Under the pieces are notes generated by a model, which searched no databases, was not told where the DNA came from, and worked only from the letters and a program-made list of their open reading frames with translations. Source: Spirochaetota bacterium (GTDB lineage Bacteria > Spirochaetota > UBA4802 > UBA5550). From it: a stretch of 44,069 nucleotides of DNA. The stretch is taken from positions 1-44,069 of the forward strand of contig JBHPHB010000004.1 in the NCBI GenBank assembly GCA_042569985.1, read 5' to 3'. Below are positions 1 through 44,069 of this stretch, in pieces (the first letter of the stretch is position 1; each line of letters opens with the position of its first letter). A program made the translations under genes and the position numbers.

Positions 1-37
1 CCATTAAGGCACCCATGCCTGTCAGATGAGGTTGATG

Positions 38-133
38 GCCCTTCGGGAAGCTTCGCTAGAAACGCAGGCACAGCGCCCTGAGCGCAGCGAAGAAGTGCCC
101 TTGGGGTAGATGTGCCAATATGCGTTTGCCCCG
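38..133. repeat. Degenerate REP-like palindromic element upstream of cobT
   Basis: GC-rich patch in AT-rich DNA; inverted repeat CTTCGCT (51-57) / AGCGAAG (86-92) around CCCTGAGCGC; only one copy in the window. Confidence 0.35.
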
Positions 134-190
134 GAGGGGGGCTGATATAGGTTGGATAAAAATAATTATAAATATCAGGAGAATTTTTTA

Positions 191-1231
191 ATGGATTTGA
201 TTAACAGAACAATTGAAGGTATCGGAAAACTCAATGAAGAGGTTATGGAAAAGGCACAGGAACGGTTGAATTACCTCCTTAAACCGCCGGGAAGCCTGGG
301 AAGGTTGGAAGATATTGCCAGGCAGCTAGCGGGTATTACCGGTGAGATAAATAATGAAATAAGCAAGAAAACAATAATTGTCATGGGCGGTGATAATGGT
401 ATTCTCGAGGAGAATGTTAGCTCATATCCCGGCGAGGTGAGCCTTTCCGTTGCCCAGACTATGGTTAATGGAATTTCAGGTGTTGCTGTTCTTGCAAAGT
501 ATGCCGGTGCTGATCTGAAAGTGGTTGACCTGGGCCTTAATGGTGAGGTTAAGGCAGATGGCATTATAAACAGGAAAATACGAAATGGCACATCTAATTT
601 TGCAAAGGGCCCTGCAATGACCAGGGATGAAGCAGTAAAGGCCATTGAAACAGGGATTGAAATAACCAACGATGCCATTGATGAGGGGGCCAGGCTTTTG
701 GGCACAGGTGAAATTGGGATTGGTAATACAACAACGAGCAGCGCCATCCTCTATGCCTTTACAAAGGGCAACCTTGATGAACTGGTTGGAAGAGGTGCGG
801 GAATTACCGATGAGGGCCTGGAGCATAAAAAGGAAGTAATTTTACGGGCAGTGGAGCTTAACAAACCAGATCCCCGGGACCCAATTGATGTTATATCAAA
901 GGTGGGCGGCTTTGATATTGCCGGTCTTACGGGCTGTTATCTTGCTGCTGCTGCCGGGAGGGTGCCCATTGTAATTGACGGATTTATTTCCGGCGTGGCA
1001 GCCGTTTGTGCCTATAAGCTTAAAGAGGAAGCAAGGGACTTTATGCTCACTTCACATGTGAGCGTTGAACCGGGCACTGCAAAAGTATCTGAGATCCTCG
1101 GGCTTGCCCCCATGCTCGATATGAATATGCGCCTTGGCGAGGGAACGGGATGTGCCCTTGCATTTAATATAATTGAGGCAGCCACAAAGATGATGAACGA
1201 AATGGGCACATTTCGTGATATAGGGATGTAG
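191..1231 (+). CDS. cobT: Nicotinate-nucleotide--dimethylbenzimidazole phosphoribosyltransferase
   Basis: KPPGSLGRLE, GEIGIGNTT, DGFIS and MRLGEGTG motifs; ATG at 191 preferred over TTG at 152. Confidence 0.95.
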   Translation: MDLINRTIEGIGKLNEEVMEKAQERLNYLLKPPGSLGRLEDIARQLAGITGEINNEISKKTIIVMGGDNGILEENVSSYPGEVSLSVAQTMVNGISGVAVLAKYAGADLKVVDLGLNGEVKADGIINRKIRNGTSNFAKGPAMTRDEAVKAIETGIEITNDAIDEGARLLGTGEIGIGNTTTSSAILYAFTKGNLDELVGRGAGITDEGLEHKKEVILRAVELNKPDPRDPIDVISKVGGFDIAGLTGCYLAAAAGRVPIVIDGFISGVAAVCAYKLKEEARDFMLTSHVSVEPGTAKVSEILGLAPMLDMNMRLGEGTGCALAFNIIEAATKMMNEMGTFRDIGM

Positions 1232-1234
1232 ATT

Positions 1235-2731
1235 ATGGCAAAAGTCATCATGGTACAGGGAACTGCCTCCACCGTAGGGAAAAGCATAATCACAGCGGCA
1301 CTGTGCAGGATATTCTTTCGCGACGGATACAGTGTTGCTCCCTTTAAGTCTCAGAATATGGCCCTCAATTCATTTATAACCGAAGAGGGGCATGAAATGG
1401 GAAGGGCGCAGGTTGTTCAGGCAGAGGCATGCGGGATAAAACCAAGCTCCTTGATGAATCCCATCCTCATAAAACCTACCAGTGACGCCAGAGCGCAAAT
1501 AATCATAAATGGAAGGGTGTATAAAAATCTTGATGCAATGGAGTATGGCAATTACAAGACCGAAGCAAAAGCTATTGTAAAGGAAGCATTTTTAGGGCTT
1601 TCAGAGAAATTTGACATCATTGTTATAGAGGGAGCCGGAAGCCCTGCCGAAATTAACCTTAAAGAAAATGATATTGTAAATATGGGCATGGCTGAAATTG
1701 CCGATTCACCGGTCCTTCTTGTGGGTGATATAGATAAGGGCGGAGTCTTTGCCCAGCTTGCGGGCACAATGCAGCTGCTTGAGGAACATGAAAAATCCAG
1801 GGTAAAGGGAACCATAATAAATAAATTCAGGGGAGACGTTGAACTTCTGAAACCGGGCCTGTGTATGATTGAGGATATTATTAAGATCCCCGTTCTCGGT
1901 GTTATTCCCTACATGGACCTTAATATTGATGATGAGGACAGTGTTACTGACAGGTTTAAAAAAAGCAACAGCAGCGGTGAGATAAATATTGATGTAATAC
2001 AACTTCCATATTTATCCAATTTTACTGACTTCAATGTTTTTGATATTTATGATGATGTAAACCTGAGGTTTGTTGCAAGGGACCACGAAATTGGTGACCC
2101 CGATATTATTATAATACCGGGGAGCAAAAACACCATTGCCGACATGGAATTTATAAGGCATGAACAATTGGACAGGAAAATTATTGACCACTATAAAAAG
2201 GGTAAACTCCTTGTGGGTATATGCGCGGGCCTTCAGATGCTGGGGAAAAGCATTGAGGACCCCTATGGTCTCGAAGGCCATGCAAATAAAATTGATGGCC
2301 TTGGAATAATTGACATTAAAACAGTCATTGAAAAGGATAAGGTTACAAAACAGGTTAAGGGTACCGTCACAGGGGAAAGCGGATTTCTCAGAGGCTTAAA
2401 AGGAAAAGTAATTGAGGGTTATGAAATCCATATGGGAAGGAGTTCCGGGAAGATAAAAGAAAATACATTTATTGATACTGAAAATGGTGAAACAGGAATT
2501 TTACATGATAATATAATGGGCACATACATCCATGGTATTTTTGATAATTCAGAATTTACAAGGGGCCTCCTGAACAACCTCAGAGAGGACAGGGGACTTC
2601 CTGTGATGAGCGGAAATATAAGTTATGGTGATTTTAAGGAGCAGGAGTATGACAGGTTGGCTCAAACTGTTAGGCAAAATCTTAATATGAAAGCTGTTTA
2701 TGGTATACTTGATGGTAAGGAGGTTAAATAG
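1235..2731 (+). CDS. cobQ: Cobyric acid synthase (CobQ/CbiP)
   Basis: QGTASTVGKS P-loop, PFKSQNMALNS, EGAGSPAEINL; glutamine amidotransferase GICAGLQM and TYIHG. Confidence 0.96.
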   Translation: MAKVIMVQGTASTVGKSIITAALCRIFFRDGYSVAPFKSQNMALNSFITEEGHEMGRAQVVQAEACGIKPSSLMNPILIKPTSDARAQIIINGRVYKNLDAMEYGNYKTEAKAIVKEAFLGLSEKFDIIVIEGAGSPAEINLKENDIVNMGMAEIADSPVLLVGDIDKGGVFAQLAGTMQLLEEHEKSRVKGTIINKFRGDVELLKPGLCMIEDIIKIPVLGVIPYMDLNIDDEDSVTDRFKKSNSSGEINIDVIQLPYLSNFTDFNVFDIYDDVNLRFVARDHEIGDPDIIIIPGSKNTIADMEFIRHEQLDRKIIDHYKKGKLLVGICAGLQMLGKSIEDPYGLEGHANKIDGLGIIDIKTVIEKDKVTKQVKGTVTGESGFLRGLKGKVIEGYEIHMGRSSGKIKENTFIDTENGETGILHDNIMGTYIHGIFDNSEFTRGLLNNLREDRGLPVMSGNISYGDFKEQEYDRLAQTVRQNLNMKAVYGILDGKEVK

Positions 2732-2942
2732 CATCTTAATTACTGCAGGGTCATTGTTTGTTCGGCTGTTAGTGGTCCCAGTGATTATCCCCGCCCGGCA
2801 AGGCTTTTTGACATATTGATTTCATTTTTAAAAAAGGATTTTTTTGTTGACAACGAATATCTTTTGAATTTTACCTGAGTAAAATTATTCGATTCTATGA
2901 AATAATTTTAACAAGAAAAAATTAAGAAAAAGGAAAAATGTT

Positions 2943-3863
2943 ATGTCACCCGATTCTCTTAATGATATGTTAAAAAAATTTGAGTTTATTGTTAATACCT
3001 CAAATGAATTTATGACTTTAATTAACCGTGATTACGAGTATGAAGCGGCAAACCTGGCCTATTGTAATGCTCATAACAGGAAGCAAAAGGATATTGTCGG
3101 TAAGACCGTAGCTGAAATCTGGGGCGATGAAAAAAGTGAGATCATTAAAGGGTATATCCAGGAATGCTTTGCCGGGAGGCAGGTGCACTACGAATCGTGG
3201 TTTGAATTTCCCGCGCTTGGTTTGAGGTGCTTCGAGGTATACTGCTACCCCTATATTGAAAAAGGTGTTACCACGAATATGGTTGTTATTTCACGTGATA
3301 TAACAGCCCGCAAGAAGATGGAAGAGAGGGTGTTTGTGGACCCCTTGACGGGACTGTACAATTACCGTTACCTCATGCAGCGTATTGAAGAGGAATTCGA
3401 GCGTGCTACAAGATACAGGATAAACCTGTCAGTTCTATTTATTGATATTGATTTTTTTAAGGATGTAAATGATAAACTGGGGCATCAGATCGGGAATGAT
3501 GTCCTTTCACAGATTGCAAATATTCTCTTTACGTCAACGGAGACAACAATATCCGGTTACAGAAGCTTGAGAAAGGCTGATATTGTTTCCAGGTTTGGAG
3601 GTGAAGAGTTTGTAATCCTGCTCCCGGAAACTGTAAAGGGAGATGCAACACTAATTGCCGACCGTATAAGAAGCGGTGTGGAAAAATGCGAGTTTGAACA
3701 TTACAGGGACAACCCCGAAGTGAAAATTACCGTGAGCATCGGTGTATCCAACTTTCCCGATGACAGGAGCGCCAACTCTGGCGACCTGCTAAAGAAAGCC
3801 GACCTTGCAATGTATGACGCAAAAAACAAGGGCCGCAACAGGGTCAGTGTTTACGGCGGGTAG
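2943..3863 (+). CDS. PAS-domain diguanylate cyclase
   Basis: N-terminal PAS ending RDITARKKME; DPLTGLYN, DIDFFKDVND, intact GGEEF with an RxxD I-site (RKAD) five residues upstream. Confidence 0.92.
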   Translation: MSPDSLNDMLKKFEFIVNTSNEFMTLINRDYEYEAANLAYCNAHNRKQKDIVGKTVAEIWGDEKSEIIKGYIQECFAGRQVHYESWFEFPALGLRCFEVYCYPYIEKGVTTNMVVISRDITARKKMEERVFVDPLTGLYNYRYLMQRIEEEFERATRYRINLSVLFIDIDFFKDVNDKLGHQIGNDVLSQIANILFTSTETTISGYRSLRKADIVSRFGGEEFVILLPETVKGDATLIADRIRSGVEKCEFEHYRDNPEVKITVSIGVSNFPDDRSANSGDLLKKADLAMYDAKNKGRNRVSVYGG

Positions 3864-3891
3864 CCGGAAAAAACATATGGATTAAAACGCG

Positions 3892-3926
3892 TGAAGGCGG
3901 CCAAACTTTTGGACGCCTTCATTTTT
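3892..3926 (+). terminator. Intrinsic terminator between convergent cyclase and SDR genes
   Basis: Hairpin TGAAGGCG-GCCAAA..TTTGG-A-CGCCTTCA followed by TTTTT. Confidence 0.7.
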
Positions 3927-3951
3927 ATATGATGAAAATAATCCCTATGGT

Positions 3952-4710
3952 TTAAAGTCTTGCGCCCCCTGAAAGCTCAAGTACCTGTCCCGTAATAAAC
4001 GATGCCTCGTCTGATGCAAGGAACAGCATGGAGTTGGCCACATCAATAGGCTGCCCGATTCTTCCCATGGGATAACGTGTGGAAACATCCTCTTTCAGGG
4101 CCTCCCACATTTCAGGCTCCAGTGCGTTTTTTATTACATCAACTTCAACCAGTGCCGGGGCAAGGGCGTTAACATTAACATTGTACATGCCAAGGGTAAG
4201 GGCCAGGCAGCGGGTAAAGGCATATATGCCCCCCTTTGCTGATGCGTAGGTATACTGCATTGGACTGCCGCGCCATGTGAGGGAACTCATGTTTACGATC
4301 TTGCCGTATTTTTGGTCCATCATTATTTTCGAGGCTTCACTGCAGCACATTATGCATGATTTCAGGTTAACGTCGATATTATAACTCATCCTGTCATAAT
4401 CTATCTCATCTATGGCCGTCATATTGTCATAGTCACCACCAGCAATGTTGACCAATATGTCAAGGCGCTTGTATTCATCAATGGCATTTTCGAACATGGC
4501 TTTAATTTCATCCTGCTTTGTCACGTCGGTAACAATAATGCTTCCCTTGCCTTTATCATTTTTGATTTCCTTTAATACCTTTTCACAGCCTTCCTTGTTT
4601 ATATCGCTTAATATTACCGTGGCCCCTTCCTGGGCAAACCGAATTGCCGTTGCCCTGCCTATATCACCGGCTGCACCTGTAATAAGGGCAATTTTATCCT
4701 TTAGTCTCAT
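3952..4710 (-). CDS. Short-chain dehydrogenase/reductase (FabG-like)
   Basis: TGAAGDIG nucleotide-binding motif, catalytic YASAK, C-terminal FITGQVL. Confidence 0.9.
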   Translation of the reverse strand: MRLKDKIALITGAAGDIGRATAIRFAQEGATVILSDINKEGCEKVLKEIKNDKGKGSIIVTDVTKQDEIKAMFENAIDEYKRLDILVNIAGGDYDNMTAIDEIDYDRMSYNIDVNLKSCIMCCSEASKIMMDQKYGKIVNMSSLTWRGSPMQYTYASAKGGIYAFTRCLALTLGMYNVNVNALAPALVEVDVIKNALEPEMWEALKEDVSTRYPMGRIGQPIDVANSMLFLASDEASFITGQVLELSGGARL

Positions 4711-4762
4711 TGCGTAACCTCCTGTTTTGACCTTTTTTGTATTTTACAAAAGCTTTAGCAAG

Positions 4763-6235
4763 CTATCTTATTTTAATATATTCCATCTCTCCCTTTGATT
4801 CTTCATCTATTGATGAATAGAGGATATACACTCCCCTTAACTTGAAATCCTTTTTAATCATCGGGGGTATCTTTCCCGATATCAATTCCCCGTCAATATA
4901 TAGGTTTGCATGTTTGCCGTCATCGCTCATGAGAAGATATTCATGCCAATCTGATGTAGCCAGGGGTATCTTTCTGCCTGTTGCTATTATTTCTTCGCTT
5001 TTTAACATAACATAGAATATTTTTCCCCCTCCCAGGGAATAAATAAATATGGTCAATCCATCGCCACTGATGTACCTGGCGCGGCTGAGTATGCTAAATG
5101 CCTTTGATGAATTATACTTGCTGAAAAGGCCCGACACCTTACCACTGGGTGAGTTCAGTTGGGCAATATTTATTTTTCCCTTTGTTAAAAACCCAATTTG
5201 CAATTTATGGGCATTTTTAATATGGTTCCAGTTTTTTGGTGTATTAGAGTCTTTCCATTCCAAAAAGAGCTCTTCAAATGTCCAGTTTCCCATGGATTTT
5301 TTTATTTTAAATTTTGTGATATCCATTGGATTTAAGAATTTACCGAAAATCCATCCCCTCAGTCCCTTAAGTGAAATAATGCGATACCAGTAATCTCTTG
5401 TTTCACCGATCTGGTATGTATCCATTGACCTCTCAAGCTGTATGAGTATCTCATCCTTTTTTATTTTACCCACAAGTTTACCTTCAAGGCCCGGTGAATT
5501 TCTCAGGTTGACATTATCTCCTTTTAGTTGAAAAATTTTATTCACTTCCGGACTGGTGGGGTATCTCTGGCCAAAGGTTATTATTATATCCCATATATAT
5601 TTTTCCCTGTTTGCAAGTTTTAAGTTGCCCTTTTCGAATGTTTGAAAGAGCATTTTAACTATTTGGGAGATATAGTTTGTGTTGGGATATCTTTTGTAAT
5701 AGTTAACTATCGATATTATCATTTTACCGGGATTTGTTTTTTCGGTTTTTTGGAGCTCCTCAAAGTCGAGGTCTTCAATATAACTGCTGCCCCTGTATTT
5801 TGAAATAAATTCATCGTAAAACATACCCCTGGATATAATTCCGCTTTTTTTCAGTGACGGCACCAGGATGAGGTCGCCCTTGATTTTTTCGTTAATTTCC
5901 TTTAGTTCCTCTTCAACCTTTCTTTTATATTTTACATAGGCAGGGGTGTTCTTTTTATCCAGGGAAATTTTTTTTAGTTCATCACTGAAATCTTCTTCAA
6001 TCTGTTGGGCAAGCCTGTTTATTGCCCTGCACCTGTAGTAGTAAATCTTCTCACCTTTTTCATAGCCCGTAACTTTTATGAGGCGGTTTAGCATCTCAAT
6101 CGATTCAATATAATCTTCATCCTCAAATTCACTAATCGCAGACTCAAAAGGGTCACTGCTGGGAATGAAATAAACCAGTAGGAATATGGCAATTGCAAGA
6201 ATTAACGCTGAAATAATGATTTTTAATATTTTCAC
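4763..6235 (-). CDS. Membrane-anchored/exported SH3b-domain protein
   Basis: N-terminal hydrophobic helix; helical region; SH3b signature NVNLRNSP...WYRI...GWIFGKFL; beta-rich C-terminus. Confidence 0.7.
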   Translation of the reverse strand: MKILKIIISALILAIAIFLLVYFIPSSDPFESAISEFEDEDYIESIEMLNRLIKVTGYEKGEKIYYYRCRAINRLAQQIEEDFSDELKKISLDKKNTPAYVKYKRKVEEELKEINEKIKGDLILVPSLKKSGIISRGMFYDEFISKYRGSSYIEDLDFEELQKTEKTNPGKMIISIVNYYKRYPNTNYISQIVKMLFQTFEKGNLKLANREKYIWDIIITFGQRYPTSPEVNKIFQLKGDNVNLRNSPGLEGKLVGKIKKDEILIQLERSMDTYQIGETRDYWYRIISLKGLRGWIFGKFLNPMDITKFKIKKSMGNWTFEELFLEWKDSNTPKNWNHIKNAHKLQIGFLTKGKINIAQLNSPSGKVSGLFSKYNSSKAFSILSRARYISGDGLTIFIYSLGGGKIFYVMLKSEEIIATGRKIPLATSDWHEYLLMSDDGKHANLYIDGELISGKIPPMIKKDFKLRGVYILYSSIDEESKGEMEYIKIR

Positions 6236-6250
6236 ATCTCACCCTGTTTG

Positions 6251-6321
6251 TAGTTCAAAGTACAAAGTTCAAGGTCCAGTTGATTATTTACTTTGAACAT
6301 TGAACCTTAAACTTTGAACTA
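6251..6321. repeat. Inverted array of 7-bp tandem repeats
   Basis: AGTTCAA AGTACAA AGTTCAA GGTCCAG (6252-6279) facing TTGAACA TTGAACC TTAAACT TTGAACT (6293-6320); outer 11 bp perfectly complementary. Confidence 0.75.
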
Positions 6322-6349
6322 ACTGATGATTATATTTTATGATAATTAT

Positions 6350-7576
6350 TTATAGTTTGCCATTGATCATAAGTTCAATTAACCGGTGCCCTTCTTTGAC
6401 GAACAGGCCTGTTTTTTCTGCTTCCCTTTCGCAATAAGAAGATGCTTTCATGTCAATATAGGGGCTGTTGTCAAAGTTTTTATTTCTGTATATTGAAAAA
6501 GGAACGGGGTCCGAGGTGTGAGTGCGGATGCTTATGGGGGTAGGGTGATCCGATAAAACGATAACAGTACAGTCTTCAAAAACATCCATTCCCTTCAGGA
6601 CTTGTCCCACAACTTTTTCATCAAAGTCTTCAATTGACTTTATTTTATGCTCCAGATTTCCTTCATGCCCCGATTCATCGGGTGATTCAACATGGAGAAA
6701 TACAAAATTTGAATCTTTAAGTGCATCCAGCAGGGCCTTGCCTTTGCCGGTGTAGTTTGTATCAATATACCCAGTGGCACCTTCAACATGCAGGGGGATT
6801 AAGCCTATGGATTTCCCAATACCATTGATGAGGTCAACGGCAGAGATGGTGTAACCGTTCAAACCAAATCTCTTTTCCATTGAATCCATTGTGGGCTTTT
6901 TACCGCCACCCCATAACCATATTGAATTGGGCTTCCCCTTATATTTTGCACCTGCAGATTTAATCTCTTCTGATTTTGCAATTGTCTTTTTTGATTGTTC
7001 CATGAGTTTCATAAGTACGTCTGAACCTTCCCCCCTGGGAAGATAGTCATCTATGTCCTTGTCCTGTATATCATGGGGAGGGATAGTTTCAGTTATATCT
7101 TTATAAGGGTAGTTATGCCAAATCAGTATATTCCTATAAGAAACACCGGGATATAATTTAAGGTCTCTATGATTAATTTTTTCCGAAAGGCCCTTAATGA
7201 CAATTTTCGAGAATTCTGAATCGATATGCCCGGCAGAAAAATCTTCCATGATATTATTGTTTAAATTTACTATATTGCATCTGAATGCAGCATCATCGGG
7301 GCCAAAGTCAATTCCCATGTTTATTGCTTCAAGGGGTGCCCTGCCGGTGTAATAAACTTCGGGATTATATCCGAATACTGACAGGTTGGCGGTGTCGCTG
7401 CCGGGTAACATGCCATGGGGAATTGTTTTAACCATACCTGTAATCCCTTTTTGAGCAATGTAATCCATATTGGGCGTTCTGGCTGCTTCCAGTGGGGTTT
7501 TCCCGCCAAGTGATTCAATAGGGTAATCTGCCATCCCGTCTCCCAGGAGAATTGCAAGTTTTCTTTTCCCTATCAT
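6350..7576 (-). CDS. apgM: Cofactor-independent phosphoglycerate mutase, ApgM type (alkaline phosphatase superfamily)
   Basis: GDGMAD, KTPLEAARTPNMD, PGSDTAN catalytic Ser, DESGH, SDHPTP and HTSDPVP metal ligands. Confidence 0.88.
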   Translation of the reverse strand: MIGKRKLAILLGDGMADYPIESLGGKTPLEAARTPNMDYIAQKGITGMVKTIPHGMLPGSDTANLSVFGYNPEVYYTGRAPLEAINMGIDFGPDDAAFRCNIVNLNNNIMEDFSAGHIDSEFSKIVIKGLSEKINHRDLKLYPGVSYRNILIWHNYPYKDITETIPPHDIQDKDIDDYLPRGEGSDVLMKLMEQSKKTIAKSEEIKSAGAKYKGKPNSIWLWGGGKKPTMDSMEKRFGLNGYTISAVDLINGIGKSIGLIPLHVEGATGYIDTNYTGKGKALLDALKDSNFVFLHVESPDESGHEGNLEHKIKSIEDFDEKVVGQVLKGMDVFEDCTVIVLSDHPTPISIRTHTSDPVPFSIYRNKNFDNSPYIDMKASSYCEREAEKTGLFVKEGHRLIELMINGKL

Positions 7577-7583
7577 GAAAATG

Positions 7584-8000
7584 TCAGCTCCTGTCTGAAA
7601 TCCAACTGGAATTATCTGTGTAGAATTCCTTTTTCCAGATGGGCACTGTTTTTTTTATAGTATCTATGATGTACCTGGAAGCTTTGTATGCCTCTTCTCT
7701 GTGGGGCGATGAAAGTGCAATCAATATACTGGCTTCTCCAATATTTACTTTTCCGTACCTGTGAATGACAATGCAGCTGTTTAATGACCAGTTTTGATAA
7801 GCGCTGTTTATAATTTTTTCAAGCTCCTTCCCGGCCATGCTTTCGTAGATTTCGTATTCCAGGTATTTCACTTCTTTGTCTTTTGAAAGCTTTCTTGCCT
7901 GGCCGATAAAGCTTACAATTGCGCCGTCATTGTCTGTTCCAATTTGGGCCAATACTTTTTCTTGCTCAATTGGTTCTTTCTGGAAAATAAATTTTTTCAT
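7584..8000 (-). CDS. moaE: Molybdopterin synthase catalytic subunit
   Basis: GAIVSFIG, HRYG, SPHREEA, KKTVPIWKKE. Confidence 0.93.
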   Translation of the reverse strand: MKKFIFQKEPIEQEKVLAQIGTDNDGAIVSFIGQARKLSKDKEVKYLEYEIYESMAGKELEKIINSAYQNWSLNSCIVIHRYGKVNIGEASILIALSSPHREEAYKASRYIIDTIKKTVPIWKKEFYTDNSSWISDRS

Positions 8001-8010
8001 GGAAAACCCG

Positions 8011-8256
8011 TTAGCCGCCGCTCACCGGGGGAAAAATAGCAAGGACATCATCATCATTGAGGACTGTCTCTAAGGAGCAGTAATTTTCGTTTATTGCGTA
8101 GAGGAGAGTGTTTTTTGTATCGATAAAACATTCGTAATCTTTTGATAACTGTTCTATTATATCGTTTACTGATGAGTTATCTGAAGCAGTTATCTCTTTT
8201 TCTTCAAAGTTGCATGCTTCTTTAATTGATGCAAATGTCTTTATCCTGATTTTCAT
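8011..8256 (-). CDS. moaD: Molybdopterin synthase sulfur carrier subunit
   Basis: 81 aa ubiquitin-like protein ending FPPVSGG, adjacent to moaE. Confidence 0.93.
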   Translation of the reverse strand: MKIRIKTFASIKEACNFEEKEITASDNSSVNDIIEQLSKDYECFIDTKNTLLYAINENYCSLETVLNDDDVLAIFPPVSGG

Positions 8257-8681
8257 TTTTTACTCTTGCTTATGCTCCTTTTAACCATAAAGAGATAATG
8301 TTTGATATACGGCTGGAGGCTTTCATGAAACGAATAGACGTTCACATGTTTCTGGTTTTTCAAGATAGTGTCCAGACTGATTTTTGTTATGTCTTCTTCG
8401 CAGGTATCAATTACTATTTTGAAACGCCTTATGATTTCTCTGTCAACCGCGTCCAGAGATAGTTTGTTCATTTTTGAATGCAAATTCGAAAGATTTTTTT
8501 TCCTTTTAAGCTTGCTCTTTTTTGTTGTTTTGGCCGGTGCAGCTTTTGCTTTTGCCCTGGGCTTAGCTTCAGGTTTAACCTTAGCCTTTACTTTTGTCTT
8601 TGCCCTGGTTTTTACTTTTGGTTTTGTTTTAGGCTTTGCTTTTGGCTTGACGCTTGATTTCGCACTGCTTTTTTTTGCCAT
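8253..8681 (-). CDS. Lys/Ala/Pro-rich basic protein (H1-like N-terminal tail plus helical C-terminal domain)
   Basis: KPKAKPKTKPKVKTRAKTKVKAKVKP low-complexity repeats; AAGGA RBS-like sequence; 4-bp overlap with moaD start. Confidence 0.7.
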   Translation of the reverse strand: MAKKSSAKSSVKPKAKPKTKPKVKTRAKTKVKAKVKPEAKPRAKAKAAPAKTTKKSKLKRKKNLSNLHSKMNKLSLDAVDREIIRRFKIVIDTCEEDITKISLDTILKNQKHVNVYSFHESLQPYIKHYLFMVKRSISKSKK

Positions 8682-8879
8682 AAAATTATCCTTTTTGAAA
8701 TATGTTCAACGATAATTTGATATCGTTTTAAAGCTGTAAACACAATTTTTAAAAAATTTATATTTTTTAAATCTCCCTTTTAAAAAATCAGATATTTCAT
8801 TCACGTAATTTTAAAGAATACCGATTATAATATTGAGGAATATTTTTTCTAATTTGTTAAATATCAAGGAGTATTTGCT

Positions 8880-9011
8880 ATGATATGTCATAAGTGCGGA
8901 AAGAAAATTAATAATCTAAACCACTTTTATGTCCCCATGAAAAATAAGAGAGAGGGTTTAAGATATTGCGTAGAATGTGCCAGGAAGGAAAATATTGTTA
9001 CGCTGGTTTAA
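8880..9011 (+). CDS. Small zinc-ribbon protein, 43 aa (not in ORF track)
   Basis: MICHKCGKKINNLNHFYVPMKNKREGLRYCVECARKENIVTLV; two CxxC pairs; AAGGAG 8 nt before ATG; hairpin downstream. Confidence 0.75.
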   Translation: MICHKCGKKINNLNHFYVPMKNKREGLRYCVECARKENIVTLV

Positions 9012-9057
9012 TTTTTTTAATGGAAATGCAACTATTATATTTTACAGGTAATATATT

Positions 9058-9083
9058 GGGCAGGCATATTTTATAGCCTGCCC
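9058..9083. terminator. Hairpin between convergent zinc-ribbon gene and flaA
   Basis: GGGCAGGC-N10-GCCTGCCC perfect 8-bp stem; no strong U tract. Confidence 0.55.
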
Positions 9084-9098
9084 TCAATAATATCACTT

Positions 9099-9752
9099 CT
9101 ACCAATCATCACTCTGTCTATCAGTATACTTATCCCTCACCATTGCAGTAATATCATCAATATAGAAATATTGCCACCTTGGATGTACCGTCTGGTTGCC
9201 GGGCCTGTATTGGATTTGCATTATCTTGATAAATCTTTTTTGGCTCAGGTATTCATCCTGTTGTTTGATATATTTAGGAAGTTTAACAATCAGTTTTCTC
9301 CAGCCAAGGAAGTCAATGGTGCCTAAAATTACCCTGTGGTTCTTTTTATTGGCATCCTGAATTAACAGGGACAATTGTCCTGAGAATCTTTTCCCGTAAA
9401 CCCAGACTGCAAGGGATTTACAGTATTTGTCAATTATAAGATCGCCAGCGGGAGTAATCACAAAAAAGTCCCCCAGTTTGGCCTTTAATTTTACTCCAAG
9501 ATATTTCTTTGAGTTTTTTGCAGGGGATGGATACTGGTTCCTAACTGAAAGTGCAGCCTGCTGTCCCTTGGTGTATCTGAACTTTATGTTGTCTTTGCCG
9601 TATTTAGCGGTCTCAAAATCTTCCAGGACTATTTCCTGGTAAACTTTATCATCCGTTATTTTTTTTGTTTTATCAGTGCCTTTCTTATCCTGAGTGTAGC
9701 CAGGTATTATAAGAGGCATGGCAATAAGCAATAATATAAGTATTCTTTTCAT
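9099..9752 (-). CDS. flaA: Endoflagellar filament sheath protein FlaA
   Basis: Signal peptide, LEDFE, KYLGVK, VWVYG, IDFLGWRKL, YFYIDD; GGAG RBS before ATG at 9752. Confidence 0.88.
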   Translation of the reverse strand: MKRILILLLIAMPLIIPGYTQDKKGTDKTKKITDDKVYQEIVLEDFETAKYGKDNIKFRYTKGQQAALSVRNQYPSPAKNSKKYLGVKLKAKLGDFFVITPAGDLIIDKYCKSLAVWVYGKRFSGQLSLLIQDANKKNHRVILGTIDFLGWRKLIVKLPKYIKQQDEYLSQKRFIKIMQIQYRPGNQTVHPRWQYFYIDDITAMVRDKYTDRQSDDW

Positions 9753-9810
9753 CAATCTCCTCCAGATCTTATTGTTAAGTATATTTCAAATAATTCCTTT
9801 TTCAGTTGTT

Positions 9811-9839
9811 ATTCTAATATTATATATTTTTAATGTCAA
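9811..9839 (-). promoter_or_regulatory. Sigma70-type promoter of flaA
   Basis: TTGACA-N17-TAGAAT on the minus strand. Confidence 0.65.
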
Positions 9840-10098
9840 TAAATTCTTTTGCAATACGATAAAAAGTTATTAATGGGAATTCAGGAATGCAGGAATATAG
9901 CCGGAGATCACCCGCAAAGGGTGAGAGAAAGTATATCTCTTTTTTTGGATTGTCATTTGATTTGTGTTAGGTTATAATAGATGAATTATGAGTAACAGAT
10001 GGATTTAAATGCAATAGCCTGTTATGGATGATTTTTTTTTCATTAGTCATGCTTAAACAGTCTTATATTGTGGCAATTTATAACTAAATGAAAAATCA

Positions 10099-10128
10099 TT
10101 GACTAATTTATTAGTGATACTTTAAAAT
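10099..10128 (+). promoter_or_regulatory. Putative sigma70 promoter of the MCE operon with overlapping palindrome
   Basis: TTGACT-N18-TAAAAT; palindrome ACTAAT-TT-ATTAGT at 10102-10115. Confidence 0.4.
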
Positions 10129-10219
10129 AAAATTGGCGTTTTATGGTGCCATTTAAATATTTTTTGCATCAAAATTAGATTTCTATTTTCAAAAAGATGA
10201 CGTCATTATTGGTAGTTTT

Positions 10220-11872
10220 ATGAAGATACCTCAAATGAAAAATAAAACAGTCTATGGAGTGGTTATATTAGCCCTTGTGTTCCTGGCATTATTGCCCGGC
10301 AAAGATTTATTCGCAGGGCAATATGCCGATTATAATTGGTTTTGGGTTTTTTATGAATATGAAAAGACTGATAGTTTTAAAAGTTTTACAGTGAGGCCGT
10401 TCTTTTTAAGAAATGAAAAGAAAGGACAAAAATTTGAGACATCCTTAATGCCAATAATTTATTGGAGATACAAATACCCAAATAGAGATGAATACAGGGG
10501 ATTATTCGGCATCATGCATTCCGTTGATTATACTCATAAGACCGGTATTAAAGATTTCGATCTATTTTTATTTCCCGTATTTTTTTACGGCAGTTCACCG
10601 GACAAGAGGGATCGGTATATGATGATCTGGCCCTTCGGGGGCTCAATCCGCGGTAAGTTTGGTATCGAAAAGGTTTCGCCATATGTTTTTCCCGGTTTTC
10701 TTCTTTTTGTATTCTTTCCTCCTGCGAGTGTATTTTCATGGACAACAACCTTTTATGTGATATTATCCGTCCTTCCCGCCTACATGACCATAGAGGACAG
10801 GGGCTATAAGGCGTTCTCCATATTCTGGCCTTTAATACAAAAGGGGGAGAGCAAAAATCGTTATGACTTCAGGGTGCTGCCTTTTTTTTCATATAGCAGG
10901 AAAAAGGGATTTTATGAGAATTATTCATATCTCATGATTTTTAATTACCGGAAAATGTTCTACACCAATGACGTTCATAAAACCTTTTTAGCCCTATTCC
11001 TATACGGAAAAAAATGGAGTGATTCCGGAGTTTTAGCAGCTACAACAATTCTCTGGCCATTTTTTTCCTGGGGATATGATAAGAGAATCAAAAGTTACCA
11101 GATGAATTTACCCTGGCCCCTCATCCAGATCCAGGATTGCGATGAACCGAAGATTAAGAAAAGAATATTCTTTCCTTTTTACGGAGAATATAATTTTAGA
11201 AATATTAAAACTGTATTTGTAACGCCATTGTATTTTCATCTGAATAAAAAGGGTGAAAATTTCAACTCTGATTATTATTATACTTTTTTATTTATTGTAT
11301 GGTATTTTAAACGTGAATACAAGGTATCAGATAAATACTATGGAAAGCAGTGGAGATATTTTAAAATATGGCCGCTCTTTAATGTTGAGTATAATGATGC
11401 CGGTGATTTTGCCTTCAACCTGCTTTCTGTATTTCCAATGAGGGATCGTGTTGGTTATGAAAAGCTGTATCAGCCTTTTTTCTCAATATTCGAGTATAAA
11501 AGGTTCCGCAGTGGTGAAAAGAGGCTGGGTTTTCTAATGAGATTGTATTTCCAAAGGTGGAGTAATGATTTTCTTTTTATCAAGATCCCCCTTTTGTTTT
11601 CTTATTCACAGTCAAAAGATAAAATGACTGAGCTCTCGTTTTTTATGTACATGTTTGCATATGAGCATGAAAAAAAAGGGAAGTACATTCGGCTATTCTG
11701 GATCCCCATAAGGATCGGTGATGCCGATCCGGACCTTGAATTAATCGGCAGCAATAAACCTGTGAGAAAAGAGGAGAAGAATCCGAAGTATCATCATTTA
11801 AGTGACTATTCATATTATATCTCTTATAATATGCCGTTAAAAAGTTTTAAGGTGTCGTGCAATTTCTTTTAG
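10220..11872 (+). CDS. Exported aromatic-rich repeat protein, first gene of the mla-like operon
   Basis: Signal peptide ending DLFA; many repeats of the type (F/L/I)(W/F)P(F/L)(F/Y); 7 bp upstream of mlaE. Confidence 0.7.
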   Translation: MKIPQMKNKTVYGVVILALVFLALLPGKDLFAGQYADYNWFWVFYEYEKTDSFKSFTVRPFFLRNEKKGQKFETSLMPIIYWRYKYPNRDEYRGLFGIMHSVDYTHKTGIKDFDLFLFPVFFYGSSPDKRDRYMMIWPFGGSIRGKFGIEKVSPYVFPGFLLFVFFPPASVFSWTTTFYVILSVLPAYMTIEDRGYKAFSIFWPLIQKGESKNRYDFRVLPFFSYSRKKGFYENYSYLMIFNYRKMFYTNDVHKTFLALFLYGKKWSDSGVLAATTILWPFFSWGYDKRIKSYQMNLPWPLIQIQDCDEPKIKKRIFFPFYGEYNFRNIKTVFVTPLYFHLNKKGENFNSDYYYTFLFIVWYFKREYKVSDKYYGKQWRYFKIWPLFNVEYNDAGDFAFNLLSVFPMRDRVGYEKLYQPFFSIFEYKRFRSGEKRLGFLMRLYFQRWSNDFLFIKIPLLFSYSQSKDKMTELSFFMYMFAYEHEKKGKYIRLFWIPIRIGDADPDLELIGSNKPVRKEEKNPKYHHLSDYSYYISYNMPLKSFKVSCNFF

Positions 11873-11879
11873 TGAAAAT

Positions 11880-12677
11880 ATGAATATGAATGAAAAAGAT
11901 TATATACTAGCAAAAATCGGAAGGAGAGTAATTGAAGCTATAAACTTTGCCGGCTATACTATTGTGCTGCTCCTTAAGGTCATTTATTATCTTAAAGATA
12001 TAATAAAAAGAAGGCATGACATAGCAAAGCAGATGTACTTTGCAGGGGTTAAAACATTTTCTGTGATTTCAGTGGTGGCACTTTTTACAGGTATGGTGGT
12101 TGCGCTTCAGACGGGGCTTGAGATGAGTGAGTTTAATATGCAGCACCGATTGGGGAATGTTGTTATCGCTACTTTGACAAGGGAGATGGGGCCATTTATG
12201 TCCGCAATTATCCTCATAGCTGCAGTTGGTTCGGCAATTGCCGCAGAAGTAGGCACAATGAAGGTGTCCGAAGAAATTGATGCCCTGGAGATGATGTCAG
12301 TAAGCCCTGTAAGTTACCTGGTAATGCCCCGTGTAATTGCCCTTTCCATAATGGCGCCAATAGCCGCTATCTATACTAATGTGCTTGGAACTATTGGCGG
12401 GGCTATTGTTGCGAATTCACATTTGAATATACCTTTCCCATCCTTTTATGAACGCGTTTTGCAGTCTCTTCATTTTAAGGCTGTTTATGTGGGGCTTTTT
12501 AAATCATTTATTTTTGGTATAATTATGTCCATTATCAGCTGTGCACACGGCTTGAAGGCTGAAAATGGTGCCCTCGGTGTGGGCAAAGCAACAAGGAATT
12601 CCGTAGTGGCATCTTTTCTCATGGTTCTTATTATCGGTTATTTTATTACTGAACTGTTTTTTAATGAGGGATTATGA
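11880..12677 (+). CDS. mlaE: MlaE-family ABC permease
   Basis: REMGPFMSAI, GSAIAAEVGTMKVSEEIDALEMM, GVGKATRNSVV. Confidence 0.93.
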   Translation: MNMNEKDYILAKIGRRVIEAINFAGYTIVLLLKVIYYLKDIIKRRHDIAKQMYFAGVKTFSVISVVALFTGMVVALQTGLEMSEFNMQHRLGNVVIATLTREMGPFMSAIILIAAVGSAIAAEVGTMKVSEEIDALEMMSVSPVSYLVMPRVIALSIMAPIAAIYTNVLGTIGGAIVANSHLNIPFPSFYERVLQSLHFKAVYVGLFKSFIFGIIMSIISCAHGLKAENGALGVGKATRNSVVASFLMVLIIGYFITELFFNEGL

Positions 12678-13420
12678 TAGAGCTTGTTAACATTAATAAA
12701 AGCTTTGAGGGGCGAAGGATTCTTAAAGATATTTCCATGACTATAGAGAAAGGGGAAACCTTTGTTATTATCGGGATGTCCGGCACAGGTAAGACGGTAA
12801 CATTAAAACACATTTCAGGTCTTATAGAGCCCGATGGGGGTGATGTTATTATTGACGGCCTCTTGATGAATAATGCAAAGAGAGAGGTAAAAGAAAATCT
12901 GCGCAATAAAATGGGGGTTGTATTCCAGGGAGGCGCTTTAATTAACTGGTTAACGGTAGGTGAGAATGTAGCGCTTCCCCTGGTAGAGCACAGGGTATAT
13001 CCTGAAAGTGAGATATGGAAAATTGTGGATGAAAAACTGCAACTTTTACAGTTGACCGATGCTAAATACAAGATGCCCGCTGAAATTAGCGGCGGTATGA
13101 GGAAAAGAGTCAGTCTTGCAAGGACGCTTGTGAGAAATCCCGATATTATTTTATACGACGAACCCACATCAGGGCTGGATCCTGTTATGTCCACTGTAAT
13201 AAATAATCTCATAAGAAAAATGCAGGAAGAATTTGGTGTTACTTCAATAGTCGTTACACATGATATGGAGAGCGCATATTTCATTGCAGATAGAATAGCA
13301 ATGCTCTATAACGGAGAGGTAATCCAGTGTGATGTTCCTGAGAAAATTCGAAATACAGAAAATCCTATTGTAAGGCAGTTTATTTCCGGTATGCTGGAAG
13401 GGCCAATAGTAGTAGATTAA
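12674..13420 (+). CDS. mlaF: MlaF-family ABC ATPase
   Basis: Walker A GMSGTGKT, ISGGMRKRV, YDEPTSGLDP, VTHD; lies between mlaE and mlaD. Confidence 0.92.
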   Translation: MIELVNINKSFEGRRILKDISMTIEKGETFVIIGMSGTGKTVTLKHISGLIEPDGGDVIIDGLLMNNAKREVKENLRNKMGVVFQGGALINWLTVGENVALPLVEHRVYPESEIWKIVDEKLQLLQLTDAKYKMPAEISGGMRKRVSLARTLVRNPDIILYDEPTSGLDPVMSTVINNLIRKMQEEFGVTSIVVTHDMESAYFIADRIAMLYNGEVIQCDVPEKIRNTENPIVRQFISGMLEGPIVVD

Positions 13421-13446
13421 ATTATTACCTGAAGGAGGTATATGTA

Positions 13447-14109
13447 ATGAAGAGTAATATTAAGTTTGAACTATTAGTTGGTGTTGTGTTTTTGGCGGCA
13501 ATGGCAATATTAGGTTTCTATACGATTTTTATGGTTCAGAAGATTTCTGAGCCGGAGAAAGTTTATTACATAACTGTAAAATTTTTAAATGCAGAGGGCC
13601 TTGAAAAGAAAAGTGAGGTAAAAGTAAATGGAGTCCGTTCCGGTGTAGTTGAATATGTAAAGCTAAAGGAAGATCATGTTGAGGCACGCTTAAGGATGTT
13701 TACTCACTTTTCTATGTATGATAATTATAAAATCAGTATTGCCACAATATCTCTATTGGGCAGGGCGCAGGTAAGTATATTCCCCGGCAGTAAAATTGAT
13801 AAAAGGGGCAGGTCTCGTCAAATTATTACCACCCGTGAAAACCTTAATGGCATTCTGGATAACCCCCTGATGAGCATTTCCGATATTATCAATGATAACA
13901 GGGAAAATGTCTATGCCACAATTAAGAATATGCGTGAGTTTACAGAAAAAATTAATAAGGGTAAGGGTACTATAGGCAGATTGGTAAATGAAAATACAAT
14001 TCATGATTCAGCTAATGCCCTTGTGAAAGACCTGAGGGAATCAATTGAGGATGCCCGTGAACAGGCGCCGGTAACAAGTTTTATCCGTGCGGCGCTTACG
14101 ATGTTTTAG
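13447..14109 (+). CDS. mlaD: MCE/MlaD-family protein
   Basis: N-terminal TM helix, F-x-NAEGL..VKVNGVRSGVV MCE motif, SLLG loop, helical tail with GKGTIGRLVN. Confidence 0.9.
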   Translation: MKSNIKFELLVGVVFLAAMAILGFYTIFMVQKISEPEKVYYITVKFLNAEGLEKKSEVKVNGVRSGVVEYVKLKEDHVEARLRMFTHFSMYDNYKISIATISLLGRAQVSIFPGSKIDKRGRSRQIITTRENLNGILDNPLMSISDIINDNRENVYATIKNMREFTEKINKGKGTIGRLVNENTIHDSANALVKDLRESIEDAREQAPVTSFIRAALTMF

Positions 14110-14110
14110 G

Positions 14111-14698
14111 TTATATTTTGTTTTTTGATAAACTAAGGAGGTGCCTGATTAATCTTGGTGTTTCCATTTCAATGGGGTCAATTGTTTCAAATATACCTGC
14201 GCAGAGGAGTATGATTTGAGTTATGCGTGCCTTGAATTGATTATCACTTTCTGTTTGGCGTAAATTGTTGCCTGAGGAATCCTTGAGCCTCATAATAAAT
14301 TGATTTAATTGATTCCTTGTGAACTTTCTGATGATGTGCATAATTTTTTCATCTTCAAATCCATATAGAATTAAGTTCATGAAGACCCTGATATTTCTTT
14401 TGTCATTGAGAAATCTTTCAATATTGAAAAGGGTGGATACGAAAACCTTGTCTTCATTTTCCAACCCTTCCAGTGCTCCGCTATGATCCTTTTCTATCTG
14501 GCCAAAAAAATCTTCAATCAAACCTGTGTATAACTCTTCCTTTGTAGGGAAATAGTGCCGCAGTCCTCCCTTGGACAGGTCTGCCTCTTCTGCAACATCT
14601 TCAATTGATATTTGAGAATATACATTGGTTTCGAGAAGTCTTTTCAGGGCTTCAACTATATGCTTTTTCTTTTTTAATGTTTTTTCGATATTTGCCAT
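14111..14698 (-). CDS. TetR/AcrR-family transcriptional regulator
   Basis: HTH ISIEDVAEEADLSKGGLRHYFPTKEEL. Confidence 0.9.
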   Translation of the reverse strand: MANIEKTLKKKKHIVEALKRLLETNVYSQISIEDVAEEADLSKGGLRHYFPTKEELYTGLIEDFFGQIEKDHSGALEGLENEDKVFVSTLFNIERFLNDKRNIRVFMNLILYGFEDEKIMHIIRKFTRNQLNQFIMRLKDSSGNNLRQTESDNQFKARITQIILLCAGIFETIDPIEMETPRLIRHLLSLSKNKI

Positions 14699-15119
14699 TT
14701 TGAAACTATTCCATTTGATTTATTAATGGACAATTTGGTTAAAATTTAATTCAAAGTCAAGTAATAATAAGCAGCGAGAATAACAGGATTATACCTTTTT
14801 GGTTTTCTTTTGTTTTCCCTTTGATTTTAACATATTATTCGTTTGCCTATGTGTCATATCCCGGTATTTCCTTAATGCAGGTGCTTGAATTAAGGAATCT
14901 AAGGAAATGTAATTTTAATTGACAAAACCATTAGATGAGAATTTATAGACTCATATATTTATTGAAATTCATTCACTGAAACAATTCGTGGGTGATTTAT
15001 TGCAGATTCTTCAAAGGTAACCTGGAAGATATTACAGCTAATGAAAAAAAAAATAAGTTTTCAGTCTTTCTGATGAAATCTGAATCATTTCAAAACTATT
15101 TATAATATAAGCTATAATA

Positions 15120-18100
15120 ATGCCAAAGAGAACGGATATAAAAAAAATACTTATCATTGGGTCGGGGCCAATTGTAATTGGTCAGGCCTGTGAATTTGAT
15201 TATTCCGGATCCCAGGCCTGTAAATCCCTGAAGGAAGAGGGTTACGAGGTAATTCTGATTAATTCGAATCCCGCAACTATTATGACCGATCCTGAACTGG
15301 CAGACCGTACTTATATTGAACCCATTACCCCTGAAATTGTTGAGCAAATCATTATCAGGGAAAAGCCAGATGCTGTTTTACCAACTGTTGGGGGGCAGAC
15401 TGCTTTAAATGTTGTAATGAGCCTGGATGAAATGGGCGTTTTTCAAAAGCACAATGTTGAATTAATCGGGGCAAATATTGAATCTATAAAAAAAGCGGAA
15501 GACAGGGACCTTTTTAAAAAGGCCATGGTAAAAATTGGCTTAAACGTACCCGATTCTGGATTGGCCTCTTCAGTAGATGAGGCCCTTGAGGTACTCAAAA
15601 GAATTGACCTTCCCATAATAATAAGGCCTGCCTTTACCCTTGGCGGCACGGGCGGAAATATTGTATATAATAAAGAGGATTTTATAGAACTTATAACGAA
15701 AGGCCTTGATGAATCACCGATTTCGCAGGTCCTCCTTGAGGAATCAGTAATCGGTTGGAAAGAGTTTGAGCTTGAAGTAATGAGGGATAATAATGATAAT
15801 GTTGTTATAATTTGTTCCATTGAAAACCTTGACCCCATGGGTATACATACCGGAGATTCTATAACTGTTGCTCCACAGCAAACATTGACTGATAAAGAAT
15901 ATCAGGACCTCAGGGACATGTCCATAAAGATAATCCGTGAAATTGGGGTCGACACTGGTGGTTCAAATATTCAGTTTGCCGTGAATCCCGAGGACGGCAG
16001 TACTATTGTTATCGAGATGAATCCCCGAGTAAGCCGAAGTTCTGCACTTGCATCTAAGGCAACCGGTTTTCCCATTGCAAAAATTGCGGCAAAGCTTGCC
16101 ATTGGATTAACACTTGATGAAATACCCAATGATATTACAAAGGAAACACCTGCTTCCTTTGAACCAACTATAGATTACGTGGTAGTTAAGGTCCCCAGGT
16201 GGGCCTTTGAGAAATTCGAAGGTGCAGATGAGAGGCTTGGGACCCAGATGAAATCGGTTGGTGAAGCAATGTCAATCGGAAGGACATTTAAGGAGTCTTT
16301 GCAGAAGGCCATGAGGTCCCTTGAGATAGAGAGGTTTGGGCTTGGTTCAGATGGCAACCAGGAGATAAAAGAAATACTTAGGGCACTGCCCGAACGTCAG
16401 CAGCTTAAAACCATCGACAGGGAACTTCTGAATGCAAACCCTGTCAGAATATTTTATGTTAAGGAAGCCCTGGACAGGGGTCTGAGAATTGAAAGGCTCC
16501 ATGAATTGACGGGTATTGACCCCTGGTTTCTGGAACAGCTTAAAGAAATTGTAGATGCAGAAAAGGATTTTATAAAAGAATATAAATTGGATGGATATAC
16601 ATTTGAGAAGATCACCGGAATGAAGGAGCTTGGATTTTCTGACAGACAGCTGGCATACATGTCAAGTGGTGCAGAGCTGGATGAATTATATGCAAAAGGG
16701 CCCGACTATCATAAAGATTATACTTTTCAGCTAAAGCAGAAGGAGAAAGAGGTAAGGGATTTCAGAATGGCAAAGGGAATCCTTCCGGGATTCAGGGTTG
16801 TTGATACATGCGGAGGTGAGTTTGAAGCGTTCACTCCATATTATTATTCTGCTTATGATGATGAGGATGAGACAATTCCCTCTGATAACAAGAAGGTAAT
16901 GATCCTTGGCGGCGGTCCAAACAGGATAGGGCAGGGTATCGAATTTGATTACTGCTGTTGCCATGCTGCATTTTCTTTAGAAGAAGAAAAGATTGAATCT
17001 ATAATGGTAAATTCCAATCCCGAGACTGTTTCCACTGACTATGATACATCAGACAGACTGTATTTTGAGCCATTGACACTTGAAGACATTCTGCATATCT
17101 ACCGGAAGGAAAAGCCCCATGGGGTAATTGTTCAATTTGGAGGGCAGACTCCCCTGAGGCTGGCTAAAGTGCTCGAAGAAAATGGTGTAAAAGTCATCGG
17201 GACATCTCCCGATTCGATTGACAGAGCAGAGGATAGGGAAAGGTTTGCCGAGGTAGTAAGGAAGCTTGACCTTTTTCAGCCGGATAACGGCATTGCCTTT
17301 ACGGAACAGGATTCAATTGAAATTGCAAGAAAAATCGGATATCCCGTTCTTGTTAGGCCATCCTACGTGTTAGGCGGCAGAGCAATGGCTATAATATATG
17401 ATGAGAAGAGTCTTGTGCAGTATATTAAAACCGCAGTGGACCTTACTCCTGAACATCCAATACTGGTTGATAAGTTCCTGGAGGATGCAATCGAGATTGA
17501 TGTTGATGCCCTTTGTGACGGCAGCGACGTTTATATTGGCGCAATAATGGAGCATGTCGAAGAGGCCGGTGTCCATTCAGGAGATTCGGCATGCATAATA
17601 CCGCCCATATCAATTCACGAAGAGATGATAGACAAGATTGCAAAAACAACTGAAAAACTTGCAATGGAACTTGATGTTATAGGGCTTCTAAATATCCAGT
17701 TTGCCATTAAGGATGATAAACTGTTTGTTATTGAGGTAAACCCCCGTGCATCCAGGACTGTCCCCTTTGTGTCAAAGAGTTTGGGAGTCCCCCTTGCAAA
17801 GATAGCAGTTAAGCTTATGCTTGGAAGAAAGCTGAAGGAATTTGGTCTTTTGAAGACAAAAAAAAGTGATTATGTAAGCATAAAGGAAGCAGTACTTCCA
17901 TTTAATAAATTTCCCGGGGTTGATACAATCCTCACTCCAGAAATGAAATCAACCGGTGAAGTCATGGGTATTTCCAATGATTTTGGTGAGTCCTTTTATA
18001 AGGCCACATTGGCAGCGGGTGATGAGCTGCCAATGAAAGGAACAGTGTTTCTCAGTATCAACAGGAGGTCAAAGGATGAACTCCTGGAAGAAGTAAGAAG

Positions 18101-18443
18101 CCTCCATGAGAATGGATTTAAGCTTGTTGCAACTTCCGGTACGTCTAAGTATTTTTCAAGCCATGGAATTCCCTGCGGGGTAATTTTTAAAGTAAGTGAG
18201 GGCCATCCGAATATTGTTGACCTTGTTAAAAATAAGGATGTTGATCTCATAATAAATACACCCGAAGGAAAAATCCCCAGGAATGATGCCTATACCATAA
18301 GGCAGGCGGCAGTGAGGAGCAATATTCCCATTATGACAACTATCCCTGCCGCAAAGGCGGCCGTTAGGGGTATGCTAGAGGTAAAGAGAAGAAAAGGTTT
18401 ATCGGTAAAGTCAATTCAGGAATACCATAAAGAGGTGCATTAG
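15120..18443 (+). CDS. carB: Carbamoyl-phosphate synthase large subunit
   Basis: [30 protein letters not shown]; duplicated ATP-grasp domains ([19 protein letters not shown]); C-terminal MGS domain. Confidence 0.98.
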
Positions 18444-18445
18444 AT

Positions 18446-18985
18446 ATGAGTGAGAAGGTTATATTAAATTCAGAAGATATTGACAGGATTATAAGCGACC
18501 TGTCAAAAGAAATATGTAATGATATAAAAGATTTTGACCACTTCGCAATCGTGGGGATCCAGACAAGGGGTGTTGAGCTCACCGGTAGAATTAAAAACAA
18601 GCTTGAAGAATTGTCTGGTAAAACCATTCAGTCAGGTATGCTTGATATTACCTTTTACAGGGATGATATTGCAACAAGGGGTGTCCTCCCTATTATAAAA
18701 GAAACCCGAATTGACTTTGACATTACAAAAATGGTAATTCTTCTTGTTGACGATGTAATTTTTTCCGGCAGGACTATAAAGGCAGCTCTGGAAACTTTAA
18801 TGTCTTTTGGAAGGCCAAGTGCCATAAAGCTTTTTGCACTTGTAGACCGCGGAAACAGGGATTTGCCAATTCAGCCCGATTATTGCGGGCATAAAGTAGA
18901 TACTGATGTAGATGACAATATAAATGTTCTGCTAAAAGAAATTGATGATGTTTCCGATTCAATTGTTCTGATTAGGGAGGAGTAA
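18446..18985 (+). CDS. pyrR: Pyrimidine regulatory protein/uracil phosphoribosyltransferase PyrR
   Basis: GIQTRG, LDITFYRDD, LVDDVIFSGRT, LVDRGNRDLPIQPDY. Confidence 0.94.
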   Translation: MSEKVILNSEDIDRIISDLSKEICNDIKDFDHFAIVGIQTRGVELTGRIKNKLEELSGKTIQSGMLDITFYRDDIATRGVLPIIKETRIDFDITKMVILLVDDVIFSGRTIKAALETLMSFGRPSAIKLFALVDRGNRDLPIQPDYCGHKVDTDVDDNINVLLKEIDDVSDSIVLIREE

Positions 18986-19047
18986 ACTCGTCTTACAGGT
19001 TTAAAAACAGTTTTTTGTTAAATTACGGGATAATCATTTTCAGTTGC

Positions 19048-19263
19048 TCATGGTTCTGTATCTTTATTAAAACCCATTATAACCCACCTGATGAGAAAAT
19101 ATAATATCCATATTACCGATACTGTAGTTATAGCCGATAAAATCGATTTTGTAATATCTCCATCAAAATAAGAAAGCCCCACAAAAAACATAACAATTGC
19201 AATTACAAGTGAAAGTAAAATAGTAAGCCTTTTTAAGCCTGCTTTCCAGTTGTATCTCTTCAT
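19048..19263 (-). CDS. Small two-TM membrane protein
   Basis: 71 aa with two hydrophobic helices and basic N-terminus; fills the gap between genes. Confidence 0.6.
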   Translation of the reverse strand: MKRYNWKAGLKRLTILLSLVIAIVMFFVGLSYFDGDITKSILSAITTVSVIWILYFLIRWVIMGFNKDTEP

Positions 19264-19526
19264 ATTTAGCCTTTGAAGTGTTTTATCCGTTAATTATCCA
19301 TCAAATTAAATGGATGAGCAATAATTGATATATTTTTTAAGTAAATTCAAGTATTTGTCAATACTAATTTATTTATCTTATTCAATCTTTTTAATAAAAT
19401 ATTGTTCCATATATCATTATTAACAAAAAACAAATTGACATTTCATTCAAAGTTAATTTATATTAAACCAGTAATTATTAGTGTTAAAAAGAGTGCAGTA
19501 ATTAGGTATAAATTATAAAATCAGGT

Positions 19527-21041
19527 ATGACAAAGAAAAAAGAAATAGTAAAAGAGCTGAAAGGAGAAATTTCATATCTTCGCTCAATAATTGATGCCTA
19601 TGAGAATTTAACTGTACTGAGGGAAAAGGAGATCGAAGATGCCCGGTCAACCATCGATGCTTTTGAGAAAATTTCCGGACTAAGGGATAAAGAAATAGTA
19701 GATTCAAAGTCTACTGTTGAAGCCTATGAGAAAGTTTCAACTCTAAGCAAAAAGGAGATCGAAGAGGCCAGGCTAACAATCATGGCCCTGGAAAAGACTT
19801 TAGGCTTCAGTAACAGGGAGATTGGTGAAGCTAAATCCACAATTAATGCTTTTGAAAAGATGTCGGACTTACAGCTTAAAGAGATTAGCGAAGCCAAGTC
19901 AACGATAGATGCATATGAAAAAATTTCAGAATATACGCGCAAGGAGTATATAGATTTAGTTGAACGTGTAGGGAAAGTTCGTAAGTTTTCTCACCCCATT
20001 CAGAAAAAGATGGTAAGAATATTAGATGAAGACCATAAAAACGAAAGCCATATTTTGATGAAATTAAACCTTTTAAAGGTTGAAGACGATTCACCAAATT
20101 TCTACTCCCATCTCTTTTATGTTCTCACCAATCTTAAATTTGATGAACAGACCGCAAGAGAATATTGGGAAGATATTATTCAGCTCAATGATGAAAGCAG
20201 TAAAAAACTGGGCCGCCATATTTCGTTCAGGGTGTCCCTCCTTGATTATTTTGTTGGTAAGAATAAACATTTAAGGAACCCCAAAATTATTGAGTTTAAA
20301 TTTTACGAGTCTGTCATGGAGATTGAAGGTGACCTGGAAGTTGCTCGGCTTATCCAGGAGAAGTTATTTCCCAAGAAAATGCCTTCAGTACCGGGCTATA
20401 ATTTCTATGCAAGATATATTTCCATGGATAAGGTGGGCGGTGATTTTTATGACGTAAAGGAGAGTGGTGACCTGATTAAAATTTTCATGAGTGATGTTTC
20501 CGGACATGGGCTTGTAAGCTCATATTTAGCCCAGATTGCAAAGATATCCCTTGACAGTGTGCCGGAAAAAATGTCTCCCAGGGAAGCCCTGACCTTAATT
20601 AACGAATCAATTTGCAAGTATACGGTTAACTTTAATTATATCACATCATATTTAGTTGAAATAAATTTCAAAAAAAATACGGTTAGATACAGCAATGCAG
20701 GGCATGTTCCTCCGGTCCTTTACAGGGCGAAAAGTGATGAGTTTTTTGAGCTTAAGGTTAAAGGCCAACCGCTTGGCTGGTTTGAAGAACTTGACCTTGA
20801 AGAGGGCGAGATGGATTTACAGCCCGGAGACAGGCTTGTCATATATACTGACGGCATTACTGAATGCTGCAACCCAGAAGATGTAATGTTCGGTATGGAC
20901 AGTTTTAAGGAATTTATAAGGTCAAACAAAGATCTTTCACCTGAAGATCTGTCCAGTGAGATTATTAAACACCTCATGTGCTATTCAAGCCGGGATAGTT
21001 TTAATGATGACATTGCTTATGTAATAGTAGATGTTTTGTAG
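19527..21041 (+). CDS. PP2C/SpoIIE (RsbU-like) phosphatase with 21-aa repeat coiled-coil N-terminus
   Basis: VGGDFYD, DVSGHG, NAGH, YTDGITE and DDI motifs; six 21-aa repeats at residues 18-143. Confidence 0.9.
   Translation: MTKKKEIVKELKGEISYLRSIIDAYENLTVLREKEIEDARSTIDAFEKISGLRDKEIVDSKSTVEAYEKVSTLSKKEIEEARLTIMALEKTLGFSNREIGEAKSTINAFEKMSDLQLKEISEAKSTIDAYEKISEYTRKEYIDLVERVGKVRKFSHPIQKKMVRILDEDHKNESHILMKLNLLKVEDDSPNFYSHLFYVLTNLKFDEQTAREYWEDIIQLNDESSKKLGRHISFRVSLLDYFVGKNKHLRNPKIIEFKFYESVMEIEGDLEVARLIQEKLFPKKMPSVPGYNFYARYISMDKVGGDFYDVKESGDLIKIFMSDVSGHGLVSSYLAQIAKISLDSVPEKMSPREALTLINESICKYTVNFNYITSYLVEINFKKNTVRYSNAGHVPPVLYRAKSDEFFELKVKGQPLGWFEELDLEEGEMDLQPGDRLVIYTDGITECCNPEDVMFGMDSFKEFIRSNKDLSPEDLSSEIIKHLMCYSSRDSFNDDIAYVIVDVL
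19578..19955 (+). repeat. Six intragenic 63-bp (21-aa) tandem repeats
   Basis: Consensus A(K/R)STI(D/N)A(Y/F)EK(I/M)SxLxxKEIx(E/D). Confidence 0.85.
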
Positions 21042-21044
21042 GTA

Positions 21045-22202
21045 TTATTCTGCAACTTTGTAAACACTGTTTTTAAAGTACCGGCAACTTTCTGAAAGGT
21101 CATCACCCTGCCGGAAAAGGTCCCCACCGATAAGGAAGATGATGTCATTATTGTATACGTCCAGTATCTCCGGAATTCTGTCTACCCTCATACCTCCTCC
21201 TGGAATGGGGAATATGGGTTTTATGTTACCCATGTCACTTTTACAGCCTCTATTGACACTTTTACACTCCTCACGCGTAAAGGAAAACCTGCCTCCGCAA
21301 TAGGGATGGATGCTCCCGTCGGCACCTGAAATTCTGGACAATTGACCAAAAATTGCATAGTGGGATATGCCATTTGTTGGACTGGTTACATAACTTCCCT
21401 GCAGGGCGGGATGGGATAGGAGTGGAAGGCCAATGCTGTCATCACTGGCAATTTCACGCATTGCATCCAGCCCCGTAATTCCGGGAGAAATTACCAGGGC
21501 GCCTGCACCCAGTTCTTTTGCCGTCCTTGCCCTTTTAATTATTTTATCAAAGGGAGCAGTTATGTTAGGTGCATATAGTGTGTTACCGCCTGTTTCACTG
21601 TTCGCCTTTTGCACAGATTCAGTAACACATTCCACTCTTTTTTGGAAAGAGCAGAAGTCCTGGTTGGCGAGGCCATGGTCGTCCTTAATAATATCAATAC
21701 CGCCAAGCGCAAAATGGTATGCCAGGCCTCCAAGGTCTTTTGGAGAAAGTCCCATTGGCTTTAATGGTGTACATAAAAGGGGCATTTCGGGAATGTCAAG
21801 TATACTTCTTAAACCCTCTATCCCAAATCTTGGCCCTGTGAATATTTCATAGAGGCCTTTAGATAAGTTTATCCTCTCCAGTTTCCTGTAAGGTTTTATG
21901 CTTATATTTCCAAAAATTACATTTAAAAACTGTGTTAATTCCTTTCCTGCAATTTCCGATGAAAAACTTATTTCTGTCTCAAAAATTTTCTCATCAATCT
22001 TTTTGAAATTTTCAATCCTGCCGAATATATGATTACGGATGAAGCTTTGAGGTATGAGGTCTTCGGGGAATTCTACTGTCTGTTCAATGGTAATATCTTC
22101 CGCCATCTCACGGGTATCCTCTTCGTTTCCAAAAAGATGGTAAATTACAGAGAAACGCTCTTTTGAAAGTTCCGGGATTGATGTAATTTTTATTTCAGAC
22201 AT
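21045..22202 (-). CDS. RubisCO-like protein (form IV, KDDH type)
   Basis: IEQT, FGNIS, LKPMGLS, GGIDIIKDDHGL, SHPA, GGRF, PGGG, LIGG; ATG at 22202 lies 1 bp after the transketolase stop. Confidence 0.92.
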   Translation of the reverse strand: MSEIKITSIPELSKERFSVIYHLFGNEEDTREMAEDITIEQTVEFPEDLIPQSFIRNHIFGRIENFKKIDEKIFETEISFSSEIAGKELTQFLNVIFGNISIKPYRKLERINLSKGLYEIFTGPRFGIEGLRSILDIPEMPLLCTPLKPMGLSPKDLGGLAYHFALGGIDIIKDDHGLANQDFCSFQKRVECVTESVQKANSETGGNTLYAPNITAPFDKIIKRARTAKELGAGALVISPGITGLDAMREIASDDSIGLPLLSHPALQGSYVTSPTNGISHYAIFGQLSRISGADGSIHPYCGGRFSFTREECKSVNRGCKSDMGNIKPIFPIPGGGMRVDRIPEILDVYNNDIIFLIGGDLFRQGDDLSESCRYFKNSVYKVAE

Positions 22203-22203
22203 A

Positions 22204-23211
22204 TTATAATGCCTCGGCTTTTGCTTCACTGTGTACAGATTCAATGCGTATTTCTGAAAGTTCATCTTCGGTAATGTTAAATGTATTTCCCGTTAACCTT
22301 TCTACACGGGATGCCAGGGATAGGGCGTCAATTTCATACTCTTTCATCAGGTATTGTTTGCTTGCCCCGTGAGTAAAAACATCTTTTATACCGATTTTGA
22401 TGAGTTTTTTGCCAACTCCATTTTCCGCCATCATTTCGGCAACAGAGGTGCCCAGGCCGCCAATGACAGTATGATTCTCCATAGTGATTATTCCGTACTT
22501 TGGTCTTGTGATCGCATCAATTATTTGGGGGTCATCAAAGGGCTTAAGGGTTGATACATGGTAATGGTCTATAGAAACTCCCCTTTTCTGCAATGCCGTA
22601 ACCGCTCTAATTGCTTCTTCTGTACATATACCGCTGGAAAGGAGGAGTATATCGCTTCCCTTCTCCAGTTTGCGTGCCTTGCCCAATTCCATTTTATCCT
22701 TAGAATGAAAAAGTCTGGGTATTTCTCCTCTTAGCATTCTAATGTAAACGGGGCCATTAATTTTATAGACAACGTCAAGAATTGACTCTACGTCAGTTGC
22801 ATCACCGCATTCAAGTATTGTCATGTTCGGTAGAGAACGCATAATTGATATGTCTTCTATTGCCTGATGTGTTGCGCCTCCCGGTGTTGTTATTCCCGGC
22901 AGAAAACCGAACATCATTACGGGAAGGTTGGGATAGGCAATGGACATTGCTACCTGATCGTATGCCCTGCGGTAAATAAAAACTGCAAAGGTATGAATAA
23001 AGGGGATAAAACCTTCACGCGCAAGACCGCCTGCAAAACTGTGCATATTCTGTTCGGCTATGCCCATTGAAAAAAATCTGTCCGGGTAAGTCTTTCTGAA
23101 AAGGTCAATTTCTGTTGAGCTTGTAAGGTCTGCCGAAAGAACAACAATTTCCGGCTTGTCTTTGGCCCATTTTACAAGATTATTTGTATGGATTTTTGTC
23201 AGTATCTCCAT
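22204..23211 (-). CDS. Transketolase family, C-terminal (Pyr + C domain) subunit
   Basis: LSADLTSST, MGIAEQNM, RAYDQV, GATHQAIED, GPVYIR, ENHTVIGGLG. Confidence 0.92.
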   Translation of the reverse strand: MEILTKIHTNNLVKWAKDKPEIVVLSADLTSSTEIDLFRKTYPDRFFSMGIAEQNMHSFAGGLAREGFIPFIHTFAVFIYRRAYDQVAMSIAYPNLPVMMFGFLPGITTPGGATHQAIEDISIMRSLPNMTILECGDATDVESILDVVYKINGPVYIRMLRGEIPRLFHSKDKMELGKARKLEKGSDILLLSSGICTEEAIRAVTALQKRGVSIDHYHVSTLKPFDDPQIIDAITRPKYGIITMENHTVIGGLGTSVAEMMAENGVGKKLIKIGIKDVFTHGASKQYLMKEYEIDALSLASRVERLTGNTFNITEDELSEIRIESVHSEAKAEAL

Positions 23212-23215
23212 TAAA

Positions 23216-24127
23216 TTATTCCTTACCTTTCATATCCTTTAGTGCTTGAGCGTATAGTTCTTTTTCATCGGGGCTTTTAAACCTTAAGTAATGAAGTTTC
23301 GGAGCATTTGCCCGCAACGGTTCCAACCCTCTGCAGGGATCCGTTTGCGCAAGCACAACCAGGGGCCTTCCGTCGGGTGGGAGTTCTGATGGTTTTGTAA
23401 GTGCCTCGATGTCGTGGCCGTCAACAGAAAAGACCCTTGCACCGAAAGATTCAATGCGTTTGTCAAGAGGTTCAATATTCATTACCTCTGTTATCAGCCC
23501 GTCACACTGCTGGCCATTTACATCGACATATATCCCCATGTTGTCCAGTTTGAAGTTTGACATTACCTGGAGGGCTTCCCATGTCATGCCAATCTGAAAT
23601 TCACCGTCCGACATAAATATCCAGTTCATGCCCTTTTCGCCCTTGAGCTTTCTTGCAAGTGAAATGCCTGCTGCCTGGCTTAGTCCCTGGCCCAGAGAAC
23701 CAGCGGTAACTTCCATGCCCGGGGAGTGTTCCGCGCCGATCATTTCAACACTGCTGCCGTCCCTGTTGAATTTTTCAAGCCCCTTTGTGGACATTCGCCC
23801 CACTTCAATGAGAGCTGCATAAACAGGCAGCGCATAGTGTGATGGAGAAAGGAAAAACCGGTCATAGTCCGGTCCGTGCGGCCCGTTGAATTTTGCGCCG
23901 GTAAAGTATTTATTATTATCTTTTGCTGGGACACCGGGGAAAGGTTCCGGCTCTAAGGGTTTTTCCATATGGGGGAGATTCATTATCTTCAAATATAATG
24001 AAGCCAGAATTTCAGATGATGAGCATGCCTGGCTCATATATCCGCCATTATTGTTAATTGTATGCTCAAGGACCCTTGTACGGATTCCCTTTGCCGCAAT
24101 TTTAATGTTTTCTTTCCATTCTTTCAT
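23216..24127 (-). CDS. Transketolase family, N-terminal (PP domain) subunit
   Basis: DRFFLSPSHY, GSLGQG, TPP motif SDGE..DVN, DGHD. Confidence 0.92.
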   Translation of the reverse strand: MKEWKENIKIAAKGIRTRVLEHTINNNGGYMSQACSSSEILASLYLKIMNLPHMEKPLEPEPFPGVPAKDNNKYFTGAKFNGPHGPDYDRFFLSPSHYALPVYAALIEVGRMSTKGLEKFNRDGSSVEMIGAEHSPGMEVTAGSLGQGLSQAAGISLARKLKGEKGMNWIFMSDGEFQIGMTWEALQVMSNFKLDNMGIYVDVNGQQCDGLITEVMNIEPLDKRIESFGARVFSVDGHDIEALTKPSELPPDGRPLVVLAQTDPCRGLEPLRANAPKLHYLRFKSPDEKELYAQALKDMKGKE

Positions 24128-24207
24128 TTCAATTACTATGGTTTTTGGATGTAAAAAGTGAGTGTAAGTATGTCAACTGAAAAAATTTTTTATATTTAAA
24201 ATTTGAG

Positions 24208-24238
24208 TTTAATAATCCTTTCCCGGCGGGTTATTAAA
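24208..24238. promoter_or_regulatory. Inverted repeat between divergent transketolase-RLP and polyprenyl synthase genes
   Basis: TTTAATAATCC-N9-GGGTTATTAAA, 10 of 11 complementary. Confidence 0.4.
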
Positions 24239-24291
24239 AAAATCTTGCATTTATATATTATAATTATTAAGTGGATGAAATAGTATAATGT

Positions 24292-25287
24292 ATGGTGATT
24301 ACCTTGAATTATGAAACAATTAAATCTTATGCCAAAAAGGTTGATGATTATATCGTAGGCTGTTTTGGTTATAAGCAAGAGGACCTTTGGAAAGCTGCCA
24401 TGCATTATATGGAGGGTGGCGGAAAAAGAATACGTCCATACCTGGCTTTTAAATCATATGAGTTAATTAAGGGCAAACCCGATTTTAAGCTTACCGTTCC
24501 AATTGCATCTGCCATTGAGCTCCTTCATACTTACACTTTAATACATGATGATGTTATGGACAAGGATGAAATTAGAAGGGGCATGCCAACTGTTCATAAA
24601 CGCTGGGGTGAGCCCCTGGCAATTTTATCGGGAGACTTGCTTCTGAGTAAGTCCATGGAATTTGTTAATGATTTGTCTATTGACCCGGAATTAAAAAAAC
24701 TCATTTTTTCTGAGTTTATTCAGGTTGTTGAAGAATTATGCCTGGGCCAGGCCATGGATACTTCCTTTGAAGAATCTCAGGGTGTTAAGCATGAAGATTA
24801 TATTAAAATGATTTCACTGAAAACAGGTTGTTTGATTGAGCGAAGCGCAAGGATCGGTGCACTGGCAGGCGGGGCAATGGACAATGACCTTGGTTCCATG
24901 GGAGCATTTGGCTTAAATGTTGGTATGTCTTTCCAGATTGTTGATGACATTCTGGGAATTGTGGGGGATGCAGAAAAATTCGGGAAACCAATTGGCAGTG
25001 ATCTTGAGAGCGGAAAAAAAACACTTATTGTCATCCATACTGATGAGAATCTGGATGATAAAGAAAGAAAACGTTTTAGGGAAATATTGGCTCTGAGAGA
25101 TAAGAGCGGTCATGATAAAGATGAACTTCTAAAATATATAAACAGCTGCAGATCAATTGAATATGCAAAAAAAATTGCCCAAAACTATTATGACGATGCC
25201 ATTGCCTGCCTCGACAGGTTTACCCATTCTCAGGCAAAGAATGATCTTGTAGAACTTGCCCGGTTAACTTTAGACAGGAAGGTATAA
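24292..25287 (+). CDS. Short-chain polyprenyl diphosphate synthase (GGPP/FPP synthase, IdsA-like)
   Basis: GGKRIRP, first Asp-rich motif YTLIHDDVMD with RRG, GQAMD, KT, second motif FQIVDDILG, GKPIGSDL. Confidence 0.92.
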   Translation: MVITLNYETIKSYAKKVDDYIVGCFGYKQEDLWKAAMHYMEGGGKRIRPYLAFKSYELIKGKPDFKLTVPIASAIELLHTYTLIHDDVMDKDEIRRGMPTVHKRWGEPLAILSGDLLLSKSMEFVNDLSIDPELKKLIFSEFIQVVEELCLGQAMDTSFEESQGVKHEDYIKMISLKTGCLIERSARIGALAGGAMDNDLGSMGAFGLNVGMSFQIVDDILGIVGDAEKFGKPIGSDLESGKKTLIVIHTDENLDDKERKRFREILALRDKSGHDKDELLKYINSCRSIEYAKKIAQNYYDDAIACLDRFTHSQAKNDLVELARLTLDRKV

Positions 25288-25296
25288 TAAATGGGC

Positions 25297-25572
25297 TCAA
25301 CTTTTTTTCTTTTTTTCCTCTTTGAGTTTTTGTTTAGCCTGTTTTTTCATTAATTTTTGAGATTCCTTAGAGACTGATCCCCTTCTCTCAACCACACCTT
25401 CCGTGCTGTCAATTATTTTGCCTTGAGATTTGTATTTTTGACTCTCCCTGATTTCCTTAATTTTTAACCTGGATTCACGGATTTTACTTATTGATGCAAT
25501 AATCCCGATAATTGTTGCGGATATTGCAATAATATACATTATAACTTTCATTAAAGGATTAAAATCATTCAT
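25297..25572 (-). CDS. Small single-TM basic protein
   Basis: 91 aa; N-terminal TM helix followed by Lys/Arg-rich tail. Confidence 0.55.
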   Translation of the reverse strand: MNDFNPLMKVIMYIIAISATIIGIIASISKIRESRLKIKEIRESQKYKSQGKIIDSTEGVVERRGSVSKESQKLMKKQAKQKLKEEKKKKS

Positions 25573-25756
25573 TTTAAACTCGTTGGAATTCCCATTTTTT
25601 TTTTAATTGTCATATTTTTGTTATCCAAATAATTAAATATTGTCAAGAATATTTATTTATGGTTACTTTATTCGCTGTTCATGGATAAAAACTTGACAGG
25701 TAGCTGTGAGACTATTTTATTAAAATCAACTGATAGATGAAATTTTTGAGGTGCAT

Positions 25757-26230
25757 ATGTTTAAAAAAATAAAAAGGGAAAATTCGGCTGATATAAATCC
25801 AATAGTACCAATCCTGGAGGAAAAAATCGGTAAAAACAGCCTCGGGGAGATTGAAATTGCCGCGGCAATACTGGGCCTGGCCGTAGTTTTGATTCAGGCA
25901 GATATGGAGTTCCATGAAAAGGAGAGGGAGTCATTCCTTGATCTTATAGAAAAGGAATGTCGTGTTCCACGCGATCTGGCAGAAGAGATTGCCGAAGAGA
26001 TACTGGAAATTTCCGAGGTAGATTTGGAAACTGCCTATCTTGGTACTTTGCTTGCGGAATCAACAGATGAGGAGAGGCGGGAGGATATACTAATGTCGCT
26101 CTTTTCTATCGCCAGGTCCGATTCGGTTTATGATCCTTACGAAGATAAATATCTAAAAGTAATAAGCAGGCATTTACTCATGGATCATAATGAGTTTATA
26201 GCGGCAAAATTAAAGAGCAAGGAAGAGTGA
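25757..26230 (+). CDS. TerB-like (tellurite resistance/DjlA N-terminal fold) protein
   Basis: ADMEFHEKE and IARSDSVYDPYEDKYL acidic motifs typical of TerB; GAGG RBS; start could be GTG at 25751. Confidence 0.75.
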   Translation: MFKKIKRENSADINPIVPILEEKIGKNSLGEIEIAAAILGLAVVLIQADMEFHEKERESFLDLIEKECRVPRDLAEEIAEEILEISEVDLETAYLGTLLAESTDEERREDILMSLFSIARSDSVYDPYEDKYLKVISRHLLMDHNEFIAAKLKSKEE

Positions 26231-26249
26231 GTGGAACGGATGTTTGTTA

Positions 26250-27059
26250 ATGGGCAAGGAAATGAAAAAAATCAGCTTGGATAATATTATTCCCATTAGG
26301 GCTTTTGGCGATAATTATATCTGGCTTATTACAAACCCCGAAAAGACCAGGGGAATTGTCTTTGACCCCGGCAGCGCACAACCTGTACTTAGTTATCTGG
26401 AAAACAATAATATAGAGCTCTGCGGAATTTGTATTACACATCATCATATGGACCATACGGGAGGCGTGAGCGGCCTTAGATCAAAATATAAAGTGCCTGT
26501 TTATGGCGGGGCAGGGGACGGCATTGGCGGTTTGACGAACCCTTTAAAGGAAAATGATACCATTAGATTCGACGAGATTGATTTATCTTTGAGAGTGATT
26601 GAAACTCCCGGGCATACAAGGGGACATGTTGTCTATTATGCAGAGAAGACGAACCCGCCTCTTTTATTCAGTGGAGATGCCCTTTTCCTGGCCGGATGCG
26701 GCAGGGTTTTTGAGGGAACCTTTGATGGGATGTATGGGTCGCTGTTAAAGTTAAAAAAACTTCCCCGGGAAACCCTGATTTTTTGTGCCCATGAGTATAC
26801 TTTAAGTAACCTGAATTTTGCATCTGCTGTAGAGCCGGGGAATAAGGAGATATTAAACCGCTCAAAGGAAGTTTCTCAAATGGTAAGCAACGGCCGGCCC
26901 AGTGTGCCCGGCTCTGTGGAGGAAGATTTGGCCACAAACCCTTTTTTGCGATGTGATATAATGGATGTAAAAAATGCTGCACAAAAACATTCAGGTGGTA
27001 CATTGAATAGTGAAAGTGCGATATTTGCTGTTTTGCGATCCTGGAAAGATTCATTTTGA
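26250..27059 (+). CDS. gloB: Hydroxyacylglutathione hydrolase (glyoxalase II)
   Basis: DNYIW, THHHMDH, TPGHT, FSGDALFLAGCGR, CAHEYT, TNPFLR; start uncertain (26244-26262). Confidence 0.93.
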   Translation: MGKEMKKISLDNIIPIRAFGDNYIWLITNPEKTRGIVFDPGSAQPVLSYLENNNIELCGICITHHHMDHTGGVSGLRSKYKVPVYGGAGDGIGGLTNPLKENDTIRFDEIDLSLRVIETPGHTRGHVVYYAEKTNPPLLFSGDALFLAGCGRVFEGTFDGMYGSLLKLKKLPRETLIFCAHEYTLSNLNFASAVEPGNKEILNRSKEVSQMVSNGRPSVPGSVEEDLATNPFLRCDIMDVKNAAQKHSGGTLNSESAIFAVLRSWKDSF

Positions 27060-27078
27060 TGAGTTTAATAATTATTTT

Positions 27079-28011
27079 ATGAATGAAGATAAAATTGAAG
27101 TTTTAGTTCCTGAGGAATATCATCTTGAGCGTATTGACATGTTTCTGGCCAATTCACTTGAGTTAGATTTTTCAAGGAGTTATATTCAGAAGCTGATCAA
27201 GAAAAGTAATATTCTTGTTAATGGTGAACCGACAAAGCCAAACTACAAAGTCAAGGAGGATGATGTAATCATAATTGATATTCCTCCCCCTGAACAACTT
27301 GAAGTACTGCCCCAGGATATGCCTGTAAATGTGGTTTACCAGGACAAATGGCTTGCTGTCATAAATAAGCAGCCCGGGCTCGTTGTCCATCCCGGTACGG
27401 GTAATTGGGACAGGACGCTTGTTAATGCCTTGATGTATCACATTAAGGATTTATCCGGCATTGGAGGTGTTATCAGGCCCGGTATTGTTCACCGTCTTGA
27501 CAAGGATACTTCGGGCCTCATGGTAATTGCGAAAAATGATGAAGCACATGAACACCTTGTAAATGAATTTTCCAACAGAAATGTTAAAAAAAAATATTCG
27601 GCCATTGTTGTGGGAAAACCGAAAAAGGAGCATGATACAATTTCACTGCCCATTAAGAGGCACAGGAAATACAGACAAAAAATGACAATTGATGAAACCG
27701 GCAGAGAGGCAGTTACGGAATACAGATTGGAAAAAATCTGGAATAATAAAAATGGGGTATATTCAATGCTCCATCTTGATTTACATACGGGGCGAACACA
27801 TCAGATTAGAGTACATCTGTCTGCGATTGGCAATCCCATTGTTGGTGATTCAATATATTCGAAAAAATGGGCCAAGCACAGGGTTCCATATTTTCTATTA
27901 GCATCAATGGAGCTTGATTTTGCTCATCCCGAGGATAAGCGGAGAGTTTCATTTAGCATAGACCTTCCCGGGCATATGCAGGATTTCATTGATAAGTTGG
28001 AAAAAAGTTGA
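27079..28011 (+). CDS. rluD: RluA/RluD-family pseudouridine synthase with S4 domain
   Basis: RIDMFL S4 domain, NKQPGLVVHPG, HRLDKDTSG, TGRTHQIRVH; ATG at 27079 avoids overlap with gloB. Confidence 0.88.
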   Translation: MNEDKIEVLVPEEYHLERIDMFLANSLELDFSRSYIQKLIKKSNILVNGEPTKPNYKVKEDDVIIIDIPPPEQLEVLPQDMPVNVVYQDKWLAVINKQPGLVVHPGTGNWDRTLVNALMYHIKDLSGIGGVIRPGIVHRLDKDTSGLMVIAKNDEAHEHLVNEFSNRNVKKKYSAIVVGKPKKEHDTISLPIKRHRKYRQKMTIDETGREAVTEYRLEKIWNNKNGVYSMLHLDLHTGRTHQIRVHLSAIGNPIVGDSIYSKKWAKHRVPYFLLASMELDFAHPEDKRRVSFSIDLPGHMQDFIDKLEKS

Positions 28012-28024
28012 ATAAATTTTTAAT

Positions 28025-28993
28025 CTAGTAGGCCAGTCCCACGGCTTTTTTTATTTCACCCAATGTTTCAAGGGCAATTTTTCTCGTTTTTTCTGCGCCC
28101 TTTTTTAAAATATTTTTTACTTCACCGGGGTCATTTTCATAAATTGCTCTTTTTTCCCTGAAGGGTTGAAAATATTCCCAGATGAGTCCAAAGAGTTCTT
28201 TCTTCACATCTCCATACCCTGTTCCGCCTTTTAAGTACCTGTCCCTGAGATTTTCGATCTTATCATCATCAGCAAAAAGTTTGTATAGTGAAAAGATTGT
28301 GCAGGTTTCAGGATTCTTGGGTTCCTCAACAGGAGTTGAGTCCGTGACAATTTTCATAACTTTTTTCTTTAATATTTTTTCTTCCTCGAATATGTATAAG
28401 GTGTTTCCATAACTTTTAGACATCTTTTGCCCGTCTGTTCCCGGTATGAGTGCTATCTCTTCTGATATCAGTGGTTCGGGAATTACTAAAATATCACCAT
28501 AAGCATTATTGAATTTAATGGCAATGTCCCTTGTGATTTCAAGGTGCTGTTTCTGGTCCCTGCCAACAGGTATTACTTCAGCTTTGTATAGTAAAATGTC
28601 AGCAGCCATGAGAATGGGATAGCTGAAAAGGCCTGCATTGGGGATAATTCCTTTATCGATTTTGTCCTTGTAACTGTGGCTTCTTTCAAGAAGGCCCAGG
28701 GGAGTATGGTTTGATAATATCCATGTGAGTTCAGTTACTTCGGAAATGTCTGATTGTACCCAGAAAAAACATTTTTCCGGGTCCAGACCCAGAGTGAGAA
28801 AATCGATGGCAGCATCAATTGTGTTTTTTTCGAGGTCTTCACGTTTAGGATTGGATGTTAATGCGTGATAATTGACAATGAAGCAGAAGAGTTCATTTTT
28901 TTCCTGAAAAGTTATCATGGGTTTCATCATTGCAAAGTAGTTTCCTATGTGCAGAGACCCGGAAGGCTGAATTCCTGAAAGTATTCTTGACAT
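28025..28993 (-). CDS. trpS: Tryptophan--tRNA ligase
   Basis: SGIQPSG, HIGN, YPILMAADIL, VGRDQKQH, KMSKS. Confidence 0.97.
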   Translation of the reverse strand: MSRILSGIQPSGSLHIGNYFAMMKPMITFQEKNELFCFIVNYHALTSNPKREDLEKNTIDAAIDFLTLGLDPEKCFFWVQSDISEVTELTWILSNHTPLGLLERSHSYKDKIDKGIIPNAGLFSYPILMAADILLYKAEVIPVGRDQKQHLEITRDIAIKFNNAYGDILVIPEPLISEEIALIPGTDGQKMSKSYGNTLYIFEEEKILKKKVMKIVTDSTPVEEPKNPETCTIFSLYKLFADDDKIENLRDRYLKGGTGYGDVKKELFGLIWEYFQPFREKRAIYENDPGEVKNILKKGAEKTRKIALETLGEIKKAVGLAY

Positions 28994-29135
28994 CAATATC
29001 ACCTTTTCGAAAAATAAATAATTAGGAAGATTTTCAAGCATATAAAAAATAGTCAATCAGAAAATTTTCCTTGCAGTTAAAATAGTTTTTAGAAATCTTT
29101 TACAATAATTAAAATGAATTAAAAAGGAGATTAAT

Positions 29136-29375
29136 ATGAAAAAGAATATTGGTGAAGAAGACAGCTATATCAGGTTGCTGCTGGGAACTACCTTTCTCGT
29201 TCATATAATTATTTTAGAGCCAGGTATAGTAGGGACGATCATCCTGGCGCTCCTGGGTGCTCTTTTCCTGTTTACATCTTATACACGCTCATGTCCCCTG
29301 TATATACCCCTAAAGATTAATACTAATGATGCTGAAAAACAAGAGGGTGGCACCGAAAAGGCAAGTGAAGCTTAA
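29136..29375 (+). CDS. DUF2892/YgaP-like membrane protein
   Basis: MKKNIG..D..IR, two TM helices, CPLY..LKINT; AGGAG RBS. Confidence 0.85.
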   Translation: MKKNIGEEDSYIRLLLGTTFLVHIIILEPGIVGTIILALLGALFLFTSYTRSCPLYIPLKINTNDAEKQEGGTEKASEA

Positions 29376-29599
29376 AATTTAGTTGGAAAATTGTCATTAT
29401 GATTTTTATTTCAATTTGCAGAGCATTAATGAAATTAACATAAAAACCTCTAATTCCTCCCGGAATAGTTGATTATTGCATATTTGTTGTAATAAAGTGC
29501 AGAAGTATTCCAAAAAAAGAGCATATTTGGGTAATTATTTAAGTTTGCAGGGTCGATATATTAATTATACCAAATCTTAATTAAACCGGGAGTAGCTAT

Positions 29600-29749
29600 A
29601 TGGGTACAATAATATTTTTAATTTTCAGGTTTGCCTTTGGTTTTAATCATCCAGCAGATTATCAGGTGTTATCATTACTAATATCCATTGATACATTGAT
29701 AGGACTATTTTTTATAAAGTTTTTTGTTCTTGAACGTAAGAAGAATTAA
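29600..29749 (+). CDS. Small hydrophobic protein, 49 aa (not in ORF track)
   Basis: MGTIIFLIFRFAFGFNHPADYQVLSLLISIDTLIGLFFIKFFVLERKKN; GGGAG 7 nt before ATG. Confidence 0.5.
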   Translation: MGTIIFLIFRFAFGFNHPADYQVLSLLISIDTLIGLFFIKFFVLERKKN

Positions 29750-29854
29750 TATTTTAGAACTATTCATTTACTCTCATAATTCCCACTAGATCAAAAATTT
29801 GATTTTAAATAAATATTAAATTATTTTTTCGCTAAAATTAGTTTTTCAAAAATA

Positions 29855-29888
29855 AAAAAAGGTGACATTATTAAATGTCACCTTTTTT
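29855..29888. terminator. Bidirectional intrinsic terminator downstream of flgE
   Basis: AAAAAAGGTGACATT-ATTA-AATGTCACCTTTTTT perfect 15-bp stem with A and T tracts. Confidence 0.85.
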
Positions 29889-29922
29889 ATTATATATTAA
29901 TTAATATATATTTAAATATATA

Positions 29923-31296
29923 TTATCTCTTAAGACTTAAAAGCTCCTGCAGCATCTGATCGGACGTCGTTATTGTCCTTGAGTTTGCCTGGAAGCCTCT
30001 CTGGGTAACTATCATGTCTGTGAATTGCTCTGAAAGATCTACATTTGACATTTCAAGTGAGCCTGCAATTATTACGCCTCTTCCCGACTGTGATGCCGGT
30101 CCCACATTGGGGAGCCCCGAGTTGTTGGATACTTCAAAGAGATTTTCTCCCGATGAGGTTAACCCCTGCGCGTTTGTAAAAACAGCCATTCCAACCTGCC
30201 CAACAACCTGTTTTGTTCCGTTTGTATATATACCGGTAATTATACCCGAATTATCTACATTAAATGACTCCATGTATCCCATTCCATATCCATCCTGCTC
30301 AACTGCCTTTGTTGTTGATGGCGAGGAATATTGAGTTATTCCCTTTAACTGTCCCGCCTGTCCGAGGTTCAGGTTAATTGATCTCACATTTGGGTCACCT
30401 GCGACCCTGTAGTTTGCACGTACAATTAATGTTCCCTGGTTCATTTCATCGGGGGTTGCACCATCACCTACTGCAATTATTCTTCCATCAGGCGAAAACC
30501 TCAGGTTAATTTTGTTGGTGGAATTTATTTGATTCTGCTGGCCTCCTGTTGGAATTACATCCAGAGTTATTGGGGTAGTGGAGCCGGTTATGGCACCTGA
30601 TGCGGTCCATTTGTTGGAGCCTGTTTTCCAAAGCGTAAGAGTCATTCTGTGATTCTTGCCCTGTTTGTCAAAAATATCGATGTTTGTTGTAACACCTGCT
30701 GATGACCTCATTCTTCCAGTGGCATTCTGTGGTACTATGGCACGTCTTGAATCGAGGTTGCATTTGTACCTGATATTTGTTGTTTCCCTGGCCTCAACCT
30801 TATTGTATATTGGTACTACAATGTCTTCAGTTGATCCGCTTGAATTAACTACCATTTGGCCCTGTTCGTTTCGTGTTGCCATCCATCCCTGGACTTTTAA
30901 TCCGTTTGCAGGATTGACCAGATTTCCGTCTTTATCTAAAGAAAAGGTACCCGCCCTGGTATAATAGCTTTTATCTCCCTTGCCAACTATGAAAAATCCA
31001 TCACCCTGAATTGCAAGGTCAGTCTGGTTTCCAGTAGTTTGAATACTCCCCTGTGTAAGGATTTTATCAATGGAAGCAATGGTCATTCCAAGGCCAACCT
31101 GCTTGGGATTTACACCACCCCTGTTTTGTTCCGGCTTGGAAGCACCGGACAAAGTCTGTGACAGCATGTCCTGAAATGTTACCCTGCTTGATTTAAATCC
31201 ATAGGTATTTACGTTAGAGATGTTATTTCCTATAACATCCATTCTTGTTTGATGGTTTTTTAAACCTGAAACACCGGAAAAGAGTGATCGCATCAT
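29923..31296 (-). CDS. flgE: Flagellar hook protein
   Basis: MMRSLFSGVSGL, NNISNVNTYGFK, YTRAG, LEMSNVDLS, QRGFQANS; follows flgD. Confidence 0.96.
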   Translation of the reverse strand: MMRSLFSGVSGLKNHQTRMDVIGNNISNVNTYGFKSSRVTFQDMLSQTLSGASKPEQNRGGVNPKQVGLGMTIASIDKILTQGSIQTTGNQTDLAIQGDGFFIVGKGDKSYYTRAGTFSLDKDGNLVNPANGLKVQGWMATRNEQGQMVVNSSGSTEDIVVPIYNKVEARETTNIRYKCNLDSRRAIVPQNATGRMRSSAGVTTNIDIFDKQGKNHRMTLTLWKTGSNKWTASGAITGSTTPITLDVIPTGGQQNQINSTNKINLRFSPDGRIIAVGDGATPDEMNQGTLIVRANYRVAGDPNVRSINLNLGQAGQLKGITQYSSPSTTKAVEQDGYGMGYMESFNVDNSGIITGIYTNGTKQVVGQVGMAVFTNAQGLTSSGENLFEVSNNSGLPNVGPASQSGRGVIIAGSLEMSNVDLSEQFTDMIVTQRGFQANSRTITTSDQMLQELLSLKR

Positions 31297-31334
31297 AGTA
31301 GCATATCTCCTGTTATATTATTATTGTGAATTAT

Positions 31335-31823
31335 TTACTTTTTATTTCCAACATGGTGAATGGCATGGACATCGCTTATCGATACTTCCTGGTTACCCAC
31401 CATTAGGTTGAATTGCTTTCCAATCTTTTTAACTGATGTTACAATCCCTGAGACTCTTAGTTTTTTTGTCTCGTTAAAGGCATCAATTCTTTTGCCCAGT
31501 AAACTGTATGCTTCTGAAGACCTGGAGCTTCTGATGAGTGATTTCATCTCATTGTTTATGTTTGTCATCTGTTCAAGTGAAGAGAATTGAGCCATCTGTG
31601 AGATAAACTCCCTGTCTTCCATTGGCTTTGTAGGATCCTGATGCCTCAGTTCAGTAACCAGAAGTTTCAAAAAAGCATCTTTTCCCAAAGAATTCTCAAA
31701 GCTTTTCTTTTTCCCTTTGAACAGCTTATTGCTTTGTGAAAGAATTTCCTTATTTATTCGCTCTACCTTTCTTTTTGTCTGGGCAAGCTGCTGTGAATTC
31801 ATTGTTACTGGTATTTTTTCCAT
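31335..31823 (-). CDS. flgD: Flagellar hook capping protein
   Basis: LGKDAFLKLLVTELRHQDPTKPM, FISQMAQFSSLEQM. Confidence 0.95.
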   Translation of the reverse strand: MEKIPVTMNSQQLAQTKRKVERINKEILSQSNKLFKGKKKSFENSLGKDAFLKLLVTELRHQDPTKPMEDREFISQMAQFSSLEQMTNINNEMKSLIRSSRSSEAYSLLGKRIDAFNETKKLRVSGIVTSVKKIGKQFNLMVGNQEVSISDVHAIHHVGNKK

Positions 31824-31834
31824 TTCAATTACTC

Positions 31835-33166
31835 CTATATAATTACATTTATTGAGCCATCATGCACTGATGTTGAACTAATATCGTATTCTATTGATTT
31901 ATCTGATATATTGCTGTTATTAGCCTGGTGTATGAAACTATCATCATCTTCATTTCTAAACATGCTCCTGTTATCATTCACATTTACAGTAAATTCACCC
32001 ACTGAAATACCGGCTTCCTCAAGTTGGTCCCTTACCTGGTTAAGGTTTTCCATTAACAGGTCCTTTGCGTTTTGTGTCTCCACAAGAAATTTTCCATTTA
32101 GTACTCCCTGGTCAAGGCCAAGGTTAATATTTACGCTGCCAAGATCTTTTGGAAAGAGTTTGAGGCTGAATGTGGCATTTTTACTGTCTTTAACTGTTAA
32201 TTTTGCATTTTCTACGATTTTATTAAGGGTTTCTTTGAAGTTTGCATTTTGTGCCTGCATCTTTGATATTGTCTCAGATCTTGTGGATGAGGAATTATTT
32301 TTCAAAGAATGGAGGTTTAAATTTTGTTTGTTTTCAAAGTTTTCATCAAAAGATGAATTATTCTGCTTCTCGCTTAATTCAGATTTGGATAGCATTTCAT
32401 TATTTACGTTATCTGTTAAAGCAGTATTTTGAGTTTTACCGTTGTCATTGGAGTCAATTTTAACATTATTTTTTTTAGCAGGCGATAGGGCTAATTTTTT
32501 AAAGGTCCTTTTCATACCCTGTAAAATTTTGTTGAAAACATGATTTTTATCAAAATCGGGATCAACTTTTTCCATCAGTGATTGGATTTTTGACATGGTT
32601 TTGTCAAAGATGTTTTTTAATTGAGCAAGTTCAAGTTCACTAAGTGATTTCTTTAGTCCTTTTAGTGTATCCTGAATTTCAATAATCTCCTTGTTTTTAT
32701 CAGTTATTTTATTAATGAAATCAATGAGCTTATTTATTCCATGTAACATTTCTGAAACATTGTTTTTATCAATATCATTAAATTTATCTGCAAGGCTTTT
32801 TAACAGCTTGGTGTCCACATCATCACTTTCTTTTTTGCTGTTTTTTATATCCTCTTGTTTACTTTGTTTCTCCGAACTCAGTTTTTTTTCTTCTGTTCTA
32901 TGGGAATTTTTGTCTCTGTTATCTTCTGTTTTCTTAACCTGATTATTTTTATCAGTTCTTTCATGGTCAGTCCTTATTGTATTATCATCATTTGATTTTT
33001 TCAAAGTGGAAGGATTTTCATTTCTTTTTATATCCTTATCTTTGATTTGCTGCTTCAATGTATCATGGAATTTATTATCATGCTGGGCCGAAATATTATT
33101 AATATTCGGCTTTATTATAAAGTCGTTTGAAATTTGTGCAGTATCAATTTTAATTATGTCAATCAT
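31835..33166 (-). CDS. fliK: Flagellar hook-length control protein
   Basis: Low-complexity N-terminus, C-terminal LKLFPKDLGSVNI motif, upstream of flgD; ATG at 33166 preferred. Confidence 0.85.
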   Translation of the reverse strand: MIDIIKIDTAQISNDFIIKPNINNISAQHDNKFHDTLKQQIKDKDIKRNENPSTLKKSNDDNTIRTDHERTDKNNQVKKTEDNRDKNSHRTEEKKLSSEKQSKQEDIKNSKKESDDVDTKLLKSLADKFNDIDKNNVSEMLHGINKLIDFINKITDKNKEIIEIQDTLKGLKKSLSELELAQLKNIFDKTMSKIQSLMEKVDPDFDKNHVFNKILQGMKRTFKKLALSPAKKNNVKIDSNDNGKTQNTALTDNVNNEMLSKSELSEKQNNSSFDENFENKQNLNLHSLKNNSSSTRSETISKMQAQNANFKETLNKIVENAKLTVKDSKNATFSLKLFPKDLGSVNINLGLDQGVLNGKFLVETQNAKDLLMENLNQVRDQLEEAGISVGEFTVNVNDNRSMFRNEDDDSFIHQANNSNISDKSIEYDISSTSVHDGSINVII

Positions 33167-33185
33167 TCCGTAGTACCTTCCATGT

Positions 33186-33212
33186 TGAATTGAGAATGCT
33201 TTTCTCAATTCA
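33186..33212. promoter_or_regulatory. Perfect 11-bp inverted repeat in the fliK leader
   Basis: TGAATTGAGAA-TGCTT-TTCTCAATTCA. Confidence 0.5.
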
Positions 33213-33290
33213 CTTATTAATATCGTTAAATATTAAAATTTACTGAATGAAATTTGAGGTTAATATTATAATAAGAATTTATTTTTCAAA

Positions 33291-33324
33291 GTTATGTGAC
33301 ATAACAATGCTTATGTGACATAAG
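33291..33324. other. dif-like Xer site or tandem palindromic operator
   Basis: ATGTGACATAA-CAATGC-TTATGTGACAT (11-6-11); also reads as two perfect 7-1-7 palindromes. Confidence 0.5.
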
Positions 33325-33405
33325 TTGAAAAGATTTGAATAAAATGCTTGCCATACTTAAAGGTGTTTTAATTTTATAAGGGAATCTAACATTTCAGGAG
33401 ATCTA

Positions 33406-33960
33406 TTGGTGGCCAATAAAATAAAAAAACTTACTTTTGATGAAATAAAAGCAGCCAGGCCAACTGTTGGAGAGTTGAAAAATAAATCTCCATTTCCCAT
33501 CGTTGTTGTAGTTGAAAACATCAGGAGCCTTCATAATGTTGGTTCAATTTTTCGAACTTCTGACGGAGCCTTCATTGAAACACTGTACCTGTGTGGTTAT
33601 ACCGGATATCCTCCGAGAAAAGAAATCGATAAAACTGCACTTGGCAGTGTGGAGAGTGTTAACTGGGTGCACAATGAAAATACTGTTGAAGTGGTTAAAG
33701 ACTTAAAATCAAGAGGGTACGGCATTGTGTCCCTTGAGCATACTGACAAGAGTAAACCTTATAATGATATTTCTTATGACTATCCACTGTGTTTAATCAT
33801 AGGGAATGAAGTTGATGGTATTAGCGATGAGGTAATTGGACTTTGTGATTTGTGTGTAGATATACCGATGCATGGTATTAAACAATCGCTTAATGTATCA
33901 GTTGCTTATGGTATTGTGGTTTATCACCTAGTCGAAAGCTATTTGAAGCAGAATATTTGA
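33406..33960 (+). CDS. TrmH/SpoU-family RNA 2'-O-methyltransferase
   Basis: NVGSIFRT, GNEVDG, IPMHGIKQSLNVSVA. Confidence 0.92.
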   Translation: MVANKIKKLTFDEIKAARPTVGELKNKSPFPIVVVVENIRSLHNVGSIFRTSDGAFIETLYLCGYTGYPPRKEIDKTALGSVESVNWVHNENTVEVVKDLKSRGYGIVSLEHTDKSKPYNDISYDYPLCLIIGNEVDGISDEVIGLCDLCVDIPMHGIKQSLNVSVAYGIVVYHLVESYLKQNI

Positions 33961-33969
33961 AAAAGTGGA

Positions 33970-34428
33970 TTAATGGTCCACAAATGTGATGTATTTTTTC
34001 AGATTTTTTGGTATTCCCCAGAAAAGGACCCAATATATAATTCCATCAGCATTTTCTCTTGATAGGATGTAATTTTGATAACGATTGTTATCGGTAAAAT
34101 TACCATTTAAAAGATCTTTCAGGTATTTTTTTGCCGCATTTGCTATGATAAATGAAAGGGACATTTTAAGAAGCTTTCTTAAATCCAGAAAATATTCGTA
34201 CTCATTTTGCTCAAACAAAACATGAAGGGTGTGCCAATTATTTTTATCATCGCAACTTTGGTATTTAATCCTTCTGCAAATTTGCACTTTGCTGTTTTCA
34301 TTATCTATGACTTTTTTAAGTAGCATAACAATGATTTCTGTTTGGGATTTTCCAAGAACTTTTGAAGTTTGTGCAATATTATCTAATATGTTTTTTTTTA
34401 TATTAATTGTAGTTTCAATATAGCGCAT
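33970..34428 (-). CDS. Hypothetical protein, possibly a duplicated ribbon-helix-helix (DUF1564-like)
   Basis: GGAGG RBS; two strand-helix-helix-like segments (TTINI..GKSQTEII; TLHV..KMSLSFII) linked by KYQ. Confidence 0.55.
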   Translation of the reverse strand: MRYIETTINIKKNILDNIAQTSKVLGKSQTEIIVMLLKKVIDNENSKVQICRRIKYQSCDDKNNWHTLHVLFEQNEYEYFLDLRKLLKMSLSFIIANAAKKYLKDLLNGNFTDNNRYQNYILSRENADGIIYWVLFWGIPKNLKKYITFVDH

Positions 34429-34588
34429 ATGGCCCTCCCTGTGTTTATTTTAAAAGACTATCCCATATTAATTAAACGAATGAGAAGGGGTGGTGATTAA
34501 AATATTTTTTCATATATTGCTTTTTAATATTTGGACATACTTTTTATGTTGATTTAGCAATGGTTTTTATAAAATATGCCCTTTAATT

Positions 34589-35761
34589 ATGAAGAGATTT
34601 CCACCAATTTTCTATTATGTTTCCCTGGCAAATTTACTGTTTTTTTTAGGTGATGCCCTTTTTGTTTTATTCCCTGTCTTTTTAAAGAATAATCTTGGTG
34701 CCGCAGAATCGTATATTGGTTTTCTAAACAATATTGATAAGGTCATTATGATTATTTCAGCAATAGTGCTGGGCTCTTTGATTCACGGCAAAGACCGTAT
34801 TAGAATATTGCGGTTTGGTTACATTTTATTGTTTGCTGTTTTTATGTCATACCATCTGATCTCGACGCTTAGCTGGTATATTATTATTATTCGAATTTTT
34901 CATGGTATTGGCTTTTCCATCTGTGTTATTTTGTCATCAACTATAGTCTTCGATTCTATACCTTCGGAAAGGTCAACGGAGGCCATAGGAATTTTTGGTA
35001 TCACCGGCGCGGTGAGCCTTGCCATCAGTCCCTTTGTCGGGGAATGGCTTATTAAGACCATGGGGTATTCGCATTATATATTGTTTACCATATCAGCAGT
35101 ACTTATTGTGTTGTCAATAATAACGACACTAATTATGTCTGGATTATTTCGTGTTGATAATTCTTCCAGCCTGACTGATAAAATAAATACAATTCAGCTA
35201 TTGCGAAATTCGCAGTTTCTATCCTTTATAGTTATAACATTTATTTTTGGGGGAGCCTTTGGGATTATTATTACTTTTCTGGCGAATTTTATTCATGCCA
35301 CTACAAATCTAAAATTTTCCTATTTTTATGTAATGTACTTTTTTTCTCTGGTAATCCTGAGATTTATATTTTTTAAGTATATAACTGAAAAAAATAGAAA
35401 CTTTATTTTGCTTGTTGCACTGGTCCTTTGCATTATAGTAAACCTATTGATGAATATTATGGATTCCATTGCCCTGCTGATTTTAGCCGGTATCATATAT
35501 GGTATTGCCCACGGAGTGTTGTATCCTGTTCTTAATGCCGTAATTGTAGGCATTGTTCCAAATGCCGATAACGGTAAATCCACATCACTTTTTTCAGCAT
35601 CATTTAACAGTGGTATGGTATTTTTTTCTGTTAGCTTTGGATTGCTTATTCATTATTTCAATACATATTTGGTGGCCTTTAATGGTATTGCCATTGCCCT
35701 TGTGATTTCCCTGTTTATAATTGCGGATATAATAAGGAAGAGGCGGGTAGTTGAAATATAG
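34589..35761 (+). CDS. MFS transporter
   Basis: About 12 hydrophobic helices, RIFHGIG, ISPFVG. Confidence 0.88.
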   Translation: MKRFPPIFYYVSLANLLFFLGDALFVLFPVFLKNNLGAAESYIGFLNNIDKVIMIISAIVLGSLIHGKDRIRILRFGYILLFAVFMSYHLISTLSWYIIIIRIFHGIGFSICVILSSTIVFDSIPSERSTEAIGIFGITGAVSLAISPFVGEWLIKTMGYSHYILFTISAVLIVLSIITTLIMSGLFRVDNSSSLTDKINTIQLLRNSQFLSFIVITFIFGGAFGIIITFLANFIHATTNLKFSYFYVMYFFSLVILRFIFFKYITEKNRNFILLVALVLCIIVNLLMNIMDSIALLILAGIIYGIAHGVLYPVLNAVIVGIVPNADNGKSTSLFSASFNSGMVFFSVSFGLLIHYFNTYLVAFNGIAIALVISLFIIADIIRKRRVVEI

Positions 35762-35853
35762 ATTAGGACTACTAACTTTTTATCAAAAAACAATTGACTA
35801 ATATATTAAAGGTATGCTTTTCTACGTTAAGGTTAGAAAAAAATCGGAAAATA

Positions 35854-35882
35854 TTGACTGTTTTATTATTTAAGTGTATATT
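35854..35882 (+). promoter_or_regulatory. Sigma70-type promoter of nifU-nifS
   Basis: TTGACT-N17-TATATT. Confidence 0.5.
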
Positions 35883-35945
35883 AAAATAGTAGCGGTAATT
35901 ATTTGATATTTTTTGTTAATTTATATATAACGAGGAGGACATCTC

Positions 35946-36791
35946 ATGTGGGATTATACTGACAAAGTAAAAGACCTTTACAACAATCCTAAGAATGTTG
36001 GCAAAATTGAAAATGCAGATGCTGTTTCTGAAGTGGGAAGTATAGTATGTGGAGATGCTCTAAAGCTCTATCTGAAAATTGATGAGAATAATATTATCAC
36101 AGAGGCAAAGTTTGAGACATTCGGCTGTGGCAGTGCCATTGCATCTTCATCAGCCTTGACAGATATGGTTGTTGGCAAAACAGTTGAAGAAGCTGAGAAG
36201 ATTACAAACCAGGATATAGTGAATTACCTGGGAGGATTGCCCGACGAGAAGATGCATTGCTCCGTTATGGGGGGTGAAGCATTGGAGAAAGCCATAGCCA
36301 AGTGGAGGGGTGAGGAAGTTCATGATGAAGAAGATGTGGAAGGTGAAATAGTTTGCCACTGCTTTGGAGTGACGGATGATTTAATAAGGAAGGTCATAAG
36401 GGAAAATAAGTTAAAGACTGTTGAGGATATTACAAACTATACAAAAGCCGGCGGAGCATGCGGGGGTTGTATACCTGCAATTGAGGATATAATAGAGGAA
36501 GAATTGACACTAAACGAAAAGAAGCCCGAAGTAAAGGAGCAAAAGAAGCCCCTGACTAACATAAAGAGAATGCAAATGGTTGAGGAGACTATAGCTAATG
36601 TAATACGGCCTTCGTTGCAAAAGGACGGGGGGGATATTGAGCTTGTGGACGTTGAAGGTAAAAAAGTACATGTGGCTCTCAGGGGGAGTTGTACTAACTG
36701 TCTTGCTTCCAGTTTAACTATTAAAAATCTTGTAGAGGCAAAGCTAAAGGAATTTGTTGAAGATGATATAGAAGTCGTTGAAGCCAAGTAG
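35946..36791 (+). CDS. nifU: Fe-S cluster assembly scaffold NifU (three-domain)
   Basis: MWDYTDKV, CGD, FGCGSAIAS, KMHCS; central CHC..CGGC; C-terminal Nfu DGGDI..CTNC. Confidence 0.95.
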   Translation: MWDYTDKVKDLYNNPKNVGKIENADAVSEVGSIVCGDALKLYLKIDENNIITEAKFETFGCGSAIASSSALTDMVVGKTVEEAEKITNQDIVNYLGGLPDEKMHCSVMGGEALEKAIAKWRGEEVHDEEDVEGEIVCHCFGVTDDLIRKVIRENKLKTVEDITNYTKAGGACGGCIPAIEDIIEEELTLNEKKPEVKEQKKPLTNIKRMQMVEETIANVIRPSLQKDGGDIELVDVEGKKVHVALRGSCTNCLASSLTIKNLVEAKLKEFVEDDIEVVEAK

Positions 36792-36840
36792 GTTTTATTT
36801 GTATATAAATTGAATAACTAAAAGAATTGGGGAGTTTAAA

Positions 36841-38031
36841 ATGGATAAGGTAATATACCTGGACAATAATGCAACAACAATGGTTGATCCTGAGGTTATT
36901 GATGCAATGTTGCCCTTTCTAAAAGACGGATATGGAAATCCTTCCAGCATACATAGTTTTGGAGGGGATATTGCAAAACATATAAGTGAAGCAAGGATGA
37001 ATATTGCTCAGTTTATCGGTGCGGATCATGATTACGAGATAGTATTTACAGGAACAGGAACTGAAAGTGATAATATGGCAATACTGGGCAGTATCGCTTA
37101 TTACAAAAATAAAAAACATATTATAACTTCAAGGGTCGAACATCCGGCAATACTTTCTCTGTGTAAAAAACTGGAGCGTGATGGTTACAGGATAACCTTT
37201 GTTCCCGTTGATAAGGATGGGAACCTGAATTTTGAATTTCTCAAAGAATCAGTTGATGATGATACTGCCGTGGTATCAATAATGCATGCAAATAACGAAA
37301 CTGGCGTAATCTTCCCCATTGAAGAGATCGGTTCATTTCTGAAAGATAAGGGTATAACTTTCCATGTAGATGCTGTTCAGGCTGCTGGCAAAATCCCCAT
37401 TGATGTTAACAGCCTGAATTGTGATTTGCTTTCCATATCGGGTCATAAGTTTCACGCACCCAAGGGTATTGGTGCCCTCTATGTAAGGAGAGGGACCAGG
37501 CTTAGGCCGATTTTATATGGAGGTCATCAGGAAAAGGGCAGGCGGCCAGGTACTGAAAATGTTCCGGGAATTGTTGCACTTGGTAAGGCTGCAGAACTTG
37601 CTTCGTTGCATCTTAAAGACAATACAAAGATGAAGAAATTAAGAAATAAACTTGAAACCGGAATAATTGATAAGTTTAAGAATGTAAGTATTAATGGGAA
37701 TGTAGATGCCAGGGTTCCCAATACTACAAATGTTGGCTTTGAGTATATAGAAGGCGAGGCAATCCTTTTATACCTGAATGAAAAAAGAATTGCCGCTTCT
37801 TCAGGTTCAGCTTGCTCATCAGGTTCACTTGAGCCATCTCATGTTTTAAGGGCAATGGGTGTTCCCTTTACTTCTGCGCATGGTTCCATCAGGTTTAGTT
37901 TGAGCAGGTTTACCACGGAAAAGGAAATTGATTATGTACTGGAAGTTGTTCCCGATGTTGTAGAGAGACTTCTTGATATATCTCCCTATTGGGATAGTAA
38001 AAAGAAAGTGGGAATACCCGTAAACCTATAA
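36841..38031 (+). CDS. nifS: Cysteine desulfurase NifS
   Basis: YLDNNATT, HVDAVQ, SGHKFH, SSGSACSSGSLEPSHVL; follows nifU. Confidence 0.95.
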   Translation: MDKVIYLDNNATTMVDPEVIDAMLPFLKDGYGNPSSIHSFGGDIAKHISEARMNIAQFIGADHDYEIVFTGTGTESDNMAILGSIAYYKNKKHIITSRVEHPAILSLCKKLERDGYRITFVPVDKDGNLNFEFLKESVDDDTAVVSIMHANNETGVIFPIEEIGSFLKDKGITFHVDAVQAAGKIPIDVNSLNCDLLSISGHKFHAPKGIGALYVRRGTRLRPILYGGHQEKGRRPGTENVPGIVALGKAAELASLHLKDNTKMKKLRNKLETGIIDKFKNVSINGNVDARVPNTTNVGFEYIEGEAILLYLNEKRIAASSGSACSSGSLEPSHVLRAMGVPFTSAHGSIRFSLSRFTTEKEIDYVLEVVPDVVERLLDISPYWDSKKKVGIPVNL

Positions 38032-38055
38032 TATAAAAGTTTTTTAATCCTGTCT

Positions 38056-39927
38056 TTACACTTTAAAAAAATCTGTCTTGTCTTTAAGGGATTTTGCTAT
38101 TTCTGATAACCCCTTTGCTTTTGTTGACATATCTTCAGAGCCCCTGGCATTGGACTGTGTAATTTCATTGATCAATGAAATTGATTTTACAATTTCCTCA
38201 AAGGCATTTTTCTGTTCCTCCGTTGAAATCTTTATCTCATCAGATTTATTTTTAACATCATCAGCTTTATCATTTACTGCTTCGTTTGATTCAAGCTGCT
38301 TTTGCATTAATTCGAATATCTGCTGCATCATGTTTGAGATTGTCGAAACCCCTTCGATTATTTCGCTAATTATATTTACGGTATTGTTTACTGTTTCCAT
38401 ACCTTTTGTAATTTCAGAATTGTTGCTCTGAATTAAAGAATCAATGCTTTTAATACTTATGGAAGTCTTATCTGCCAGCTTTGATATTTCATCGGCAACG
38501 ACTGCAAAACCTCTTCCAAACTCACCGGCCCTTGCTGCTTCAATGGCCGCATTCAGTGAAAGGAGGTTTATCTGGTCAGAGATGTCATTGATGATTTCCA
38601 CGATGCTGACCATTTCAGTAGAACTGTTGTTTATTACCCCCATATTGCTGTACATTACTTTGAGAGAATCCTCACCTTCCTTTGCCTGGCCGGAGATATT
38701 ATTCGACAGGGATGAAGCATCTTTTATGCTATTGCCCATCTTGCTCATTTCACCTGCCAGTTCATTGATGTTGATTATTAAAGATGACATGTTATTGAAT
38801 TGCTGACTTGCCCTGTTTGCAATATTTTCTATCGCAGCAGATACCTCTTCCACAGTGGCGCTTATCTCTTCAGCAGAAGCTGCCTGGTTTTGTGAGTTCT
38901 CTGAAAAAGAAACTGTTGATGTTAGCATATCACCTGAGGCATCGTTTATAAAATTAGTCGTTTTTTTAATATCATTTACTATGTTTCTCAGTTTTTCCCT
39001 GAATACATCTGTTAGAATTACCATCTCTGTTAACTCATCGGGTGCTATAATTTTCATAACTTTACATTCCCTGCAATCATTATGTTTTCCATTTATTATT
39101 GAGGGGCATTCAACTTTATTGTCGATTAAATTAGCATAAGAACCGACCTCAATGAAACAGGAGCAGTTATCCTTGCCAAACATATAACAATTTACTTCTT
39201 CACAGCCTTTAACCTCACTGCAGTTAACTTTTACCATGGGCAATTCTTCAGAGAGGTTTCCCGTTGTGAGGATTGATAGCCCATGTTTCATTTTGTCAAT
39301 ACCCTGCATAATTTTTTTACCGATAGAAAAGCCGGATACCAATATTACTATTACAACTAACAGAAAAACCGGGACAATTATTATTTGAAGAAATACTGAT
39401 ATATTGGTTCTTTCTCTCATGCTGGCCTTAACGTTAATATCATTTTCCCTAATATATTTACTAATGGTCTCTTGAATTGCTTTCAAATTTACCGCAAAAG
39501 CTTTATTATAAGTTTTGGTTTTACCTTTTTTATTTCCAATGGTTTTTATTCGTTTTACTGAGTCATGCAGTCTGTTGTGATATTTCTCAATGCCTGTCAT
39601 TTCTTTCTTTAGTTGAGGAGATAATCTATCAAACCTTTTCAGTTCTACCATCTTATAATACCATTTGCCAAAACTACAGTTCTCGGGGGTTAGTTTATCC
39701 TTGAATTTCCTGTTGTTTAGAATCGATGTCAGCAGTTGATTCGAATATTCAAGCTGTTTGTAAATTGACAGGCTTACTTCAATCTGGTTGGTTTTTAAGG
39801 TATTAATTTTTTTATTGTAGGTCATGTTTGTTTTTACAAAGAGGAATTCAATGAAGAGTTGGATTATTACCATTAAAAGTGTTATTGCTACTATAGTAAT
39901 TAGTGATTTTTTTATTGAAAGTTTCAT
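38056..39927 (-). CDS. Methyl-accepting chemotaxis protein with CZB-like sensor and Cys-rich insert
   Basis: Two TM helices; [29 protein letters not shown] signalling tip; GGAG RBS before ATG at 39927. Confidence 0.93.
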
Positions 39928-40195
39928 GGAATTCTCCAATTCAAAATGGATTTATCGATTTTTTGCTTATTATAAATCTAATAAACAGTTATTTATTGTC
40001 AATCAACTTACATTTAATTATAATGTTAAATTGTTGTTAAATGTCTATTAAAAAAATCTGTTGATGAAAATGGGATTTTTTTATTTTAGTGAGGTTCTCG
40101 ATTATTATAATCGGGGATAATTCAGGTTTAAGGAATGATTGAGGTACCAGGATAAATTGTGCTCTCTTTTATTGATGCTGGTAGAGAGTAGTTTG

Positions 40196-41032
40196 TTACC
40201 TGGCTACATCATTGATAAGTTTACCAAGAGTCTGGTCATGAGTAAGTATGGATTTCTGGTTTGCTTCGTAGCTCCTCTGAACCTCAATAAGATTAACCAT
40301 TTCCGTGACAGCATTTACATTTGATTTTTCAATAAATCCCTGCTTAATCTTATACTGATTTGGAGGTAATGGAGGGCCTGAAAGCTCTGTTTCCCTGTAA
40401 AGGGAATTACCTTCTTTTTTTATTTCTCTGATATTTTCAAAATCAACGATTTTTAGTTTATCAATAACAACCGGTTCTTTCCAGTCATTATTATTCATGC
40501 CAACTACGTCTCTGGCTTCCCTTGAAATGGCATTATTAACCAGTATCTCGCCTCTTTCGTTGATCATAAAGTTGTTTTGCTGAATTTTTATTATGCCATT
40601 TTCACCCATGACAGGATATCCGTTATGGTTGACCAGTATTCCGTCATTATTTATAGTAAAGGAGCCGTTTCGGGTATACCTTTCCCCTCTTTCGGTATTA
40701 ACTGTAAAAAAACCTTTGCCTTCAATTGCCATATCAAAATTATTTTCTGTTCTTTTAAGAGCTCCCTGGCTGAAAAGAGTATATACTTCATTTACCTCAA
40801 CCCCGGTACCCAGTTTTCCAACAGTGGGCATAGTGTCATAAGAACCTACGGGAACAATTCCAAGGCCATCATCATTCAATCTCCTGATAATCATATCCGG
40901 AAAGGCTTTAAAGATTGTTATATCCTTTTTATACCCGTTTTTATCAACATTTGCCAGGTTATTTGCTATTGCATCGAGCCTGGCCTGTTGTGATATCATT
41001 CCACTGCTGCCGGTATATATTCCTCTAAGCAT
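40196..41032 (-). CDS. flgF: Flagellar basal-body rod protein (FlgF/FlhO type)
   Basis: MLRGIYT, ANNLAN, YTRNG, IEKSNVN, QRSYEANQK; could be a FlgG paralogue. Confidence 0.75.
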   Translation of the reverse strand: MLRGIYTGSSGMISQQARLDAIANNLANVDKNGYKKDITIFKAFPDMIIRRLNDDGLGIVPVGSYDTMPTVGKLGTGVEVNEVYTLFSQGALKRTENNFDMAIEGKGFFTVNTERGERYTRNGSFTINNDGILVNHNGYPVMGENGIIKIQQNNFMINERGEILVNNAISREARDVVGMNNNDWKEPVVIDKLKIVDFENIREIKKEGNSLYRETELSGPPLPPNQYKIKQGFIEKSNVNAVTEMVNLIEVQRSYEANQKSILTHDQTLGKLINDVAR

Positions 41033-42301
41033 TTAGGAACCTCCTCCTTTTACCCTTACAATATCGGCACCTATGCTTAATAACTTTTGAGTTAAATTTT
41101 CATATCCGCGGTCAGAATGATAAATTCTTCGTATTTCTGTTTCACCCTTTGCGGCAAGGGCTGCCAGAATAAGGGCAGCGCCTGCCCTGAGATCAGACAT
41201 CATTATCGGTGCTGAGGAGAGTTTTTTTACACCCCTTATAATTGCAACATTTCCCTCAATAGTAATATCTGCACCCATACGCCTCAGTTCAGCAATATGG
41301 GTGAACCTGTTTTCAAATATTGTTTCAATAACATTGTTAATGCCTGGAACTGTGGATGCCAGTGCTGTGATTGGGGCCTGCAGGTCCGTTGGGAATCCGG
41401 GATATGGCCTTGTCGATATTATTGTCCCGGTAAGATTCTTGGTTGGGCTGATGGAGACCCAGTTTTTATTTTTTTTAATTTTAAAATTCATTTCCTCAAG
41501 AGATAGGAGTAACGCTTCTAAATGCTCCGTGACTACATTTGTAATTTTTATATTTCCCCTTGTTATTGCCCCTGCCAGTAAATAGGTCCCGGCTTCAATC
41601 CTGTCCGGGATTACTGTATAAGTAGTGGGTTTCAGCTTTTTTACACCCTCAATTTCTATTGTTTCAGTGCCAAGTCCAGTGATTTTTGCGCCCATATTAT
41701 TGAGAAAGTTCCCCAAGTCTACGATATCCGGTTCCATTGCACAGTTCTCAAGAACCGTTTTTCCTTTTGCAAGGCTGGCTCCCATCAAAAGATTTGCCGT
41801 TGCGCCTACAGATACTGTTCTCATTGTATATACGGCGCCTTTCAATTGGCTAGTCCTTGCTTTTACATAACCGTGCTTGAGTTTAACATCAACGCCCATT
41901 GCTTCAAATCCGGAAAGGTGAATATCGATGGGTCTGGCCCCGATTGAACATCCCCCGGGCAGTGAAACATCAGCTTCTCCGATCCTGGCGAGAAGGGGGC
42001 CCATTACATAAACAGATGCTCGCATTGTTTTTACCAGCTCGTAGGGGACTTCATTATTTTTTATGGATTTCGTATTAATTTTAAGTAAGTTTTTTTTAAT
42101 ATTAAAATCATGTTCAACGCCAAGGTATTCCATTACCTTCAGTATTGTTCTAATATCTTTTAAATTGGGGACATTTTTAAGAGTTGTTTCTCCATTTGCC
42201 AGCATGCTGGCCACAATTATGGGGAGGGCAGCATTTTTTGCTCCTGAGATTTTAACTTCACCGGAAAGTTTTTTGCCGCCTTTAATTTTATAGTAATCCA
42301 A
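41033..42301 (-). CDS. murA: UDP-N-acetylglucosamine 1-carboxyvinyltransferase
   Basis: SGAKNAALP, MRAS, LPGGCSIGARP with catalytic Cys, PDRIEAGT, YPGFPTDLQ, DLRAGA. Confidence 0.97.
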   Translation of the reverse strand: MDYYKIKGGKKLSGEVKISGAKNAALPIIVASMLANGETTLKNVPNLKDIRTILKVMEYLGVEHDFNIKKNLLKINTKSIKNNEVPYELVKTMRASVYVMGPLLARIGEADVSLPGGCSIGARPIDIHLSGFEAMGVDVKLKHGYVKARTSQLKGAVYTMRTVSVGATANLLMGASLAKGKTVLENCAMEPDIVDLGNFLNNMGAKITGLGTETIEIEGVKKLKPTTYTVIPDRIEAGTYLLAGAITRGNIKITNVVTEHLEALLLSLEEMNFKIKKNKNWVSISPTKNLTGTIISTRPYPGFPTDLQAPITALASTVPGINNVIETIFENRFTHIAELRRMGADITIEGNVAIIRGVKKLSSAPIMMSDLRAGAALILAALAAKGETEIRRIYHSDRGYENLTQKLLSIGADIVRVKGGGS

Positions 42302-42332
42302 CCTGTTTCTCCTTAACGTAGTAGTCTCAAAT

Positions 42333-42503
42333 TTATTTTCTTATATCTTTTTTAATGTCATTTTTAATATCATCTATCTCACTTTTCAATTTAAAAATTT
42401 CTCTTCCCATATTTTTCATTGAAGAGATTGCTTTGCCGCCTCCAAAAATAACAATTATTATTACGGCAATAATTACTACCTCAAGCCAGCCCGGAAATGT
42501 CAT
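42333..42503 (-). CDS. tatA: TatA/E-family twin-arginine translocase subunit
   Basis: PGWLEVVII..IFGG TM helix and hinge, then amphipathic helix; AGGAGG RBS before ATG at 42503. Confidence 0.7.
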   Translation of the reverse strand: MTFPGWLEVVIIAVIIIVIFGGGKAISSMKNMGREIFKLKSEIDDIKNDIKKDIRK

Positions 42504-42654
42504 GGAACCCTCCTGTATAAACAAGTGCGAATAAGTAAGATAATATGGAAAAATTTTATAAAAGAGATTAAAAGTAAAGAATAATTTCCGCTTGAAAAGA
42601 AATTCTTTTATTAACCCCGGGATATGTTGTTTATTTTAGAATTCTATGGGCCCC

Positions 42655-43815
42655 TTATCTAAAAGGGATATATATTATTCTCCCGGGGCGAATGTTTTGA
42701 GGTCTTCTGATTTTATTGTATCTTAAAATTATTCTCGTTGACCGTTTGTATTTCCGGGCAATTTCTGAAATTGTATCTCCCCTCTTTACAATATATTTAC
42801 TTACCCTTCTGTATTTGTATCTGTATCTATATAGTTTTTTACTGTACTTACTGAGTCTTTTGATACCTTCAACGGGCATTCTAAATGAATACTTCTTTGT
42901 ATTGGGAGGGAGATATTTTTTTTTGAGTTCCGGATTATATTGTAACAAAATGTTTAGTGGAATTTTTGAAAATTTTGAAATATATTTAATATTGGCGGGA
43001 TAATTGAACGTCACATTTTTTGTTATGTATGTTGTTGGTTTTTCAATTTCTTCATGTATACCGAAGAGCTTCTGATTTTTATATATAATTACAAGGGCAA
43101 TAAATTTTGGCAGAAATTCACTAGTTTCCTTTCTCAATGCTCCGGAGTCACTTAATTCCCAAAAATTTTTTGTGCCCGTTTTTTTTATGGCCCTGTAAAC
43201 ATGTATGTTTCCCCCGTTATATGCGGCAAGTGCCAGTTCCCAGGATCTAAAAAATCTATATGAATTTTTAATATGCCTGATCGCAGCAATTGTCGATTTT
43301 TCAATATCCCTTCTTTCGTCTATCCACCTGTTTCTCTTTAGGCCCAGCGGCTTTGATGTGTTTGGAACAAATTGCCACAGTCCCACTGCGTTGCTTTTTG
43401 ATACGGCGAATGGGCTAAAGCTACTCTCAAGAAGCGGGAGAAGGGATATCTCAATTGGAACATCCTTGTTCTTTGTAAATATCTCCCGGATTATATCATG
43501 GTAAATGTATGACCTTCTTATTGCATTCTTTAAAAAGTTTCTACCTTTTGTCAGGTATAGAAAGATAAACTTTCTAACTTTCTTTTTTCTGCAGATTGAT
43601 AAATCATTTATTGATTGAAAAATTTCTTTGCTCTTTAATGGAGGGAGAAAGTGTATGTCTCTTTCGGGGATAAAACTTTGTAGTTTTAAATTATCTTTTT
43701 TGTCAGTCGGATTTATAATCATTTTGTAAAGGTCCCAGGAAAGAGCCTCATTGGTATGGCCAAATATGATTGATATAATTATCAGGGCAGCTATTATTAT
43801 GTTATTAAATTTCAT
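42655..43815 (-). CDS. Lytic transglycosylase with LysM (MltD-like)
   Basis: Signal peptide, catalytic LES, AVGLWQF, DERRD, AAYNGG, C-terminal LysM VKRGDTISEIA. Confidence 0.9.
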   Translation of the reverse strand: MKFNNIIIAALIIISIIFGHTNEALSWDLYKMIINPTDKKDNLKLQSFIPERDIHFLPPLKSKEIFQSINDLSICRKKKVRKFIFLYLTKGRNFLKNAIRRSYIYHDIIREIFTKNKDVPIEISLLPLLESSFSPFAVSKSNAVGLWQFVPNTSKPLGLKRNRWIDERRDIEKSTIAAIRHIKNSYRFFRSWELALAAYNGGNIHVYRAIKKTGTKNFWELSDSGALRKETSEFLPKFIALVIIYKNQKLFGIHEEIEKPTTYITKNVTFNYPANIKYISKFSKIPLNILLQYNPELKKKYLPPNTKKYSFRMPVEGIKRLSKYSKKLYRYRYKYRRVSKYIVKRGDTISEIARKYKRSTRIILRYNKIRRPQNIRPGRIIYIPFR

Positions 43816-44069
43816 ATAAGTGTAACACGATTTTTTGTTAAGATTTTCAAATGAAATAAAAAAATATTATAATCAACATTGCATTTATTAACCTGAATAT
43901 TTTGCAACAAATGCAATTTATCAATTCCCATAATTCAGGTACATCAAAGGAATATAAAACAAATATATAAATGGACACCTAGAAGTATATCAAAATTAAT
44001 AAAAAAAATAGTTGTATTATTTTTCATTATAGTATAAATGTAATTTGGTGGAAATGATTTTTGAGATTA

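Follow-up and report, generated by a model that had tools for sequence, protein, structure and literature searches.

A three-gene operon in the genome of a Spirochaetota bacterium raises the question of why a RubisCO-like protein (hereafter referred to as RLP) should be encoded together with the two halves of a split transketolase. We addressed this question for the whole 44,069-nucleotide stretch of DNA carrying the operon (contig JBHPHB010000004.1; hereafter referred to as the window). The minus strand contains three consecutive ORFs: TK-N (24,127–23,216; 303 aa), the thiamine-diphosphate-binding (PP) subunit of a specialised split transketolase-like enzyme, TK-C (23,211–22,204; 335 aa), the subunit with the pyrimidine-binding and C-terminal domains, and the RLP (22,202–21,045; 385 aa), of the KDDH (DeepYkr) type. 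The tight packing described in an earlier, sequence-only reading of this DNA was confirmed from the ORF coordinates, with intergenic gaps of 4 and 1 nt. The ATG one base beyond the stop of TK-C was taken as the RLP start, in preference to a longer ORF from 22,265, which overlaps TK-C and disagrees with the N-termini of homologues. The operon shares the 164-nt intergenic region at 24,128–24,291 with a divergent polyprenyl synthase gene, and its promoter is presumed, from position, to lie there; a consensus scan of this region yielded promoter-like matches no better than expected by chance for such AT-rich DNA, and no riboswitch was detected in the whole window (Rfam). Within the window, the operon stands alone, without salvage genes alongside. 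On balance, we favour its interpretation as the downstream half of an oxygen-independent salvage pathway for 5'-methylthioadenosine (MTA), formed as an S-adenosylmethionine by-product, in which the transketolase-like enzyme takes the place of a cupin and cleaves 1-methylthioxylulose-5-phosphate. We base this interpretation on gene content, conserved linkage and complementarity with the cupin, together with the remodelling of the TK pocket and the S-box control observed in two species.

The RLP contains the RuBisCO large-subunit catalytic domain (PF00016, 114.7 bits against a Pfam cutoff of 30.1). Its translation includes the motifs IIKDDHG (K173 D174 D175 H176), LKPMGLS (K148), SHPA (H264 P265), GGRF (R305), PGGG (G335–337), FGN (N99) and IEQT (E40), the residues of which are invariant, with at most one exception, in 81 aligned clade members. 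From motif position, we take the relevant spinach RubisCO equivalents to be E60, N123, K175, K201, D203, E204, H294, R295, K334 and S379. By this numbering, the RLP has KDDH where RuBisCO and MtnW have KDDE and has lost the equivalents of R295, K334 and S379, and the motifs bear out the residues reported from the sequence alone as kept (E60, N123, K175, K201–D203, H294) or replaced (E204H, R295P, K334R, S379G). Among solved structures, the nearest is 3qfw (235 bits, E value of 1e-68), in which the KDDH motif is also present and which we take to be the RLP1-type protein of Rhodopseudomonas palustris, its database name being only RuBisCO large subunit. Scores were 130–153 bits for MtnW-type enolase structures, two of which (4nas and 2zvi) carry KDDE, and 115–121 bits for 1tel, 1ykw and 2qyg, presumably Photo-type RLPs. 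Two NCBIfam assignments were rejected: the MtnW/YkrW 2,3-diketo-5-methylthiopentyl-1-phosphate enolase (NF007095, 211.5 bits against 409; TIGR03332, 162.2 against 513.6) and the apionate-pathway RLP, OiaX (NF042437, 66.4 bits against 700, covering only residues 73–249). The prediction that this protein would prove to be of the DeepYkr type was thus upheld, with 3qfw the closest structure and the MtnW and OiaX models far below their cutoffs. Hundreds of RLPs, among them the Heliobacillus mobilis protein, are 55–59% identical to the window RLP, and some of these proteins carry the JGI name S-methyl-5-thioribulose 1-phosphate isomerase. In the phylogenetic tree, it is the sister of the RLP from a Leptospira MAG locus (L040).

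From its sequence, the window RLP is probably a 5-methylthioribulose-1-phosphate 1,3-isomerase generating 1-methylthioxylulose-5-phosphate, a role assigned by reference to orthologues that are indistinguishable in sequence and adjoin an Rru_A2000-type cupin. According to PMC5893883, this reaction is established for the enzymes of the KDDH RLP type from Rhodospirillum rubrum and R. palustris, and the cupin partner acts on a methylthio compound.

The two transketolase-like subunits were recognised by Pfam models (TK-N: PF00456, 63.8 bits; TK-C: PF02779, 107.9 bits, and PF02780, 64.8 bits), and both fell below the cutoff of 488 of the best NCBIfam transketolase equivalog, NF004559 (141.4 bits for TK-N and 217.5 for TK-C). 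A DXP synthase identity was rejected (TIGR00204, 186.3 bits for TK-C against 465.95; for TK-N, only a 23.6-bit match to Pfam DXP_synthase_N). The NCBIfam models matched did not include one for the apulose-4-phosphate transketolase (AptA/AptB). The closest solved relatives are the chains of a split transketolase, the N chain of 6yak for TK-N and the C chain of 6yaj (219 bits) for TK-C. The thiamine-diphosphate residues are retained (SDGE...N204 in TK-N and the cofactor-activating Glu53, in GIAEQNM, in TK-C), with no variation across 52 aligned rows for TK-N and 56 for TK-C; TK-C also retains Ser32 and Arg161. Family-invariant features of TK-N (52 rows) are GGY (Tyr30), VEMIGAEHSPG, SDGE, N204 and PKLHY. 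Relative to the canonical transketolase of the same genome, TK-N also has about 27 additional residues, inserted as a conserved block. The invariant TK-C motif GFLPGITTPGGATHQAIED places Phe/Leu103–104 at a canonical His and Gly111 at a canonical Asp. Alignments to 3mos, 4kxu, 6yak, 6yaj and the genome's own canonical enzyme indicated that, at four positions contacting the substrate, the canonical residue has invariably given way to another (Tyr30 for His, IGAEH for GHPE at Ile130/Gly131, Phe103/Leu104 for His and Gly111 for Asp), the canonical residues being retained in 6yak/6yaj and in the genome's own canonical enzyme. These positions presumably correspond to His26, His100, His461 and Asp469 of the Escherichia coli enzyme, involved in donor and acceptor binding. 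The His to Phe/Leu and Asp to Gly replacements, which the model of the sequence-only reading did not predict, lie where canonical transketolases hold the phosphate and C4-OH of xylulose-5-phosphate; a 1-methylthio analogue should require no change at these residues, an observation that runs against a methylthio substrate. Identity between TK orthologues is 54–65%, sharply separated from that to other transketolase paralogues (≤38%), and public databases label the subunits plainly as “transketolase” (4383 cluster representatives at E≤1e-60).

A split or fused TK was found directly upstream from the RLP gene in 60 of 80 related loci, which carry about 12 phylum labels and include one from an Asgard archaeon. 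In 10 of these 60 loci, mtnK and mtnA were present in the same gene string, ahead of the TK. Conserved linkage of the pair to the RLP, with mtn genes in some of the loci, was therefore recovered by the survey proposed from the sequence alone. Seven or eight of these 10 loci also had ABC transporter genes (Pfam). Within the phylum, a sample of 301 genomes yielded TK-N orthologues (E≤1e-70) and RLP orthologues in the same seven genomes, on a shared contig and about 1–2 kb apart, and neither gene in the other 294. The gene order in two Clostridium species is SBP-ABC-permease-mtnK-mtnA-TKN-TKC-RLP, with a SAM riboswitch 272 nt (C. ljungdahlii) or 386 nt (C. drakei) upstream from the first gene and no intervening ORF of at least 60 aa; none was detected in the other 15 loci scanned, the positives representing one lineage of two related species. 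The recurrent neighbours were mtnK, mtnA, metY (no more than 8 kb away in just two of the 60 loci with TK), the Rru_A2000-type cupin and transporter genes, rather than sugar-acid kinases or dehydrogenases or apiose genes. Acetate kinase and phosphotransacetylase genes were not enriched near the module, and nor were reductase or methylthio-alkane reductase genes. Conservation did not extend to the polyprenyl synthase gene, a neighbour in 0 of 80 loci.

The relationship between TK and cupin was strictly complementary. A homologue of the Rru_A2000 cupin (3jzv, E value of 3e-45) flanks the RLP in 8 of the 80 loci, none of which has TK. Genome-wide searches identified TK orthologues in none of the 8 cupin-linked genomes. 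The cupin was detected in all 8 positive controls but in none of the 24 TK-linked genomes sampled. Twelve genomes had neither gene adjacent to the RLP: TK was located elsewhere in nine, the cupin elsewhere in two others and neither gene in one, with no genome containing both. The cupin-linked RLPs nest among the TK-linked RLPs, well-supported branches forcing at least two switches of partner, and the alignment has 59 invariant columns but no column separating the two sets. This distribution and nesting provide support for the proposal, made in the sequence-only reading, of a cupin supplanted by the two transketolase subunits.

The upstream enzymes expected by that reading are encoded in the window's own genome, with mtnA (TIGR00512, 446.4 bits against a cutoff of 279) and mtnP (TIGR01694, 316.4 bits against 274.85) present on contigs other than that of the operon, among unrelated neighbours. 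No Rru_A2000-type cupin was detected by tblastn and genome search, and mtnB and ARD/MtnD were not found, extending to the genome assembly the reported lack of cupin and mtnD genes in the window; this assembly is 65.8% complete, and absences from it constitute weak evidence. The five module-bearing relatives all had mtnA and mtnP above the cutoff, with no ARD or Rru_A2000-type cupin in any of them, the only cupin signal in the four near-complete genomes being one generic match of 25.5 bits. Four of the five had an O-acetylhomoserine sulfhydrylase above the cutoff, and four had a class II aldolase-family gene scoring 65–73 bits on the MtnB model, below the cutoff, which could encode an Ald2-type aldolase providing a second route from methylthioribulose-1-phosphate. 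The presence of mtnA is unspecific, as it exceeded the cutoff in 37 of 41 genomes sampled from the order, with or without the module. The genome also contains a DXS-like gene (contig C6) and, on contig C37, a canonical full-length transketolase gene, indicating that the split enzyme is not the housekeeping transketolase.

In the pathway that we propose, MTA would be converted into 5-methylthioribulose-1-phosphate by MtnP and MtnA, encoded elsewhere in the genome, and the RLP would isomerise this compound to 1-methylthioxylulose-5-phosphate. The split thiamine-diphosphate enzyme, rather than a cupin methylsulfurylase, would then cut the C2–C3 bond, releasing glyceraldehyde-3-phosphate; we infer this substrate from the neighbouring genes only. 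Methanethiol would then most likely be expelled from the methylthio-C2 unit still bound to the cofactor, giving acetyl-thiamine-diphosphate and then acetate or acetyl phosphate, and O-acetylhomoserine sulfhydrylase would return the methanethiol to methionine. The C–S elimination on the TK cofactor, suggested by analogy, is plausible but, taken alone, falls somewhat short of probable. A little more tentatively still, the pair may be viewed as a “methylthio-phosphoketolase” yielding glyceraldehyde-3-phosphate, methanethiol and an acetyl unit, forming with the RLP a redox-neutral methionine salvage route requiring no thiol or oxygen and constituting the commoner RLP partner (about 69 of the 80 sampled genomes, about 12 phyla including an Asgard archaeon), with the cupin route in the minority. 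No description of a TK-RLP salvage route was found in the literature searched, and no enzyme assay was found for any member of the TK family.

The linkage and distribution evidence would fit equally well with an enzyme occupying the same position in the pathway without cleaving the C–S bond, acting as a lyase or transferase on 1-methylthioxylulose-5-phosphate to give glyceraldehyde-3-phosphate and 2-methylthioacetaldehyde, or transferring the C2 unit to an aldehyde, with the sulfur recovered later. Canonical transketolases are indeed transferases, and the DHAP shunt, as presented in PMC5893883, shows 2-methylthioacetaldehyde to be viable as a salvage intermediate. We nevertheless consider this possibility unlikely, because two steps would be used for what the Ald2 aldolase achieves in one, the reductase and methylthio-alkane reductase genes are not enriched near the module, and the replaced cupin frees the methylthio group directly. 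Moreover, by established chemistry, an enamine bearing a thiolate leaving group at the beta position should eliminate readily. A module serving mainly 5'-deoxyadenosine from radical-SAM enzymes seems less likely again. MtnP or MtnK, with MtnA, would generate 5-deoxyribulose-1-phosphate, the RLP would convert it into 1-deoxyxylulose-5-phosphate, and TK would cleave this product or use it as a donor. Such a role would accord with the action of MtnK, MtnA and MtnP on both methylthio and 5-deoxy sugars in the DHAP shunt (PMC10986504 and PMC10441430), with the 186 bits of TK-C on the DXP synthase model and with the polyprenyl synthase gene adjoining the operon in the window. That gene is, however, a neighbour in none of the 80 loci, S-box control of the two Clostridium operons points to a need for methionine or sulfur, the displaced cupin acts on a methylthio compound (PMC5893883), and RLP-made 1-deoxyxylulose-5-phosphate would feed isoprenoid synthesis without any further enzyme. 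The two functions are compatible rather than mutually exclusive, and the enzymes of MTA salvage may also process the 5-deoxy analogue.

Assignment to an unrelated pathway for a sugar or sugar acid, be it apiose, apionate or another pentulose, with an apulose-4-phosphate-type transketolase and an RLP acting as a decarboxylase or hydrolase, appears very improbable. Split transketolases and RLPs are both reportedly found in apiose and apionate pathways (Carter et al. 2018), and no salvage genes lie beside the operon in the window, but the OiaX score is an order of magnitude below its cutoff, the RLP shares the KDDH motif of 3qfw, and the recurrent neighbours are mtnK, mtnA, metY and the cupin. 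That a housekeeping split transketolase merely happens to lie next to an orphan RLP is scarcely credible: the plain name “transketolase” given to the subunits in public databases is in its favour, but it is contradicted by the co-occurrence in seven of seven genomes with 294 double negatives, the separate canonical transketolase, the gap in identity between orthologues and paralogues and the loss of four canonical substrate residues.

In the known RLP route, the cupin is required together with a thiol (glutathione, for example). If our interpretation is correct, it would explain the recovery of MTA sulfur in many anaerobes with MtnK or MtnP and MtnA but lacking MtnB, MtnD and the cupin, and would provide a function for thousands of proteins labelled only “transketolase” or “ribulose bisphosphate carboxylase large subunit”. 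“RubisCO plus transketolase” operons in genomes from metagenomes could then be mistaken for evidence of a Calvin cycle, and the transketolase family would gain a new reaction type, marked by signature residues open to mutagenesis.

The closest known system is the MTA-isoprenoid shunt of R. rubrum and R. palustris, consisting of MtnP, MtnA, a DeepYkr RLP and the cupin 1-methylthioxylulose-5-phosphate methylsulfurylase. The system described here resembles it in having MtnP and MtnA in the genome, a KDDH-type RLP, independence from oxygen and methanethiol as the likely carrier of sulfur to methionine. It differs in that no cupin is present, its position being taken by a split thiamine-diphosphate enzyme that would need no thiol co-substrate; 1-deoxyxylulose-5-phosphate could not be formed without a reductant, and the link to isoprenoid synthesis has therefore probably been lost. 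The 235 bits of the window RLP to 3qfw, which in the alignment lacks six residues after HPA, are also far below its 474–507 bits to TK-linked relatives. With the split transketolase of Carboxydothermus hydrogenoformans (6yak/6yaj) and full-length transketolases, the window pair shares the fold, the cofactor DG..N motif, the activating Glu, one phosphate-binding Arg and one Ser and, with the former, the division into PP and Pyr+C subunits; unlike canonical transketolases, it has four replaced substrate contacts, the TK-N insertion and strict RLP linkage, and lies below every NCBIfam transketolase equivalog cutoff. DXS similarly handles a xylulose-5-phosphate-like skeleton and gives TK-C a partial score (186 bits against a cutoff of 466), but TK-N fits transketolase models much better. 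The apionate RLPs (OiaX) and apulose-4-phosphate transketolase likewise combine an RLP and a split transketolase in pentose-like catabolism; the window RLP is set apart from the former by its OiaX score (66 bits against 700), and the recurrent neighbours of the module include no apiose or apionate genes. Phosphoketolase and sulfoacetaldehyde acetyltransferase (Xsc) offer a parallel for the proposed step, in that their thiamine-diphosphate enamine loses water or sulfite from the beta position to form acetyl-thiamine-diphosphate; the TK step would have methanethiol as the leaving group. The analogy is one of mechanism only, and the window enzyme belongs to neither family by sequence. Finally, the DHAP shunt (MtnK/MtnP, MtnA and Ald2) is also oxygen-independent, has upstream enzymes and a transporter context in common with the TK-RLP module, and, as the module would, splits a methylthio-pentulose phosphate to yield a triose phosphate and a C2 sulfur fragment; it does so with a single class II aldolase acting on methylthioribulose-1-phosphate to give DHAP, whereas the module would use an RLP isomerase and a thiamine-diphosphate enzyme to give glyceraldehyde-3-phosphate.

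The three genes lie on the minus strand: TK-N (24127..23216; 303 aa, Pfam Transketolase_N) and TK-C (23211..22204; 335 aa, Pfam Transket_pyr and Transketolase_C), the two subunits of a split transketolase-like enzyme (TK), are followed by the gene for the RubisCO-like protein (RLP; 22202..21045; 385 aa, Pfam RuBisCO_large). The ORF coordinates bear out the intergenic gaps of 4 nt and 1 nt described in the sequence-only reading. A GAGG lies about 9 nt before the RLP start at 22202, which agrees with the N-termini of homologues; an alternative, longer ORF from 22265 runs into TK-C. The best NCBIfam matches of the RLP were the MtnW enolase models, at 211 bits (cut-off 409) and 162 bits (cut-off 514). 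Its best solved structure was 3qfw (235 bits), with the IKDDHG, LKPxGLS, HPA and GGRF motifs in common; we take this entry, the database title of which gives only RuBisCO large subunit, to be the DeepYkr-type RLP of R. palustris. MtnW-type structures, which carry KDDE, scored 130-153 bits. The nearest relatives in a search of 5.8 billion proteins were 54-59% identical and included the RLP of Heliobacillus mobilis; some close relatives have been named S-methyl-5-thioribulose 1-phosphate isomerase by JGI. The reaction is established for relatives of this protein: according to PMC5893883, R. rubrum and R. palustris have DeepYkr RLPs that convert 5-methylthioribulose-1-P to 1-methylthioxylulose-5-P, plus some ribulose epimer, and the methylthio group of this product is then removed by a cupin.

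Linkage between TK and RLP, for which the sequence-only reading had proposed a neighbourhood survey, proved to be widely conserved. With one genome per species, 598 stretches were matched, 577 of which encoded relatives, and the best 80 loci (designated by L and a number) were retained for ORF calling, clustering and tabulation of neighbours. TK-C or a fused TK lay directly upstream of RLP, with strand and order kept, at 60 of these 80 loci (best 80 of 577); a cupin adjoined RLP without TK at eight, neither partner adjoined it at 12, and at none did both. The median spacing in the 60 TK-linked loci was about 0-4 nt, and TK was fused in five of them. According to record titles, these loci cover about 12 phyla: Chloroflexota, Nitrospirota, Bacillota, Planctomycetota, Spirochaetota, Acidobacteriota, Myxococcota, Verrucomicrobiota, Calditrichota, Pseudomonadota, candidate division FCPU426 and, in one genome, Promethearchaeota (Asgard). 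Across related loci the TK subunits were better conserved (54-76% identity) than the RLP (51-58%). Orthologues of TK-N (E<=1e-70) were present in seven of 301 genomes of the same phylum and RLP orthologues in the identical seven, on one contig and about 1-2 kb apart; neither was present in the remaining 294. These seven genomes span at least five families, kinship making the genomes of the phylum sample non-independent. Among 40 closer relatives, TK was found in five and RLP in four, the TK of the odd genome lying at a contig edge. This patchy distribution (4-5/40), together with the G+C content of the operon (21045-24127; 0.40-0.44, versus 0.36 on both flanks), is consistent with lateral acquisition. 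The fused, single-polypeptide TK (639-702 aa) was seen at loci L003, L010, L013, L056 and L062, at G021:C9:63498-64346 in a further genome, and in the genomes of L004, L011, L012, L021 and L047. It occurred mainly in Nitrospirota, and in the genomes with this form it was often unlinked from RLP.

The two partners of RLP were complementary in their distribution. The cupin adjoining eight RLPs is clearly homologous to Rru_A2000 (3jzv, E 3e-45), which we take to be the R. rubrum methylsulfurylase, an assumption consistent with PMC5893883. Whole-genome checks of the eight cupin-linked genomes recovered the cupin in 8/8 (positive control) and a TK-N orthologue in 0/8, and no cupin was found in any of 24 of the 60 TK-linked genomes, all with TK-N beside RLP; in the other 36, the cupin was looked for within about 8 kb only. 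The 12 genomes with neither partner adjacent yielded a TK-N orthologue in nine cases (mostly fused, 665-702 aa) and a cupin in two different genomes; one had neither anywhere and none had both. Exactly one partner was thus present in 79 of the 80 RLP carriers (best 80 of 577) where tested. When a maximum-likelihood tree was built from 88 RLPs, the cupin-linked sequences were nested among the TK-linked ones and well-supported branches forced at least two switches; a TK-linked Syntrophomonas, for example, fell within a cupin-linked Syntrophomonadaceae group. No alignment columns separating TK-linked from cupin-linked RLPs were found, and 59 columns, including all active-site motifs, were invariant. 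The simplest reading is that the RLP reaction would be identical in both settings, with TK and cupin as alternative consumers of its product.

The TK subunits were aligned with the split transketolase 6yak/6yaj, human transketolase (3mos and 4kxu) and the canonical transketolase of the same genome, and residue conservation was measured across 52 TK-N and 56 TK-C rows. Binding between the subunits of split transketolases is textbook knowledge. The cofactor machinery is kept (SDGE...N204 in TK-N, Glu53 within GIAEQNM in TK-C), as are Ser32, Arg161, Arg/Lys6, His115 and, probably, His279. Four positions that contact the substrate in canonical transketolases are replaced, and the replacements are invariant across the family: the His of the GH(P) motif is Tyr30, GHPE has become IGAEH (Ile130/Gly131, with His134 three to four residues further on), the His of THD is Phe103/Leu104 and the Asp of GEDG is Gly111. 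These positions presumably correspond to His26, His100, His461 and Asp469 of E. coli transketolase, in which we take His100 to lie near the donor C1-OH, and His461 and Asp469 near the phosphate and C4-OH. His97 is variable (His in 28 rows, Gln in 22), and an insertion in TK-N, about 27 residues long, is conserved. The family has 4383 cluster representatives at E<=1e-60. Public sources name its members no more specifically than ‘transketolase’, ‘thiamine pyrophosphate-dependent enzyme’ or ‘DXP synthase N-terminal domain-containing protein’, and NCBIfam release 20 holds no specific model for TK-N or TK-C.

In ten of the 60 TK-linked loci, mtnK and mtnA lay directly upstream, and most of these ten also had genes for a sugar-type ABC transporter. 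Carriers of the complete string SBP-ATPase-permease-mtnK-mtnA-TKN-TKC-RLP include C. ljungdahlii, C. drakei, a Chloroflexus and the Asgard genome. The first gene of the operon is preceded by a SAM riboswitch at a distance of 272 nt in C. ljungdahlii and 386 nt in C. drakei, and the interval contains no ORF of at least 60 aa; this ties the operon there to methionine or SAM status. The riboswitch precedes the operon in this one lineage only and was rejected as a general regulator; no SAM riboswitch was detected in 15 of the 17 loci scanned, nor in the window, and the same scan revealed an unrelated c-di-GMP riboswitch at L043. Further SAM riboswitches were observed just downstream of RLP in two Bacillota loci, L015 (9452-9552, plus strand) and L035 (12414-12524, plus strand), where they lead to metY (the O-acetylhomoserine sulfhydrylase gene) or ABC transporter genes, placing the module in a methionine-gene neighbourhood. 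The metY gene was no more than 8 kb away in two TK-linked and four cupin-linked loci, and the gene for a conserved ~179-aa protein lay between metY and RLP in four of the eight cupin-linked loci (L057, 2329-2868, and three others) and in no TK-linked locus. Five TK-linked modules (L024, L031, L042, L059 and L065) have a class II aldolase-family gene (PF00596) no more than 8 kb away, at L065 inside the operon, between mtnA and TK; its product could be an aldolase of the Ald2 type, as in the DHAP shunt, or an epimerase acting on the ribulose epimer. Among gene clusters found in at least three loci, neither acetate kinase nor phosphotransacetylase was enriched close to the module. Nitrospirota also have an AhpD-like carboxymuconolactone decarboxylase-family protein (PF02627) with a CxxC-type motif between fused TK and RLP (L010, L029, L056 and L062; also present at L004 and L021), which may handle thiols or disulfides for released sulfur. 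At L005, L054, L065, L069, L074 and L077, mostly in Chloroflexota, RLP or TK-N is directly adjoined by a gene for an SBP_bac_1-family protein (about 375-430 aa), which may be part of a transporter or act in the cytoplasm.

The genome to which the window belongs is 65.8% complete. It encodes MtnA (446 bits) and MtnP (316 bits), both on contigs other than that of the window; at this completeness, mtnK, the cupin, a class II aldolase and ARD (MtnD) were not found, and mtnN gave no match exceeding the cut-off. Near-complete module-bearing relatives had mtnA and mtnP in 5/5 cases, O-acetylhomoserine sulfhydrylase in 4/5 and ARD and cupin in 0/5. In 4/5 there was a class II aldolase-family gene scoring below the MtnB cut-off, which could provide a parallel Ald2 route. 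As a specific marker of the module, mtnA was dropped, because 37 of the 41 genomes sampled from the order have it, with or without the module.

Two unrelated genes bound the operon. Downstream, a SpoIIE/PP2C phosphatase gene (19527-21041, plus strand) converges on the operon, ending at 21041. The N-terminal ~190 residues of its product consist of about six repeats of about 22 residues, of the form ..KEI.EAKSTIDAYEKIS.. (translation), with a weak coiled-coil-like Pfam match only. On the other side, 164 nt from TK-N, is a divergent polyprenyl synthase gene (24292-25287, plus strand), the best models for which, IdsA and GGPP synthase, were both under cut-off; two more paralogues are present on contigs C46 and C6 of the same genome. 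Its location next to an ‘isoprenoid shunt’-type RLP is suggestive, though the adjacency is unconserved: it was shared by 0/80 related loci (tblastn; best 80 of 577), and the gene was rejected as an isoprenoid link. A promoter and terminator scan of 20800-24400 gave no signal exceeding background. The remainder of the window is ordinary chromosomal DNA, with cobalamin, Mla transport, carB, flagellar hook and chemotaxis genes. A 550-aa ORF without a Pfam match (10220-11872, plus strand) lies directly upstream of the MlaE, MlaF-type ABC ATPase and MlaD genes. Another gene, 2 kb from the operon (26244-27059, plus strand), encodes a homologue of glyoxalase II (hydroxyacylglutathione hydrolase), a hint that the organism uses a glutathione-like thiol; this is relevant to the question of why a route independent of thiols would persist.

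Taken at pathway level, we consider it rather probable that the module serves cupin-free salvage of 5'-methylthioadenosine (MTA), with the TK-like enzyme cleaving 1-methylthioxylulose-5-P. Gene content, linkage and complementary distribution are direct observations; the TK reaction is a proposal. The enzyme would add thiamine diphosphate to C2 of this substrate, and C2-C3 cleavage would then release glyceraldehyde-3-P. The remaining enamine, with methylthio in the beta position, should expel methanethiol, as expected from its resemblance to the chemistry of phosphoketolase, sulfoacetaldehyde acetyltransferase and fluoropyruvate with pyruvate-processing enzymes; the resulting acetyl-thiamine-diphosphate would leave as acetate or acetyl phosphate. 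Drawn by analogy with these precedents, elimination of methanethiol on the cofactor is a tentative proposal. A hydrophobic residue at the His100 position would fit the accommodation of a methylthio or methyl group; the loss of the His461 and Asp469 equivalents is not explained by the model.

Cleavage or transfer by the TK-like enzyme without C-S scission appears unlikely. There is a slim chance that the module acts mainly on 5'-deoxyadenosine, a role compatible with cupin-free MTA salvage. The TK pair is not the housekeeping transketolase: a separate canonical transketolase of full-length type, cut by the end of contig C37 of the same genome, rules this out. We regard an unrelated sugar pathway as very improbable; its apionate/apiose version was rejected on model scores and neighbour genes, the RLP scoring 66 bits with the apionate model OiaX (cut-off 700). 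Chance adjacency of TK and RLP is hardly credible.

A search of openly available full texts found no paper linking an RLP with transketolase in MTA salvage; an earlier mention of the neighbourhood may exist elsewhere. The word transketolase is absent from PMC5893883. Cupin-free MTA salvage would join a known pathway head (MtnP/K, MtnA and the DeepYkr RLP) to a different, so far uncharacterised tail enzyme, which may catalyse a reaction unprecedented in its superfamily. The proposed TK route would be redox-neutral and thiol-free, whereas the cupin route uses up a thiol reductant; without two electrons, the TK route would not yield 1-deoxyxylulose-5-P.
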